DNA of 64,000 bases from Gemmatales bacterium (lineage in GTDB: Bacteria > Planctomycetota > Planctomycetia > Gemmatales > HRBIN36). This document shows positions 1 through 64,000 of this stretch, in pieces (position 1 is the stretch's first letter; each line of letters opens with the position of its first letter). The position numbers and the translations under genes were made by a program. The notes beneath the pieces were generated by a model. It made no database searches and was not told where the DNA came from. It worked only from the letters and a program-made list of their open reading frames with translations. The DNA lies in the NCBI GenBank assembly GCA_041640595.1, contig JBEPZY010000002.1, positions 242,984 through 306,983 on the forward strand. The letters are read 5' to 3'.

Positions 1-378
1 CTGGCAACGGCTGTGCAGTTTTTTGCGCGGCGAGTCCGTAAGCAGCCAAAGCCCCCACCCGGAGCGAACAGGCCGACTGCAACTACCCGCGGGAGTCCTT
101 GTAGAACGCCACCTGCACACTTGGCGCTTATTCCGTCGCAGTAGCACCTGACGTCCCTGGCATCGCCTGCTTCGCCTGACGTCCTTCGCACCACCTGTTT
201 ACAGGCCGCCGGTTGTTTAGATGACGCTGGTTCATTCCTCAACGCTGCCACATCGCCTTTCGATGACAACCGCCCTTGCACGTCCAAATTCGGCGGTGCA
301 GAGGTGTTCACTCGCGTCAGGCTTGCGTTTGGCATTAGGAACACTAATAGTACTAAGACCCAACTATTCAGGGGCTTG

Positions 379-392
379 TTTTTTTTTTTTTT
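379..392. repeat. Homopolymer T14 tract in intergenic DNA upstream of the secreted-protein gene
   Basis: 14 consecutive T's in an otherwise GC-rich sequence, about 160 bp upstream of ATG 550. Confidence 0.9.
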
Positions 393-549
393 GTACTCAC
401 TAGGCTGACGCGGACTTGCTGGCGGATACTGCCAGAGCGGTTCTGGTGACACCAGCAGTAGTCAGCCTTCGCCGCGATCCCGGGGCTCGTCGCTGCAAGG
501 TTCGCCTTCCCCTTCAACCTAGGCCCCCGCTGCAAAGGAGGAGTGTTCC

Positions 550-1452
550 ATGAAGTGCCGCCTCTCTTTTCTGGTCGGCGTCCCAGTCATCCTGGGTCTC
601 TGCTTGCTCGGCATCTCCAACCAGGTTACTTCACAGCAAAAGGAGCAGGAGAAAACCAGACCAAAGCCCGTTGACAAGAAGCCCATTGACCTGAAGCCTC
701 CCATTGACGGCAAACCCGTTGATAAGAAGCCCATTGACAAAAAGCCCGTTGATGATCGATGGTCGCCAGAGCAGAGAGCCAAAGCTGAGGCGTTGGAAAG
801 GGAGTTGCTAAGGTCTTTGCCACCTGAGCCTGTTGATCCCGAATTGCGGCGTGTGATTCTTGATGGTGACCCTGAATCAACGCTACGGAAACTAATTCCC
901 GTGCCCCTGCCGGTCATCCCAAAGCCATGCGTGATTACCGCGGGTGACATAGACGGTTTCCAATACAACCCGAAAACCGATCAAGTTTCTCCCTGCTGTA
1001 TCAAAATAAAGTCTCGGAACTTCGACGAACCTGGTGTCAACAAACCCTTCAGCCATCAGGTGCGCATTCCATGTTGCAAGATTCTCGCAATCCGGTGCGA
1101 GGTGCGCATTCGCAACGAGGGCGAGGGCTCTTATAACGATAGGCTATACGTCGCCATACCGGGCCCAGCCTGCCAGAATGTTTGGTACTCGGATATAAGT
1201 GCCCTGGACAAAAGCTGGCCTGGACCAACGGGTTCGGTTCACACCATAAGCTGGTGGCTGCCACCGGCGTCGGTTCAACAAATCAACCGTTACATTTTTG
1301 AACAGGCGAAAGGCTGCGATTGCTTTTTGTGCCTGCTCAGTCAGGACGACCATGCCGTGGATTATTGGCGGCTCTTTGTTTACTGCTGTGAATGCCCGAC
1401 GGTGCCGAGAGCCGTAGGCTCTCCTATCCCTGAAGGCTCCATCACCAAGTAA
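550..1452 (+). CDS. Secreted Cys-rich hypothetical protein with P[VI]D[KGLD]K-type repeats
   Basis: RBS aaggaggag before ATG; hydrophobic N-terminal signal; repeated PVDKKPID linker; C-terminal domain with several CC pairs and a QDDHAVD motif. Confidence 0.8.
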   Translation: MKCRLSFLVGVPVILGLCLLGISNQVTSQQKEQEKTRPKPVDKKPIDLKPPIDGKPVDKKPIDKKPVDDRWSPEQRAKAEALERELLRSLPPEPVDPELRRVILDGDPESTLRKLIPVPLPVIPKPCVITAGDIDGFQYNPKTDQVSPCCIKIKSRNFDEPGVNKPFSHQVRIPCCKILAIRCEVRIRNEGEGSYNDRLYVAIPGPACQNVWYSDISALDKSWPGPTGSVHTISWWLPPASVQQINRYIFEQAKGCDCFLCLLSQDDHAVDYWRLFVYCCECPTVPRAVGSPIPEGSITK

Positions 1453-1659
1453 CTTTCACGATCACAAGTCGTCCGTGGCCTAGCCAGCCGCAAACGTGGC
1501 GTTTCACCAAGAAAGCATATAGCGTAACTTCGCCTCGCCCGGATACCGTGGTATCCGGGCGGGGTACTTGGCGCCAATCCGCGTGGACAATCTAAGTAAA
1601 CCTACCGAGCGTCGCAACCGAAAAACGGCAACGCGAAAGGCCTCTGCGCTGCACAACCG

Positions 1660-2720
1660 CCGATGCACAAGAGCGGCGGGCGTCAGCCCGCCGTGGTTAC
1701 CGTAACTCGCTTGCAACGGGGAACGGTATCGCTGGGAGCGATGATGGTCGTTCTCAAGAGCGGCGACCGTCAGCCCGCCGTGGGTGTGGGAAACACGATT
1801 GCGCAGACACACGCGCGCTTGTTCTGCAGACCGCCGACGGTGTATGTGCGGATCGCCGTTGCATTCACGGTAATAGTTACCACGGGGGGCTTACGCCCCC
1901 CGCTCTTGTATTGCGACGCGGACGTCCGCCGGCATAAAAAACGATTTTTGCGGTGCACAAACGCACATGCACAAGAGCGGCGGGCGTCAGCCCGCCGTGG
2001 CTTGGCAAAGCGCCCTTGTAATAGCGGAACCATGATTCCGCGTATGTGACAATCGTTCGCCGATACAGCATGAGTGCGTTTTCGCGTCTGTAAATGCGTT
2101 TCGCGCACCACGGCTGGCTTACGCCAGCCGCTCTTGGTGCACGACGTCGGTCCGCTAAAAATGGCGACATTCGCGATGCACAAACGCACGCTCATAAGAG
2201 CGGCGGGCGTTAGCCCGCCGTGGTTACCGTAACGCGATTGCAACGGGGAACGGTATCGCTGGGAGCGCTGATCGTCGTTATCAAGAGCGGCGGGCGTCAG
2301 CCCGCCGTGGGTGTGGGAAACACGATTGCGCAGACACAAGCGCGCTTGTTCTGCAGACCGCCGACGGTGTATGTGCGGATCGCCGTTGCATTCACGGTAA
2401 TAGTTACCACGGGGGGCTTACGCCCCCCGCTCTTGTATTGCGATGCGGACGTCCGCCGGCATAAAAAACGATTTTTGCGATGCACAAACGCACATGCACA
2501 AGAGCGGCGGGCGTCCGCCCGCTGTGGTTCGAGTGACCCACTTGCAACGGCGAGCGTTTTTCTCCGAAAGGGACGCCCGCGTCGCACTCGCACAACTGGC
2601 TTACGCCAGCCGCTCCGGGTCGCGTGAACGGGTGCCGTTGCTGATGTGCGTTTCCGACCGGCGGGTGCGTTACGTTTGCCACGGTCGGCTTACGCCGACC
2701 GCTCTTGGTGCACGACGTTA
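1660..2720. repeat. REP-like palindrome cluster 1 (BIME-like mosaic)
   Basis: Multiple AAGAGCGGCGGGCGTCAGCCCGCCGTGG units and inverted variants; about 330-bp internal duplication at offset 527. Confidence 0.9.
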
Positions 2721-2811
2721 TGTTCCATCGGGAAATAGCGACATCTGCGGTGTACCGTGTGCGTCGCCGCTCCGGTTTCGGTGATCAGCGCGCCGGGCGG
2801 CTATCGGCATA

Positions 2812-4296
2812 TCAGGCCAGCATTTTGGTGATGACGCGGCCGCCGATGTCGGTGAGTCGGAAATCGCGGCCCTGGAAGCGGTAGGTGAGTTTGGTGTGGT
2901 CGAAGCCGAACAGGTGCAGAATCGTCGCGTGCAGATCGTGGACGTGAATGGGGTCTTCGACGACGTTCCAGCCGATCTCGTCGGTCTTCCCGATGACCTG
3001 CCCGCCTTTGATGCCGCCGCCGGCCAGCCAGATACTGAAAGCGAAGGGATGATGATCGCGACCGGAGACGCTGGTAAATCCCGGGCGATTTTCGCCCAGC
3101 GGTGTGCGTCCGAATTCGGAGAGCCAGATCACCAGCGTCGAATCCAGCAGCCCACGCCGTTTCAAATCCTTGAGCAGAGCGGCGATCGGCTGGTCGGCCA
3201 TTCGGCAGTTGAAAGCCAGCTCCTTGTCCAGGTTGCTGTGGTGATCCCAGGAGGCGTGGAAAATGGAGACGAATCGCACGCCGCGTTCGACCAGTCGGCG
3301 AGCCAGCAGACAGTTCAGGGCGAAGGAATGGTACACGCCCCGTCCACCGCCGCGCGAACTGGTACCGTCATCGTTGCGGTACAGGCCGTACATCTCGATG
3401 GTTTCTTTGGTCTCGTTGCTGAAATCGAGTAATTCGGGAGCGGCGGCCTGCATGCGGAAAGCAAGTTCGTAGGCGGCGATGCGGCTTTGAATTTCCGGGT
3501 CGCGGGCAACGCTGCCGTGCATCTGATTGAGGTCACGCAGCGCACCAATCGTTTTCTCCTGCATGCTGCGGGTCAGTCCGGGCGGATTGTTCAGATTCAA
3601 CACCGGCTCGCCCTGATTGCGGAATAAAACACCGCCATAGCTCGTCGGCAGGAAACCGCTCGACCAGTTCGAGGTGCCGCCGCTGGTACCGCGACCGGAC
3701 GTCAGCACCACGTAGCCGGGCAGGTTCCGCGATTCGCTCCCCAGTCCATACACCAGCCACGAACCCATACTCGGTCGGCCAAACTGCGTCGAACCGGTGT
3801 TCATCAACAACTGCCCCGGATGGTGGTTGAACGCCTCCGTCCACATCGAACGAATCAGGCAAATGTCATCCACGCAGGTGGCCAGGTGCGGCAGGAAGTC
3901 GGACAATTCCATGCCACACTGGCCGTATTTTTTGAACTTGCGCGGGCTGCCCATCAGCGTGGCCGTGTCTTTCTGGATGAACGCAAACCGCACGTTTTTG
4001 ATCAGCGATTCCGGCAACTTCTGGCCGTGCAATTCGTTGAGCTTCGGTTTGGGGTCGAACAGATCCAGCTGGCTCGGACCACCTTCCAGGTAAATGCAGA
4101 TGCAGTTTTTCGCTTTGCCTGGGAAATGTCCCGGTCGAGGCGCCAGCGGATTGATGCGACGGTCGAGGTAAGCCTCTTCGGCCAGCAATTTATCGTCGCG
4201 GAGCATGCTGGCCAGGGCTAACAGGCCGATTCCTCCAGCCGTCGAGGTCAGAAACGCGCGTCGGCTTTGCAGCAACCATTCCTGCCAGGGCGTCAT
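2812..4296 (-). CDS. DUF1501 domain protein (Tat signal)
   Basis: SRRAFL Tat motif, GGPSQLDLFDPKP, WDHH, SEFGRTP, GRDHHP, HVHDLHATILHL motifs. Confidence 0.92.
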   Translation of the reverse strand: MTPWQEWLLQSRRAFLTSTAGGIGLLALASMLRDDKLLAEEAYLDRRINPLAPRPGHFPGKAKNCICIYLEGGPSQLDLFDPKPKLNELHGQKLPESLIKNVRFAFIQKDTATLMGSPRKFKKYGQCGMELSDFLPHLATCVDDICLIRSMWTEAFNHHPGQLLMNTGSTQFGRPSMGSWLVYGLGSESRNLPGYVVLTSGRGTSGGTSNWSSGFLPTSYGGVLFRNQGEPVLNLNNPPGLTRSMQEKTIGALRDLNQMHGSVARDPEIQSRIAAYELAFRMQAAAPELLDFSNETKETIEMYGLYRNDDGTSSRGGGRGVYHSFALNCLLARRLVERGVRFVSIFHASWDHHSNLDKELAFNCRMADQPIAALLKDLKRRGLLDSTLVIWLSEFGRTPLGENRPGFTSVSGRDHHPFAFSIWLAGGGIKGGQVIGKTDEIGWNVVEDPIHVHDLHATILHLFGFDHTKLTYRFQGRDFRLTDIGGRVITKMLA

Positions 4297-4335
4297 GGCT
4301 GGTATCCTCCAGATCGGCAGCGATTGTTTGCGGCG

Positions 4336-6864
4336 TTACTCACGGGTGATGAATTCGTCGAGGTTGAGCAGCACGCGAGCGACACCGACCCAGGCGACCG
4401 CTTGCGGCACCGGTATGTTCGCCGGTCGGTACGAACCAAGCAATGCTTCGGATGCTTTGGGATCGCGCTGGGCTTCCGCTACGAATTCGTGCCAGAGTGT
4501 TTCGAGTCGGTTCAACTCGCCCGGCGTCGGCTCCCGTGTCAAGGCAGTGCGGAATGCGGTACGCAAACGCTCGGTAAGCGAGCCCGGCATTTCCGCCAGA
4601 CGTTTCCCGAATGCCTGGGCACATTCGACGAATACGACATCGTTGAGCAGGGTCAGCGACTGCAACGGAGTGTTGGAGCGTTCGCGTTTCATGCAGCAGA
4701 CATTCGAGTCCGGCGCATCGAACATCACCAGCGTCGGATACGGACTGGTCCGCTGGAACCAGATGTACAGGCCGCGACGATAACGGTCCGGGCCTGTGCT
4801 TTCGATCCATTTAGCACTGCCGGCGTAAGTCAATTCGGAAATACCGGCAGGTTGCGGGGGCCGTACACTCGGGCCGCCAATGCGCCGCACCAGAAGACCG
4901 CTGACCGCCAGGGCATTGTCGCGGATAACCTCGGCCTCCAGCCGCAAACGATTCTGCCGCGCCAGCAGCGTGTTATACGGATCGCGCTGCTCCAGTTCCT
5001 GTCGGTAAGTGGAGGCCTGGCGGTAAGTGGCCGAGGTTACGATGAGCCGATGCAGTTTCTTCAAGCTCCACCCCTGGCGGATGAATTCCGAGGCGAGCCA
5101 GTCGAGCAACTCCGGATGGGACGGTTTTTCTCCCTGGGTGCCGAAATCGTTGACCGTCGGTACAATGCCCCGGCCGAAGTAGCGCTGCCAGATCCAGTTG
5201 ACGGTCACCCGCGGTGTCAGCGGATTGGCAGGGTCCACAATCCATTCCGCCAGATCGAGCCGGTTGGGCGGATTATGTTTCGGCTTGAACGGATGCAGGA
5301 CGGCGGGTGTGCCGGGCTGCACTTCCGCGCCCGGCCGCAGAAAATCGCCGCGAATCAGTACATGCGTTTTCCGCAGCGGGCCGAGGGCCAGCGTTTGCGC
5401 GTGCGTAACTGTAGGCTTGGCGCGATCGTGCGCTTGCAGTTTCTTGTTGAGTGCTGCCAGCGTGGCATCGGTGCTGGCCAGATAATCGAGCAGGGTTTTG
5501 CGGTGGTCGGCAGTTCGTTGCGCGGGCGGTGTTTGCAGGGCATTGCGAACGCCGGCCGGAAGTTTTTCGCGGTCGGCGGCCTGAAGTGTGGCTTCCCATT
5601 CGCTCAGTTTCGCCGCCAGCTCCTGCCGACGCTTTTCGATCGCCTGCACGAGTTCCTGCCGACGTTTTTCGTGCTCGGCCAGTTTCGGCCGCAAGGCTTC
5701 CTCTTCGCCCGGCAAAGGTGCAGGAATATCCACTTCCCGGTCGCTGTTGAAAAACGCGAAGAGCTGGTAAAACTCCCGCTGCGTGAACGGATCGTACTTG
5801 TGGTCGTGGCACTGGCAGCAATTCATGGTCGTGCCGAAAAAGACGGCGAATGTCGTGTTGACGCGATCCACCACCGCCTCGACGCGGAACTGTTCCTGAT
5901 CCACGCCCCCTTCGCGATTGGTCAGCGTGTTACGGTGAAAACCGGTCGCCACTTTTTGTTCGGTGGTGGCATTGGGTAACAGATCGCCGGCCAGCTGCTC
6001 GATGACGAATCGGTCGAAAGGCATGTCGCGGTTGAGGGCGTCAATGACCCAGTTCCGCCAGCGCCAGGCCCAGGGTCGGCCCAGGTCTTTTTCGTAGCCA
6101 TCGCTGTCAGCGTAACGAGCCAGGTCGAGCCAGTGGCGTGCCCAGCGTTCACCGTAGTGCGGCGAATCGAGCAAACGGTCCACGGCACGTTCGTAAGCAT
6201 CCGGACCAGTGTCGCGGAGGAATGCTTCGATTTCTTCCAGGGTCGGCGGCAGACCGGTCAGGTCGAGACTCACTCGTCGCAACAGCGTCCACCGATCGGC
6301 TTCGGGTGATGGTGCAATGCCTTCCTGTTCCAGCCGCGCCAGCACAAACGCATCAATGGGATTGCGCACCCAGGCGGTGTTTTTCACGCTCGGAATGGCG
6401 GGTCGGCGTATCGGCTGATAGGCCCAGTGGTCGGAACGCAGAGGGGTCGGGCCTTGGGCAGGTTTCGGCCAGTGCGCTCCCTGATCGATCCAGGCTCGCA
6501 GTTTGGCGATCTCCTCGGCGGAGAGGGGCCGGCCGCCTTCCGGCATTTTCAAATCCGGATCGCTACCGTCCAGCACCCGGATCAGCCGACTTTTGCCACT
6601 GTCGCCAGGAACGATGATCGGCCCGGAATTACCGCCCTTGAACGCTAAATCCGGATGATCGAGTCGCAAACCGCCTCTGGCTTTTCGCGGCCCGTGACAG
6701 GAATGGCAGTGCTTGCTCAAAATCGGTTCAATGTCCCGGGCGAAGTCCACGGATGGGGAACCCTTGGGTGCTTCTGAGCTGGCAGGTTTAACCGGTTGCT
6801 GAGCATGCACCCAGGCCAGCACGGCCACCAGTCCGATCACGCAAGCAACCATCAGCCTTTGCAT
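4336..6864 (-). CDS. PSD1 / planctomycete cytochrome c protein (PSCyt1 + DUF1549 + DUF1553)
   Basis: Signal peptide, CHSCH heme motif, HWAYQP, RRVSLDLTGLPPT, HWLDLARYADS, CQCHDHKYDP, HPELLDWLA, LLNLDEFIT. Confidence 0.92.
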   Translation of the reverse strand: MQRLMVACVIGLVAVLAWVHAQQPVKPASSEAPKGSPSVDFARDIEPILSKHCHSCHGPRKARGGLRLDHPDLAFKGGNSGPIIVPGDSGKSRLIRVLDGSDPDLKMPEGGRPLSAEEIAKLRAWIDQGAHWPKPAQGPTPLRSDHWAYQPIRRPAIPSVKNTAWVRNPIDAFVLARLEQEGIAPSPEADRWTLLRRVSLDLTGLPPTLEEIEAFLRDTGPDAYERAVDRLLDSPHYGERWARHWLDLARYADSDGYEKDLGRPWAWRWRNWVIDALNRDMPFDRFVIEQLAGDLLPNATTEQKVATGFHRNTLTNREGGVDQEQFRVEAVVDRVNTTFAVFFGTTMNCCQCHDHKYDPFTQREFYQLFAFFNSDREVDIPAPLPGEEEALRPKLAEHEKRRQELVQAIEKRRQELAAKLSEWEATLQAADREKLPAGVRNALQTPPAQRTADHRKTLLDYLASTDATLAALNKKLQAHDRAKPTVTHAQTLALGPLRKTHVLIRGDFLRPGAEVQPGTPAVLHPFKPKHNPPNRLDLAEWIVDPANPLTPRVTVNWIWQRYFGRGIVPTVNDFGTQGEKPSHPELLDWLASEFIRQGWSLKKLHRLIVTSATYRQASTYRQELEQRDPYNTLLARQNRLRLEAEVIRDNALAVSGLLVRRIGGPSVRPPQPAGISELTYAGSAKWIESTGPDRYRRGLYIWFQRTSPYPTLVMFDAPDSNVCCMKRERSNTPLQSLTLLNDVVFVECAQAFGKRLAEMPGSLTERLRTAFRTALTREPTPGELNRLETLWHEFVAEAQRDPKASEALLGSYRPANIPVPQAVAWVGVARVLLNLDEFITRE

Positions 6865-7150
6865 GGCATCACCTCGTCCATTCCAACCAGCGTCAGGCAG
6901 GGCGGATTTTTTCGGGTGGGATCGCGCCTATAGGATGCGCATCCGGGCGATATTATTGTCCAACTATCCGTAATAGTTTATCGGCTGGGTGGCATCCGGG
7001 CAAGCAACCTGACTCGCCTGCGGGAACTTTAGCAGCGCCAGCTACGTCGAAACTTATGGACTGACCTCGCCGATCACGGCGCTCAACGCATAGCATAACC
7101 ATAGCGGATTGCCGCTCCAACAACACGGTCTCAGGCCGGGAGGAAAAACT

Positions 7151-8824
7151 ATGCTCATGGCCAACAGGATGCGTTCCGTGCAACGGCTCTGGCTAGGCTC
7201 TCTGGCCGCGCTGGCAGCAATGTTGTGGCTTGGACAACCGATTTCTTTCGCCGATCAGCTCCCACCGGCCAGTGGCTCGGTGCTTGATGACGAGATCATC
7301 AAGTACATCAATTCAACACTGGAAAAGGCCTGGGCGGAAAACGGTATCGAACCTTCCCGACCGGCCACGGAGTACGAATGGTTGCGGCGAGTGTATTTGG
7401 ACGTGGTCGGGCGAATTCCTACCGTGGCGGAAATCGAGGCGTATATGAAGAAACCGACCGCCACCCGCCGGCGGGAAACGGTACAGGCCCTGGTGCGCAG
7501 CGATGATTATGCTGACAATTGGGCCAACCTCTGGACGGTGTGGTTAATCACCCGCACCAGTCCCCCTGGAATTAGCCGCAGCAAGCTGCACTCGTGGCTA
7601 TCGGAAAGTTTCGCCATCAACAAACCATACAACCAGCTGGCGAAGGAATTGATCACAGCCACGGGCAAGTGCGATGAGAATGGGCCGGTGAATTTTATTG
7701 CCGCCTGGGTAGGGGAACCGGTGCCGGCCAGCGATCGTTCCCGCGATGGTTATTTCGACATGGTGCCACTTACCTCCCGCATCACCCGCGTCTTTCTGGG
7801 CACGCAGATCCATTGCACCCAGTGCCACAATCACCCGTTTATTGATTCCCGCAAGCAGGATCAGTTCTGGAAATTCAATGCGTTTCTGCGTCAGGTGAAG
7901 CGCGATCCGCCGGTGATTCAGGGCAACGTCAAGAAAACCGTTGGCCGGTTCTATGTCATCGAGGAAGACCCGAACGTCAACCCCGGCGCCGCGGTGTTCT
8001 ACGAACAGCGAAACGGCCTGGTGCTGCGGGTGAGTGCCGCTTATCTGAACGGCGCACGGCCGGAAAAGCTGGAGCCGGGCAAACGCCGCGAGGTGCTGGC
8101 CGAACTGGTCACGCAGGACCCGATGTTCGCCAAGGCCCTGGTCAATCGCTACTGGGCCCACTTCTTCGGTCGCGGTTTCTGCCATCCCTTCGATGATTTC
8201 GGTGAGCACAACGAAATTGCGCATCCCGAACTGCTGGACAAACTGGCCGAAGCTTTCGTCGCCAGTGGTTACGATTTGCGCCGGCTGATCACGTGGATCA
8301 CGCTGTCCCGCCCGTACTCGCTCTCCAGTATCGCCAATAAGACCAATCGCTCTCAGGATGCCGCACCTTTCTTCGCTCGCATGCAACTGAAAGCGATGTC
8401 GCCCGAACAACTGGTGGATTCGATTTTCACCGCCACCGGTGTGGAATACACGAAACAGTCTCCCGAAGAACGGCGGAAGATGTATGAGGACTGGCTGCGG
8501 GAATTCACCGTCCGCTTCGGTGACGATGAGGGCAACGAGGCCACCTTCAACGGCACCATTGTGCAGGCGTTGATGCTGCTCAACGGCGAGCGGATCAACA
8601 ACGCCGTCAAAGGCACCGTTGTCCAGCAGGCGGCCAGACAGGGTCCCAAAGGGCTCGATTACATATTCCTCGCGGCGCTGAGTCGGCCACCCAACGCCAA
8701 AGAACGCGCTACTTGCCAGCAAATCATCGCACAAGTCATGGCACAGAAGAAGAGCCTGGAGATTGCCTATCAGGACATCCTCTGGGCACTGCTGAACTCC
8801 AACGAATTCTTCCTGAACCACTGA
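7151..8824 (+). CDS. DUF1549/DUF1553 domain protein
   Basis: WLRRVYLDVVGRIPT, CTQCHNHPF, HPELLDKLA, WALLNSNEFFLNH; RBS ggagga upstream of ATG 7151. Confidence 0.9.
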   Translation: MLMANRMRSVQRLWLGSLAALAAMLWLGQPISFADQLPPASGSVLDDEIIKYINSTLEKAWAENGIEPSRPATEYEWLRRVYLDVVGRIPTVAEIEAYMKKPTATRRRETVQALVRSDDYADNWANLWTVWLITRTSPPGISRSKLHSWLSESFAINKPYNQLAKELITATGKCDENGPVNFIAAWVGEPVPASDRSRDGYFDMVPLTSRITRVFLGTQIHCTQCHNHPFIDSRKQDQFWKFNAFLRQVKRDPPVIQGNVKKTVGRFYVIEEDPNVNPGAAVFYEQRNGLVLRVSAAYLNGARPEKLEPGKRREVLAELVTQDPMFAKALVNRYWAHFFGRGFCHPFDDFGEHNEIAHPELLDKLAEAFVASGYDLRRLITWITLSRPYSLSSIANKTNRSQDAAPFFARMQLKAMSPEQLVDSIFTATGVEYTKQSPEERRKMYEDWLREFTVRFGDDEGNEATFNGTIVQALMLLNGERINNAVKGTVVQQAARQGPKGLDYIFLAALSRPPNAKERATCQQIIAQVMAQKKSLEIAYQDILWALLNSNEFFLNH

Positions 8825-9293
8825 TCGCCCATGCAGAGCGAGGCGGCGTCAACTCCCGCAGGCATAAGGCGCCCGCCCTGCGGTTTTCCGGCCATATTGT
8901 CGGATTGGCTACACCCTGGGCGGTAGTATAGTTCTAGTGGAGGTGCCGCCAGCTTGCAGACTGGCATGAGAAGTTGCGCATAACCGGGTGGTGCTTGGTT
9001 GGGTAAGGTATAGCTGCGAGAGTTCCAGTGTGGGTACGACCGGGCGGGGCGGTTATCGCGCACTTTCCGCAGGCATCACGTGGCTTTCTGCGTGTGCAGG
9101 CAACTCGGCATCTCCCGCTTGCATTTTGTCTGCGCAGGCGATAGAACAAGCGCAACTCGACGATCAAAGGTGTGCTGGGCATCAGCTCCGGAGTAAAGGG
9201 GGAGCCTTTTCGTGTCATTGCATCGGTGTCTGGCGCTACCAATCGCTGACAATTTCGCTCGCCAAACGAGCCAACACGGAGGCTGACGAGTGC

Positions 9294-10403
9294 ATGCCGC
9301 GAAAGCAGGTGGCGCAATTTACCGTCGAATATCTGCAAATCCTTGACGAAAACGGTGTGGCCGATCGTGCCCTGGAACCGAGTCTGCCCCCAGCCACGTT
9401 GCTGCAAGTGCACCGGATGATGGTGCTGGCACGGCTGCTCGATCGCCGCATGACTATTCTGCAACAGCAGGGACGCCTGGGTACGTTTCCGAGTGTGCTG
9501 GGGCAGGAGGCTGCCAGTCTGGGTTGTGTTCTGGCTCTGCGTCCCGATGACTGGATTGTGCCCTGCTACCGCGAGAACTCGGCGTTGCTGTATCGCGGCC
9601 TGCCGATCAAAAACATCCTGCTGTTCTGGATGGGTGCGGAAGAGGGCTGCGTTTATTCTCCGGAGCTGCGGATTCTGCCGATTCCGATTCTGATCGGCAG
9701 TCAGACCATCCACGCGGTGGGTCTGGCCCTGGCGGCGAAAATCCACCAGCGCGATGAGGTGAGCATGGTTTTTTTCGGCGACGGAGCGACTTCCGAGGGA
9801 GATTTTCACGAGGCGTGCAACCTGGCCGGTGTGTATCAGGCCCCCGTAATTTTTGTTTGCATCAACAACCAGTACGCCATCTCCGTGCCCCGCAGTCAGC
9901 AATCACGCTCGGAAACGCTGGCACAGAAGGCAATCGCTTACGGATTTTCCGGCATCGTCGTGGACGGCAACGATGTGCTGGCCTGTTATGTGGCCGCACG
10001 CGAAGCCGTGGAACGAGCTCGTCGCGGTCAGGGGCCGACTCTCATCGAATGCCTCACCTATCGCCTCGGTCCGCACACTTCCGCCGATGATCCCCGCCGC
10101 TACCGCGAAGAAGCAGAACGTCAGGTCTGGGAAGCCCGCGATCCGATCAAGCGCTGGCAGGCGTATCTGGAACGGCAAGGGCTCTGGACGGCTGATCAGC
10201 AGGCGGAACTGGAGCGGGAACTGCAGGCGGAAATTGACCAGGCAGTTCGGTTGGCCGAAGCGGAACTGGCACAGCTCGACCCGCTGGACATGTTCGACTA
10301 CGTGTATGCGGAAACGCCGCCGGATCTGCTGGCTCAGAAGCGCGAAGCCGCCGAATATGTCCGACCCGATGCTTCCGTTTCGACGCCGGCGCGGAGGTCG
10401 TGA
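9294..10403 (+). CDS. pdhA: Pyruvate/2-oxoacid dehydrogenase E1 alpha subunit
   Basis: GQEA, ThDP motif GDGATSEGDFHE...NNQYAIS, YRLGPHTSADD; start reassigned to ATG 9294 after ggagg. Confidence 0.9.
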   Translation: MPRKQVAQFTVEYLQILDENGVADRALEPSLPPATLLQVHRMMVLARLLDRRMTILQQQGRLGTFPSVLGQEAASLGCVLALRPDDWIVPCYRENSALLYRGLPIKNILLFWMGAEEGCVYSPELRILPIPILIGSQTIHAVGLALAAKIHQRDEVSMVFFGDGATSEGDFHEACNLAGVYQAPVIFVCINNQYAISVPRSQQSRSETLAQKAIAYGFSGIVVDGNDVLACYVAAREAVERARRGQGPTLIECLTYRLGPHTSADDPRRYREEAERQVWEARDPIKRWQAYLERQGLWTADQQAELERELQAEIDQAVRLAEAELAQLDPLDMFDYVYAETPPDLLAQKREAAEYVRPDASVSTPARRS

Positions 10404-11384
10404 ATGGCCCTACGCAACCTGGTACAGGCACTCAATCTCGCCCTGCGGCAGGAGATGGAAAAGGATGACCGGATTGTTCTCCTGGGAGAAGATATCGGCC
10501 GGCAGGGCGGCGTTTTTCGCGTTACTGAGGGATTGCTGGATCGCTTCGGGCCGATGCGGGTGCTCGATACACCAGTTTCCGAAGCGGGGATCGTCGGCAC
10601 TTCCATCGGGCTGGCATTAGCCGGGTTACGTCCGGTCGCGGAGATTCAGTTCAGCGGCTTCATGTTCAACGCCCTGCACCAGCTTGGACTGTTAGCGGCA
10701 CGGTTTCGCAGCCGGTCACGGGGAACTTTCCAGGTGCCGATGGTGGTACGCAGTCCCTGGGGCGGTGGTGTGCGGGCGCTGGAATTGCACAACGAAAGCG
10801 AAGAAGCGGTTTACGCCCAGCTGCCCGGTTTGAAAGTGGTCATCCCTTCTCGTCCGCGGCGAGCCCGAGCCCTTCTGGTCGCCAGCATCCGCGATCCCGA
10901 TCCGGTGGTCTTTCTCGAACCGAAGCGGGTGTACCGCTCCATTCGGGAAGAGGTGCCGGACGAGGAAGAAATCTTCCCGATCGGCGAGGCCGAAATTGTT
11001 CGCAGCGGCCGCCATCTGACGCTGATTACCTACGGCAGCATGTTGCAGGACTGCTTGCAGGCCGCCGAGCAGGCCGAACGACTGCACCAGATCAGCGTGG
11101 AGGTGATTGATCTGCTCACGGTCGTGCCTATGGATACGGCAACGATTGTGCGATCGGTGCAAAAAACCGGTCGCTGCGTCGTTGTCCACGAGGCACCGCG
11201 TTCCTGCGGTATCGGTGCGGAAATTATCGCGCGGATCAACGAACAATGCCTGTTCCATTTGCAGGCACCGGTGGCACGGGTGACCGGTTACGATATTCCC
11301 TATCCGTTCTTTGCCCGCGAACAAAGCTATCTGCCCAACGTGGCACGGATTCTCGACGCCATTCGCCGGACGCTGGAGTCGTAA
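10404..11384 (+). CDS. pdhB: Pyruvate/2-oxoacid dehydrogenase E1 beta subunit
   Basis: GEDIG..GGVFRVTEGL, DTPVSEAGI, EIQF, DPDPVVFLEPK; abuts the pdhA stop. Confidence 0.9.
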   Translation: MALRNLVQALNLALRQEMEKDDRIVLLGEDIGRQGGVFRVTEGLLDRFGPMRVLDTPVSEAGIVGTSIGLALAGLRPVAEIQFSGFMFNALHQLGLLAARFRSRSRGTFQVPMVVRSPWGGGVRALELHNESEEAVYAQLPGLKVVIPSRPRRARALLVASIRDPDPVVFLEPKRVYRSIREEVPDEEEIFPIGEAEIVRSGRHLTLITYGSMLQDCLQAAEQAERLHQISVEVIDLLTVVPMDTATIVRSVQKTGRCVVVHEAPRSCGIGAEIIARINEQCLFHLQAPVARVTGYDIPYPFFAREQSYLPNVARILDAIRRTLES

Positions 11385-11705
11385 CTTCTGCAAACCCATT
11401 CGGGCATGGTTAGCGAGCCACGGACTGACGGGTATTTCTACGCCGTTTCAATAGTTCCCGGCGCACCTTGTTCGTCCATAGTTCGTCAATGGAACAGCAC
11501 TTGAGAGCGACTGGCAATTTCCTCGCCGACCTTGGGATCGTTTTCTGCCAGGGCTGGCATTGTGCTGCGGGTGACTTTTGCGTGGAACCTGTGGCCTAAT
11601 CAACACGGCCATGTGTTTGCTTCCCGCGTGGGTGCAACTTGCCTCGAAGGGTTTCCGGGACTTTCCGAGCAAAGTCGCCTTGCAGCCGACCGAGCGGGGA
11701 AACGA

Positions 11706-12125
11706 TCAGGAACCAGGCTGGTCGGGTTGAACCACTTTGATTTCGATTCGCCGGGCCCGGGCACGCTGGAGTTTGGGAAGCACCAGACGCAACACGCCGT
11801 TTTGGAATTCGGCCGTGATGGCGTCCGCATCCACTTCTTCCGGCAGAATGAACGAACGGAAAAAGTCGCCGATGCGGACTTCCTCATAGACCGCTCGCGC
11901 GTCGCGGGGAACGGGCCAGCGTACTTTACCGTAAATCTCCAGCACGTTTCCCTGCACGTTGACACGGAGATTATCCCCGCTGACGCCGGGCAGATCGGCT
12001 TCCAACACCAAACCGTCCGGCGTTTCGTAAATGTCGAGAGCCGGAGTGAACAGGTTCTCCGTACGGTCTGGCGGTTCGGAATTGCCAGTTACCCGCGGTT
12101 GCAGCAAATGCTCCGGCTCCGGCAT
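11706..12125 (-). CDS. Small heat-shock protein (Hsp20/alpha-crystallin)
   Basis: PALDIYET...ADLPGV...FFRSFILP..VDADAITAEFQNGVLRLVLPK, IxI-like tail RRIEIK; RBS aggagg before ATG 12125. Confidence 0.92.
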   Translation of the reverse strand: MPEPEHLLQPRVTGNSEPPDRTENLFTPALDIYETPDGLVLEADLPGVSGDNLRVNVQGNVLEIYGKVRWPVPRDARAVYEEVRIGDFFRSFILPEEVDADAITAEFQNGVLRLVLPKLQRARARRIEIKVVQPDQPGS

Positions 12126-12144
12126 GGTAAGGGCCTCCTGGTAG

Positions 12145-12588
12145 TTACGCGGTGCGGATTTGCACCTGCCGCGACTGGGCCTCCGGAACCTTGGCCACTC
12201 GCAGCACCAGCAGGCCGTTTTCCAGCGTCCCCGTGACCGAACTCGGATCGGCACGTTCCGGCAGCCCAATGGTGCGGCACCAGCTACCCATCCAGCGTTC
12301 CTCGCGGCGGAAAGTTTCTTCGGGGGCCAGTTGCTGGCGTTTTCGTTCGCCCCGTATCGTCAGCCGATCGCCTACAGTGGTAACTTCCAAATCCTGCGGC
12401 TTGACACCGGGCAACGGAACAATCAGAATAAACTCATTGGCCGTTTCGTACACGTTGATGGGCGGATACTGTCGGCCTGCCTCCCAAAAAAATCGGCTGC
12501 TGACCAGCGTGAGATCGAAAATGCGTTCCATCTCACGCTGCAGTTCGTCCAGGGCATCCCAGGCAGACCGAAACGGCCAGATAATCAT
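12145..12588 (-). CDS. Small heat-shock protein (Hsp20/alpha-crystallin)
   Basis: YPPINVYET...LPGV...LTIRGER...LENGLLVLRVAK; RBS ggagg before ATG 12588. Confidence 0.92.
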   Translation of the reverse strand: MIIWPFRSAWDALDELQREMERIFDLTLVSSRFFWEAGRQYPPINVYETANEFILIVPLPGVKPQDLEVTTVGDRLTIRGERKRQQLAPEETFRREERWMGSWCRTIGLPERADPSSVTGTLENGLLVLRVAKVPEAQSRQVQIRTA

Positions 12589-12632
12589 GCCTTGCTGCCT
12601 CCACGGACATCCGTCATTCCAAGCCAAGTCAA

Positions 12633-12750
12633 GTGGTCAGTGGTCAGTGACCGGTGGCCAGTGATCCGTGGCCAGTCGCTATATCTGTTCTCCGCCAAAT
12701 CTGCGGTTTCGAGCCAAGCCAAGTGGTCAGTGGCCAGTGGCCGGTGATCC
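12633..12750. repeat. Two blocks of heptamer tandem repeats (GTGGYCA-like)
   Basis: gtggtca gtggtca gtgaccg gtggcca gtgatcc gtggcca from 12633, and four more units from 12723. Confidence 0.8.
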
Positions 12751-12784
12751 GAGGCCAGGCGCTGGGTTCCACCCATGGCTAAAC

Positions 12785-12801
12785 AGCAACTCCAGTGCCA
12801 A
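12785..12801 (-). promoter_or_regulatory. Sigma-54 (-24/-12) promoter for the hsp20 operon
   Basis: Minus strand TTGGCAC-TGGAG-TTGCT, an exact TGGCAC-N5-TTGC match, about 200 bp upstream of hsp20 and in the correct orientation. Confidence 0.7.
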
Positions 12802-12942
12802 TCGCGCATATATCCTTCAGCGCAGTAAACCTTTACCCATAGAAACGTTACGTCGCAAGACCGGGCAGTGCCAACCGTGATCCTGCGAGGCGACGGAATC
12901 CAGACTGCCAGGATGGCAGGCTCAGGTCTATTCCCCGCTCAG

Positions 12943-13202
12943 GGGTGCCAGCCCATGCCCAGCAACGAACCGCAAGCGCACACAAATGTTCCAGCGCTAG
13001 CCATTGGCGGACACACGGGTGCCAGCCTTGGCCAGTAAAGAACGGCAAACCTATCGCGGTTCCTTTCCGAACAGGGGCAAGGTCAACGCCATTGGGAGAA
13101 GACCAACGAACTGCTAGCCCACCGCGGTTTGTTGCCCAGCAACGTCGCACGTTGAACGTCGAAGGAGGCATCCGCCAGCAACAGCAACGAACCGCAAGCC
13201 CA
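12943..13202. repeat. Degenerate direct-repeat array (core caacgaaccgcaagc), 4 copies
   Basis: Cores at about 12963, 13036, 13104 and 13185; the first two copies share the prefix gggtgccagcc. Confidence 0.55.
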
Positions 13203-13538
13203 TCTCACCCCAACTGATGCTCGGCCTGCCTCATTTGGCGAAGCGAAGGTTTGCGATTGGTTCCTGCGCGAGCCAGGCGGACACGGAGAAAGCGGCTTGT
13301 ATGATAAATGGCAGCGCCGGGCTCGGTGATAGACGCAGCGACCGCGCCGGCTCGAACTGGTCGGCACCACGAACGCGGGCGAAGCGTCCATTGCCGAAGC
13401 GGCAGACGCAGTGTGCGGGTCTGACCGATCGGATGGCACGATCACAGCGCGAGTCAAGACTTTACACACGACGCCGTGGACGCAGTGCCCGGGCCTGACC
13501 GATCGGCGCGACGGTGGGTTACTAGCGGGGATTGAGCC

Positions 13539-15032
13539 ATGAGCCAGCCGCAATTTTTCGAGTATGTTTGTCCGTATTGTCAGGTGCCCCAGCGTTTCCC
13601 GGTGATAGCTCGCGGCAAACGGGGACGTTGTTCGGCGTGTGGTACCGTCTTCCATTTGCCGGAGACCGTTGTGCAAATCGGCGGCATGGCCCATGCCGTG
13701 CCGGTTGAAGCAGGCAGTCGCCGACCTCCGGAGGTAATCCTTCTGGGTGACGAACCGGCGGCACCGTCCCGGCGTTCGATCAGCGTGGTTTTTGTCTGCG
13801 TGGTAGCGCTGTTGCTGGGCGGTGGGTTGGGAGCGGCGGGATTGCTGATTTATCTCAATCGCCAGTTTGAAGCGGGCATGGATCAGCTGGCCCAGCCCGT
13901 GCCGGGCGGACAGCAACAGCAACCCAAGGACGAAAAAGACCTGAGCCATCTCGTTCCTTCCGTCGCCTGTCTGGGTGGTCGGCGTCCTTATGGCCACGCG
14001 GTGCTCGTCGAACACCAGGGGCAACTTTACCTGGCCACGCTCAGAGAACAGTTGCGTTACCAGGAGGAGAAAATCCCGGCGACGTTCTTCGATGCCAGCG
14101 GCAAGGCGTTGCTCACCGAGGAAGTTACGCCGGTCATCGGGTGCAATGCTCCGTTTGCTGAAGCGGTCCTGCTGGGATTTACCGGCGAACCGGACAAGTT
14201 GCGGGGGCGCTTGCAGGAACTGGGGATCCGACCGGTTCCGCTCGCCAAAAATGTCCGCGACTTACGTGCGGGAGACCGGCTGTATGTGCTTGGGCGAACC
14301 GGTGGTCAGGATTTCGCTGTCTCGGAGCATCCGCGACAGACCCCGGCCCGGGTTTGCCTGTTGCCCAGCCCGGCCGCTGGTGCCGACCTCCAGATATTCA
14401 GTGTAGATTGGCTGGCTGCACACACGGTATTGCCGGCGGCTCCACTGTTTAATCCCGACGGAGAACTGGTCGGCCTGTATGCTCAGTTTGTCCGCCTGCC
14501 GGAAGGCCCGATCGCCGAGAACAATCCCGTCATTGGTGCCGACCAGATTCGTCAGCTTCTGGAGGCTCCGGAGGTGCAGGTGCGTGGTAAGGAATTGCTG
14601 CAAAGGCTGAACCTGGTGCTACCGGCACCGTCCGGAGCGGAGAAATCTTCGCCGGCTACTCGTCCCGGCGGTTTCCGAACTACGCCGCCAGAGTTACTCC
14701 GATTCACGCCGGAGCTGAAAATGATCCACCGTCCCTTTGCCCTGGCACGCTTCAACACCCATGTGCTCGGCCGCGTTCGCGCCAGTCAGCGGGTGCTTCT
14801 GGTTTTCGAGGTGGAACACTGGCCAGAACCCACCTGTCAGATCGAGATTTTTGCTCAGCACTTCAAGCCAGGCGAGCCTCCCAAGGTCATCCGCGAATTC
14901 ACGTTTGCCGAGAAACGGGCGGTGCTGCTGTTTGACCCGCCGGCTCCGGGAGTGTACGGCGTTCGGCTCCGGGTACCTCCGGATGAACAGGCCAAATTTC
15001 TCGTCCACCTCCATGCAGCGGTGGGATGGTGA
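13539..15032 (+). CDS. Zinc-ribbon membrane protein with a degenerate trypsin-like domain
   Basis: CPYC...CSAC, one TM helix, then APLFNPDGELVGL resembling trypsin GGPLxNxxGExVG but without GxSGG. Confidence 0.7.
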   Translation: MSQPQFFEYVCPYCQVPQRFPVIARGKRGRCSACGTVFHLPETVVQIGGMAHAVPVEAGSRRPPEVILLGDEPAAPSRRSISVVFVCVVALLLGGGLGAAGLLIYLNRQFEAGMDQLAQPVPGGQQQQPKDEKDLSHLVPSVACLGGRRPYGHAVLVEHQGQLYLATLREQLRYQEEKIPATFFDASGKALLTEEVTPVIGCNAPFAEAVLLGFTGEPDKLRGRLQELGIRPVPLAKNVRDLRAGDRLYVLGRTGGQDFAVSEHPRQTPARVCLLPSPAAGADLQIFSVDWLAAHTVLPAAPLFNPDGELVGLYAQFVRLPEGPIAENNPVIGADQIRQLLEAPEVQVRGKELLQRLNLVLPAPSGAEKSSPATRPGGFRTTPPELLRFTPELKMIHRPFALARFNTHVLGRVRASQRVLLVFEVEHWPEPTCQIEIFAQHFKPGEPPKVIREFTFAEKRAVLLFDPPAPGVYGVRLRVPPDEQAKFLVHLHAAVGW

Positions 15033-15841
15033 TCATGATCGGGCAGCCCGCCCTGACGCGCGAGCAAATGCAGGCTTTTGATCGCTGGGCGGTCGAAGAA
15101 CTCGGCGTGCCGGGCGTGGTGCTCATGGAAAATGCCGGTCGCGGTTGTGCCGAGGTTCTGCTGCGGGTTCACGCCGCCAGTGGGCAGCCATCCTTACCGC
15201 AGTCCGATTCGGCGTCGGATGCACCTGCCCCGACGGCCGTCCTTTCCCGCCTGGAAGATTTTGCCCTGGGGCGTTATCCGCGACCTCACCGTGTCGCCGT
15301 TTGCTGCGGGCGGGGCAACAATGGCGGCGACGGGTACGTTCTGGGGCGTTACCTGGCCTTACTGGGAATCGGCGTCCAGGTGCTGGCGTTTGCCGATCCC
15401 GAGCAGTTGAGCGGCGAGGCACGCTGGGCGGCGGAGCTGTATTGCCGATTGCGACTGCCGTTGGTGCCGTTCTGGAATGGCCCGCTCGACGAAACCCGCC
15501 TTCGGACGGAACTGGCCCATGCTGACTGGGTTGCCGACGCCCTTTTTGGTACGGGACTGAAAGGCCCGTTGCGACCACCTTTCGATCGCGTGGTCGAACT
15601 GATCAACGCCAGCGGCAGACCGATTCTGGCCGTGGACATTCCTTCGGGGCTGGATTGCAACACCGGCCTGGCATCCGGGCCGGCGATTCGGGCTCGTTGC
15701 ACCGCCACCATGGCGGCATGCAAACGCGGCTTTCTCCAGCCGACCGCACGTGAGTTTACCGGAGACGTGTACGTAGTGAGTCTTGGCGTTCCGGTTTCTG
15801 CCTGGCCCGGTCTGAGCCAGGCTCAGCCGACTTCCTGTTAG
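15026..15841 (+). CDS. nnrE: NAD(P)H-hydrate epimerase (stand-alone YjeF-N)
   Basis: LMENAG, CGRGNNGGDG, DALFGTG, AVDIPSG motifs. Confidence 0.9.
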   Translation: MVIMIGQPALTREQMQAFDRWAVEELGVPGVVLMENAGRGCAEVLLRVHAASGQPSLPQSDSASDAPAPTAVLSRLEDFALGRYPRPHRVAVCCGRGNNGGDGYVLGRYLALLGIGVQVLAFADPEQLSGEARWAAELYCRLRLPLVPFWNGPLDETRLRTELAHADWVADALFGTGLKGPLRPPFDRVVELINASGRPILAVDIPSGLDCNTGLASGPAIRARCTATMAACKRGFLQPTAREFTGDVYVVSLGVPVSAWPGLSQAQPTSC

Positions 15842-16038
15842 TCGCGGTGCTGGCTCAGGAAGCTCGCCGGCATCGCATTCGTCAACCGCCGCTGGCTACC
15901 CTGTCAGCCACGTGCCAGCCGAAACGGTCTTTTCCACCGGGCGAGCCGAGCATAGACTAGATTGTCCTGACGCACAAACAAACTTCCCTGGGGTGAACCC
16001 CGGCGAGTCGGCAGGCGTAATAAAAGGAGATAAAAGCG

Positions 16039-16263
16039 ATGAAAAAGGGTATCCATCCGGAATACGTCGAGGCCACGGTAACCTGCGGTTGTGGCAATAC
16101 GTTCAAGACCCGCAGCACCAAACGGGAAATCCACGTCGAAATTTGCTCCGCGTGCCATCCGTTTTTCACCGGCAAGATGAAATACGTGGACACCGCTGGT
16201 CGCGTCGAGCGGTTCTTGCGGAAATACCGACGTCAAAACGAAAACCAGACCGGCAACAAGTAG
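16039..16263 (+). CDS. rpmE: 50S ribosomal protein L31 (Zn-binding type)
   Basis: [35 protein letters not shown] aaggag. Confidence 0.97.
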
Positions 16264-16349
16264 GTGCGCTGGGCTGGCATCCAGGCTGCGGGTCGGCAAA
16301 TTCATCCGCAACATCGGTAAGCGTATTCGCGCGTCGCCAACGCATCCGT

Positions 16350-16775
16350 AACCGGAGCGGCGACCGTGTGCATAACAGGAGCGGCGGGCGTCAGCCCGCC
16401 GTGGTGTGCGACACCGACGCTGTGCGGGGAAAGTCGAACATCGCACAGCGACTAGCGAACACGCAACCAGGAGCGGCGGGTGTCAGCCCGCCGTGGTCGG
16501 CGAAACGCCCAGCAACGGCGTTTGTTTCCCACGGCTGGCTTACGCCAGCCGCTCCTGATCGGGCGACGCACATTCACTGCAAAGCGCGTGCATGGCGACG
16601 CACAAACGCACGTGCCCAGGAGCGGCGGGTGTCAGCCCGCCGTGCGACGGCGAAACGCCCATGCAACGGCGTTCGTTTCCACGGCTGGCTAACGCCAGCC
16701 GCTCCTGATCGGGCGACGAACATTCACTGCAAAGCGCGTGCTTGCCGATGCACAAACGCACGTGCCCAGGAGCGG
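16350..16775. repeat. REP-like palindrome cluster 2, between rpmE and prfA
   Basis: GAGCGGCGGG..TCAGCCCGCCGTG units and inverted CCACGGCTGGCTTACGCCAGCCGCTC units; about 148-bp internal duplication. Confidence 0.9.
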
Positions 16776-16854
16776 TGAACATCGGGCTTTGCTGGCGAGC
16801 CACGCAACAAATGGCGTGTCATGGCAGCCGACTCTCCACTGTCGGACATAGCTT

Positions 16855-17958
16855 ATGTGGGCGAAACTGGATGAAATCCTGAAGCGGTACCAGGAAGTGG
16901 AACGGCAGCTGGGCGATCCTGCCGTGATCGCGGATGGTATGCGCGCCGGGCAGCTGGCCAAGGAGCACGGTTTGCTTGCCCGTGTGGCCAAACCCTATCT
17001 CGAATATCGGCAGCTCGAACAGGAACTGCACCAGGCCGAACGGCTCGCCTGCTCCGAAAAAGACCCGGAATTGCGGGCCTATGCGCAGGAGGAAGTGGAA
17101 CTCTTGCGACGCAAACAGGAGCAACTCCGCCAACGCCTCGAGGAATTGCTCCTCGTGGACCCATCCGAAGACCGCGACAGTGTCATTCTGGAAATTCGTG
17201 CGGGCACCGGTGGTGAGGAGGCAGCGCTGTTTGCTGCCGATTTGTTCCGCATGTACGAAAAATACGCCGCCGCTCGCGGCTGGAAGGTCGAGGTGCTCGA
17301 TTTCAATGCCACCGACCTGGGCGGATTCAAGGAAGTCATCTGCAGCATCAGCGGCGAAAACGTCTATCGGGAACTGCGTTACGAGTCGGGCGGACATCGT
17401 GTGCAACGGGTGCCCAAGACCGAGCAGCAGGGGCGCATCCACACCTCCGCCGCGACCGTGGCTGTGCTTGCCGAACCCGAAGAAATCGAGATCGAAATCA
17501 AACCGGAAGAGGTCCGCATAGACACCTTTGCCTCCGGTGGTCCTGGCGGTCAGCACCAGAACAAGACTCAGAGCGGGGTGCGCATCGTCCATTTGCCGAC
17601 CGGTATCGTCGCCGAGTGCCGCAACGAACGCAGCCAGCATAAGAACAAAGCGACGGCCTGGCGTATGCTGCGGGCCAAGCTGTATCAGCATCTGGCCTCG
17701 CAGAAAGAGGCCGAGCGGGCCCAGCAACGCCGTTCCCTCATCGGCACAGGCGACCGATCCGATCGCATTCGCACCTACAATTTCCCCCAGAACCGCGTCA
17801 CCGATCACCGCATTGGACTGACGCTGTACAAGCTCGATGCGATTCTCAATGGGGAACTGCATGAACTGATCCGCGCCCTCATCGAATACGACCGCCGTCA
17901 GCAATTCGAGCAGCTTTCCCTGGAAAAGGTCGTTGCCGTCGGAGGCACGGAGGACTGA
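16855..17958 (+). CDS. prfA: Peptide chain release factor 1
   Basis: [25 protein letters not shown] (PxT), [19 protein letters not shown]. Confidence 0.97.
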
Positions 17959-18042
17959 CCGGATTGGCCAGCGATTGCTGCTGAGGACGGCCGCACCTGG
18001 AACAGAGAGAATTGGTGCAGGCGTTTGCCTGCCGGTGTAACC

Positions 18043-18972
18043 ATGGATTGGACATTAGGACGATTGTTGCAGTGGACGACCCAGTTTCTGGCGGAACGTG
18101 GCTCGGAGAGTCCCCGCCTGGATGCCGAAGTTTTACTTGCCCACGCCGAGGGTTGCCGACGCATTGATCTGTACACCCGCTTCGAGGAACCCGCGTCCGA
18201 GCCAACCCGGCAACGCTTCCGCGAACTGGTACGCCAGCGGGCCGAGGGTTGCCCCGTGGCTTACCTAGTAGGTCGCAAGGAATTTTTCTCGCTGGAATTT
18301 GAGGTGAGCCCGGCCGTTCTCATTCCCCGTCCCAGCACGGAAACACTGGTGGCCGAGTGTTTGCGGCGGTTGAAATCCCATCCTGCTCCGGTAATTCTTG
18401 ACCTGGGCACAGGCAGCGGTAACATCGCGGTTAGTCTGGCCAAGTACCTGCCGCAGGCCCGCATCGTGGCCGTGGACATCAGTGCGGAAGCGCTTGCCGT
18501 CGCTTGCCGCAATGCCCAGCGCCACCAGGTCGCCGACCGGATAACTTTCCTGCAAGGCGATCTGTTTGTTCCGCTCCCGGCCGGTTCTGAGTTCGATGCC
18601 ATTGTCAGTAACCCGCCTTATATTGCCGACAGTGAATTAGCCGATCTGCCTGTGGGCGTTCGCCTGTACGAGCCGGAAGTCGCGCTGCGTGGCGGACCCG
18701 ACGGTCTGGCAGTCGTCGAACGCATTATTCGCCAGGCCGAGCAGTTCCTCCGACCCGGCGGTTATTTGCTTCTGGAGATTGGCACCGCCCAGGAGCAACC
18801 GGTTCGCCAGCTGGTGCAGAAGCTGACGGCGTTGCAGCTCGAGCCTACCGTTTACGATACCGATCGCCATCCCCGCGTGGTGGCGGCAAGTAAAATCAGC
18901 CAGGCCACACCGCCCGCCAGACTCGAAAAGCCCCAGCTTGACCATGACAGCGCCGCCATGTCCGTACAATAG
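18043..18972 (+). CDS. prmC: Release factor glutamine methyltransferase
   Basis: [22 protein letters not shown]; follows prfA. Confidence 0.95.
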
Positions 18973-19076
18973 CGGCGTATGGTTTCCCGGCTGCCACTTT
19001 CCCGGCTAGCCACCAGTGCGACGGGGAGCGGCTGAATTGTAACTATCGCTTCGCAAAACAACAGGAAGTGCCAGCT

Positions 19077-20804
19077 ATGAGCAAGCATATTTTCGTAACC
19101 GGCGGCGTGTGCAGTTCCCTGGGCAAGGGGCTTACCTGTGCCAGTATCGGCATGCTCCTGGAACGTCGGGGCCTGCGCGTCCGGTTGCAGAAATTCGACC
19201 CGTATATCAACGTGGACCCCGGCACAATGAGCCCGTACCAGCACGGCGAGGTTTATGTGCTGGATGACGGCAGCGAGACCGATCTCGACCTGGGCCATTA
19301 CGAACGCTTCACCTCCGCTCCGCTGGATCGCAACTGCAACTTTACCACGGGCCGAATCTATCTCTCCGTTATCCAGAAGGAACGCCGGGGGGAATACCTC
19401 GGCAAGACAGTTCAGGTCGTGCCGCACGTTACCGATGAAATCCAGGCAGCGATTCGTGCCCTGGCCGCGCCGGACGTGGATGTGGTCATCACCGAGATCG
19501 GCGGAACTGTTGGCGACATCGAAGGGCTCCCGTTTCTGGAAGCCATCCGCCAGTTCGCTCTGCAGGTCGGCAAACAGAATTGCCTGTTCATCCACCTGAC
19601 CCTGGTGCCCTACTTGCGGGCCGCACGCGAACTCAAAACCAAGCCCACCCAGCAGAGTGTCGCTCGCCTGCGCGAAATCGGTATCCAGCCGGACATCCTC
19701 ATCTGTCGCAGCGAACGCTCCCTTTCCCGCGAGGAGAAGCACAAAATCGCCCTGTTCTGCAACGTCGAACCGGCAGCAGTCATCGAGGAGCTCGACAAAA
19801 CCTACAGCATCTACGAGGTGCCCATCAGCCTTTCCGAGAACCAGCTGGATGAACTCATCGTTCAGAAACTCGGCTTGAAGGCCCAGCCCCTGGACATCTC
19901 CGATTGGAAACAACTGCTGCAGCGCATCCAGAATCCGACCCAGGAAGTCAGCGTGGCAGTGGTCGGCAAGTATATTCGCCACCACGACGCCTACAAGTCC
20001 ATCTACGAAGCTCTCGATCACGGCGGCCTGGCCCACAGTGCCCGCGTCTCGGTGCGGAAAGTGGACGCCGAAGAAATCGAACGCGATGGACCCCACCAGG
20101 CGCTCGCCGATTGCGATGGCATTCTTGTGCCGGGCGGTTTTGGAGATCGCGGCGTCGAAGGCAAAATCGAGGCGATTCGCTATGCCCGCCACAAGCACAT
20201 CCCCTTTTTCGGGATTTGTCTGGGGATGCAGTGCGCAGTTATTGAATTTGCCCGTAATGTTTTGGGCCTGGCCGAGGCCAACAGCACCGAATTTGACCGC
20301 GACACGCCTCATCCGGTCATTTGCCTGATGGATGAACAGCGGCAGTTCGCCGACAAAGGCGGCACCATGCGACTGGGAGCCTATCCGTGTCTGCTCCGCG
20401 AGGGCACTCGCATTCGCGCTATTTACGGCCAGTCCGTCATCCGCGAACGGCACCGCCACCGCTACGAATTCAACAACGCCTACCGCACCATGTTCGAGTC
20501 GGCAGGCATGGTCGCCTCCGGTCTAAGTCCCGATGGGAAACTCGTCGAAGCCATCGAACTGGTCGGTCATCCCTGGTTTGTCGCCGTGCAATATCATCCC
20601 GAATTCCTATCGAAACCGTTACGTCCGCATCCCCTGTTTGCTGATTTCATCCGCGCTGCCCTCAACCGCAAAGAAACTCGCCGACAACCCGATACCGTTT
20701 CTCGAACCACGACCATCGAAGCTGGCTCAGCTGTACCGGCTACGCCCAATGCGTCCGGTTTGCCGGGCGAAACCGTCACCGCATCCGACGGTGCTCTCGG
20801 CTAG
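19077..20804 (+). CDS. pyrG: CTP synthase
   Basis: [47 protein letters not shown]. Confidence 0.97.
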
Positions 20805-20868
20805 CTCATCAGGCAGTTCTCTTGTGTCTATTTTGCTGGGCGAAACCGTCACCGCATTCGACGGTGCT
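20765..20868. repeat. 31-bp direct duplication of the pyrG 3' end
   Basis: gggcgaaaccgtcaccgcatYcgacggtgct at 20765 and 20838 (30/31 identical). Confidence 0.85.
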
Positions 20869-20959
20869 GCCGGCAGGTAAACTTCTCCACCGCAATTCAC
20901 CCGGCCCAACTCATTCCGCCGCCACAACGAACCATCGTGCCAGAAAGTTTCGTCATTCC

Positions 20960-21680
20960 CAAGAGCGGCGGGCGTTAGCCCGCCGTGCCTGTGGGTAACG
21001 CATGTGCAACGGGAGACAGTTTCGTCGTGATCGGCGGCCGTGATTCTCAAGAGCGGCGGGCGTCACCCCGCCGTGGGTGTGTGATACAAGCCATACGCCG
21101 GAGGTACGACGCACTGTTCGGCGACTACCGCACGCAGGAACAAGATCGGCACACGTCACCCCGCCGTGCGTATGAGTATCGCACCTGCAATCGCGTTCGT
21201 CCCCCACGGTCGGCTCACGCCGACCGCTCTTGGTCCCACAACGCACGTTCAATGCGAGGTGCGCGATTTGCGATGCACAAACGCGCGTTCCCAAGAGCGG
21301 CGGGCGTCAGCCCGCCGTGGTCGGCGAAGCGCCCATGCAACGGCGTTAGTTTCCCACGGCTGGCTTACGCCAGCCGCTCCTGATCGGGCGACGAACATTC
21401 ACCGCAAATCGCGTGATTTGCGATGCACATACGCGCGTTCCCAAGACCGGCACACGTCACCCCGCCGTGCGTGTAGGTAACGCATCTGCAACGGGAGACG
21501 GTTTCGTCGTGACCGGCAGCCGTGATTCTCAAGAGCGGCGGGCGTCAGCCCGCCGTGGGCGTGTGATACAAGCCATACGCCGGAGGAACAACACACTGTT
21601 CGGCGACCACCGCACGCACGTACAAGACCGGCACCCGTCACCCCGCCGTGCGTCTGGATAACGCACTTGCAATCGCGTTC
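20960..21680. repeat. REP-like palindrome cluster 3
   Basis: Several intact and degenerate AAGAGCGGCGGGCGTYAGCCCGCCGTG units with duplicated linkers. Confidence 0.9.
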
Positions 21681-21804
21681 GTTTTCGCCGAATGAGCAGC
21701 GTTGCACCTTCGCCCATACTGAAATCGGCGAATCTCCCGGCAGTGTCAGACCGCGAATAATAATTCTGCCAGGCAGTCCGTCGCATGTCCGAGGAGGTAT
21801 GGTC

Positions 21805-22221
21805 ATGAGCGAGAGCAGTCCGGGTGAACGCAAAATTATCGTGGATGAGGACTGGAAAGAACAGGCACGACGGGAAGCGGAAGCAACCCAGGCGGCCATA
21901 GACGCAGAACGCCAGCAGAAGCAAACCGCCATGCCCCCCGCTTCCTTCACGCTGCTGGTGCAGAGTCTGGTATCGCAGGCCCTGATCGCTCTCGGTCAGG
22001 CCGAGAATCCGCTCACCGGTCAGCGCTCGCCCGATCTCGAGATGGCCCGTTTCCACATTGATATGCTGGGCGTGCTGGAGGAAAAAACGAAGGGTAATCT
22101 CAGCCGACAGGAGGAGAACTTCCTTCGCGGTTGGCTCTTCGACCTTCGCCTGCGCTACGTGCAAACCGCTTCCCCACCCTCCGATTCGACCACTCCTCCG
22201 CAACCCGAAAAGAATCCATAG
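21805..22221 (+). CDS. DUF1844 domain protein
   Basis: IIVDEDWKEQA, PPASF..LV.SL..QALIALG..ENP, ARFHIDMLGVLEEKTKGNL; RBS gaggagg. Confidence 0.85.
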   Translation: MSESSPGERKIIVDEDWKEQARREAEATQAAIDAERQQKQTAMPPASFTLLVQSLVSQALIALGQAENPLTGQRSPDLEMARFHIDMLGVLEEKTKGNLSRQEENFLRGWLFDLRLRYVQTASPPSDSTTPPQPEKNP

Positions 22222-22303
22222 TGCCGCGAACCTGGCAGCCTATATCACCGCACTGTTCACACTCTCAAAGCCACTAACAATCCGTATAATGCCCCGCTGC
22301 CCC

Positions 22304-22397
22304 ACACCTCTAACTAGATTTCCGCGCTTGCGCGTAGCTGTTGAGCTTGCTACGAATTGCATCAGCGCCATACCTCTAATTAGATTTCCGCGCTTGC
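22304..22397. repeat. 28-bp direct repeat pair, period 66
   Basis: aYacctctaaYtagatttccgcgcttgc at 22304 and 22370 (26/28 identical). Confidence 0.8.
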
Positions 22398-22591
22398 TCC
22401 TTGCTCGAAACCGCTAACAATGCTTAGAACGACGGGCTTAGTAGCCGGCATCGCTGCATTATTGACACGCCGCAATCCATTAAGCGTATCCGACTAAGCA
22501 ACTTAGTCGCCGCTCGTACCAGCGCGCACGGTAGCATGGCAAACTCAACCGCACGGTATTTCGGGTAGTCGCCAAAAGGTGGATCGTGTCG

Positions 22592-23011
22592 TTATCGGGC
22601 CCTCGCCAGACTGATCCGCATATAGGCCAGCGCATAAGCGTCTATACATGTAGTCGACCAGGCAAGACAGGCAGGGTACAGTTCCTCAGGATAAAACCAA
22701 AGATAAAAGACTGTCCCGCCTAACAACGCAATAGCTAATCTGGGCCACCGAATGAATGGAGCCAGAACCCACTGACAGGCCATGCGCCATCCTTTACGAA
22801 AGCCTATATAGCCTCCGTAAAGGCACCAGAGGGTCGCGGGGATACCAAGAAGAATTCTCATCCCCCAAACACTCCAGGACCACAGGCGGGCTAGCGGTGA
22901 ACCAGGCAGGTATAAATCCGCGAACCAAATCACTAAAGCAGTCCTCGCGGCGTGTGACCAAATAGCCCTGTCAGGGGGATACGTCGAAGCCACAGGCATG
23001 CACCCGACCAC
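22592..23011 (-). CDS. Small multi-TM protein, candidate RHS immunity protein
   Basis: Hydrophobic Trp-rich 139-aa ORF directly downstream of the RHS C-terminal domain, same strand, atypical composition; start uncertain. Confidence 0.45.
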   Translation of the reverse strand: MVGCMPVASTYPPDRAIWSHAARTALVIWFADLYLPGSPLARLWSWSVWGMRILLGIPATLWCLYGGYIGFRKGWRMACQWVLAPFIRWPRLAIALLGGTVFYLWFYPEELYPACLAWSTTCIDAYALAYMRISLARAR

Positions 23012-23069
23012 GTCCTGATTAGGTGTTCGCCCAGTTAAAACGCCTCGACATCGGTTCAGGCCTTTCTAT

Positions 23070-24152
23070 CTAATGATGCACCGGTGGCAAGGGCGGAATT
23101 TTTCCCGTGCGCCTTAGCGTTACCCACCAGGGCAAGGCTGTTACCAGCCATTCGTAAATCACGCCCGCCACGGCCCCAACCCAGAAACCGTTGTTAAGTC
23201 CACACCGCGCCCCAACCTTCGCACCGCTAGCAAAGTCATCGCCTTGCTTACTGCCCTCCACCGAACCGACGATTCCGCCGGCGGTTGCCCCCACTATGCC
23301 CACGGTAAAGATCACAACCCCTCCGGGGCCGGTGCCTACGATGACCACAAAAATCCCGATAGCCGTCAAGCCACCAACCACGTAGCCCGTAACTGCACCA
23401 CCAGTGCTTCCTGAGTTGACCGGCCCAGTCAACCAGTCGACAACCGGATCGGGAAGGTGCCTAACCAGCCAGTCGAAAACATCTTCCCCTCTTGGATCCG
23501 CCGCACTCACCGGCGAGTTGAACACATACCGGTACAGGTTCGTATCGCCGGCGGTGAACGAGAGCGGGTCTTCGCGGAGGAAACGACCCTGGTGCTCGCA
23601 CCAACTATAGTAAGACTAAGCGACTCAGTTGCGGATCGTACCAGCGGGCACGGTAGCTATATAGTTTCGGCCGACACGCTAATAATACAGACTTAGGGCG
23701 GCGTCGAGTTCGCGGGCGGTGAACTTGAACCGGTCGCCGGCCGAGGGATTCGTCTCACTCAACACGTTGCCGAAACTGTCATACGTGATTTCGTCTAACA
23801 CTTCTAAGCCGTTACCATAACCGACGGCATGTGGCGGATCAATGTCGGCAGCTACATGAAAGCTCAGCTCTAAGCTCTTAACATAACCGCCGGCGTCGCG
23901 CACGATAGCCCGCACCGAGCCGATATAGTCCGTCAGATACCGGTCGGGAATGCCGCTAACCGGGTCGATCAGGCCGACGACCGATCAAGCTACCCACCGG
24001 CAGTTATAGTTCGCTCTGCATAGGTGCCTGTCACGACCCCCCGATGAAGTCAAGGTAATCAGGTACTCGCAACTGCCAGTCACAGTTCGCTCTCCATAGA
24101 TCTTCGTCGCCGGGTCTAACCGTGCTAACACCTGATCTATATCCGGGCCATA
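23070..24152 (-). pseudogene. Fragmented RHS core with an intact C-terminal Gly-zipper toxin-like domain
   Basis: Ordered RHS motifs YGPDIDQVLAR, YLTDYIGSVR, ITYDSFG, FKFTARELD, YRARWYDPQL, GRFLREDP, NLYRYVFNSP..DPRG, interrupted by stops and inserts. Confidence 0.85.
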
Positions 24153-24480
24153 ATCGCGATAGGCTTTAGATATTCGAACCGTTCATCACACGCGCCAACT
24201 TCCCTAGACGGTGATAGACCTGACTATGCTGGTGCGTGGCTTCAGGGATTACATATCTGCATCAATGATATATCTCACCAAGCGGAATCCCAGCCTCACG
24301 CATTTGCCTAATACTGTCCCAGTTCGGAGGTGGTTTTCTAGACGAACTGCGCCATGGACAACCAGTGGCGACCCATTTGTGGCGAAGTACGCGATGAATC
24401 TCGGCTCGCACTTTTGAGCTCGTGAATGCTTCGTCTATTAACCTACCGTTCAATTTGACATCGTCTAAGCCGAACTGAGT

Positions 24481-24721
24481 GGAAGAACTCCGGGTAAGGT
24501 TGGCGTCATTATTCTGGGGTTTGTGTGTGCAAGTTGACCTTCGTTGCGGGAGAACTCCGGGTAAGTTGGCGGTCATTATTCCGGGAGATTGGACGTCCAA
24601 TTTGGCGTTCGCTCCGGAAGAAGTCTGGGGGAGGGTAGGCGTCGTTGTTCGGCGGATCGCACTTTTAGTGCCGGTACCGCCACAAGCACGTCCACGGAAC
24701 GTAGCCGTTGTTATTCGGGGG
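24481..24721. repeat. Degenerate 4-unit direct-repeat array, period about 67 bp
   Basis: agaactccgggtaag.ttggcg.tcattattc.ggg at 24484 and 24551; more diverged copies at about 24616 and 24700. Confidence 0.65.
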
Positions 24722-25148
24722 AGTGTGGGGAGTGGCTGGTGAGGAGGTCGAGGACGGTGCGGTTGGCTTCCGGGAAGGGGAGCTGGTGGAGTTGGTGCAC
24801 AGGTACCCAGAAAAACGGCGGCCGTGGTGGCTGGCGATCTGGTAACTGGCATTCGACGAAAATCAGTCGCAATCGGCCATAGGGATAGGTATGCTCGACT
24901 TCGCACAGTCGCCGGGAAGCGTGCACGACCAGGCCGGTTTCTTCGAGGCATTCGCGGACAGCGGCCTGTTCGGGGGACTCGCCGGGTGCACACTTGCCGC
25001 CCGGGAACTCGGCCAGGCCCGCCAGAGGCACCTGGGCGGGGCGAATTCCCACCAGCACCTCGTTGCCCGAGCGCACCACAGCAATGGCAATCGGCATGGG
25101 CGCCTGGGATCGGCAAGCGGGATCGTGCTGGGCTGAAGATGGGGCCAT
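24711..25148 (-). CDS. MutT-like NUDIX hydrolase
   Basis: EFPGGK..PGESPEQAAVRECLEETGL Nudix box and FPEAN; start uncertain. Confidence 0.85.
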   Translation of the reverse strand: MAPSSAQHDPACRSQAPMPIAIAVVRSGNEVLVGIRPAQVPLAGLAEFPGGKCAPGESPEQAAVRECLEETGLVVHASRRLCEVEHTYPYGRLRLIFVECQLPDRQPPRPPFFWVPVHQLHQLPFPEANRTVLDLLTSHSPHSPE

Positions 25149-25199
25149 GCTTCGGTGAGTTCCGTGCACGTACTCAGGCACCGGGCAACGCGGATCGGT

Positions 25200-25664
25200 T
25201 TATCCTGGCGGGGACGGCGATTTTTTGCCGCTCTCCGCAGCTGGCAAAGATTTGACGACCAGCACCAGTCCGGGGGCCTTGCGCATGACCTGTTCGGCAA
25301 TACTGCCCAGAAGCACTCGCGTCAGGGCACCGTGGCCGTGCGAACCGAGCACGATGCAATCGGCTCCCGTGTCCGCAGCTACTCGCAGGATCGTCTCCGC
25401 CGGTGGTCCTTCGACGAGACGTTTTTCGACAGGCAGATCGGCAGCCTGATAGCGGGACATAGCGCGTTCGGCCTGGTGGCGATACTCGGCCACGGGGAGT
25501 CCCTGCAGGACGGCTTCGTAACCGGCAATTTCCGGCGGGATAACGTGTAGCACAATCAATCGTGCCCCGGTCGCCCGTGCCAGCTGACTGGCAACCTGCC
25601 AGGCCTGCTCGGCGCTGGGGGAAAAATCTGTCGCAAGCAGGATGGTTCGCGGGAGCGTTGGCAT
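25200..25664 (-). CDS. Universal stress protein (UspA family)
   Basis: ILLATDFS, IVLGSHG, LLGSIAEQVMRKAP..VLVV. Confidence 0.92.
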   Translation of the reverse strand: MPTLPRTILLATDFSPSAEQAWQVASQLARATGARLIVLHVIPPEIAGYEAVLQGLPVAEYRHQAERAMSRYQAADLPVEKRLVEGPPAETILRVAADTGADCIVLGSHGHGALTRVLLGSIAEQVMRKAPGLVLVVKSLPAAESGKKSPSPPG

Positions 25665-25753
25665 TTTGACTGACCCCGCGGGCTTCGGTGTGCAAAAATT
25701 ATCCTGGTGGAACTATCCGCCGTCGGTCGCAGCCCGGCGATATTGTACCGGAT

Positions 25754-27130
25754 TCAACGGCGGGCAACAATTTGATAGCGGCGGAGTTTGTTGAAAAGCG
25801 TGCGCAGGGAAATGCCCAGTAGTGCGGCGGCACGTCGGCGATGACCACCGGTGCGGCGTAATGCCTCTAAAATGGCCCGGCGTTCGATTTCTTCCAGCCG
25901 CAAGGTCGTCCCTGGCTCGGGAGAAGGACGCTGGATCGCTTCGCGGTCGGGCTGAGGGCAAGCAGCATCGCACAGTTGCGGCTTTGCGGTGAGCGAGTCG
26001 GCGTCGGAGATACCGTCGTGCGGCAGGCCCGGAGGAGTGACCGGGTTCGGCGGGTGCGAATTTTCCGTCACCAAATCCGGTGGCACCTGACCAGCCAGCG
26101 TGGTGGCGGAGAAATGTTCCGGCAAGAGTAGCACACAGCCGCAACACTGTGCGTACAGGGCGGCCTGGAAGATGGCGTTGCGGAGCTGGCGAACGTTGCC
26201 GGGCCAGCTTTGTGCGGCCAGCCAGTTCAGCGTAGCCGCGGCAAAATGCAAAGACGGTTGCGAAAGCTCCTGCCGCGCCTGGGTCAGGAAAAACTCGGCC
26301 AGCAGCGGAATGTCCTCCCGTCGCTGTCGCAAAGCGGGCAATTGCAAACGCAGCACGCTCAGACGATGCAGCAAATCCGCACGAAACCGTCCCAGTCGCA
26401 CCAGCGCTTCCAGCGGCCGATTGCTCAAAGCCAGCACCCGCACGGATACCGTTTTGCTGCGGGCCGAGCCCAAACGTTGCACCTGCTGTTCTTCCAGGAC
26501 ACGCAGCAATTTCCCTTGCAGGGCCAGGGGCAATTCACTGATTTCATCCAGAAGCAAAGTTCCGCCGTCGGCACGTTCAAAATAGCCGGGTCGGCTGCAG
26601 GTCGCTCCTGTGTAGGAACCGCGTTCACAACCGAACAATTCGCTCTCGGCAAGCGATTCGGGCAGGGCAGCACAGTTGACGGCAAGGAACGGCCCAGCCT
26701 GGCGACGACTCCAGCGGTGAATCCACCGGGCGAGACATTCCTTGCCGGTACCGGTTTCGCCACAGATCAAAACAGGCCAGTCCGTTTGCGCCATTCGCCA
26801 CGCCAGCCGTAACACTTCCTGCATGACTGTGCTACCGGCGATGAAACCGGGCAACGGCATGGGTGAAGTACCAGTGTAGCCGTCTGTTTCGGAAAAAACT
26901 GTCCTGACAGACGGTGAAACTTGCGGCCGATCGCTTCCGCTTGCCGATAGATGCACATCACCCGCCGGGTTTCCTTCAGCAGCAAGCGTGGGAACGGACG
27001 GAGTGTTTGCACCGGGCGGAACGTCGGGCGAAGCAAGCGACGACGGCTTCGTGGCCGAGTCAGCGACGAACTGCGCTACTTCGTGAAGGTGCTGCCATAA
27101 CGGTGTCGCCGCAAGCTGCGGTGGACTCAC
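25754..27130 (-). CDS. Sigma-54 enhancer-binding protein (AAA+ and Fis HTH, no receiver domain)
   Basis: GETGTGKE, VNCAALP, ESELFG, GSYTGA, LLDEI, FRADLLHRL, WPGNVRQL, AAALLGISLRTL; start tentatively GTG 27130. Confidence 0.88.
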   Translation of the reverse strand: MSPPQLAATPLWQHLHEVAQFVADSATKPSSLASPDVPPGANTPSVPTLAAEGNPAGDVHLSASGSDRPQVSPSVRTVFSETDGYTGTSPMPLPGFIAGSTVMQEVLRLAWRMAQTDWPVLICGETGTGKECLARWIHRWSRRQAGPFLAVNCAALPESLAESELFGCERGSYTGATCSRPGYFERADGGTLLLDEISELPLALQGKLLRVLEEQQVQRLGSARSKTVSVRVLALSNRPLEALVRLGRFRADLLHRLSVLRLQLPALRQRREDIPLLAEFFLTQARQELSQPSLHFAAATLNWLAAQSWPGNVRQLRNAIFQAALYAQCCGCVLLLPEHFSATTLAGQVPPDLVTENSHPPNPVTPPGLPHDGISDADSLTAKPQLCDAACPQPDREAIQRPSPEPGTTLRLEEIERRAILEALRRTGGHRRRAAALLGISLRTLFNKLRRYQIVARR

Positions 27131-27137
27131 CGCCGGT

Positions 27138-27698
27138 TCAGACGGAAGCGATGTAGCCGGGGTCGTTCTGGTTGTCGGCCTGGTGCTGTTCCGCGGAGGC
27201 ATACGGACCGATGGCCTGGGTGGCAGTGGGTGTCGGCTCAGTGGCCTGAGCAAGCGGAGCTGTATCGGAGTGATCGGCTGAAGTCAGCGTGGCCAGGGCT
27301 GTCGCATAGGCTCGATACAGATTCTCTGCCTGATGCAGGCCCGTCAGTTGCCGATTCAGCCCGCTGCAGTGCTGTTCGGTGAGTTGTTCCGCTTCGTTCA
27401 GGCTTTGCAAAACTCGGCTGAGCAGGTGCAGGACCTGTTGCTTTTTGTCGGCCAGAACGGTACTTCGCGTTGCGGGCATGTCGGTCGAGTCCGACAGTGC
27501 GGAAGAAAGCGCGGCCAGCAATTCTGCCGACCGCTCCACTTCTCGATACATTCGCTGCAATGCTTCCCCGCCGAACTGACCGCTGCCGAGAGCAGCGCGA
27601 TACTCGGAAAGGTGTTGCTCGACCCGTTGATAACTTTCCGCCAGGCGGTCGAGCAGAGATTCTGGCGAAGTGAGCAGAGATTCGGCAGGCATGACCAT
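27138..27698 (-). CDS. Helical hypothetical protein (possibly an FlgN/FliT-like chaperone)
   Basis: Amphipathic coiled-coil pattern, co-oriented in the operon; family assignment speculative. Confidence 0.55.
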   Translation of the reverse strand: MVMPAESLLTSPESLLDRLAESYQRVEQHLSEYRAALGSGQFGGEALQRMYREVERSAELLAALSSALSDSTDMPATRSTVLADKKQQVLHLLSRVLQSLNEAEQLTEQHCSGLNRQLTGLHQAENLYRAYATALATLTSADHSDTAPLAQATEPTPTATQAIGPYASAEQHQADNQNDPGYIASV

Positions 27699-27880
27699 CT
27701 CCGACAGCGAGTAGCCAGGTCAGACGGTTTTGCTCAGGCGGCCGGGTGAGGTTTTCCCGGCCCATGTCCTCGTCGCAAGAAGCTGTGACTTGCGGCTTGC
27801 GGATCGCTTGGCGTTGCGGTAAGAACTCGGACGTGGCATTCCTGGTCATTGAGTCTCGTGGCTTGCGGATCGCGGATGGC

Positions 27881-28921
27881 TTAGCGTTGCTGATCGGAAT
27901 GCTCACGCCGCGAGCGAAGCTCCGTCAGTCGGCGTTGCGTTTCCTGTTGCCAGCGCAGGTGGGTCAATTGCCAGCGGGCACATTCCACCGCAAAAGCATC
28001 GGTGCGACTGTTGGCAATTTCTCGTAAAAGCTGCAGGGCTTCGTCGTGCCGGCCCAGTTTGCGTAAGCAAGATGCTTGCAGATATTGCACCAGCAGGCGG
28101 TCTTCCCGGGAAAGCGTGGTGGTATCGAGCAATCGGAAAGCAGCCAGGGCACCTTCGTAATTGCCGGCGCGGAAAAGCATCTGGGCCAGTTCCATTGGAG
28201 CAATCGGTTTCTCGCCGATGGCAGTGTCGGTGGAGTTGCTCCGCGGCCTGGGGGAAGCGGTATCGGAAGAGTGTTTCGCTGCTGGATCGGGTGTGTGCGT
28301 GCCGGCGGGCTTGCCGGGAGCCGCTGGTCGCGGTGGGACGGTATCCGCAGGCGTTGCCGTCGGGTCACTGCCCGTTGGGAAAGTGGTCTCCCTGGCCGGG
28401 CCGGTTCGGGAAGAGGCAGGCGCGGACGGAGCGCTTCTCGGCTCGGATGAGGTATGTGCGTTCGCAGGAGTGGCGCCATTCAGCACCCACTGCCAGAGCA
28501 ACCGCTGCACCTGAAGCGATACGGTATCGCCAGGAGCAGCCTCAGGGTCGGGCGGCGGTAAATGGGGTTGTTGACGCACCTGCCGCAACCTTTCCCGCTC
28601 CTGGCGTAACTGCTCCAGAGCTTCGCGGAGTTGCTGGCTTTGCGCGGTGTCGGAAGGAGCAGGTGGAACGGATCGCCGTTGGGCACCAGGCGGACAATTC
28701 GTGCCAGGCCGACAGCTGGTGCCCGGCGCGTGGGTCGGGGCAGGCGGTTGCAATTCCTGTGGCAGGGTGCGCGGCGGAGGTAACTCACGATCGCCTTCCA
28801 CCGGCGGAGCAGCCCATAGCATCGCGCCGAGCAGAATCATCACGCTGACCGTCGCCGCCCAGCACACCAGGAGCGAAGCTGCTCGGCCTATCAGACCAGG
28901 GCCATATCGCAAGCGACACAT
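27881..28921 (-). CDS. Secreted/membrane-anchored Pro-rich protein with C-terminal TPR
   Basis: N-terminal hydrophobic segment, Pro-rich linker, LAQMLFRAGNYEGAL..YLQASCLRKLGRHDEA TPR pattern; RBS gagga. Confidence 0.75.
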   Translation of the reverse strand: MCRLRYGPGLIGRAASLLVCWAATVSVMILLGAMLWAAPPVEGDRELPPPRTLPQELQPPAPTHAPGTSCRPGTNCPPGAQRRSVPPAPSDTAQSQQLREALEQLRQERERLRQVRQQPHLPPPDPEAAPGDTVSLQVQRLLWQWVLNGATPANAHTSSEPRSAPSAPASSRTGPARETTFPTGSDPTATPADTVPPRPAAPGKPAGTHTPDPAAKHSSDTASPRPRSNSTDTAIGEKPIAPMELAQMLFRAGNYEGALAAFRLLDTTTLSREDRLLVQYLQASCLRKLGRHDEALQLLREIANSRTDAFAVECARWQLTHLRWQQETQRRLTELRSRREHSDQQR

Positions 28922-28944
28922 GGCGTTTCCTCTTCGCATGGGTT

Positions 28945-31128
28945 TCACGGTTCGGGGAGGCGTCCGGCAAAGCAATGGGCCGCACGGCGAGTATCACCGA
29001 GGACGGCATACGCTTCGCCCATCAGGCGTAACAAAGCTTGCATCGGCACCTTTTCCGGTCGCAAAAGTACCTGCCGGGCATGTTCCAGACATTGCTCCGG
29101 ATTGCCTTCCTCCAAAGCGCACCGGGCCAGCAACCAGTGAGCCCTGGCGACGTGGTCGGGATTGCCGGAACGGAGCGGTTCCTGGACAGCCTGACGGAGT
29201 TGGTCAAATTGCCGACAAAGCAACGCACTTTCCGCATAAGCCAGCAGCAATTCCAGCCGACAGACCGAACGGGAACGCGGCAGAACGGTTTGATACAGAC
29301 GGCAGGCCTGTTCCGGTAAGTGCAGGTGCATCCAGGCGCGACCGCCGAGCAATGGGCCGAGCGGTTCCAGCCATTGCCAGTCGTGCACGTGCAACAATGC
29401 TGCGAGCAGGTCCTCCGCGCGGCGCATTCGCTCAGCCGATCCGCTGGCCAGCTGGGCCCGTGCCAGGGCGTCCAGAAAAGCGGCACTGTAGCGATACGGT
29501 TCTTTTTGCAAAGCCTGGCGCTGGCGCACGAGCAAATCATGGGCTGCCGCAGCGTTGTCCAGATAAAGCCAGCAGCAGGCCAGCCACAACTGGGCGATAC
29601 ACCGAACCGGCGAATCCGCCGGAGCGTATGCCGCTCGCCGTAACGGAGCTATGGCTGATTCGACCTGCAATTGTTCCAGCTCCGCACGGGCTAAATACAA
29701 ATAAGCCAGGTTGGCCAGGGAGTGTCCCGGGTTCTGGTCGGCAGCTCGCAGCCAGAAGCGTTTGCCAAGCTCCAACTGGCCCTGACGCCAGTAAAGCACA
29801 CCGAGATTGAAGCTGGCGTAGAAGGCCTCGGGAGTTTGCGACCAGCGAGCAATCAGCCGTTCCCACCACAGTGCGGCTTCCGTGAGCTGACCCAGCTGGT
29901 AATGGCATAACCCCAGCCAGGCGATCAGGCGATGCACCTGCGGCAAGGGCGTGTTGCTGGTTTCCAAAAGCAACCGGTTCAACGTGGCCAGCACACCGCG
30001 GAACTTGGTTTCGGCCACACGCTGGCGCAGGGAAACTTGAGGGGGTTCGACGGTAGCCGTTGCCCCCACCGCAACCGGTTTCGCGTCGCGCGCATCGAGT
30101 GAATTGGCGATGGCCAGTTCCTGCTCGGTCAGGATAAAAAGCCGCCGGCCGACCTGGTACCACAGGCAACCTTCCGGTTCCAGCACAAGCGTCAGCACTT
30201 CTGCCAGCGGAAAATTCGCCAATCGCACCGATTCTAACGTGCGCGACTTGAGCGTGGCCGTGGCTTTTTCCGACACGCTCAACTCCAGGCCGGTCTCCTG
30301 AGCCAGCCGGTGTAACAACTCCAGGCACGACCCCTGTGGTAACTGCAAGGCGATCAGCGATTCCTGCGGCTGAGCGGCAGGCGTGATTTGCAGCGATTCA
30401 CGACCGATCGGCCAGGGACGCACCGCCGACTCCCGCAGTCCTCGCAACCAGAGCCAGGATTCCTCCGGTGGTTCGACAGGCCAGCTGGGCCAGGCCAAAG
30501 ATGGCTCCAGAGGCCCCGGCTGGGCTGTTGGCACTCGCCGTTGTAAGGACATGACGGCGAAGCTCAATCGTGCCTGAGCGATAGCGGCGGGAATCTGAGC
30601 AGTACCTTCGCTGGCACGCAAAATGGCCTGTCCCAGGTGTTGAATGGCCAGTTCCGTCTGACCGCGTCGAGTTGCCAGCCGGCTCAGAGACAACCGACAG
30701 GCGAACTCCAGGACCGTGTTCGGATGCTCATGGGCGAGATCGCTATAGAGCTGCTGGGCCTGGTCCCACTTGCCGAGACCTTCCAGGCACACCGCCACGC
30801 GATAGCTCAGCAAAGGCGGGGCATGCTCCGGTGGGGCAATGCGGCGATAACAAGCCAGAGCGGTCGCGTAATCCTGCTCCAGTAACTTCTCGTCTCCACG
30901 GGCCTCGTGGTTGCCGGGAGTGTCCCCAGCACCGGCATTTTCCCGCTCTGACGACCGGGCATGGTCGGCGTTTATTCCGGGCCAGATGAGAACAGCAATG
31001 GTACCCGCCAGGGTGCCGAAAGCCAGCCCGGCCGCGGCAACGATTGCGACTAATACCATCTTGAGCCCGCGGCGGGTAACGGCGGCGCTGACAGGCATCG
31101 GCTCCGCACTCGAATGGACCTCGGCCAT
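28945..31128 (-). CDS. Membrane-anchored multi-TPR protein with an STN-like insert
   Basis: N-terminal TM, many TPR motifs, central LHRLAQETGLELSV...PLAEVLTLVLEPEG segment resembling a secretin/TonB N-domain. Confidence 0.75.
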   Translation of the reverse strand: MAEVHSSAEPMPVSAAVTRRGLKMVLVAIVAAAGLAFGTLAGTIAVLIWPGINADHARSSERENAGAGDTPGNHEARGDEKLLEQDYATALACYRRIAPPEHAPPLLSYRVAVCLEGLGKWDQAQQLYSDLAHEHPNTVLEFACRLSLSRLATRRGQTELAIQHLGQAILRASEGTAQIPAAIAQARLSFAVMSLQRRVPTAQPGPLEPSLAWPSWPVEPPEESWLWLRGLRESAVRPWPIGRESLQITPAAQPQESLIALQLPQGSCLELLHRLAQETGLELSVSEKATATLKSRTLESVRLANFPLAEVLTLVLEPEGCLWYQVGRRLFILTEQELAIANSLDARDAKPVAVGATATVEPPQVSLRQRVAETKFRGVLATLNRLLLETSNTPLPQVHRLIAWLGLCHYQLGQLTEAALWWERLIARWSQTPEAFYASFNLGVLYWRQGQLELGKRFWLRAADQNPGHSLANLAYLYLARAELEQLQVESAIAPLRRAAYAPADSPVRCIAQLWLACCWLYLDNAAAAHDLLVRQRQALQKEPYRYSAAFLDALARAQLASGSAERMRRAEDLLAALLHVHDWQWLEPLGPLLGGRAWMHLHLPEQACRLYQTVLPRSRSVCRLELLLAYAESALLCRQFDQLRQAVQEPLRSGNPDHVARAHWLLARCALEEGNPEQCLEHARQVLLRPEKVPMQALLRLMGEAYAVLGDTRRAAHCFAGRLPEP

Positions 31129-31673
31129 GCACTAACCCCGAGCCCCTCGCTCGGCCCCGTTTTCACCTCGCTCCCGTGTCAGGATGCTTACCGGGACCTG
31201 CGTGGTATCTCCATGTCGATCCCCGCAAATGTACTTTGCGGCGATACCTGGCGGCGCTGCTCACCGCGCAGCATTCCCGCCAGAGCGAGGATTCGCCCAT
31301 TCCGGCCAGGTACTACCGGCAATGCTGACAGCATCGTTCTTTTCGGCAAGATCGGTCAACTCGCTACAGTTTTTGAGGCAATCACCGTTACAAGCCTAGC
31401 ACACCAGTCGCAGCGAACGCAAACTCCCCACCCGGCAGCTACACAGTAAACCGGGAAGAGACGGAAATGGTGCCGCAGACAGGCAAACTCTGCATCCGTC
31501 GGCTGAGCCATAAACCGGCAGGGAAAGGGAATGTGCATCGTGCCCTGAACAAACAAGCTCTACACCCGCCGGCTGGTCAATAGATCCGGTCAGGCGAACC
31601 GCAATGCAAACGGTCAGCAGCACGCTCACGCATTTCCGCCGGCTAACGTTATGCCTGGAAGGGAATTAAACGG

Positions 31674-31690
31674 GGCGATTTGCTTGCCGA
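31674..31690 (-). promoter_or_regulatory. Possible sigma-54 promoter for the TPR-bEBP operon
   Basis: Minus strand TCGGCAAGCAAATCGC, GG-N10-GC spacing, imperfect flanks, about 550 bp upstream of ATG 31128. Confidence 0.35.
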
Positions 31691-31830
31691 TGCCCGCGAG
31701 TCGTTCCGGTAACCTTATGATCGGGGGCGAACTAAACGCCAGGCACAACCGGCATGGGGGCCGCTTGTTGTGCTGGCAAAAGAAATCCCTGCGGGGAAAC
31801 CGAGCAGTCGGCACGAGGCCAGCGGATGCG

Positions 31831-32679
31831 TTAGTGCACAGCGGCGACACATTCGCGCAGGTAGCGGATGCCGTGAGCAATATCGCGGAGGCGTTCGGCC
31901 TGCGTACCGACTTCGCGTTCGATCAGCAACGGCCCGCGATAGCCGACCTCGTATAAAGTTTGCACCCAGAGGCGAATGTTGACGGCACCCTGACCGAGCG
32001 GCACTTCTTCGCCCCAGGTGCCTTTGACCTTGGGTCGGAAAGCATCCTTGGCGTGCACACTGCGAATATCCGGGCCGAGAATCCGCACCGCTTCGATCGG
32101 GTCGCCCATGTCGTAGAGCAGCATATTAGCGGGGTCGAAATTGACTTTGACGTTGGGGCAACGAAGTTCGTCGAGAGTGCGGCGAAGCAACTGGGCAGTT
32201 TCCTGACCGGTCTCAAAGGCAATGGTCACGCCATAACGAGCCGCCAGATCGGCCGCCTGCGCCAGGGTGTTGAGAAACTCTTTCCGCTCCGGATCGCCAG
32301 GTTCGGGAATGAACCCGGCATGAAACATCAGGTCGGTCAAACCGAGCTCGCGTGTGCGCTGTAAGGCCCATTCGAGTCGCTGCAGGCGCTCCGCTCGCAG
32401 GTGCTTCGGGCCGAACCCTCCGGTTTCGCGGATGGTTTGCGGCGTGGTGTAATCCTCGCCGGGAAAGCCCAGCATGGCGCCCACCATGCGAAAACCGGCA
32501 GCGCGGGCCGCTTGCGGCATCGCATCGCCTTCCTCCCAGCTCGCATGATGCGGGTCGCCACAGGCAATCTGCACCACGTCCACACCGAGCTGGTCGAGAA
32601 ACCCCTTCAGTTCGGGAATGCTGCGAACCTGCAACGACCAGCTACACACGCCAATGGCCAGCGGTTCGACGGCAGTCAT
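31831..32679 (-). CDS. Sugar phosphate isomerase/epimerase (xylose isomerase-like TIM barrel)
   Basis: FETGQE, VNFDPANM, VHAKD, LIERE metal-binding pattern. Confidence 0.88.
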   Translation of the reverse strand: MTAVEPLAIGVCSWSLQVRSIPELKGFLDQLGVDVVQIACGDPHHASWEEGDAMPQAARAAGFRMVGAMLGFPGEDYTTPQTIRETGGFGPKHLRAERLQRLEWALQRTRELGLTDLMFHAGFIPEPGDPERKEFLNTLAQAADLAARYGVTIAFETGQETAQLLRRTLDELRCPNVKVNFDPANMLLYDMGDPIEAVRILGPDIRSVHAKDAFRPKVKGTWGEEVPLGQGAVNIRLWVQTLYEVGYRGPLLIEREVGTQAERLRDIAHGIRYLRECVAAVH

Positions 32680-33272
32680 GGCAAATCTCCTGTCAGGCAG
32701 CTCCGATATGTTTATGCGGCATCACGCAGTTTCTGGTCGCACCGTCGGGATAGCAGACCGCCTGTCGGGCGGCCCGGTGGCTGCACAGGGGGGTCATGCT
32801 CACCGTTTCCGGATTGTTCAGGGCGGCTGATAGGAGCCAGGTACAGCGGAGTCGTCGCCAGGAGCGCAGACGCTGGCGGCCAGGGTATAGCTTAGCGAAA
32901 GCCAGACGCCCTGGGAGTGGTCAACCGCCCCACCAGCCCGTCAGGTTCCCTGGGAGTCGATCGTAGCCACCGTCCTGGTGGCCTGGCTGGGAGTGGCAAA
33001 CGGTCCAGCCGGCCCAGCTGGTTCACGCCTGCCGTCCCTGTTCCGGTTGCTTAAATAGTCCGCGGGCGATACATTTATTCTGGAGAAACCGCCGGTATCC
33101 GCCCTGGTCGTAATGGCAGTTTCGGAGGATGGCTTTTTGCGGTCGGGCCGGTCGCGGGATCGAATACGCCGATTCGCACAGCCGAAATGGCCACTTTCGG
33201 CCGCACTGAGCAGGTTTTCCCCAGCACTGGGCCTCTCGCTGTGCCACGCTTTCCGGAAGGAGGGCCGGGACA

Positions 33273-34205
33273 ATGAGTACCGACTCTGCTGAAATGTTGC
33301 TGAAGCAGGCCCGGCAGGCATTAGCCCAGGGCGATCTGCCTCGGGCGAAGAGTTTGTATCTGCAAGCCTTGGCCCTGAACTCAGAATCGCCCGATTGTCA
33401 TTACGGGCTGGCGACGGTGAATTTCTTGCTCGGCGATCTGGAAGGGGCCGCTTATCACTACAAGGAAGTCATTCGCCTCGACCCGGTCCGGGCAGCTGCT
33501 CATGTGAACCTCGGGGCAGTTTATCAGCGTCAGGGACGCCTGCAGGAGGCTGCCCAGGCGATCCTGCGTGGCATTCAGCTCGACCCAAAACGAGCCGAGT
33601 CGCATTACAACCTCGGTATCGTTTATCGCAAACTGGGCCAGTACGAAAAAGCTATCCAGGCTTATCTGGAAGCGACCCATCTCAAACCGGACATGTACGA
33701 TGCCCACTACAACCTCGCCAATCTGTTAATGGAACTGCGGCGTTATTCCCAGGCGGTACACCATTACAAGCTGGCCCTGGAAATCAAGCCCGATCTGGAA
33801 AAGGCTCGTGCCGGTCTGGAGGCGGCCCAGAAGGCCCTGGAAGGCGAAACCCGCATCCTGAGCGGTACCGATACCGCCCAACCCACCGCCGCTGCGGAAA
33901 GTGCCTGGCAACGCCAGCTCGATCCCCAGCGCGATGGGCCGGTGCTCATGCGCTTGCATCAGACCTGCATCGAAGCCGAATCTCTCTGCCGCGACTATTG
34001 CATTCATCTGGAAAAAGAATTGCAGCCATCTCTGGAAGAACTGAGCGGACGGTTGCTGGCGCCAGCGTCGAATATCGGTGCTCTGGAAAAAGCTGTCGAG
34101 CAGTTCGAGCAGAACGTTCAGCGACTGGCCAGCTATCAGCGCCATTTTCAAGAACTGATGCGGCGGCTTCGGGAAGCCAGCGCGGGAATGTTCCCCGCAA
34201 GCTGA
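33273..34205 (+). CDS. TPR-repeat protein with C-terminal coiled coil
   Basis: About five canonical TPRs (AHVNLGAVY, SHYNLGIVY, AHYNLANLL). Confidence 0.88.
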   Translation: MSTDSAEMLLKQARQALAQGDLPRAKSLYLQALALNSESPDCHYGLATVNFLLGDLEGAAYHYKEVIRLDPVRAAAHVNLGAVYQRQGRLQEAAQAILRGIQLDPKRAESHYNLGIVYRKLGQYEKAIQAYLEATHLKPDMYDAHYNLANLLMELRRYSQAVHHYKLALEIKPDLEKARAGLEAAQKALEGETRILSGTDTAQPTAAAESAWQRQLDPQRDGPVLMRLHQTCIEAESLCRDYCIHLEKELQPSLEELSGRLLAPASNIGALEKAVEQFEQNVQRLASYQRHFQELMRRLREASAGMFPAS

Positions 34206-34459
34206 CAGAATCTCCGTCGCGGTCGCAGTATATGCAGATGTTGAGGTTGCCCAACGCGGGAATGTTCCGCACAGGCTGACAAAATCCCCAGGCCACGGGA
34301 TTGTCTCGAACCTGCCGCAAGTTCTTATCCGAGCCGAAGGCCTCAACGCCGACGATAACAGTCCGACTCTGCCCGACGGGAAAAACCAGTTGACCCAGGT
34401 GTCGGCATCATCCAGGGGCGAGGAAAATAGCCCGAGTCTGCCCGAAAAATATCGCACGA

Positions 34460-35500
34460 TCAGGTCGGCTGGCGTAAGCGAGCCGTGGTGTGGGTCACGT
34501 ACCCGCGGATGCGAAACGCACAGCAGCAACAACGTCCGCGCTTGCAACCAGGAGCGGCTGGCGTAAACGAGCCGTGGTGTGGGTCACGTACCCGCGGATG
34601 CGAAACGCACCGCCGCAACAACGTCCGCGCTTGCAACCAGGAGCGGGGGGCGTAAGCCCCCCGTGGAAAACGAACGACACTGCACCGGCGTTCGTGAGCG
34701 CGCTGACGGCAGTCTCGCGCGACTTTACGGAAGCGTTCCTGCATGTACGTTTTTCAACCCCCACGGCGGGCTCACGCCCGCCGCTCTTGGCTGGATGTGC
34801 GTTTGTGCATCGCAAAAATCGTTTTTTCGCCGACAGACGTTCGCTATGCAACAAGAGCGGGGGGCGTAAGCCCCCCGTGGGTTCGCTGCCGCGACTGCAC
34901 CGGCGATCGGCGCACGCACCGTCGGCGGTCTGCCGTGAGTTAGTGGAAGCGCCGTTGCAAGTGCGATACTCACATCCACGGCGGGCTCACGCCCGCCGCT
35001 CTTGTCTCCGCACGTGACGAGTGTCCCCGGACGTCAGCGGTATCGGTGTTGCAAGTGCGTTTCCCGAACAGCACGGCGGGCTCACGCCCGCCGCTCTTGT
35101 GGATGTGCGTTCGTGCATCGCAAAAATCGTTTTTTCGCCGGCAAACGTTCGCACCGCAATACAAGAGCGGGGGGTGTTAGCCCCCCGTGTGAGACGAAAC
35201 GCCGTTGCAAATCGCAACCGCGCATCTCCGACGATATGCGTGCGTTCACCGGGAGCGGGCGGCGTCAGCCCCCCGTGGGTTCGCTGCCGCGACTGCACCA
35301 ACGCCTGTGAGCACACTGACGGCAGTCTCGCGCGACTTTACGGAAGCGTTCCTGCATGTACGCCTCCCTAACGCCCACGGCGGGCTCACGCCCGCCGCTC
35401 TTGGTTGTGTGTTCGCTCGTCGCTGAACAACATTCGCTTCTCACGGCACACCGATCGTACCAGCGAGCCACGGCGGGCTGACGCCCGCCGCTCTTGGGGA
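34460..35500. repeat. REP-like palindrome cluster 4 (inverted relative to clusters 1-3)
   Basis: CCACGGCGGGCTCACGCCCGCCGCTCTT units plus GAGCGGGGGGCGTAAGCCCCCCGTGG units. Confidence 0.9.
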
Positions 35501-35844
35501 AGCGTTGAAAGTTGTGGGAGCGAACCTTGAAAGTCGCGGAGGTTGGCGGGCGGTGTGTTCGGCGAGTGCGGGTGGGCCGGTTCACTTGACGGGGTTTGCA
35601 GAGGCAGGCCCTATGAAGTCTGTACATTTGTGGGCGTAAACGTCGGAGAGGCGCTCGGCTCGACGGCTGGAACTTGGCGGCCCGGCTGGCTGAACATCGG
35701 AGGGGCGCCTGGCTCGATGGCTGGAACCAGGCGGCCAACCTGGCGGCCCGTCTGGGTAAACGCGCTTGGCTCGATGGGGTCTGCGAAGGCAGGGCTTGCG
35801 AGGCTATACGGTTGATGCGCACAAGCACGGGTGAAACGGTTTGC

Positions 35845-35873
35845 TTGACGGGGTTTGCCGAGACAGGTAGGAT
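35845..35873 (+). promoter_or_regulatory. Sigma-70 promoter for ispG
   Basis: TTGACG-17 bp-TAGGAT, about 40-50 bp upstream of the ispG start. Confidence 0.65.
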
Positions 35874-35924
35874 AGCTCAGCAAGGGCCGAACTTGATTGC
35901 AATTCCCGAGCCATGGGTGAATGG

Positions 35925-37121
35925 ATGTATCAGCGAGAGTTTCGGCGGCATAAAACGCGTGAGGTGCGAGTCGGCGACAAAGTGGTCGGGGGCGACAACC
36001 CGATCTGGGTGCAGTCCATGACCACTACCGACACGCACGACGTGGAGGCTACCGTCGCACAAATCCACCGCCTCGAAGAAGCTGGTTGCGAATTGGTGCG
36101 GGTTACCGTGCCCAAACCTGAAGATGCCGCTGTGCTTACCGAGATCAAACGCCGCATCCATATCCCGCTGATTTGCGACATCCATTTCGACTACCGCATG
36201 GCCCTGGCAGCGCTCGACCATCCGGTGGATAAAATTCGCATCAATCCTGGCAACATCGGCGGTTACGAGCGGTTCCGGCAGGTGGTACGCAAGTGCCGCG
36301 ACAAAGGCGTGGCCATGCGGATCGGCGTCAACGCTGGCAGCCTGGAAAAGGACTTGCTCGACAAATACGGTTATCCCTGCCCGCCCGCCATGGTGGAGAG
36401 TGCCCTGCGCTATATCGAAATTGCCGAGGCGGAGGGATTCCGCGACATCATTGTTTCCCTGAAATCGTCCGACGTGCCCACGGTGGTGGAAACGTATCGG
36501 TTGTACGCCAGGCAGTGCGATTATCCGACACACATCGGGGTTACAGAAGCGGGCAAACCGCCTTACGCGGTGGTAAAATCGGCCTGTGGACTGGCGCCGC
36601 TCCTGTTGGACGGCATCGGCGATACCATCCGGGTGAGCCTGCTCGGCGATCCGGTGCCGGAAGTGCAGGCGGCTTTCGACATTTTGCAGGCGACGGGTCG
36701 GCGCGTCCGCAAGCCGGAGCTGATCGCCTGTCCTACCTGTGGTCGGCTGGAGATTGACCTGGAAAAAATCGTGGCCGAACTCGAACAACGCCTGGCCGGT
36801 CGGAAAACTCCCGTCAAAATCAGCGTGCTGGGCTGTGTGGTCAATGGTCCGGGCGAGGCACGCGAAGCGGACATTGGCATCGCTGCCGGTCGCGGAAAGG
36901 GCATGATCTTCCGTCGCGGTCAGATGATCCGCACTGTGTCCGAAGCCGAAATGGTGGACGCCCTGCTGGAAGAAATTGACCGCTGGGAGCAGGAGGAACT
37001 GGCCCGGCGACAAAATCGCACAGACACGACCAAGCCCGACGCCGCTGCGGTTTCCTCTGCTTCACCTTCGACCGCGATGGTATCGCCTCGCTCGGGTAGT
37101 GTCTCGCTCCCGCTGGTCTGA
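35925..37121 (+). CDS. ispG: (E)-4-hydroxy-3-methylbut-2-enyl-diphosphate synthase
   Basis: VQSMTTT, DIHF, RINPGN, RIGVNAGSL, GIGDTIRVSL, CPTCGR, GCVVNGPGEA; alternative start 35913. Confidence 0.96.
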   Translation: MYQREFRRHKTREVRVGDKVVGGDNPIWVQSMTTTDTHDVEATVAQIHRLEEAGCELVRVTVPKPEDAAVLTEIKRRIHIPLICDIHFDYRMALAALDHPVDKIRINPGNIGGYERFRQVVRKCRDKGVAMRIGVNAGSLEKDLLDKYGYPCPPAMVESALRYIEIAEAEGFRDIIVSLKSSDVPTVVETYRLYARQCDYPTHIGVTEAGKPPYAVVKSACGLAPLLLDGIGDTIRVSLLGDPVPEVQAAFDILQATGRRVRKPELIACPTCGRLEIDLEKIVAELEQRLAGRKTPVKISVLGCVVNGPGEAREADIGIAAGRGKGMIFRRGQMIRTVSEAEMVDALLEEIDRWEQEELARRQNRTDTTKPDAAAVSSASPSTAMVSPRSGSVSLPLV

Positions 37122-37198
37122 ACCTGCCGCAAACAATATCCAGGACAGCAGCCTGACGGTACAATTCCTGCGGCCACTCTGCATCAGGACGAAATCCC

Positions 37199-39169
37199 AT
37201 GGCGATCCGCTTTACCTGTTCGCATTGCAGTCGAAGTTTGACGGTCAAGGATGAACTGGCGGGAAAGCGAGGCCGCTGTCCGTATTGCAAGCAGGTCATC
37301 GTAGTGCCTGCCAGTCGGGCGACGGCACCGGTACGCGATCCCCGCAAACCGGATGCAGAAAGTCTGGCTCTGGCAGCGCTGGGTCTGAGCAGCAGCGAGA
37401 CGGTAACCGGTGCGGAGACGGTCAGTTCGAGCAAGCCCGCCCCGCCGATCCAGGTGACCTGTTCCTGGTGCGATCATCAGTTTGAAGTCGAGGGGACGCT
37501 GGCAGGCAAACAGACGCCCTGTCCCGAGTGCCGTCGCATTGTGCGTGTGCCGGCAGCACAAACGCAGAGTCCGCGGGATTGGCGTCAGGCAGCCCGTGCG
37601 CCCACGGCTGCGGTGCTTTCCCAGCAGCAAGCGGCACCGGAAGGAGCCTGGGGAACGGCAACGGCTCGCAGTTACGTCAGCCAGGAGGCCCTCGAAGAAG
37701 CCGAAGCCTTACCGATCGAACGGGAGCCACTCACGGTCGGCCAGTGGGCGACACGCATTGGCCTGGCGTTGCTGGCACTGGTTGCCCTCTATGCCGGTTA
37801 TCGCTGGTTCACTGCCCATCGGGCCGAAAGCTGGCAGCGTTCTATGCTGGCGGAAACGCAGCAGTTTCTGGAAAATCCCCAGCGCTCGCCGGAACAAACC
37901 CTGCTGGTGCAACTCGCCCTGATGCGCTACTGGCAGAACACGGAGCCGGACAACAACCGCATCCGTGGCGTGTCCCGGACTGCCCGTCAGCTGGCAGCAG
38001 CGGCCCGCGAACAACTCGGCAAACTCGCTACGGCCAACGATCCGGTCAGCCTCCGCGTTTATGAAGGCATGCTGGTCGAATACGTTGCCCAGTGCTGTGC
38101 CGCCGGTTTGTTACCTGACGATATCAACCCCGGGCTGAACACGATGCTCCGGCGGCCTGATGCAGAAACGTTGCTGCGAAAAACCGTGGCGCGTTTAGCC
38201 GATCTGCAGGTGGACACGCCGAACCAGCGGCAGGGTTTGCAGGTTTTGCGGCGAATGCTGGAACAGGCGTTAGCTGCACCGCGAACCGAAGCCGCGAAGG
38301 CACCTGTCGCCGCCACGCAGTCGTCAGCGGATTTGCTGGCTGTGGCTGCTCAGGAATTCGCCGCTCTGGGAGATACCGAATCCGCACGGGCTATGCTGAA
38401 GGCTCTGGCGAACCAGCAGCCGTCTCCGTCCAAAAAGCCGGGCGAAGAAACAAAGGCCGCCGTTCGCGCTGGCAGAAACCCTGCTTCTTTAGCCGAAGTC
38501 GTTGCCAGGGTCATGCTGGAATCTTCCGAAACCGGGCAGGGGCAGACTGCTGCGGGAGCTGATGCGGGGCCCAATGTCGGTCTGAGTCCTGCCGCCAGCG
38601 CTGTGATTCAGTTGGAGGTGCTGGTACGCAAAGGCCGGTGGTCGGAAGCGGTGCAACACTGGAGGAAATACTGGCCCCCAGGTTTATCAGTGCTCGAACG
38701 CTGGCCCGGCTTGCAACTCCTGGCCGAGGGCGTTTTACGCCATGGCGACGATCAGATAGTGGCGGATTTACTGAATGAATGCGAGGGTCTGGAAAAAGCG
38801 GCTCCGCCGCGGATTCTGCCGGAGGTACGGTTATTGCAAGTTCGTCTGGCCACCGCAGCCAAAAAAGAGGAAGTTGCCAGGCAGCTTATCGAACAGGCCG
38901 GTCCCGAGCCGATGCGGCGTATGTTGCGGCTGGCGCAGGCGGAGACGGTCATCCTCCGGGCCAGGGAGTGCCTGTTGCCGGAGCAGATTCCCTCCTGGCA
39001 GGAGTTGCAGCCTGCGGAACGGGCGTATTTGCTCCACCAACTGGCCTGGCACAATGTCCGTAAGGATCGCGGTCAAGCTCGCCGCTGGGCCGATTCGTTG
39101 TCGGGTGCCGATCGCGCGATCGTGGCAGCTGTCTTACTGGCCTGCGATTCGGCGGCGGATTCACGCTGA
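37199..39169 (+). CDS. Double zinc-ribbon membrane protein with helical C-terminal region
   Basis: CSHC...CPYC and CSWC...CPEC, single TM helix. Confidence 0.75.
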   Translation: MAIRFTCSHCSRSLTVKDELAGKRGRCPYCKQVIVVPASRATAPVRDPRKPDAESLALAALGLSSSETVTGAETVSSSKPAPPIQVTCSWCDHQFEVEGTLAGKQTPCPECRRIVRVPAAQTQSPRDWRQAARAPTAAVLSQQQAAPEGAWGTATARSYVSQEALEEAEALPIEREPLTVGQWATRIGLALLALVALYAGYRWFTAHRAESWQRSMLAETQQFLENPQRSPEQTLLVQLALMRYWQNTEPDNNRIRGVSRTARQLAAAAREQLGKLATANDPVSLRVYEGMLVEYVAQCCAAGLLPDDINPGLNTMLRRPDAETLLRKTVARLADLQVDTPNQRQGLQVLRRMLEQALAAPRTEAAKAPVAATQSSADLLAVAAQEFAALGDTESARAMLKALANQQPSPSKKPGEETKAAVRAGRNPASLAEVVARVMLESSETGQGQTAAGADAGPNVGLSPAASAVIQLEVLVRKGRWSEAVQHWRKYWPPGLSVLERWPGLQLLAEGVLRHGDDQIVADLLNECEGLEKAAPPRILPEVRLLQVRLATAAKKEEVARQLIEQAGPEPMRRMLRLAQAETVILRARECLLPEQIPSWQELQPAERAYLLHQLAWHNVRKDRGQARRWADSLSGADRAIVAAVLLACDSAADSR

Positions 39170-39321
39170 GCGAGTTTTGCTGACTCGTTTGGCCAAGGAA
39201 AGAATGCCGCCATGTTCCTCGGGCGAAAATGTGCGGGCGTGGAACGTTCTCAATTCGGTTGAGGGGAAGCTGGCGATCTGCCAGCGGCCAACTGGTTTGC
39301 CAGCAAACCGAGCGATGCGGT

Positions 39322-40977
39322 TTATTCCACGGACACCACCTCGATTTGCAGGTGGGACAGGAGCGGTTGGAAGACCAGGAGCGGGCGTGTCGGTTGCACA
39401 TCGTTCCAGCTGTGATGGGCGAGTTTGATGTGTGTGGCGGTGATATGCTCCTGGTTGAGCGTTGGGTCTAAACCGTACCATCGGCCGCGAATCCACACTT
39501 CCAGCCACATGTGCGGCACGAACGCCCGATGGTGCGGGTCGTACAAAAAACCCATCGCTAACCGCGACGGCACACCGACCGCACGACACATAGCCGCGGC
39601 GAGCACGGCATGTTCGGTACAATCGCCCGCCAGGGTGCGAGCTACCTCATCCGCTGAGGCAAACGCTTCCACATAGGTCTTGTCGCGGACGTTCTCGTAC
39701 ACCCAGCGTCGGATGCGCTGGGCTTTCTCCCACGGTTCGGTAGCACCAGCCACGGCACGGCGAGCCAGTTGCTGCACCAGCTTGTCCTCGCTATTGACGA
39801 CCGGATTACTCCGCAAATACTCCGCAGGCGGTTCGGTTCGGTCAGTGTCACCCTGGCCGGGCTCATTACCGCGGGACACTTCCAGTTCCAGCATTGCGGG
39901 CTGTCGCTGACGCAGACGTTGGCGGTCATCCTGCGGGAAAACTCCCTCGGCAAATTGCCCCGATTTCAGGGTCAGACGGTAGGTGATTTTCCGCGCTTGC
40001 AGAGGTTGTGCAATGGGCCGGGCGACGCGAATCATCTGCCTCAGGGCAATATCCACAGTCTCGACCGGGCCGGGGGCGAGTGCTTCCTCTTTGCCAGTGC
40101 GCAGGCATAGCATCTTGCCCAGTCCGGGCTGGTGGGTTTCCAGGCGAACCGGCTCCCCGGTTTCATCGAGCCAGATCAGGGCATCGGGCAATTCCACGCC
40201 GGGTATTTTTTCATAACGCGCCCGCAAGCGTAACCATTTCCGTCCCGCGGTAAAAGGCCCCGTGTCGTAATCCTCGGCGGTGACCTGGAGCTGAACGAAG
40301 CGATCCAGTTCCGGCACGAATTTGCAATATTGTCGCCTGGTGCCGGGCTCCCACTTCTGCTGGCTCAAAAACCGTTCTTCTGCGTACAAACCGAGGGCTT
40401 CGGCTTTCCAGGGAATGCGTACCTGGCGGGGTGGTTGTTGCCCGATCTGCACCTGCATGACCAGTTCCTCGCCGATCACCGTGCCGCGGCGAATGATGTG
40501 CTGGTCGCGGCCAATCTGCAGGTGCACGGTCACACTGGCCACCAGTCCCTGCGGCGTTTCGTAATTGGCCAGGGTGTTGACAAAGGTCACCGGTTGCCCA
40601 AACCGCCGCACTCGCAATTCCATCGTGCTCGTGGCCTGGATAAACGGCTGCCCACGTATGCTGACTTCCTGATACACATGGTGCAAATGGCCCGATTTCA
40701 CGCCTTCCAGATACAGCGCTTCCCAGACCTCTTTCAAGATTTTGCCAGGGCGAACCTCGCCGTTGGCGGGTGGATTCTGCGCCCAGCTGATGGCCAAACC
40801 TGCCAGGCTCATTCCCGCAAGCACAAGCGTTATGCCGATTGCCCACTGCTTGTGCCATCGCTTCCCCGCACTACTGGTTGCATTCGAGTGAAGCAGGCAC
40901 GGATGCGGAGTTGGCACGCCACCTGGCGAAATCATCGGCAACCCTGCGGCATGGCGAACGTGTTGACCTGGTGTCAT
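39322..40977 (-). CDS. Transglutaminase-like domain protein
   Basis: GDCTEHA...PHMWLEVW...GLDPT Cys-His-Asp triad; TM/signal near the N-terminus; RBS aaggag before ATG 40977. Confidence 0.88.
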   Translation of the reverse strand: MTPGQHVRHAAGLPMISPGGVPTPHPCLLHSNATSSAGKRWHKQWAIGITLVLAGMSLAGLAISWAQNPPANGEVRPGKILKEVWEALYLEGVKSGHLHHVYQEVSIRGQPFIQATSTMELRVRRFGQPVTFVNTLANYETPQGLVASVTVHLQIGRDQHIIRRGTVIGEELVMQVQIGQQPPRQVRIPWKAEALGLYAEERFLSQQKWEPGTRRQYCKFVPELDRFVQLQVTAEDYDTGPFTAGRKWLRLRARYEKIPGVELPDALIWLDETGEPVRLETHQPGLGKMLCLRTGKEEALAPGPVETVDIALRQMIRVARPIAQPLQARKITYRLTLKSGQFAEGVFPQDDRQRLRQRQPAMLELEVSRGNEPGQGDTDRTEPPAEYLRSNPVVNSEDKLVQQLARRAVAGATEPWEKAQRIRRWVYENVRDKTYVEAFASADEVARTLAGDCTEHAVLAAAMCRAVGVPSRLAMGFLYDPHHRAFVPHMWLEVWIRGRWYGLDPTLNQEHITATHIKLAHHSWNDVQPTRPLLVFQPLLSHLQIEVVSVE

Positions 40978-41343
40978 AGCGAGGACTCCTTCCAGAGTGC
41001 ACAAGGTGAGGCAAAACACCGTGCGTTGCTGGCGCGGCTCTGAAAGTTTTGCCCGCGACCTGATGCTCCGCTTACAATCATAGCCGATCGCCTGCATCCG
41101 CGGTATGGCGAGCATGTTCACCGCTGAACACGTCCAGCAGGCATCGCCGCTGTTTTGCGACTAATAAGTCGCGCAGGCATAGTCGGCAGGATCGTCGGCT
41201 CAGGTCAGGATCGGTGCTGGCGGAGCATTTTTCTTCAGTTCCGACATTCAGCCAGACCGGGGCCAGGGCGATACAATGATACAGACACCTGGATCTTCCT
41301 CCCGCCGCGGTTCTGTTGCCAACCCCCTGCCATCGGAAGCTCC

Positions 41344-41979
41344 ATGAAACGCATTTTCCGCACCGCTTCATCTGTCCGTGAGGGTCAACTGCCAGCGCAT
41401 CTTTTGCGCGAGCAGTATGGCAATTTCCGACTCACACGGGCGATTCGTCCGGGCGAGAAAGGCGGAGTCGTTCCCGAAGCCGGTTATCGTCTGGAATGGA
41501 CGGCAGCCCCGTTGCCCAGGCTCGCCGCCAGCGTTTCTGCGGAAATGTTGTTCGAGGTGTTCGTCGAGTTAGTGGCTTTGCTCGGCGAGGAACCGGATGT
41601 GTACCTGCAAAGCAGTCATGACCGGATGCGCCGCGATTACCTTCGCCGCAACATTGACCGACCCGTGTTGCTCAGCTACCTTGTCGAGTTTGAGGAGTTG
41701 CTTTTGCACGACGGTTATAGCGGTATCATCGTGGTGGACCGCCAGGGGAATCGGGAGGTGCATTTCGACGAGCACAAGGTTCTGGTGGTGTATGCCCCGC
41801 GACTGCAACCATTCGTCCAGGTGATGGAACGATTCCACCTGCCCCGCAACGACCGGTTGCGATTGATCCTGGAAGGTGTCCACTACCATTGCTCCCGACC
41901 GGATTATGCCGCCCTGCTGGAACAGTTCCGGCTTCAATTAGGTGCGGAAGAAAACACGCATCTGGTTTGGGACAGTTAA
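41344..41979 (+). CDS. Hypothetical protein
   Basis: Typical codon usage and a globular-looking sequence (LLHDG..G, FDEHK); family not recognised. Confidence 0.7.
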   Translation: MKRIFRTASSVREGQLPAHLLREQYGNFRLTRAIRPGEKGGVVPEAGYRLEWTAAPLPRLAASVSAEMLFEVFVELVALLGEEPDVYLQSSHDRMRRDYLRRNIDRPVLLSYLVEFEELLLHDGYSGIIVVDRQGNREVHFDEHKVLVVYAPRLQPFVQVMERFHLPRNDRLRLILEGVHYHCSRPDYAALLEQFRLQLGAEENTHLVWDS

Positions 41980-42059
41980 TCCGCTGGTATCACGGCGTTG
42001 AAAAATAAGCAAGCGGAAGATTGTAGCGACGGCACGACTTTCCCCCACCCGCCCGCCCA

Positions 42060-42470
42060 GCGAACCGACACCCGCCGCTCTTGTTCGTCCGTTCGCTAGT
42101 CGCTGAACGAAGCGCGTTTCCCGCTGCACAACGTTCGTATCACGGAACCACGGCGGGCTGACGCCCGCCGCTCCTGTTCGTCCGTTCGCTAGTCGCTGAA
42201 CGAAGCGCGTTTCCCGCTGCACAACGTTCGTATCACCGAACCACGGCGGGCTGACGCCCGCCGCTCTTGGCTGGACGCACGCCTGCGCATTGCAAGTCGC
42301 GCATCTCGCACCGAACAAGCGTCGTGCACCAAGAGCGGCTGGCGTAAGCCAGCCGTGGCACCACATCCGCATGTGCGGCGCAAAACGTATTCAATCCGAA
42401 AAAGCCGGTGGCGTTGCAAGTGCGAATCCGAACCGCGGCGGGCTGACGCCCGCCGCTCTTGGTTGTGTGT
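42060..42470. repeat. REP-like palindrome cluster 5
   Basis: Inverted GGCGGG-type units with a near-exact tandem duplication of about 94 bp. Confidence 0.9.
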
Positions 42471-42656
42471 GCGGTCGTCGTAGAGCAGAGTTCGATTCTC
42501 GCAGGACAGTGAGCGAATTACTTGTCGTGATTTGGCGCCGCTCCGTTCCTTCGGGAACAGTCGTCTCTTGGGCGAACGAGGGCGACGCATCCTTGACCGC
42601 AATCCACCAGTCGCCCTTTAATGACCGGCGTAGTCGCGGTGACCGAACCGTACGCC

Positions 42657-42823
42657 GTGCAACTTTCCCTGGCTGACGACGAAAGCTTTGGTAAATACGG
42701 CAAGCGCGATATTACCGACTCTGGTGCAACTTTCGCTGGCCGACGACGAAAACGCGAACATTGGTTCTGGTGAGATAAAAACGACACCATCTGGTGCGAA
42801 TTTCGCCCGCCGACGACGGAAGC
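42657..42823. repeat. Three 30-bp direct repeats upstream of the ATP-grasp gene
   Basis: gtgcaactttcSctggcYgacgacgaaa at 42657, 42724 and 42794 (third copy more diverged), unique spacers. Confidence 0.75.
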
Positions 42824-42830
42824 CCGAACC

Positions 42831-43736
42831 ATGGCCATCCTCATTTTGGGCAGTTATGACGATGAGCATGCCTGCCATGTTTACCAGTACCTGAAAGACC
42901 GTTGCCGGCAGGACGTGGAGCTGTTCGACAGTCGCTGGTTCCCAACGCACACGCAGATTAGTTTTGAACCGCAAGGCTGCCAGGGATGGTTACGCTTGCC
43001 TACGGGCCGTCGGTTGCGGTGGGAGGAAATTACTGCGGTTTACTGGCGCTGTTACTACGGCGTGGCCGTTCCATCTCTTCCCGATCCGGAGCAGCGACTG
43101 ATTGCCGAATCGGATAGCCAGGGGCTGATCGAGACACTGTTTCTGGAGCTGCCCGCTCGCTGGGTCAATGGCTGGCACGCTCAGCAACTGCATCGCACCA
43201 AACCGGTGCAATTGCAGCGTGTGGCGCGGCTGGGGTTAGCCATCCCCGCGACCGTCGTCACCAACGATGCCGAAACGGTAAAGCAATTCGTGGCCGAGCA
43301 TGGGCGGTGTATCTTCAAGCCCGTGCAGGGCGGTGCGCATGCCCGTTACGTCGAAAGCCGACACCTCACCGATGAGCATCTGTCGTTGCTCCGTGTTGCC
43401 CCGGTTACCATCCAGGAGGCTGTAGAAGGCACGAACATTCGCGTTTTTGTCGCCGGTCAGGAGGTGTATGCGTGCGAAATTCGCACGCCCTGTCTCGACT
43501 ACCGCGACGATCCCCAGCCACGCATTCTCGTTCATACACTGCCAGCGGAGGTGGTCGAGCAGTGCCGGACAGCGGCCAGGGAACTCGATTTGCTCTGGAC
43601 GGGGATGGACTTTCGCCTGACTGCGGACGGACGCTATGTGTTTTTAGAAGCGAATCCCAGCCCGATGTTTTTGGGTTTCGAAAAGGCCACGGGTCTGCCC
43701 CTGACCGAGGCCCTGGTGAAGCTGCTGACAGGATAA
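42831..43736 (+). CDS. ATP-grasp peptide ligase, PsnB/graspetide-synthetase-like
   Basis: D.HA N-terminus, AVYWR, WVN, KPVQL..V..LGL.IPAT..TND, IFKPVQGGA, IQE, IRVFV, LDYR, MDFR, FLEANPSPMF. Confidence 0.88.
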   Translation: MAILILGSYDDEHACHVYQYLKDRCRQDVELFDSRWFPTHTQISFEPQGCQGWLRLPTGRRLRWEEITAVYWRCYYGVAVPSLPDPEQRLIAESDSQGLIETLFLELPARWVNGWHAQQLHRTKPVQLQRVARLGLAIPATVVTNDAETVKQFVAEHGRCIFKPVQGGAHARYVESRHLTDEHLSLLRVAPVTIQEAVEGTNIRVFVAGQEVYACEIRTPCLDYRDDPQPRILVHTLPAEVVEQCRTAARELDLLWTGMDFRLTADGRYVFLEANPSPMFLGFEKATGLPLTEALVKLLTG

Positions 43737-43830
43737 CATGTCGGTCGGACTTGCTGACGGGGCAAGGGCCAATTTTCGGCGAGCAGCGAGGTGGTACCGG
43801 TTTTCAGGAGAAGCGCGTTCCGGGCCGGTG

Positions 43831-44325
43831 TCACCGGACGCGTTCGCCTGCTTCAAACCATGCCATGGTGGGACGCTTGGGTGGGTTGCCTTCCTCGCCC
43901 AGTGCAAAGGTAGTTATCGGGCCTCTGGGTGGCTTTACGCCTTCTTCGTTCCGGACGTTGGTGGTCGGCGGGACGCGAGGCGGGTTGCCCTCCTCACCTA
44001 ACGCCAGTGTGGTTACCTGTCCTGGCGGTAATACGATCCGGGGCGGATTGCCTTCTTCTCCGAGCGCTTGCGTGGTAAATTGTCCCGGCGGCAGGTTTGG
44101 CCGCTGCGGATTTGCCGGCGGACGAGCAGTTCGCTCGGAAGCGATCGCACTGGCCATCGGCAGAATCAGCGTGCTGGCAACCGCAGCACACAGGCGGTCC
44201 AACCATTCCCGCCGAGAGAGCCGGTGCGAAGAATCGGTTGGCTCGTTCCTGGTCTGGGGCACAGGAGCGCCTACTGCTTCCGATTCGCACCCAGCGAGGT
44301 TCAGTCCGTCAAAGGGATGACGCAT
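43831..44325 (-). CDS. Multicore graspetide precursor (TTxxxxEE repeats) with a Tat-like signal
   Basis: RBS ggaggt; SRREWL plus hydrophobic stretch plus AxA; cores TTQALGEE, TTLALGEE, TTNVRNEE, TTFALGEE, PTMAWFEA; adjacent to the ATP-grasp ligase. Confidence 0.85.
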   Translation of the reverse strand: MRHPFDGLNLAGCESEAVGAPVPQTRNEPTDSSHRLSRREWLDRLCAAVASTLILPMASAIASERTARPPANPQRPNLPPGQFTTQALGEEGNPPRIVLPPGQVTTLALGEEGNPPRVPPTTNVRNEEGVKPPRGPITTFALGEEGNPPKRPTMAWFEAGERVR

Positions 44326-44872
44326 GGCACACCTCCGCGCTCGGCTTCAAATGTCCGAATTTATCCCGTCCCAGTATCGTCCTTATCAGCCAGTCCGCGA
44401 CAACAATTCTCGCCAGAGTTTGCCCACATCACCCCGACCGCCGCGTTGTCCCCATTTCTAAAGACGAATTTGCCCCGGAAAAAGTTTCAGCTTCAGTGCA
44501 TCCATCGCACCTGACAATGCCATCGGCTTCGGCACCATTCAAGGATTTAGTCCTTGGTTTACTCCTTAGTGCTAACGCAGTGGCACAGGAGCCTTGCGCG
44601 GCAAGTAGAGCCAAATAACGCTGTCCACCGCAAGCGCGAACGCTATGGGAGCTGCCCACCGCCAGAGCAACCACCTCGGCGAGCCTTGCGAGTACCTGCG
44701 GTTGTGCTTGACAACTGCGGGGAAGTTAACTATGGGCGGTCGGCCTTGTACGGGGCCGGTAAGCGGTGGAGGGGCAGCGCGAAAGGACACCAGCCCAATA
44801 CCAGGCCAGGTCGCGGATTCGCTTACCTGGTACAACGCCCAAGCGCCAGCACGGGGGGAGAAACTAATCCGT

Positions 44873-47233
44873 ATGACGCACTTGTGCCGTTCTTATTGGC
44901 TCTGGTCGGTGGCGGGGCTGTGTGGCCTGGCGACCTGGTTATGCCTGGCACAGTCGCCGGAGTTGATCGTCGCCGAGGTGCGTATCGAAGGCGCACGCCG
45001 TCAGCCCGAACAAGCCATCCTCAATATGCTGAAAACCCGTCCAGGCCGCGTTTATAACCCGCTGGAAATTCAGGAAGATGTCCGCAAACTGATGGAAACC
45101 AACTGGTTCGCCGATGTTCGCCCGGCCGAAGCACGCACTCCCCAGGGAGTCGTGGTCATCTTCCGTGTCGTCGAACGCCCGACCATCAAGGAAATCATTT
45201 ACGACGGCGCCAAGCATCTCAGCCGGAAAGAGCTGGAAGAAATTACCGGATTGCGACCCGGCGGGCCGATGGACCCGGCTCTGAACTGGCGGGCCCGCGA
45301 GGCCATCGAACGCAAATACAAAGAAAAAGGTCGGTTGCTGGCGCGCGTGGAACTTGTCGAAGGAACCAAGTCCGACGACCTCCGCGTGGTCTTCCGCATT
45401 ACCGAAGGGCCGGTCATTCGTATCCGCAGCCTCAGCTTTGAAGGCAACAACTTCGTCAGCGCTGCCCGGCTGAAAACGCAGATTGATTCGCGGGCCACCT
45501 TGCTGGGATTTTTCGGCGAATACGATCCGGAACGCCTGGATAACGACGTGTTGAAGTTGCTGAAATACTACCACACCTTCGGCTTTTTCGAGGCCCGCAT
45601 CGGTCGCAAGGTTTTCTGGCAGCCCGGCAGTGATCGCGTGGATGTCGTTTTCGTGATTGAAGAAGGGCCGCGATCCTATATCGCCGGCACCGAGGTTGCC
45701 GGGAATCGCATCCTCGACCAGAGCATGCTCCTCGCCCATGACAAAACCGAAAAAGGCAAGCCCTACAACGCCAATATCGTCCAGGCCAGCGCTCGAGAAA
45801 TGCGTGATGAATACTGGAAACGCGGCTATGTCTTCGCGGATGTCCAGCCGATCCTCAAATACAGCAGCGAGCCGGGAGTTACGACTGTTGTTTACCAGGT
45901 CAATGAAGGCCCATTGCCGCAGACCGGCGAGCCATATCGAGTCGGCGAAATCCGCATCGTCGGTAACACGGTCACCCAGGATCGCGTCATCCGGCGGGAA
46001 CTTGTCGGCCTGGAACCGGGCCAGGTGTTTGACCGAACGGCTATCGCTCTCAGCGAACGCAATCTCTCGCGACTGCGCATCTTCAGGGAAGACCCGATTC
46101 AGGGAATTCGCCCCACCATCACCATCCTCAACGAAACCGATCCCTCGCCGTATAAGGATCTGCTGGTGGAAGTGCAGGAGGATCGCACCGGTTCGCTGTT
46201 AGTAGGAGCGGCGTTCAGCACTGATTACGGTGCCAACCTGAGCATTATCCTCAACGAGCGAAACTTCGACATTTTTGGCTTTCCGCGTTTGACAAGCTGG
46301 GATGATTTCTGGACGGATTTGACCAGCGGTCGCGCCTTCCGCGGGGCTGGCCAGGAATTGAGAATCGAGGCCATTCCAGGTACCGAAATCAGCCGCTACA
46401 CCATTACCTGGCGTGAACCCCGGTTATTCGATAGCCCCTACAGTTTAGGCGTGGGTGGCTATTACTACACGCGGATTTTCGATGAATACACGGAACAGCG
46501 TACTGGTGGGAGGATCACGCTGGGCCGACGGTTGACCCCGGAGTGGAGCTTCAACGTCGGTTTTCGCATCGAGGATGTGAAAGTGCGGAGTATTCCACCG
46601 ACCGCGCCGCCGGATTTCTTCGAGGTGGCCGGGCATAATTTCGTTTTAGCCCCGCGTATCGCTCTGGTGCGGGACACGCGCGATTCGATCATCCGCGCCA
46701 CCACGGGCAATTTCCTGGAAATCGCTTACGAGCAGGGATTGGGCGATTTCACCTATCCGATTGTGACCATCGAGGATAGCCAGTACTGGACGATTTACGA
46801 ACGGCCCGACGGTTCCGGTCGGCACGTGCTGGTGTTGCGGGGGATTGTCGGTTGGGCCGGCGACGACACGCCGCTTTTCGATCGTTTCTACGCTGGCGGT
46901 TTCCGCACGCTGCGTGGTTTCCGATTCCGGGGCGTCGGACCGCGAGTTAACGGTTTCAACGTTGGCGGCACGTTTGAAGCGCTCGGCAGCCTCGAATACC
47001 AGGTTCCCTTGCTGGCCAATGATATGATTTACGCCATCGCCTTTACCGATTTCGGTACCGTGGACAGCGATGTAACGCTGGAAAATTTCCGCGTCTCCGC
47101 CGGTTTCGGTCTGCGGATCAATGTGCCGATGTTAGGCCCGGCCCCGATCGCACTCGATTGGGGCTTCCCGATCGTCAAGGAAGATGGCGATCGCCGGCGC
47201 ACCTTCTTCTTCGGCATCGCTTTCTCGCGGTGA
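44873..47233 (+). CDS. bamA: Outer membrane protein assembly factor (BamA/Omp85 family)
   Basis: POTRA-like repeats (GNTVTQDRVIRREL), RFYAGG..TLRGF, FTDFG, SAGFGLR, terminal aromatic beta-strand. Confidence 0.88.
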   Translation: MTHLCRSYWLWSVAGLCGLATWLCLAQSPELIVAEVRIEGARRQPEQAILNMLKTRPGRVYNPLEIQEDVRKLMETNWFADVRPAEARTPQGVVVIFRVVERPTIKEIIYDGAKHLSRKELEEITGLRPGGPMDPALNWRAREAIERKYKEKGRLLARVELVEGTKSDDLRVVFRITEGPVIRIRSLSFEGNNFVSAARLKTQIDSRATLLGFFGEYDPERLDNDVLKLLKYYHTFGFFEARIGRKVFWQPGSDRVDVVFVIEEGPRSYIAGTEVAGNRILDQSMLLAHDKTEKGKPYNANIVQASAREMRDEYWKRGYVFADVQPILKYSSEPGVTTVVYQVNEGPLPQTGEPYRVGEIRIVGNTVTQDRVIRRELVGLEPGQVFDRTAIALSERNLSRLRIFREDPIQGIRPTITILNETDPSPYKDLLVEVQEDRTGSLLVGAAFSTDYGANLSIILNERNFDIFGFPRLTSWDDFWTDLTSGRAFRGAGQELRIEAIPGTEISRYTITWREPRLFDSPYSLGVGGYYYTRIFDEYTEQRTGGRITLGRRLTPEWSFNVGFRIEDVKVRSIPPTAPPDFFEVAGHNFVLAPRIALVRDTRDSIIRATTGNFLEIAYEQGLGDFTYPIVTIEDSQYWTIYERPDGSGRHVLVLRGIVGWAGDDTPLFDRFYAGGFRTLRGFRFRGVGPRVNGFNVGGTFEALGSLEYQVPLLANDMIYAIAFTDFGTVDSDVTLENFRVSAGFGLRINVPMLGPAPIALDWGFPIVKEDGDRRRTFFFGIAFSR

Positions 47234-47464
47234 AATCGTCTGCTCGCCGGCGAAGACGGGCGGCTGCTGTGTGAAGGACACGGTGTTGGCGGCTGTTTGG
47301 AGGACATGGTGACGGTTCAGCGAGCGCGGTAGCAGCCTCGACTCTTGCGTGTCAACGGCTGCTCGGAGGACACGGTGATTTTCGCTTTGCCGCTTCGTTC
47401 TGAAACAGGCGTTTTGTACAGCGCAAAAGTCGCATTTTCATCCAAAACCACCATCGTGCAATGC

Positions 47465-48695
47465 AGCCAGGAGCGGCGGGCGTCAGCCCGCCGTGGGTGT
47501 TTGGCAAACGCACTTGCAACACCGATACCGCTCACGACCGGGGACACTCGTCACGTGCGGAGACAAGAGCGGCGGGCGTCAGCCCGCCGTGGGTATCGGT
47601 ATCGCACTTGCAAAGGCGCTTCCACAAAGTCGCAGGAGACCGCCGGCAGTTTGTGTGCCGATCGCCGGCGCTGTCGCGCTCAGCGGTGCAGCAAAGGGGC
47701 GACTGTTGTACCAGCGCCGGCTTTCCGTGATTTTCAGTCGTTGTGCTCCCGTGCAGGGTAGCCACGGGGGGCTAACGCCCCCCGCTCTTGGTTGTACATG
47801 CGTTTGTGCATCGCAAAAGTCGCCATTTCACCGGCACACGTTCGCGCCTGCAACCAGGAGCGGCGGGCGTGAGCCCGCCGTGGGTGTGGGAAAGATGTTC
47901 ACGCAGACAAAAGCGCGATTGTTCGGCAGACCCCCGACGGTGCGTGTGCCGATGGCCGTTGCATTCGCGTCCAGGCTTACACGGGGGGCTAACGCCCCCC
48001 GCTCTTGTGTTGCAGTGCGAAGGTCCGCCGGCGAAAAACGATTTTTGCGATGCACGAACGCACGTCCACAAGAGCGGCGGGCGTGAGCCCGCCGTGGGTG
48101 GCGGAAACGCACTTGCAACACCGATACCGCTCACGTCCGGGGACACTCGTCACGTGCGGACACAAGAGCGGCGGGCGTCAGCCCGCCGTGGGCGTGGGTA
48201 ACGCACTTGCAGGAACGGTTCCGCAAAGTCGCAGGAGGCCGCCGGTAGTGTCCTCACGAACTTCGGTGCAGTGGCGTCCAGCGGCGCCGCGAAGGGCCGA
48301 CTGTTGTACCAACGCCGGCTTTCCGTGATTTTCAGTCGTTGTGCTCCCGTGCAGGGTAGCCACGGGGGGCTAACGCCCCCCCGCTCTTGGTTGTACATGC
48401 GTTTGTGCATCGCGAAAGTCGTCATTTCACCGGCACGCGTTCGCGCCTGCAACCAGGAGCGGCGGGCGTCAGCCCGCCGTGGGTGAGAGTATCGCACTTG
48501 CACAGGCGCTTTAGCAAAGTCACGCGAGGTCGCCGGCAGTGCGCTCACGAACGCCGGTGCAGGCGCGTTAGCGAACCACGGGGGGCTTACGCCCCCCGCT
48601 CTTGGTTGCACGCACGCATATCGTCGGAGATGGGCGGTTGCGATTTGCAACGGCGTTTTGTTTCACACGGGGGGCTGACGCCCCCGCTCTTGACG
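47465..48695. repeat. REP-like palindrome cluster 6
   Basis: About 11 palindromic units with shared linker modules. Confidence 0.9.
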
Positions 48696-48854
48696 GGTGA
48701 TTGTGCAGCCTGGCGGTTTTCCGAATGCTCGTCGTCATCTGGTAACGTCGGTATGGTGGTCGGGTCATACAAAAGTCCTGGACGGCGGTTGGTTTCGCCT
48801 CGCCATCTCCCATCCGGCGAACAGAACGACAAAGCCAGGGGAAGTATTACGGTC

Positions 48855-49766
48855 ATGGCTGCGAAAAATGCTACCCGAAAACTCCGTGAAACTCTGAAGC
48901 ACCAGGCGATACAGGTGCCTGGTGTGTGGGACGCGGTCAGCGCCCGATTAGCCGAGCGACTCGGTTTTGCCGCGGTCTATATTTCAGGGGCAGCCTTCTC
49001 GGCGAGTCTCGGTCTGCCCGATGTCGGTCTGGTGACGCTGACGGAGCTGGCGGAAAAAACGCGGCAACTCTGTCTCGCCGTCAACCTGCCGGTACTGGTG
49101 GATGCCGACACTGGTTTCGGCGAGGCGGTCAACGTCGAACGCACGGTACGGCTCCTGGAACAGGCCGGCGCTGCCGGGCTTCATTTGGAAGATCAGGAAC
49201 TGCCCAAGCGATGCGGTCATCTCAGCGGCAAACGGCTGGTACCGGTGGCGGTCATGGTTCAGAAAATCCGCGCTGCGGTGGCGGCGCGACGGAACGGCGA
49301 TTTCCTGATCCTGGCGCGTACCGATGCCCGCGGCCTGGAAGGTCTGGACAGTGCCATTCAGCGAGCCCGGGCGTATCTGCAAGCCGGAGCCGATGGCATC
49401 TTCCCGGAAGCACTGGAATCGCTGGAAGAGTTCGCTACCTTTGCCCGCGCTGTGCCGGCTTTGCTGGTGGCCAACATGACCGAGTTTGGGAAAAGTCCGT
49501 TGCTGGACTTTGCGACGCTGGTCGGGCTGGGCTATCGCATCGTCCTGTACCCGGTAACGCTGGCCCGATTGGCCTGGAAAGCTGCCGAAGAGGGTTTGCG
49601 CTACTTGCAGCAACACGGCCAGCAGCGCGAGCTGGTGCCGAAAATGCTCACGCGGCAGGAACTTTACGATCTGCTCGGCTATCATGACTATGAAGAGCGG
49701 GATCGGCAGTATTTCACGGCCAGCTCCACAGCCACTATCACTCCAACACAGGAACCCAGCGAATGA
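48855..49766 (+). CDS. prpB: 2-methylisocitrate lyase
   Basis: PGVWD, GLPDVG, VDADTGFG, HLEDQ..PKRCGH, ARTDA, ANMTEFGK. Confidence 0.93.
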   Translation: MAAKNATRKLRETLKHQAIQVPGVWDAVSARLAERLGFAAVYISGAAFSASLGLPDVGLVTLTELAEKTRQLCLAVNLPVLVDADTGFGEAVNVERTVRLLEQAGAAGLHLEDQELPKRCGHLSGKRLVPVAVMVQKIRAAVAARRNGDFLILARTDARGLEGLDSAIQRARAYLQAGADGIFPEALESLEEFATFARAVPALLVANMTEFGKSPLLDFATLVGLGYRIVLYPVTLARLAWKAAEEGLRYLQQHGQQRELVPKMLTRQELYDLLGYHDYEERDRQYFTASSTATITPTQEPSE

Positions 49767-50920
49767 GCAGCGAGATTTACGCACCGGGACTGGAAGGGAT
49801 CATCGCCGGGGAAACCGCTATCAGCACCGTCGAAGGGGGGCTGCGGTATCGCGGCTACGCCATCGGTGAGCTGGCGGAAAAGACCTGCTACGAAGAAGTC
49901 GCGTATCTGCTCCTGTACGGGGAATTGCCACGTTCGGCGGAATTAGCAGCATTCCGACAGCGGCTGGAAGAAGCGCGACAACTGCCGGCTGCGCTGGTAA
50001 CTCTGCTGCGGCAATTGCCACCAAACACGCCTTCCATGGATGTGGTGCGTACCGCCGTCAGTGTGCTGGCCCATTTCGACCCCGATTACCGCACCTGGCC
50101 GAAAGAATTGGCCTCGCCCGCGGCGACTGAACGCTGTATCCAGCTCGGCCGCAGAATCGCCGAACGATTGCTCGCGCAACTGGCCACTACTGTTCCCGCT
50201 TACCATCGCCTGTGCCGCGGTCTGGAACCGTTGCCACCACGGCCGGGCTTGTCCCATGCCGCCCAATTCCTGTATCAACTCACCGGCGAGGTGCCGGATG
50301 AGCTGAGCCAGCGGGCTTTTGACGTTTCGCTCATTTTGTACGCCGAACACGAGTTCAACGCCTCCACTTTCACGGCGCGGGTGATCACTTCGACGTTGTC
50401 GGACATGTACTCGGCGGTGGTCGGGGCGATCGGTGCTTTGAAAGGTCCGCTGCACGGTGGAGCCAACGAATACGTCATGCCGTTACTCCGAGCCATCGGC
50501 AGTCCGGACAAAGTGGAAACGCATTTGCAGCAGATGCTGGCACGCAAGGAACGGGTGATGGGGTTTGGGCATCGCGTTTACAAAACCGGCGACTTGCGGG
50601 CGGTTATTCTGGCCAGCTGGGCCAGGCGACTTGCCGAAGCACGCGGGACAACCGTCTGGGAACAAATCGCCGAACGTGTCGAACAGTTCCTCGCTCAGAG
50701 CAAAAATCTGCATCCGAACCTGGATTGGCCGGCGGGTCGGCTTTACTTCTACCTGGGTTTGCCGGTGGAACTGTACACGCCGATCTTCGCCATGGCCCGC
50801 GTGGCCGGGTGGTGTGCACACATACTCGAACAGTGGCAGGCGAATCGTCTCATTCGACCGCGTGCTCGTTATATCGGCCCTGCACCCCGGCCAGTGCTTC
50901 CGCTGAGTGAACGCGGCTAA
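49763..50920 (+). CDS. prpC: 2-methylcitrate/citrate synthase
   Basis: GLEG, LRYRGY, AEHEFNASTF, GPLHGGANE, MGFGHRVY, HPNLD; overlaps the prpB stop. Confidence 0.88.
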   Translation: MSSEIYAPGLEGIIAGETAISTVEGGLRYRGYAIGELAEKTCYEEVAYLLLYGELPRSAELAAFRQRLEEARQLPAALVTLLRQLPPNTPSMDVVRTAVSVLAHFDPDYRTWPKELASPAATERCIQLGRRIAERLLAQLATTVPAYHRLCRGLEPLPPRPGLSHAAQFLYQLTGEVPDELSQRAFDVSLILYAEHEFNASTFTARVITSTLSDMYSAVVGAIGALKGPLHGGANEYVMPLLRAIGSPDKVETHLQQMLARKERVMGFGHRVYKTGDLRAVILASWARRLAEARGTTVWEQIAERVEQFLAQSKNLHPNLDWPAGRLYFYLGLPVELYTPIFAMARVAGWCAHILEQWQANRLIRPRARYIGPAPRPVLPLSERG

Positions 50921-51102
50921 CCGATTCGCACACGGCACGTCGCGATTGGCGATGGCTGAGGCGAGAGCGTGGGCTGGCAGTATCGTCGGCAACTCTGGCT
51001 TTGCTCGCGGTAATTCCTAGCATGTTTTCCAGGAAACTCACCTCGCCCGAAGCTGGCTCGATCAGGGCAACCACGGGCACCACCCAACCAGGAGGTACAC
51101 CG

Positions 51103-51780
51103 ATGCGACGCGGAATGCTGAAACTTTTGCTGTGTGTGCTGACTCCGGCCATGCTCAGCCTGTCAATGGCTCAGGAACAGGCCAAGCCGTCCGGCAAAGC
51201 CATTCCTCTGTTCAACGGCAAGGATTTCACCGGCTGGAGGAAATTCGTTGACCCGAAGTCCAAGGCCGACCCGGACAAAATCTTTACCGTCCGCGATGGT
51301 ATCATCGTCGTGGACGGCAGCGTCAACGGCTACCTGATCACAGAGAAGGAATACGGTGACTACGTGTTGACACTGGAATGGCGGTGGGGAGAAAAAGTCC
51401 ATCGCGGTCGCAATAGCGGCGTGTTCGTGCATGTCAGCGGCCCGGATCAAATCTGGCCCAAGGGCGTCGAAGCACAGTTGATGGCTGATCATGCCGGCGA
51501 TTTCTGGCTCGTCGGTGGATTCAAGCTCCAGGTCGATCCGAAACGCCAGGACCCGAAAATCCCGCGACATTACTTCCGCATGAAGGATAACGTGGAGAAA
51601 CCGATCGGCGAATGGAACCGTTATGAAATCACCTGCGACGGCCCGAAGATTCGCCTGGTGATCAACGGCCAGCTGGTCAATGAAGGCACGGACGCCGAAG
51701 CGACGCGGGGCAAGATTCTGCTGCAATCCGAAGGAGCGGAGATTCACTTCCGCAACATTTACCTGACCCCGCTCAAATAA
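51103..51780 (+). CDS. DUF1080 (3-keto-disaccharide hydrolase-like) secreted protein
   Basis: Signal peptide, LFNGKDFTGW, NSGV, EAQL, GEWN, I.LQSEG..IHFRNI. Confidence 0.9.
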   Translation: MRRGMLKLLLCVLTPAMLSLSMAQEQAKPSGKAIPLFNGKDFTGWRKFVDPKSKADPDKIFTVRDGIIVVDGSVNGYLITEKEYGDYVLTLEWRWGEKVHRGRNSGVFVHVSGPDQIWPKGVEAQLMADHAGDFWLVGGFKLQVDPKRQDPKIPRHYFRMKDNVEKPIGEWNRYEITCDGPKIRLVINGQLVNEGTDAEATRGKILLQSEGAEIHFRNIYLTPLK

Positions 51781-51832
51781 CGAGAGCGTCAATCATCGGC
51801 GAGCTAACATCGGCCGCTTTTGAGATGCGACC

Positions 51833-52690
51833 ATGCAATTGTGCAAATTTCGCTCGTCAGCCGGCGAGGTACGCGTCGGCTTGATTCGGCAGGGGCAAGT
51901 CTATCCGCTTGGCCTCACCGATACTCCCGACCGCCCGGCTCTCAGCAGCGTCCTGCATTCGGCCAACCCGGCAGAACAGGCTTGGCAGCTGGCGAACCAC
52001 GCTGCGCCGGTCGGCACATTGTCCGAACTGGCACTCCTTCCGCCCCTCGATCGTCAGGAAGTCTGGGCCGCCGGGGTTACTTACAAACGCAGCGAGGAAG
52101 CTCGCAAACGCGAGTCGCAAGGGGCCGCTATTTTCTACGACATGGTGTATCGTGCTGAGCGACCGGAGCTGTTTTTCAAAGCCCCGGCCTGTCGCGTGGT
52201 TGGTCCCGGCCAGCCTGTGCGGATTCGCCGCGATTCTCGCTGGAGTGTTCCCGAACCGGAACTTGCCCTCGTCCTCGATCCGCAGTTACGCGTTGTCGGC
52301 TACACCATCGGCAACGATATGAGCGCCCGCGACATCGAAGGCGAAAATCCGCTCTACCTTCCGCAGGCCAAAATCTACGACGGCAGTTGTGCCCTGGGCC
52401 CGGTGATTACACTCAGCGACGCCATGCCTGCGTTCGGCGCAGTGACCATTCGCCTGGTGATCGAGCGCAACGGGCAAACGGTTTTCGACGGCCAGACCTC
52501 GCTGGCGGCGATGCATCGCAGTGTTACCGAGCTGGCGCACTGGCTGGGTCGGGAACTTTCTTTCCCCGACGGCGTCATTCTGTTGACCGGCACCGGGATC
52601 GTTCCGCCCGATGACTTCAGTCTGCAATCCGGCGATGTCATTCACATAGACATTACCGGCATCGGTCGGCTCACCAACCCGGTCGCTTGA
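51833..52690 (+). CDS. Fumarylacetoacetate hydrolase family protein (XylX-like 2-keto-3-deoxypentonate dehydratase)
   Basis: VWAAGVTY..S..AR, RPELFFK, PEPEL, GNDMSARDIEGENPLYLPQAK, LTGTG. Confidence 0.88.
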   Translation: MQLCKFRSSAGEVRVGLIRQGQVYPLGLTDTPDRPALSSVLHSANPAEQAWQLANHAAPVGTLSELALLPPLDRQEVWAAGVTYKRSEEARKRESQGAAIFYDMVYRAERPELFFKAPACRVVGPGQPVRIRRDSRWSVPEPELALVLDPQLRVVGYTIGNDMSARDIEGENPLYLPQAKIYDGSCALGPVITLSDAMPAFGAVTIRLVIERNGQTVFDGQTSLAAMHRSVTELAHWLGRELSFPDGVILLTGTGIVPPDDFSLQSGDVIHIDITGIGRLTNPVA

Positions 52691-52789
52691 ATCTCCCCCG
52701 CCCGCCGGTGAGTTGACTCCCCATCCGACGCCGGTAACCCGAACCCACATCGCGCCCAGAATCGTTCGCGGACACTCGTCTCGTGCCGA

Positions 52790-53910
52790 AAACAAGAGCG
52801 GCGGGCGTCAGCCCACCGTGGCTCGGTCATACGATCGCTGTGCCGTGAGAAGCGAATGTTGTTCAGTGACGAGCGAACACACAACCAAGAGCGGCGGGCG
52901 TGAGCCCGCCGTGGGCGTGGGTAACGCACCTGCAAAGGCGCTTCCGCAAAGTCGCCGGAGACTGCCGTCGGTGTGCCCACAGACGTTGGTGCAGTAGCGC
53001 CAGCGAGCCCACGGGGGGCTTACGCCCCCCGCTCTTGTTGCATAGCGAACGCTTGCCGGCGAAAAAACGATTTTTGCGATGCACAAACGCACGTCCGGGT
53101 CAGGAGCGGCGGGGGTGAGCCCGCCGTGGGCGTGGGTAACGCACTTGCAAAGGCGCTTCCGCAAAGTCCCGGGAGGCCGCCGGCAGTGTGCCCACGAATG
53201 CCGGTGCAGTCGCGGTAATGAACCACAGGGGGCTGACTCTTTTACCGGCGCCGGCTTTCCGTGGCCCCCAGTGGTTGCATTCGCGTGTGGTGTTCGCACG
53301 GGGGGCTAACGCCCCCCGCTCTTGTATTGCTGCGCGAACGCTTGCCGGCGAAAAAACGATTTTTGCGATGCACAAACGCACGCTCGCCCAGGAGCGGCGG
53401 GCGTGAGCCCGCCGTGGCTCGGTCATACGATCGGTGTGCCGTGAGAAGCGAATGTTCAGCGACGAGCGAACACACAGCCAAGAGCGGCGGGCGTGAGCCC
53501 GCCGTGGTGTTCGGGAAACGCGCTTGCAGGAACGCTGACTTAAAGTCGCGGGAGACTGCCGTCGGTGTGCTTACGAACGCCGTTGCATTCGCGTCCAGCG
53601 GTGCCGCAAAGGGCCGACACTGGTACCAGCGCCGGCTTTGCGTGATTTTCAGTCGTTGTCTTCGCGTGCAGGGTTCCCACGGGGGCTAACGCCCCCCGCT
53701 CTTGTATTGCGTTGCGAACGTCTTTCGGCGAAAAAACGATTTTTGCGATGCACAAACGCACGCTCACAGGAGCGGCGAGCGTGAGCCCGCCGTGGTGTGC
53801 GAGTATCGCAGTGGCAACGGAGCATGTCTTGGTCGAAAGTGCACGTGAGTAACGGGTGTGCGCCGGCTGATGTCTGCGTTGAGAGCGGTGGGCGTCAGCG
53901 GCGGTGGTTT
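52790..53910. repeat. REP-like palindrome cluster 7, between convergent genes
   Basis: Multiple palindromic units with shared linkers. Confidence 0.9.
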
Positions 53911-53951
53911 CGCATGTGCACCAGCGGGACGGCCGGGCGATTCGGTTGTGA

Positions 53952-55418
53952 TCAGGCGGGTACAACGGGTCGGCGGAGGTGCCAGTCGGTTTCGCGCTCA
54001 TACATGCGGGCGATGCGGAGCAACTTTTCCTCGGCAAATGGCGGGGCCAGCAGTTGCAAGCCGATCGGCAAGCCGTTTTTAGTGAAACCGCATGGAATGC
54101 TGATTCCAGCAATGCCGGCCAGGTTGCAGCTGATGGTGTAAATGTCGCTGAGGTACATGGCCAGCGGATCGGCAACCTTTTCGCCGAGCTTGAAAGCCGG
54201 GGTGGGGGAAGTCGGCCCAGCCACGACATCGCATTCGGCAAAGGCTTTGTCGAAATCCTCCTTGATCAGCCGCCGCACTTTCAACGCCTTCAGGTAATAC
54301 GCCTCGTAATAGCCGCGGGACAGCACATACGTGCCGAGCATGATCCGCCGTTTCACTTCCGCGCCGAATCCTTCACCGCGAGTGCGGCTGTACATGTGAA
54401 TCATGTTGTCGAACTGCTTGGCCCGGTAGCCGTAATGCACGCCGTCATAGCGAGCCAGGTTCGACGAGGCTTCCGCGGTGGCCACGATGTAGTAGGTGGC
54501 AATGGCGTATCGGCTGTGGGGCAGGGAGATTTCCTGGATGGTGGCTCCGAGTCGGCGATAGACCTGCAGAGCTTCGCGGACGGCCTGTTCGACTTCCGGA
54601 TCGAGACCCTCGCCGAAATACTCGCGGGCCACGCCGATCCGCAGCGGTCGCACCGGCTCATCGAGTGTCTGACGGTATGGCGGTACCGGTTCCGGCGCAC
54701 AGGTGCTGTCGCGGGGATCGTGGCCGGCAATCACTTCCATCAGCAGAGCGACATCGTAAGTATCGTGGCCGAACGGCCCCACCTGATCCAGCGAGCTGGC
54801 AAACGCCACCAGACCAAACCGCGACACCCGTCCATACGTGGGCTTCAAGCCGACAATTCCGCACAGGCTCGCCGGTTGCCGAATCGAACCGCCCGTATCA
54901 CTGCCGATACTGAGCGGGGCTTCGCACGCGGCCACCGCTGCCGCCGAACCACCACTCGAACCTCCAGGGGTGCGTTCCAGGTCCCAGGGATTGCGGGTGA
55001 CCTGAAAAGCGCTATTCTCCGTCGAGGAGCCCATGGCAAACTCGTCCATGTTGGTTTTGCCAATGAGCACCGCATCTTCTTCCTTGAGCCGGCGGATCAC
55101 GTGGGCGTCGTAAGGCGGAATGAAGTTGTGCAGAATCTTGCTGCAACAGGTGGTGGGCACTCCCTTAGTGCACAGCACGTCTTTGATGGCCACGGGCAGG
55201 CCGGCCAGTTTGCCCAGCGGTTCACCGCGGCGGCGTTTCTCATCCACACGGCGAGCCTGTTCGAGAGCCGCGGATTCGTTGACATGCACGAACGCCTGAA
55301 CTTTCGGCTCCCGCTGGCGGATCGCCTGCAGATAGGCGGAGGTCAACTGCTCGGCGGTGATTTCGCCCCGTTCCAGCCAGGCTAGAAGCTCCCGGCTGCT
55401 GTGTTCGATCAGTTCCAT
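53952..55418 (-). CDS. gatA: Asp/Glu-tRNA amidotransferase subunit A
   Basis: AIKD, GKTNMDEFAMGSSTE, PGGSSGGSA, GSDTGGSIRQPA, EASSNLARYDG, EVKRRIMLG. Confidence 0.96.
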   Translation of the reverse strand: MELIEHSSRELLAWLERGEITAEQLTSAYLQAIRQREPKVQAFVHVNESAALEQARRVDEKRRRGEPLGKLAGLPVAIKDVLCTKGVPTTCCSKILHNFIPPYDAHVIRRLKEEDAVLIGKTNMDEFAMGSSTENSAFQVTRNPWDLERTPGGSSGGSAAAVAACEAPLSIGSDTGGSIRQPASLCGIVGLKPTYGRVSRFGLVAFASSLDQVGPFGHDTYDVALLMEVIAGHDPRDSTCAPEPVPPYRQTLDEPVRPLRIGVAREYFGEGLDPEVEQAVREALQVYRRLGATIQEISLPHSRYAIATYYIVATAEASSNLARYDGVHYGYRAKQFDNMIHMYSRTRGEGFGAEVKRRIMLGTYVLSRGYYEAYYLKALKVRRLIKEDFDKAFAECDVVAGPTSPTPAFKLGEKVADPLAMYLSDIYTISCNLAGIAGISIPCGFTKNGLPIGLQLLAPPFAEEKLLRIARMYERETDWHLRRPVVPA

Positions 55419-55526
55419 CGGCGATTCCTCCCCAGCCGACTTCCACCCGCCACACTGTGCCACGCGGCCCGTTCCGACTCGCCGCTCCCATCCACAATGC
55501 GCACCCTCATACGCGGCTTTCGTTGC

Positions 55527-55814
55527 TCAATCCAGCACTGCCGGGACGGAGTAAAAATCCCCCTTGCGTGCGGGGGCATTGGCCAGCGCTTCGTCCACGC
55601 TCAACGAAGAACCGGCCTCATCTTCGCGGAAAACATTGTGCAGCGGCAGGCAATGGGATAACGGCTCGACACCTTCCGTGTTGACCTGCTGCAACTGGTT
55701 GACATACTCGACAATCTGGCTCAGTTGTGTCGTGAAAAGTTCGATTTCTTCCGGCGTGCACTCCAACCGCGCCAGGTGGGCTACCCAGCGGACTTCCTCC
55801 GGCTTCAGTGCCAT
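55527..55814 (-). CDS. gatC: Asp/Glu-tRNA amidotransferase subunit C
   Basis: VAHLARL, VNTEGVEP, FREDE, LANAP, FYSVPAV. Confidence 0.95.
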   Translation of the reverse strand: MALKPEEVRWVAHLARLECTPEEIELFTTQLSQIVEYVNQLQQVNTEGVEPLSHCLPLHNVFREDEAGSSLSVDEALANAPARKGDFYSVPAVLD

Positions 55815-55874
55815 GGGATGCTCCTCGCAAGGTGAGTTCGGGTGCAGGGATGTCGGGTCTCCGGCGGTTGTGCG

Positions 55875-56135
55875 TCAGACTTTCGGCAACTCGAACGCCT
55901 TGCGCACCTGCGGACGTTTCACCCGTCCACTGCGAATGCACTGCGTGCACACTCGCAGGCGTTTCACCTGACCTTCGACTTCCACACGGATGCGTTGCAG
56001 GTTGGGTTTGAATTTACGCCGGCTGATGCCGGTTACTTTCCGACCGACACCGCCTAGATACTTCGCTTTTCCGCGACGGGTTATCTGATTGCCGAAGACC
56101 GGCTTCTTACCGCAAATCGCACAATGCATCCCCAT
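55875..56135 (-). CDS. rpmB: 50S ribosomal protein L28
   Basis: CAICGKKP.FGN, RRKFKPNLQ, RVCTQCIR; RBS aaggag. Confidence 0.95.
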   Translation of the reverse strand: MGMHCAICGKKPVFGNQITRRGKAKYLGGVGRKVTGISRRKFKPNLQRIRVEVEGQVKRLRVCTQCIRSGRVKRPQVRKAFELPKV

Positions 56136-56173
56136 AGCACTACTCCTTCCATCGGCCAAGCGTGGAACATACT

Positions 56174-56201
56174 ATCATACACCCGGCTTCCGCAGCGACA
56201 A
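56174..56201 (-). promoter_or_regulatory. Possible sigma-70 promoter for rpmB-gatCA
   Basis: Minus strand TTGTCG-16 bp-TATGAT, about 40 bp upstream of rpmB. Confidence 0.45.
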
Positions 56202-56419
56202 GCGCGACGGGAACCAAAGGCTGCCGAAGCATTTAACGCCCTCCTCGCATCGCTTTTGTCCGAAATCCAACGTGCAACACGAAATCGAGACACATTGACT
56301 TGACACTTCTCCTCGCACCGCTTTTGTCCGGACCCCAACCCCAGCGACAGATCGGGCCGTTGGTAGGAGCAGCGCACTGGCAACGGAAAACGAAGTGGTC
56401 GCGCGTGGCCAGCGTCCGG

Positions 56420-58390
56420 ATCAGGAGCGGCGGGCGTGAGCCCGCCGTGGGTGTGAGTATCGCACTTGCAAGGGCGCTTTCGCAAAGTCGCAGGAGACTG
56501 CCGGCACTATGCTCACGAACGCCGTTGCATTCGCGTCCAGCGGTGCCGCAAAGGGCCGACTCTTGTACCAGCGCCGGCTTTGCGTGATTTTCAGTCGTTG
56601 TGCTCGCGTGCAAGGTTCCCACGGGGGGCTTACGCCCCCCGCTCTTGTATTGCTGCGCGGACGCTTGCCGGCGGAAAAACAACTTTTGCGATGCACAAAC
56701 GCACGCCGAAAAAGAGCGGCGCTCGTCCGCCCGCCGTGGCTAGGGAAACGCGCCTGCAACACCGATACCGCACACGGTCGCAAACACTCGTCTCGTGCCG
56801 AAACAGGAGCGGCGCCCGTCCGCCCGCCGTGGGTGGGCAAATGCGCATCGGCAGACATGACAGCTATTCGTCGGCAGACCGCCGGCGGTGTATGTGCGGA
56901 TCGCTGTTGCATTCGCGTTAATAGTTGCCACGGGGGGCTGACGCCCCCCGCTCTTGTGTTGGTGTACGAACGCTTGCCGACGAAAAAACGATTTTTGCGA
57001 TGCACGAACGCCACATCCAGCCAAGAGCGGCGGGCGTGAGCCCGCCGTGGGCGTGGGTAACGCGCCTGCAACACCGATACCGCACACGTTCGGGGACACT
57101 CGTCTAGTGCGGAAACAAGAGCGGCGGGCGTGAGCCCCCGTGGGCGTGGGAAACTCGCTTGCCCAGACGCAAGCGTGCTTGTTCGGGGGACCGCCGACGG
57201 TGTATGTGCGGATCGCTGTTGCATTCGCGCTGAGCGGCGCCGCAAAGGGCTGACTCCTGTACCAGCGCCGGCTTTGCGTGATTTTCAGTCGTTGTGCTCG
57301 CGTGCAAGGTTCCCACGGGGGGCTGACGCCCCCCGCTCTTGTATTGCTGCGCGAACGCTTGTCGGCGAAAAAACGATTTTTGGGATGCACAAACGCACGT
57401 CCGGCTCAGGAGCGGCGGGCGTCAGCCCGCCGTGGTTAGGGAAACGCGCTTGCAACACCGATACCGCACAAGTTCGGGGACACTCGTCTAGTGCGGAAAC
57501 AAGAGCGGCAGGCATGAGCCCGCCGTGGCTCGGTCATACGATCGGTGTGCCGCGAGAAGCGAGTGTTGTTCAGCGACGAGCGATCACACAACCAAGAGAG
57601 GCGCTCGTCCGCCCGCCGTGGATATGTGAGTATCGCACTTGCAACGCCGCTTCCACTAAGTCACGCCAGACCGCCGAGGGTGTGTGTGCCGATCGCCGGT
57701 GCATTCGCGTTGAGCGGCTCCGCAAAGGGCTGACTCCTGTACCAGCGCCGGCTTTGCGTGATTTTCAGTCGTTGTGCTCGCGTGCAAGGTTCCCACGGGG
57801 GGCTGACGCCCCCCGCTCTTGTGTTGGTGTACGGACGTCTGCCGGCGAAAAAACGATTTTTGCGATGCACGAACGCACGCTCGCTCAGGAGCGGCGGGCG
57901 TGAGCCCGCCGTGGCTCGGTCATACGATCGGTGTGCCGTGAGAAGCGAATGTTGTTCAGCGACGAGCGAACACGCGACCAAGAGCGGCGGGCGTGAGCCC
58001 GCCGTGGTGGGAAACGCACCTGCAACACCGATACCGCACACGGTCGCAAACACTCGTCTCGTGCCGAAACAGGAGGGGCGCTCGTCAGCCCGCCGTGGGC
58101 GTGGGTAACGCACTTGCAAGGGCGCTTCCACAGAGCCGCGGGACGCCGCCGGCTATTTGTGTGCCGATCGCCGGTGCATTCGCGTTGAGCGGCGCCGCAA
58201 AGGGCCGACTCTTGTACCAGCGCCGGCTTTGCGTGATTTTCAGTCGTTGTCCTCGCGTGCAGGATTGCCACGGGGGGGCTGACGCCCCCCGCTCTTGGTT
58301 GCGCGCACGGATATCGTCGGAGATGCGCGGTTGCGATTCGCAAAGACGTTTTGTTTCACACGGGGAGCTTACGCCCCCCACTCTTGTGTT
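56420..58390. repeat. REP-like palindrome cluster 8 (largest, about 2 kb)
   Basis: More than 15 palindromic units with recurring linker modules. Confidence 0.92.
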
Positions 58391-58427
58391 GTAACGCGAA
58401 GGTTCCTCGGCGAGAGGCGGGGCGCGG

Positions 58428-61400
58428 TTACAGTCGCACCGTGGGAGCGTTGATGCGAATGAGTCGGGTATCCGGCGGAGTGAAGGTGAGCGGAGCCACG
58501 TTGCCGACCAGATCGGTCAGCCGGGTTCCCGACGGTAGCGCAATATCGAGCAGGCGAATGCCGTCCAGATCCTGGTCGCTGGACTGCACCGTATAACGGA
58601 ACGTGAGTGTGTTCGTTCCCAGGCCGGCCACCAGAGCCGCCTGGCGAATCGCACTGCCGATTTGCAACCGCAGGCTCGGTTGGGCGCTGCTGCTGCCCCG
58701 CAGATACACTTTCTCGTCGAACTGGAAGCGGAACTCCAGCACCTCGCCGGTCACGTAGTTCCGCAGTCCGGGCAGAATGATGTCGGTGATGCGTGGCCCA
58801 CGCGTGTCCACGAAGACGCGGAAGAAGACCGGCGGCTGGATATGTTCATCCAATCGCCTCGGTGTGCTTACCATTCCCGGAATATCGCTGCCGCTAATCG
58901 TGTAAGAGCCATGGCTGAAAGGCTGAATTGGGTCTAGATAGATTCCGTTAGGGGCATAATCGTGGGCTGCAACCTTATAGCGGAAGACCAGTTTGTTAGG
59001 GGCTGCCTGCCCAACGAAATAGGCCCGTCGGGTAACGTTACCGATACGAATGTTGAGGAAGGGTGGGCTTCCAGGTCGGGCTGTTACCGTCAGCGGGTCG
59101 GTGGTCACCAGTGTGAAGGTGAGCATGTCTCCGGCTCTGTAAGTGCCTGGAGGTGGTCCCTGAACCTGGATAATCCAAGGCGGCAACGCGTCCACAATGA
59201 TTTGTTTGACTCTGTCGAGTATTTTGGTCACGTCTGAAACTGCGGGAAAGATACTAGTAGGAAAGACATCTCCGTCCCATTCCTCCCCAAAAAGGCTGGT
59301 TATCTTGCCCAAAGTCAAGTCTGCCGTGACGACAGGCCGACCGTTAGGATCTACTTTATCGTGAATTTCCAGGCCATCCAAATCGCGGTCTATCCGGCGA
59401 TTAGGTCCTTGCACCACTCTCTGGATCACGTATCGGAACGTCACAGACCGGGAGCCACTTCCGCCCACATAATCGGCGTACACGATGCGAGAATTAGTCT
59501 GAGTTTGACCAGGAACATAACCAATATTGGGCCCAAGATATATTTTGAGGCGAGGCTTGCCAGTTACCAACACAGTTTGATTCGGCGATCGGTTGAACAC
59601 CAGCGTGAACTGAAGAGTTTCTCGCCATCTATAGGGAAATCCCGGGGAACGTACCGATGGGGTAATCACCATGGTCACTACCGGGGGGCCGACAATCGCC
59701 CACGGCTCGTCGCCGAGGTTTCTAGGTTGTGGCGTGGTCGGATCGGCGCCCCTGGCACTGAAAAATACCATTTGAAGAGCTGGAACCGATAGCATAAATC
59801 TAGGTGACGAACCTCCGGCGCCAGGCGTGACCTCTTTAAACGTTTGGCTATTTTGATCGAAAGCCAACACTTGGGAGACCGAATCCGGTTTAATGTGACC
59901 CTTCCACGGTTCCAGGCCGTGAATCCCATCATCCGCAGCGAAATAAAAGTTGGTGCCGAGACTCGAATAATTGCCCCTGGGGAAACTGGCAGTATCGGGC
60001 TGTTTAGCCGCGATTGATTCATACCACATATTACCGAATACATTAGACTGCCAGTTGTACCAAGTTCGCCTTGGACCCAGATCCGCGGATATCGAAGCCG
60101 GGGGAAAGAAGGTAGGAAGTTGCAAGGAAGAGCCTCTAGGGTTTAGATCCGCCAAGCGCACAGCCGTAAGCGACGGGAAATTTGTCCCTCGTACATCCAC
60201 GTATGCGGGCTCGCGGTCGCGCGAAGGCCCAGACGAGTACACCAAGATGCCTTGGTGGTTATAAAGGTCAAACGGTCCATCACTAGGTGTACTGCCGTCC
60301 GAATCAAGAACGCGTGGGTTCGATCCCTGCAACAGTCCATTAGAGTCGATGCGACGAATATCCATGGCGACGAGCCTGCGGGCGGGAAAAACCGGATCCA
60401 AGTCGCGGTAAAAGAGAATGTTGTTACGAGTAGAACGATTAGGGTTATTTGTGTCCACGACTGGTGTCAGGAAAAAGGCCTGGTCACCCGGATCGTATAT
60501 GGCAAAAGGTAACACGCCAAAAATCGTCAATACCTTAATGACGCGTAGTCCGCCACTGCTCGAATTTTTGCCGACGCGCCAGATCGTGTACCCCTCCGGA
60601 GATGTAGTGGCGACGAAGAAAATCTGCTCCAAATCTGGAAAATAAGCCAGCCATTGGGGGGCCCGAGCTACTCGATTTAGGCCATAGCTGATATCCGGTT
60701 GGTCGAACACTGTGTAATTACCTGATGGGCTGTCCAACCGGAATAAAAAGTTGCCTGTACCATTGTCAGCGACGAAAAACAGCACGCCGCCGGCGTTCAG
60801 GAGCCAGTGGGGATTGGAGGGATTGGCCCCCGGATTGATGTTGGCAACCATGGCCGTGCCATTGGAGGTGCCATCGCTGCGCCAGAGTTCAAAACCGTTC
60901 TGACCGTCGTTAGCCACGAAGAACAGGGTTCCGTTGACGTTTACCAGGAAACGCGGGTCGCTGCCACCGTTAGCACGGATGTCGCGCACCATAGTGGTGC
61001 CATTGGAGGTGCCGTCGCTCTTCCAGAGTTCAAAACCGCTCTGGCCGTCGTTGGCGGCGAAAAAGAGGGTGCCATTGACGTTGGTCAGGAATCGCGGGGA
61101 GGAACCGCCGGCGCCTTGCTGAATGTCGCGCACCAGGGTGGCATTGCCGGGGGTGCCATCGCTGACCCACAACTCATCACCCCGCTGGCCGTCGTTAGCG
61201 ACGAAGAAGACGCGGCTCTGCCCGTTAGGCAATTGTATCTCAGTAAACCAGCGTTCGCCGTTGAGAAAAGCGGGTGCCGAGCCGCCCGGCCCGAAGTTAA
61301 CGTCGGACACGAGTGCGGCACTTGGTGCAGTGCGGTCTTCCAGTTGTTCAAACAGCAAATGGGCACGGAGCTGGGTTCGGTTTAGTTCCTCACGCACGCC

Positions 61401-61439
61401 GAGCACATGACCCAGTCGCTTGAGCATCCACTTTAACAT
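58428..61439 (-). CDS. Extracellular ELWxxDGT-repeat protein with C-terminal Ig-like repeats
   Basis: Planctomycete FEQLEDR N-motif; ELWVSDGT/ELWKSDGT/ELWRSDGT repeats; three repeats with FRY.[VI]...D..G[IL]; RBS aaggag. Confidence 0.88.
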   Translation of the reverse strand: MLKWMLKRLGHVLGVREELNRTQLRAHLLFEQLEDRTAPSAALVSDVNFGPGGSAPAFLNGERWFTEIQLPNGQSRVFFVANDGQRGDELWVSDGTPGNATLVRDIQQGAGGSSPRFLTNVNGTLFFAANDGQSGFELWKSDGTSNGTTMVRDIRANGGSDPRFLVNVNGTLFFVANDGQNGFELWRSDGTSNGTAMVANINPGANPSNPHWLLNAGGVLFFVADNGTGNFLFRLDSPSGNYTVFDQPDISYGLNRVARAPQWLAYFPDLEQIFFVATTSPEGYTIWRVGKNSSSGGLRVIKVLTIFGVLPFAIYDPGDQAFFLTPVVDTNNPNRSTRNNILFYRDLDPVFPARRLVAMDIRRIDSNGLLQGSNPRVLDSDGSTPSDGPFDLYNHQGILVYSSGPSRDREPAYVDVRGTNFPSLTAVRLADLNPRGSSLQLPTFFPPASISADLGPRRTWYNWQSNVFGNMWYESIAAKQPDTASFPRGNYSSLGTNFYFAADDGIHGLEPWKGHIKPDSVSQVLAFDQNSQTFKEVTPGAGGSSPRFMLSVPALQMVFFSARGADPTTPQPRNLGDEPWAIVGPPVVTMVITPSVRSPGFPYRWRETLQFTLVFNRSPNQTVLVTGKPRLKIYLGPNIGYVPGQTQTNSRIVYADYVGGSGSRSVTFRYVIQRVVQGPNRRIDRDLDGLEIHDKVDPNGRPVVTADLTLGKITSLFGEEWDGDVFPTSIFPAVSDVTKILDRVKQIIVDALPPWIIQVQGPPPGTYRAGDMLTFTLVTTDPLTVTARPGSPPFLNIRIGNVTRRAYFVGQAAPNKLVFRYKVAAHDYAPNGIYLDPIQPFSHGSYTISGSDIPGMVSTPRRLDEHIQPPVFFRVFVDTRGPRITDIILPGLRNYVTGEVLEFRFQFDEKVYLRGSSSAQPSLRLQIGSAIRQAALVAGLGTNTLTFRYTVQSSDQDLDGIRLLDIALPSGTRLTDLVGNVAPLTFTPPDTRLIRINAPTVRL

Positions 61440-62063
61440 GCCGCTTCTCCTTCCAGCATGAACGCAATGCGATCACCGGCATCAGCGATGCGGTTGTATG
61501 CGAGTCTCTTTCAAGCTGACGTCAGCCAGAGCGGAGACCACCCGGCAAATTCGGGTGCCACCGTTTATCTATTTTGTCGCCGCGTCAAAGCCCAGTCAAG
61601 GATAGGACACGCCGAGAGGGAAAAGGTCGGCTATCGAACGCGAGAAAGACACCGGGAGACGGGCGGGAGCTGGCAATTTCGCCAAATTCGCCAACGCTGG
61701 TACTCGACCCGGCGGGGTAGTGGGGATCTGCGCGGGTGTGCAAATGCCGTTGCAGGAGAAGCCGGGTCGGCTGTCGCGGCCAGCTGCGCCAAGCCAGTGC
61801 TGAGATCGCAAGCCGACCTGGCACCTCCTTTGTGTCCTGGTGGTCCGAGATGGTACAGTCCGAGCACCCACCGGTAAGCACATGGGCTGAAGCTGACGGT
61901 TACCTCCGGGCGTGCTATTCGTCCGACAAATAGCGGCAAGTATAATGCCCCAGGAGCCGCTCTCGCCAGAAAGGCTCACCGCCGGCTGAACAGCGCTGGC
62001 ATGCGAAGGTATTCGTTGCCATTGTCGCAACAGGAGACGGCGAGGGCTGAAGGAGTACGGAAA

Positions 62064-64000
62064 ATGAATCGCGCGGCCAATGCCGGGTTGGGTGCGGGGA
62101 AACTGGGTAGCTTCGGGCTGTTGCTGGCGCTGGCTATATGGATCGCGGCCGAGCCGACCGCTCCGGACGTGGATGCGTGGCTGCGAGCCTATGAGCGGGA
62201 GCGGCAAGAGTTGCGGCAGACCGGCGAGGAACGGTTTTCATCCGATTGGATTGCCCTGGCGGACCGATATGCCGAGCAGGCACGGCAGGCGCTGCGGACG
62301 AGTCAGCGGCAAGCGGCGGAGTGGGCGATATTGCGTGCTCGCTGGATTTTACCGGCGATGCCACCGGATTTGCCAATGGGTGTGCAGCGGATTTTCGGAG
62401 CCACGAAGTTGCGGCATGGTCCATCGGTTCATGCGGTGGCCTGGAGTGAGGATGGCCGTTACTTTGCGACGGCGGGGAGCGATTTGGCGGTGCGTGTCTG
62501 GGATGCCGCTAATGGCCGGGAACTGCGTAGCTTCTCGTTCCAGGAGCGACCGGCAGCGATTGCCTTTGCTCGTAAACGACCCCTGCTGGCGGTCGGTGGG
62601 CATAGCACGGTGGTTCGGGTCTGGGACGTGAGCACCGGACAGGAAGCCTGGCCTGGAGGGTTGCAGGTGCCGAACCCGGCTGGGGCGAGGTTAGTGGTGC
62701 TGGGCGTGGCTTTCGGTGGCGAGGATCGCTATCTGGCGGCAGTTCACTCGCAGCAACAGCTTCTGATGTGGAATCTGAACGATAAAAGCGTCGTCTATCA
62801 GCTGGGGGGGTTCAATGGCCAGCCCAGCAGCGTTGCGTTTTCGTCGGATGGCGAATATGTGGCCAGCGGCGATTCGGGTGGGCTTTTGCGAATCTTTAAA
62901 GCCCAGCAAGGGGCGTTGTGGCGGGCATTTCGCGCAAATAACGGTGCGATTTACGCGGTCACGTTTGTACCGGGCAAGAAGGAAGTAATCGTGGCCGGTC
63001 AGGATAACTTTGTTCGTGTCTTTGACGTTGACCGTTCGCAGGAGTTGATTCGCTGGTCGTCGGGAGCGCAGGGTACGACGGCGGTAGCGGTCAGCGCTGA
63101 CGGTCGGCTGGTGGCGGCCGGGAGTTCCTTGCCGGATGCGGCGGTGCGGGTCTGGCGGATGTCTGACCGCACGTTAGTGCGCACCTTCCGCGGGCATCAG
63201 CATACGGTGCAGGGATTGGCCTTCGACCCATCCGGACGGTTGCTGTTATCGGGCGGGCTGGACGGTCAGCTTCGTTTGTGGGAAGTGGAGAGCGGGCAAT
63301 CGTATCACGAACTGACTGGCCATGAAAACTATGTCTGGAGCGTGGCAGTGCATCCCGACGGCCAGCGGATCGCCAGCGGTGGCGCCGATGGCACAGTACG
63401 CCTCTGGGACAGCCAAACTCGGCGAGCCTTGCACGTCTGGAAACTGCACGACCAGCCGGTTACCTCCGTTGCGTTCAGTCCGGACGGGAAATTGCTGGCC
63501 AGTGCCGGCGGGGATCGCGTCATTCGCTTGGTGGACCCGCAAACCGGCCAGGAAAAGCAACGCCTCGAAGGCCACACCGCCCCGGTAACATGTTTGGCGT
63601 TTCATCCGGAAGGAAAATGGCTGGCCAGCGGTGGTGCGGATCGGCAACTGATCTTATGGGATGTCAGTAGCGGCAAAGCGGTGCAAACGGTGTCTCGCTA
63701 CGGCAGTGTGGTAACGGGTGTGGCGTTTGTGCCGGGTCGGTCCATCCTGGTCAGCAGTGGTGGCGATCAGCAAATTCGCCTGTGGGAACTGCCCCACTTG
63801 CAGGAACCGAACCAGGTCTGGAGCGGGCATCGCCAGGCGATCAGTGCCCTGGCCGCCAGTCCCCGGGGCGATCTGCTTGCCAGTGCCGATGGCGACGGGC
63901 AAATTGTCCTGTGGCAGGTCAGCTCCGCGCAAAAACGAGCCGTGCTTTCCGGACACACCGGGCCGGTGAGCGCACTGGCGTTTTCTTCGGACGGGAGATT
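62064..64000 (+). CDS. WD40-repeat protein (partial, runs off the window end)
   Basis: RBS aggag; MNRAANAG... hydrophobic N-region, then many GH...V..VAFSPDG..LAS...D..VRLWD repeats; no stop seen before 64000. Confidence 0.88.
   Translation, partial: MNRAANAGLGAGKLGSFGLLLALAIWIAAEPTAPDVDAWLRAYERERQELRQTGEERFSSDWIALADRYAEQARQALRTSQRQAAEWAILRARWILPAMPPDLPMGVQRIFGATKLRHGPSVHAVAWSEDGRYFATAGSDLAVRVWDAANGRELRSFSFQERPAAIAFARKRPLLAVGGHSTVVRVWDVSTGQEAWPGGLQVPNPAGARLVVLGVAFGGEDRYLAAVHSQQQLLMWNLNDKSVVYQLGGFNGQPSSVAFSSDGEYVASGDSGGLLRIFKAQQGALWRAFRANNGAIYAVTFVPGKKEVIVAGQDNFVRVFDVDRSQELIRWSSGAQGTTAVAVSADGRLVAAGSSLPDAAVRVWRMSDRTLVRTFRGHQHTVQGLAFDPSGRLLLSGGLDGQLRLWEVESGQSYHELTGHENYVWSVAVHPDGQRIASGGADGTVRLWDSQTRRALHVWKLHDQPVTSVAFSPDGKLLASAGGDRVIRLVDPQTGQEKQRLEGHTAPVTCLAFHPEGKWLASGGADRQLILWDVSSGKAVQTVSRYGSVVTGVAFVPGRSILVSSGGDQQIRLWELPHLQEPNQVWSGHRQAISALAASPRGDLLASADGDGQIVLWQVSSAQKRAVLSGHTGPVSALAFSSDGR

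Follow-up and report, generated by a model that had tools for sequence, protein, structure and literature searches.

A planctomycete graspetide locus whose multicore precursor combines an HPF leader motif with a predicted Tat-type signal

The window (the whole 64,000-nucleotide stretch of Gemmatales DNA that was analysed) contains a plesiocin-type (Group 2) graspetide gene pair, whose precursor carries a predicted ligase-binding motif in front of a twin-arginine (Tat)-type signal. On balance, it appears fairly likely that this precursor is both cyclised and exported by the Tat system. Ring formation in its cores is very probable by analogy with plesiocin, and the make-up of the N-terminus renders Tat export and cleavage a likely outcome. 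Under this scheme, the ATP-grasp ligase would act in the cytoplasm, docking on the HPF motif at the N-terminus and closing two Thr-Glu omega-ester rings per TTxxxxEE motif, the inner before the outer one. The stapled chain would then be carried across the inner membrane by the Tat translocase and cut by signal peptidase I at an AxA site, after residue 60 or 62, so that leader and signal would be removed together. The resulting product of roughly 102 residues may be a multi-headed inhibitor of serine proteases in the periplasm or outside the cell.

Gene pair, cores and surroundings

The ligase gene (42831..43736, plus strand, 301 aa; ATP-grasp, PsnB-like graspetide synthetase) and the multicore precursor gene (43831..44325, minus strand, 164 aa) are convergent, with their stop codons 94 bp apart, in agreement with the first-pass annotation. 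The precursor comprises an HPF motif, a Tat-type signal, a Pro-rich spacer and 4+1 cores. The repeats noted earlier in the small frame were recovered as four TTxxxxEEG motifs within Pro-rich linkers, with the cores TTQALGEE (44053..44076), TTLALGEE (43990..44013), the divergent TTNVRNEE (43942..43965) and TTFALGEE (43891..43914), followed by the terminal variant PTMAWFEAG (43846..43872; all minus strand). Since only the inner Thr-Glu pair is present in this variant, at most one ring could form there, and the predicted yield, by analogy with plesiocin, is 8 water losses from the four cores plus at most one from the variant (up to 8-9). PTMAWFEAG is regarded as conserved rather than decayed, because the same TxAWFExG tail also ends several cyanobacterial precursors. 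For the most part, the mature chain is probably disordered.

Six-frame translation of the 4.45-Mb host genome (95.5% complete) gave 58 matches to T[TS]xxxxEE, and the precursor frame was the only stop-to-stop frame in the genome with at least two of them. That the minus-strand frame is a conserved gene was corroborated by 68 homologues, the nearest of which are 82-98% identical, and strain variants seen in contigs from RNA libraries have 12-base deletions among the repeats that preserve the reading frame. Metatranscriptome contigs from four runs, which were found using the window DNA itself, span both genes; since one run (X1) also spans all flanking and intergenic DNA and the contigs carry no strand information, they do not demonstrate transcription. 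No sigma-70 promoter site was returned by a promoter scan, terminator-like sites (6 versus 2.7 +/- 2.0 in shuffles) were not clearly above background, and no genomic island signature was detected by composition.

When the neighbouring frames of 80 loci were clustered, no conserved third gene was found; three large clusters were taken as shadow frames of the ligase and precursor genes (no Pfam match for the one representative scanned), and the others were small and lineage-specific. BamA and the transglutaminase-like gene adjoining the pair were considered as parts of the system and rejected. In two genomes of the same genus, the upstream genes are present and the pair is absent from the stretches fetched; neither ligase nor core pattern was found in any of three same-genus genomes (completeness 78-93%).

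The tail-to-tail arrangement, initially singled out as a distinguishing feature, proved incidental, occurring in only 3 of 50 Tat-type loci that form one small subclade (the locus of the window and those of the two nearest relatives of its ligase). Among the 50 non-cyanobacterial HPF precursors, 39 are head-to-head, 8 in tandem and 3 tail-to-tail with respect to the ligase; the script had scored 36, 8 and 5, with 1 undetermined, and L034, L039 and L081 were reassigned as head-to-head from their coordinates. Three of the 16 cyanobacterial precursors are likewise tail-to-tail (L093 assigned by hand). The family is also already contained in the mining tables of Makarova 2022 (PMC8939145, available portions) as cluster 434, which corresponds to Lee Group 2, is labelled 'Branch_Plesiocin' and includes the planctomycete Singulisphaera protein Sinac_0865. 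The finding of a plesiocin-type locus in a planctomycete is thus no novelty in itself.

Identity of the ligase and its co-occurrence with cores

The motifs cited in the first-pass annotation, KPVQGGA (residues 163-169), DYR (223-225) and LEANPSP, are all present in the ligase. Its best PDB match is PsnB (7DRM, E 2e-37), with MdnB/C-type enzymes at 5e-17 and RimK at 2e-5, and its nearest named relatives come from Gemmataceae and Gemmatales. According to the available text of the PsnB study (bioRxiv 10.1101/2021.03.09.434688), ATP activates the Glu carboxylate, the inner T2-E7 ring is formed before the outer T1-E8 ring, R72 and R213 bind the core, the DFR loop is essential, a hydrophobic pocket accommodates a leader Phe, and Arg101 is conserved only in Group 2a enzymes. 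Using a 20-residue offset between PsnB and alignment numbering (inferred from the alignment), PsnB R72, K172, R213, D233 and R235 were assigned to R73, K163, R204, D223 and R225 of the window ligase, and these residues are matched in 59/59 ligases of its clade. The middle residue of D223-x-R225 is Phe in 44 and Tyr in 15 of the 59 (Y224 in the window ligase). The arginines and the aspartate are also kept in all 19 cyanobacterial and all 6 LFIE-type ligases. In the leader pocket, PsnB L196 corresponds to Leu in 59/59 clade members; R192 and F203 are replaced by His183 and Ile194 in the window ligase, and both positions differ across the clade. PsnB R101 is aligned to Ser94, in a column that is mostly Asn or Tyr in a further alignment. 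A complex prediction for the ligase with precursor residues 1-62 (score 0.07, mark 0.32) was counted neither for nor against binding.

In two ligase trees, in which LFIE-leader ligases stood in for PsnB (represented by an LFIE-type ligase matching it at 2e-51), the window ligase was placed outside the RimK group with a support of 100 and apart from the LFIE-leader ligases. The ligases whose precursors bear the signal group in a single clade, with a cyanobacterial clade as its sister (SH-aLRT 97 with 19 chosen rows, 91 with 61 rows). The signal-associated clade includes several Pseudomonadota records as well as the Singulisphaera ligase that Makarova 2022 files in 'Branch_Plesiocin'. As the Tat label largely tracks taxonomy, the 66 precursors are not independent events, and one origin is seen many times. 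The PDB match, trees and residues thus bear out the first-pass assignment of a Group 2 graspetide pair of planctomycete lineage, as opposed to a RimK/LysX-type enzyme, as far as this can be judged from sequence.

Co-occurrence of ligase and cores, proposed earlier as a check, was seen across 401 genomes of Planctomycetota: 9 genomes have the ligase at E 1e-30 or better and 10 the core pattern, with 9/9 overlap, and in the tenth genome a PsnB-like ligase lies on a different contig. When the core pattern was reversed as a control, four single matches were obtained. Six of the nine ligase genomes are LFIE-type and only three are of the window's kind. Among 61 near genomes, ligase and cores were found in the same 4, and all of five ligases lacking a precursor in the fetched flanks have one elsewhere in the genome.

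These results bear on the alternative that the precursor is an unmodified, Tat-exported repeat protein, whose neighbour serves a different substrate or is a housekeeping enzyme of the RimK/LysX type. Two observations would suit this reading: the pair does not form an operon, and no NCBIfam graspetide model reaches its cut-off on the ligase (the top model, TIGR04187, scores 155 against 350 bits). Against it stand the RimK model TIGR00768 (41 bits, cut-off 143), the placement outside the RimK group, a separate RimK-like gene in the host (L024), the strict co-occurrence of ligase and cores, and the invariance of the PsnB substrate-binding residues, which together make it very improbable.

HPF motif, twin-arginine signal and export

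The precursor starts with MRHPFDG (residues 1-7, 44305..44325, minus strand), the predicted ligase-binding leader element. It is followed by a Tat-type signal (44140..44217, minus strand), consisting of SRREWL (residues 37-42), the hydrophobic stretch LCAAVASTLILPM (residues 45-57) and an ASA/AIA cleavage motif (residues 58-62). Tat substrates are defined by an S/T-R-R-x-hydrophobic motif, a hydrophobic stretch and an AxA site, and the window precursor has the twin arginines, the stretch and two AxA sites. The Tat consensus prefers Phe at the position where the window signal has Trp, and an Asp follows two residues later. In an alignment of 52 precursors, which had been selected for HPF and from which cyanobacterial-type rows were left out, the sole invariant columns are H3, P4, F5, R38 and R39. 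The signal consensus is S/T-R-R-x-h-L, with the arginine pair starting anywhere from residue 16 to 61; the distance between HPF and RR thus varies, as for two separate modules. The HPF start is common to the window precursor and cyanobacterial cluster 434. By analogy with Phe15 of the PsnA2 leader (bioRxiv 10.1101/2021.03.09.434688, available text) and the leader motif Phhx(1,2)h, the HPF motif is likely to be the docking site of the ligase.

A simple Tat rule (RR, two hydrophobic residues, 12-residue hydrophobic window) was passed by 50/50 non-cyanobacterial and 0/16 cyanobacterial HPF precursors, whereas the pass rate among shuffled N-termini was 2.5% and, in the host, 210 of 1990 open reading frames passed; the figure of 50/50 is partly built in, since the rule was written after the sequences had been seen. 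GG at residues 29-42 occurs in 14/16 cyanobacterial versus 15/50 Tat-type precursors and is absent from the window precursor, and the acidic fraction of the leader is 0.28 in cyanobacterial versus 0.12 in Tat-type precursors. This count excludes three loci that were duplicates and eleven rows lacking an in-frame HPF start, of which six are truncated or frameshifted and five are LFIE-type or cut off at contig edges in LFIE loci. It also excludes 14 loci where the strict filter scored no precursor. Re-examination of these 14 revealed HPF and RR in L046, L053 and L083, HPF and RR across a frameshift in L031, L057 and L107, HPF and GG in L089, L092 and L103, unlinked HPF and RR precursors for L049, L050, L061 and L091, and an unlinked GG precursor for L094; L058 and L071 are short contigs with no precursor assignment. 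One exception, L081, has a short, RR-less HPF precursor beside a Tat-type one and a Tat-clade ligase.

A profile built from the RR-to-AxA segments alone and run against 3287 host frames placed proteins with RR-x-FL N-termini at the head of the list. The RREWL variant recurs in three of the 30 best-ranked host proteins, and 95% of the 40 best matches lie within the first 120 residues of the frame. Weak TIGR01409 or TIGR02811 matches were obtained for 16/47 non-cyanobacterial precursors versus 0/14 controls, with the TIGR01409 cut-off passed by 1/47. The window precursor gave no match to TIGR01409, TIGR02811 or PF10518, its sole match being to the N-terminal part of a model for the hydrogenase-2 small subunit (E 0.076). 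The host encodes TatC (E 3e-56) and a TatA/B/E protein (E 1.7e-13), together with a partial signal peptidase I match below cut-off.

The observation that neither a protease nor an ABC transporter lies nearby was upheld and extended in one respect, in that no C39 peptidase was found in the host genome (95.5% complete). The local absence, by itself, is not discriminating, because a C39-ABC transporter lies within 8 kb of the ligase in only two of 81 loci, both cyanobacterial (motif scan), and Makarova 2022 reports that a peptidase is usually not encoded in such loci (PMC8939145, available portions). Its likely cause, the Tat-type signal, had been missed in the first pass: export by Tat and removal of the leader by signal peptidase would account for the missing genes. 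Motif matches to 'C39' beside Phycisphaerae ligases were rejected as glutamine amidotransferases.

The RR-hydrophobic segment may also be read as a membrane anchor that stays uncleaved, like that of Rieske proteins, or as a part of the enzyme-binding leader, in which case a Group 2 graspetide would still be made and the product would be tethered, cytoplasmic or released by an unlinked protease. Consistent with such a role, the curated Tat models do not pick up the window signal, some homologues weakly match Rieske-type Tat anchors, roughly one precursor in four has no strict AxA within the stretch examined by the rule, and an unlinked C39 match exists in 2/5 other Tat-type genomes. However, the window precursor has two AxA sites, most homologues close the hydrophobic stretch with AxA-Q/A, and no C39 peptidase was found in the host. 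Moreover, the cyanobacterial sister ligases pair with HPF precursors lacking the RR segment, so the segment is probably not needed for enzyme binding. An anchor or leader function is thus considered improbable, and cyclisation followed by Tat export with cleavage is retained as the preferred reading. As a tentative generalisation, which we would put at slightly less than even, a clade of graspetide synthetases in Planctomycetota and some Pseudomonadota may act on leaders nested before a Tat signal, with the cyclase holding the chain until it is stapled, like a Tat proofreading chaperone, and then passing it to Tat.

Relation to known systems, function and fused domains

The window pair and plesiocin (PsnA2/PsnB; bioRxiv 10.1101/2021.03.09.434688, available text) share four TTxxxxEE cores, a single ATP-grasp enzyme and the matched R72/R213/DFR loop residues, and PsnB is the best structural match of the window ligase. 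The PsnA2 leader, by contrast, is LFIEDL instead of MRHPFDG plus a Tat-type signal, and the PsnB residues R101, R192 and F203 are Ser94, His183 and Ile194 in the window ligase. The LFIEDL-type leader of Group 2a is lacking from the window precursor, and LFIE leaders pair with a separate ligase clade. Similarity also exists to cluster 434 (PMC8939145, available portions), which has the same HPF(D) leader, TTxAxGEEG repeats and TxAWFExG tail and whose Sinac_0865 ligase is 58% identical to that of the window; its consensus, however, is a cyanobacterial acidic double-glycine leader, whereas the window precursor has no double-glycine site. The Singulisphaera row is scored as 'GG' by Makarova 2022, in which 'twin-arginine' or 'Tat' gave no match in the main text and supplement matches concerned other genes in the files available. 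The Rheinheimera system RcpA/RcpB/RcpC (Group 2; PMC11626197, available text) likewise has TTxxxxEE-type cores and one ligase, but there the system's own ABC transporter carries a C39 domain that cleaves the leader at GG. The window precursor has no such leader, and no C39 peptidase was found in the host genome.

Bufferins and DAG-RiPPs (bioRxiv 10.1101/2024.03.18.585515 and PMC13056109, available text) have large, protein-like precursors, too, and undergo modification in the cytoplasm before general machinery exports and trims them, as would be the case for the window precursor. They use Sec-type or lipoprotein signals and MNIO enzymes, whereas the window precursor has an HPF motif before a Tat-type signal and a cargo predicted to be macrocyclic prior to export. 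The bufferin signal is dispensable for modification, and the authors of the bufferin study expect Sec to handle macrocyclic peptides poorly (bioRxiv 10.1101/2024.03.18.585515, same portions). The enzyme cleaving graspetide leaders was called unknown in the available portions of the 2022 survey (PMC8939145), a word search of the accessible text of a 2023 review of RiPP leader proteases gave no match for signal peptidase or Tat, and one of the accessible text of PMC12452194, PMC13381572 and PMC8183687 gave no relevant mention. No natural Tat-exported RiPP was found in the literature searched, which consisted mostly of titles and abstract beginnings and left some central graspetide papers outside its scope. 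The chemistry and the family are thus known, and no description of a graspetide leader motif joined to a Tat signal turned up in this literature.

Graspetide leader removal and export being largely open, the window's clade offers a test of whether general machinery performs both. RiPPs with signal peptides so far have Sec-type signals that are not needed for modification (bioRxiv 10.1101/2024.03.18.585515 and PMC13056109, available text). If the proposal is correct, a leader and an export signal on one N-terminus would carry this logic over to macrocycles, which are not expected to pass through Sec. The precursor would then be a natural Tat-exported RiPP, demonstrating portable ester stapling of exported peptides or full-size proteins, and the pair could serve as a two-gene tool for stapled peptides and proteins in the periplasm. 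Furthermore, planctomycetes would gain a candidate family of protease inhibitors with several heads, of which Singulisphaera acidiphila DSM 18658 (L035) is a cultured member.

Position 3 of the core, which we take to be a possible P1 residue of the inhibitor, is L, Q, R, K, Y, F or M within single precursors (on average 3.3 kinds each) and acidic in 12/255 cores; if it is P1, its variability would broaden specificity. Characterised graspetides are protease inhibitors, and Group 2 members inhibit serine proteases, as exemplified by the Rheinheimera product, which inhibits elastase (PMC11626197, available text). By analogy with these, we lean slightly towards a multi-headed serine-protease inhibitor, periplasmic or extracellular, as the function of the roughly 102-residue product.

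At least 19/50 precursors carry a fused domain of 170-220 residues, and the counting rule misses some fusions, such as the DUF1080 fusion at L075. The cores are thereby joined to unrelated domains (helical, HEAT-like, DUF1080). Fourteen precursors share one common domain between signal and cores, which is absent from the window precursor and was modelled as two ferredoxin-like halves (pLDDT 92.7). Seven relatives match Pfam PF05922 (Inhibitor I9) below cut-off (best E 0.0015). In a structure search with the model, subtilase propeptides were frequent among the top rows, with Z at most 6.9 and none reaching 8 (EpiP propeptide: Z 6.7, rmsd 2.7, 63 aligned). Foldseek returned RRM-like domains, and a search of the domain profile against PDB sequences gave spurious repeats only. 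The structural and Pfam matches thus give a hint only that the common domain may resemble a subtilase propeptide. An ESM Atlas search had no match at 0.9 or more.

With cyclisation and Tat export as proposed, the rings might instead stiffen, protect or tag the exported protein, serving a structural or binding role. The attachment of cores to unrelated domains, the acidic residue at position 3 in 12/255 cores and the weak propeptide likeness of the commonest fused domain (Z at most 6.9) speak for this possibility. The inhibitory activity of characterised graspetides, including a Group 2 member, argues against it, as does the variation of position 3 within precursors, which would be expected of a multi-specific inhibitor if this residue is P1; we regard it as somewhat improbable. 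The two functions overlap and depart from each other only in the last step.

Similar cores were also found with a divergent ligase in a second lineage (L203, L205-L207). This ligase is 29% identical at best and has PsnB as its best PDB match (7e-10), with an unsure placement in the tree. If the export scheme is correct, the leader-before-Tat arrangement may have arisen twice, in the HPF clade and in the divergent L203 lineage. The N-termini present in the latter, those of L203 and L206, both carry an RR signal, which in L203 occurs without HPF.

Genomic surroundings of the ligase-precursor pair

The region upstream of the PsnB-like ATP-grasp ligase gene contains three direct repeats of ~45 nt each (window positions 42653-42834), which are spaced by 67 and 70 nt and form an array ending at the ligase start codon. 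These repeats possibly have a regulatory role or represent the relic of a repeat element. A GC-rich REP-like palindrome is present at positions 42050-42465 and throughout the genome, with 11 copies on the + strand of the window and several hundred in total (583 matches over both strands, possibly double-counted), and gives rise to many spurious open reading frames. The pair is flanked by genes for a transglutaminase-like protein (39322-41121, - strand) and BamA (44645-47233, + strand), neither of which co-travels with the ligase and precursor genes in the loci examined.

Leaders and fused domains of related precursors

In a record titled Alcaligenaceae (L081:6186-7937), two precursors adjoin one ligase: a short HPF precursor with a double-glycine-like site and a long Tat-type precursor. 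TTxAxGEE cores are also found behind Nif11-like (assigned by eye) and LFIEEL leaders (P0044, P0056 and P0019), so that leaders appear to be freely exchanged on this core. At L056:7286-7795 and 13 related loci, a tandem ferredoxin-like domain of 170 residues, showing weak likeness to subtilase propeptides/inhibitor I9, is placed between the signal and the cores, and at L075:29-1165 a DUF1080 (3-keto-disaccharide hydrolase-like) domain is fused to the precursor (E 3.6e-47).

Additional genes and a second precursor lineage

At four loci (L065, L069, L073 and L084), whose precursors contain a long helical region, the ligase gene is followed by a class II glutamine amidotransferase gene, a possible tailoring step. 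A second lineage (L203:9450-11201 in G705, and L205-L207) comprises precursors with a C-terminal PW..FRRW motif, an RR signal where the N-terminus is present (L203 and L206) and no HPF motif (L203), each followed directly by a divergent PsnB-like ligase; here, cores similar to those of the HPF precursors were possibly coupled to Tat independently. At L204:5470-7744 (G547), the gene directly upstream of another ATP-grasp ligase encodes an apparent astacin-type metalloprotease (assigned by eye) that carries KEVxKDP repeats at its C-terminus; this protein may be a graspetide precursor from another group, fused to a protease.

Follow-up and report, generated by a model that had tools for sequence, protein, structure and literature searches.

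Group 2 graspetides are defined by the motif TTxxxxEE in the accessible part of PMC11626197. PMC8939145 and PMC11626197, in the parts available, leave open how most graspetides are freed of their leaders and exported. NHLM-type transporters normally co-occur with group 2 graspetides (PMC13097080, accessible text), and the PCAT RcpC cleaves a group 2 precursor at GG (PMC11626197, same part).

The family considered here has already been catalogued as cluster434 of Branch_Plesiocin, group 2 (Makarova et al. 2022, supplements of PMC8939145). Its 16 entries comprise two Singulisphaera assemblies, one entry from Cellvibrio and 13 cyanobacterial entries, one of the latter a fragment. Outside the planctomycetes, 13 entries have an N-terminus, and these start with HPF followed by an acidic stretch; the leader ends in a double glycine in 10 of these 13, and a reading of the sequences found a twin arginine (RR) with a hydrophobic h-region in none of them (0/13). 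The cluster434 table labels Singulisphaera ‘GG’, while the accessible portion of the main text of PMC8939145 mentions neither Tat nor planctomycetes.

We analyzed a 64,000-nucleotide stretch of a Gemmatales genome (the window), which carries a precursor of this family, P0001, and its ligase, P0002. P0001 shares with cluster434 the TTxAxGEEG cores, the HPF N-terminus, a ligase of ~300 aa and the terminal TxAWFExG unit, in which several of the non-planctomycete precursors also end. On the other hand, the 14 of 16 cluster434 entries from cyanobacteria and Cellvibrio have an acidic, mostly GG leader, whereas the leader of P0001 has RR, an h-region and an AxA site (RR/h/AxA). We consider it probable that the two genes form a group 2 graspetide cassette, with a leader that joins a ligase-docking HPF module to a Tat module and with export by Tat and signal peptidase I (SPase I).

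The precursor, its ligase and the predicted docking motif

The features of the locus are as follows (positions in the window).

42831..43736, plus strand: ATP-grasp graspetide ligase P0002, 301 aa, convergent with the precursor gene and without a signal peptide
43831..44325, minus strand: group 2 graspetide precursor P0001, 164 aa (from translation, homologs and the ligase always present alongside in the class search)
44293..44325, minus strand: residues 1-11 with the HPF motif, predicted to dock on the ligase (invariant H, P and F; modelled interface; common to cyanobacterial cluster434 leaders)
44221..44292, minus strand: residues 12-35, long n-region, a variable acidic/polar linker (from comparison with L041)
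44200..44217, minus strand: residues 37-42, twin-arginine motif S-R-R-E-W-L (Z-R-R-x-Φ-Φ; consensus in the accessible part of PMC13673990)
44140..44193, minus strand: h-region and c-region, where SPase I is predicted to cut after A62 (hydropathy; small-x-A in relatives)
43846..44076, minus strand: core region, four TTxxxxEE units and the terminal unit
44053-44076, 43990-44013 and 43891-43914, minus strand: three TTxALGEE cores
43942-43965, minus strand: divergent TTxxxxEE core
43846-43869, minus strand: terminal TxAWFExG unit, found again in cyanobacterial cluster434 precursors

The ribosome-binding site GGAGGT precedes the ATG of P0001, and a GGAG-like site lies before the start in most of 12 adjacent related precursors. 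A later start codon, which would omit HPF, was rejected, since M-x(x)-HPF starts were found at 12 of 12 adjacent related loci. HPFDG occupies residues 3-7 (44305-44319, minus strand). A proline-rich spacer separates the signal from the cores, in which the TTxxxxEE motif of group 2 graspetides occurs four times; the T and E columns are conserved among precursor homologs. A Pfam search of P0001 gave no match.

The closest solved structure to P0002 was 7drm (E 2e-37), which we take to be PsnB; against TIGR04187 the ligase scored 155 bits, under the cut-off of 350. Residues K124, K163, Q195, D-Y-R 223-225, D260, E273 and N275 were kept in all 25 aligned ligases, the middle residue of D-Y-R being Y or F. 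The ligase of locus L004 is 57.5% identical to P0002; the Singulisphaera precursor of that locus is listed within cluster434 and the Singulisphaera ligase is catalogued in Branch_Plesiocin (supplements of PMC8939145). For the assignment to group 2 we looked for a linked plesiocin-branch ATP-grasp ligase with intact catalytic residues, and P0002 is such a ligase. No second close copy of it was found in the source genome.

The earlier note had proposed PFDGL as the ligase dock and had suggested a check of the conservation of RR and PFD. Over 130 rows the conserved N-terminal motif was instead H-P-F-x-G-(I/L/V), with H and P at 100%, F at 99% and G at 77%, but D at only 46% and L at 14%. RR was conserved in ligase-anchored relatives (see below).

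The ligase dimer was modelled together with precursor residues 1-35, a fragment that leaves the RR/h segment outside, and the result supports docking at this end of the leader. The ipSAE was 0.66, while three controls reached 0.01 at best; the mark that the model passed is reached by 116 of 157 solved pairs and 2 of 215 mismatched pairs and applies here roughly. The runs shared at least 48% of contacts, with a partner pLDDT of at least 42. Modelled contacts to the ligase involved residues 1-11 only, and H3-P4-F5 was flanked by residues 162-192 from one subunit and by residues 83-95 from the second. The model therefore supports binding of residues 1-11 to the ATP-grasp dimer. Since the structure of a PsnB-precursor complex has reportedly been solved already, the pass may mirror likeness to that complex.

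In the ligase tree, the ligases of HPF precursors formed one clade (support 95/97), including one metagenome row whose precursor lies off the contig. FIEEL-leader ligases formed another clade, while L005, L006 and L071, which stand beside precursors with RR and without HPF, made a separate long branch; the root was set at the midpoint, and the non-HPF ligases sit on a very long branch. HPF-clade ligases conserve the predicted pocket residues, which are different or missing elsewhere: FIEEL-clade ligases differ at these residues, and L005, L006 and L071 are without the 83-91 stretch.

The Tat-like signal

The earlier note had read SRREWL at residues 37-42, a hydrophobic run and ASA/AIA sites in the leader, and translation with coordinates confirmed each of them. 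The uncharged run covers residues 45-63 (44137-44193, minus strand; best 11-residue hydropathy 2.41, in the h-region) and ends in ASA (58-60, 44146-44154) and AIA (60-62, 44140-44148), both on the minus strand. As cleavage sites the two fared differently: the closest homologs keep A62 of AIA (as S/A-x-A), whereas A60 of ASA is replaced by S in P0003-P0008, for which reason we preferred A62 as the cut site.

P0001 has several features of class I Tat substrates, namely a conserved Z-R-R-x-Φ-Φ at the n/h border, an h-region and an AxA-like SPase I site. The profile of the relatives, S/T/G/D-R-R-x-F/W/V-L/F, agrees with the Z-R-R-x-Φ-Φ of PMC13673990 (accessible part). The RR is at position 38 in P0001 and ranges over positions 15-49 in relatives, so that HPF-to-RR spacing is free and the linker varies while both motifs stay fixed. 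Compared with L041, for example, the amino acid changed in 11 of 25 linker codons (residues 11-35), in 0 of 10 at residues 1-10 and in 0 of 8 at residues 36-43.

We scored leaders by a Tat-like rule of our own (RR-x-Φ-Φ, a hydrophobic run and small-x-A/G). It was passed by P0001 and 46 of 54 homologs. In the same genome 111 of 2530 predicted N-termini (4.4%) and 24 of 1951 internal windows (1.2%) passed, and when the first 70 residues were shuffled, 34 of 5000 versions did so, which places the signal above chance. The invariance of RR in alignments A1 and A4 is circular (rows were picked for RR) and was left unused as evidence. Among HPF-type homologs 125 of 131 retain RR-x-Φ-Φ, in a sample biased by queries that contained RR.

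Profile searches were less favorable. PF10518 and TIGR01409 gave no match to P0001, whose sole Tat-related HMM match was the hydrogenase-2 small-subunit N-terminus (E 0.076); even among homologs selected for RR, TIGR01409 matched 6 of 40 and PF10518 1 of 40 at E<=0.1. The n-region also departs from class I substrates: it is described as net positive for Tat (PMC13673990, accessible part), whereas in the P0001 family it is long and net-acidic, with a net charge ahead of RR of zero or below in 111 of 125 relatives (the two arginines excluded).

The weak HMM scores would fit recognition of the signal by Sec, or by Sec and Tat alike, with RR dispensable and with modification partial or rings small enough for passage. 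In a few members (P0301, P0192, P0202, P0303) RR is missing and the signal is Sec-like or lipoprotein-like, and Sec export of RiPPs is proven for bufferins (PMC11626156, accessible part). We nevertheless give this reading little credence: RR-x-Φ-Φ was present in each of the 14 ligase-anchored genomes as well as in the 125 of 131 HPF proteins, more than 30 polar or acidic residues precede the h-region, and the ligase is cytoplasmic and ATP-dependent. The same core repeats were seen behind other signals (P0193, P0192, P0202, P0303, P0301), such as RR with a lipobox-like Cys, HPF with a lipobox-like Cys, and Sec-like ones.

The c-region bears on cleavage. In P0001 it is less tidy than in the family, with a variable A60 and without Q after A62, and uncleaved Tat signals exist (PMC13673990, accessible part); the signal could then be a class III one, used by Tat and left in place, with the cyclised repeats anchored in the inner membrane and facing the periplasm. 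This seems to us very unlikely, given that 123 of 125 relatives have a small-x-A site (with Q as the next residue in 55), that 90 of the 125 have K/R inside the c-region window, and that the h-region is short and Ala/Gly-rich. Cleavage by SPase I remains our preferred reading.

Distribution, separable modules and export machinery

To avoid circularity, we sampled 401 Planctomycetia genomes by ligase alone, blind to the leader. A ligase at E<=1e-60 was present in 14 of them, the source genome included, and all 14 (which are kin, not independent samples) carry a precursor with M-x(x)-HPF...RR-x-Φ-Φ, an h-region and AxA. The precursor adjoins the ligase in 13 of the 14 and lies ~87 kb away in G765; in G146 the adjacent precursor is frameshifted behind the signal, and in G759 an ORF is inserted between the two genes. 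A precursor profile recovered the same 14 genomes and G726, where a distant ligase lies beside the precursor.

The displaced pair in G765 and the frameshift in G146 could suit a precursor that is exported largely unmodified, with targeting faster than the ligase and the repeats forming a plain exported low-complexity protein; ring formation in P0001 is itself predicted from sequence. We regard this as extremely improbable in view of the co-occurrence of ligase and precursor in all 14 genomes (and of the adjoining distant ligase in G726), the intact catalytic residues and the conserved T and E columns of the cores.

The family is sizeable: at E<=0.001 the precursor profile matched 1250 representatives at 50% identity, of whatever leader type, and there were 1289 ligase homologs at E<=1e-30. 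A metagenome scan with a single ligase as query gave 4 loci only, and a plasmid scan distant ligases only. Signs of mobility or decay (a frameshifted precursor, a transposase-like ORF between the genes, a split cassette) were seen at L052:9250-9900, at L004:4674-5858 and in L046 versus L082; G536 has two precursors and one ligase. In close relatives the precursor gene is covered by contigs of RNA libraries (four runs, DNA possibly present); X1 extends over the whole stretch, and we draw no conclusion on expression from this cover.

The two leader modules are separable. RR/h/AxA occurs without HPF in 15 homologs (16 with the doubtful P0026), of which those with a named source are from Pirellulaceae or unplaced planctomycetes, and HPF occurs without RR in cyanobacteria. 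Since the modules part across clades, HPF tracks the ligase type and RR/h/AxA does not, as it accompanies two ligase lineages that are distant from each other and differ in their upstream motif. The bipartite leader of the earlier note is supported by this and by the other computational tests. The motif (I/L/V)xGG precedes RR in 1 of 125 relatives and is absent from P0001. Apparently, to judge from these leaders, planctomycetes swapped a GG/PCAT module for a Tat module. In the Pirellulaceae-type cassette (L005, L006, L071) an amphipathic segment replaces HPF before the RR signal, the C-terminus reads W..F/W-R-R-W and the ligase is short and very divergent. TTxAxGEE repeats were also found fused to large or unrelated N-terminal domains in P0253, P0282, P0297, P0266, P0221, P0279, P0044 and P0056, presumably Calx-beta-like, tyrosinase-like and Nif11-like (by eye).

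This separability also bears on whether RR-x-F-L and the hydrophobic helix make up a second ligase- or membrane-binding element, with a product that stays cytoplasmic or leaves by a remote transporter. Short helices such as PFFARFL do mediate graspetide leader-ligase binding, the RR segment was outside the docked fragment, and remote proteases and transporters are believed to be common. Conversely, RR/h/AxA is paired with both ligase lineages, same-branch cyanobacterial ligases pair with RR-less HPF leaders, and the n/h/c architecture is complete, which makes such an element highly improbable in our view.

The source genome (G000, 95% complete) encodes TatA, TatC and SPase I, and a C39 search of it gave no match. 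TatC was present in 19 of 19 genomes tested, so its presence discriminates nothing. C39 matches at E<1e-30 were found in 4 of 6 genomes with non-Tat leaders (FIEEL/FVEEL-type or cut) versus 0 of 13 HPF genomes, 7 of which had weak matches. The two strong C39 frames that we checked are full PCATs with Walker A and LSGGQ; the longest C39 frame checked from HPF genomes does not show this pair.

Among 69 ORFs around 13 related ligases there was no ABC exporter or shared protease. The G110 locus has an MMPL transporter directly behind the ligase, not common to the other loci, and three related loci have nearby unrelated peptidases, none of them shared. The earlier note had taken Tat export to explain a missing transporter and protease: the lack of C39 and of a shared protease was upheld, but four FIEEL-type loci (72 ORFs, by inspection) have no adjacent exporter either, so the missing neighbor is not specific to Tat-type loci.

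Several further observations concern the surroundings. A PqqD-like or membrane peptidase-like ORF adjoins the non-Tat ligase loci L066:5882-7063 and L069:6729-8873 (by eye), possibly a further maturation route. A BamA/Omp85 gene (44645-47233, plus strand) is divergent from the precursor gene and absent beside the other 13 loci. Palindromic intergenic repeats are abundant (42117-42467; also about 34460-35430, 47300-48650 and 52640-53700); in RNA runs the contig depth summed over them is very high, probably owing to many genomic copies.

At least 18 relatives have a two-domain insert of ~165 aa, tandem ferredoxin-like, directly behind the signal and before the cores (for example, L051:7237-8229, L053:6821-7765, L054:1-834, L056:6637-8142, L086 and P0181-P0189). 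A folded domain at this place would fit the arrangement of exported proteins. PF05922 (Inhibitor_I9) matched the insert weakly in three proteins (E 0.002-0.009, under the cut-off). Structure comparison gave the PCSK9 prodomain (Z 6.7, rmsd 3.7, 85 aligned), EpiP (Z 6.2; 2.9, 63) and pro-subtilisin E (Z 6.0; 2.6, 60), scores tied with those of unrelated folds and all under 8, and Foldseek returned nothing for the insert at E<=0.001. In L055:2480-3595 and L082 other inserts that look folded (by eye helical, TPR- or HEAT-like) separate the cores or follow them.

Proposed route and comparison with known systems

Under the preferred reading, a cytoplasmic ATP-grasp dimer would bind the N-terminal HPF motif, as modelled, and, as in plesiocin-type systems, would close Thr-Glu ester rings in the TTxxxxEE repeats. 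Since the ligase is ATP-dependent and thus cytoplasmic, the rings would be closed before export. The RR/h/AxA segment would direct the cyclised precursor to TatC, Tat would carry it into the periplasm, and SPase I would cut after A62, shedding HPF and signal together. The product would be a multi-ring periplasmic protein of ~102 aa with a spacer of ~21 residues before the first core, its cores not freed singly. Delivery by Tat ends at the periplasm; outer-membrane passage lies beyond the proposal.

The Tat module would take the place of a dedicated C39 peptidase-ABC exporter, because it stands where the cyanobacterial and Cellvibrio HPF members have their GG leader. Tat transports folded cargo and would therefore suit a cyclised precursor, as macrocycles would fit Sec poorly. 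Macrocycles are called poor Sec substrates in the accessible part of PMC11626156. By analogy with the activity of the plesiocin family, and because of the I9-like domains in relatives, the product would most likely act as an inhibitor of serine proteases, either in the periplasm or after secretion.

A wider proposal, which we advance tentatively and rate at somewhat less than an even chance, is a native class of Tat-exported RiPPs. The macrocyclase would hold HPF until the rings close and then hand the precursor to TatC; export modules would be swappable (GG/PCAT, Tat/SPase I, Tat-lipoprotein, Sec), with Tat gained at least twice in planctomycetes; and cyclised cores joined to subtilase-propeptide-like or other folded domains would be exported as multi-headed periplasmic protease inhibitors. 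A literature search, with Lee 2020, Ramesh et al. 2021 and the PsnB structure paper outside its scope, gave no native Tat-exported graspetide or RiPP. The family and one planctomycete member were already catalogued, as ‘GG’ and with no mention of Tat.

Among described systems, plesiocin (PsnA2/PsnB; 7drm) and Rheinheimera RcpA/RcpB/RcpC likewise combine a multicore TTxxxxEE precursor with a single ATP-grasp ligase. The plesiocin leader is of the LFIEDL type. A clustered ABC transporter cleaves RcpA at GG through its C39 domain (PMC11626197, accessible part), whereas P0001 has HPF and RR/h/AxA, and no C39.

Bufferins (PMC11626156) and DAG-RiPP lipoproteins (PMC13056109), as far as these texts are accessible, resemble the proposed route in that housekeeping export and a signal peptidase supplant a dedicated transporter and protease. 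They use Sec/SPI or SPII signals and MNIO chemistry, and bufferins can be modified without their signal (PMC11626156), whereas P0001 has a predicted macrocyclase docking motif upstream of its Tat motif; ‘Tat’ does not occur in the accessible main text of either paper. If the proposal is true, RiPP export by housekeeping pathways would widen from Sec to Tat, a route suited to macrocycles, and the family would supply a blueprint from nature for the secretion of cyclised peptides, or of peptide-domain fusions, that needs no dedicated transporter.

The leader of P0001 may resemble those Tat signals of redox enzymes that are bound by maturation chaperones. Class I Tat substrates (PMC13673990, accessible part) share Z-R-R-x-Φ-Φ, the h-region and the AxA site with P0001, whose n-region differs in holding a predicted enzyme-docking motif and whose cargo is a predicted side-chain-cyclised repeat protein. 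The P0001 family would offer a two-gene answer to leader loss and export in graspetides, for which its GG-type sisters are natural controls.
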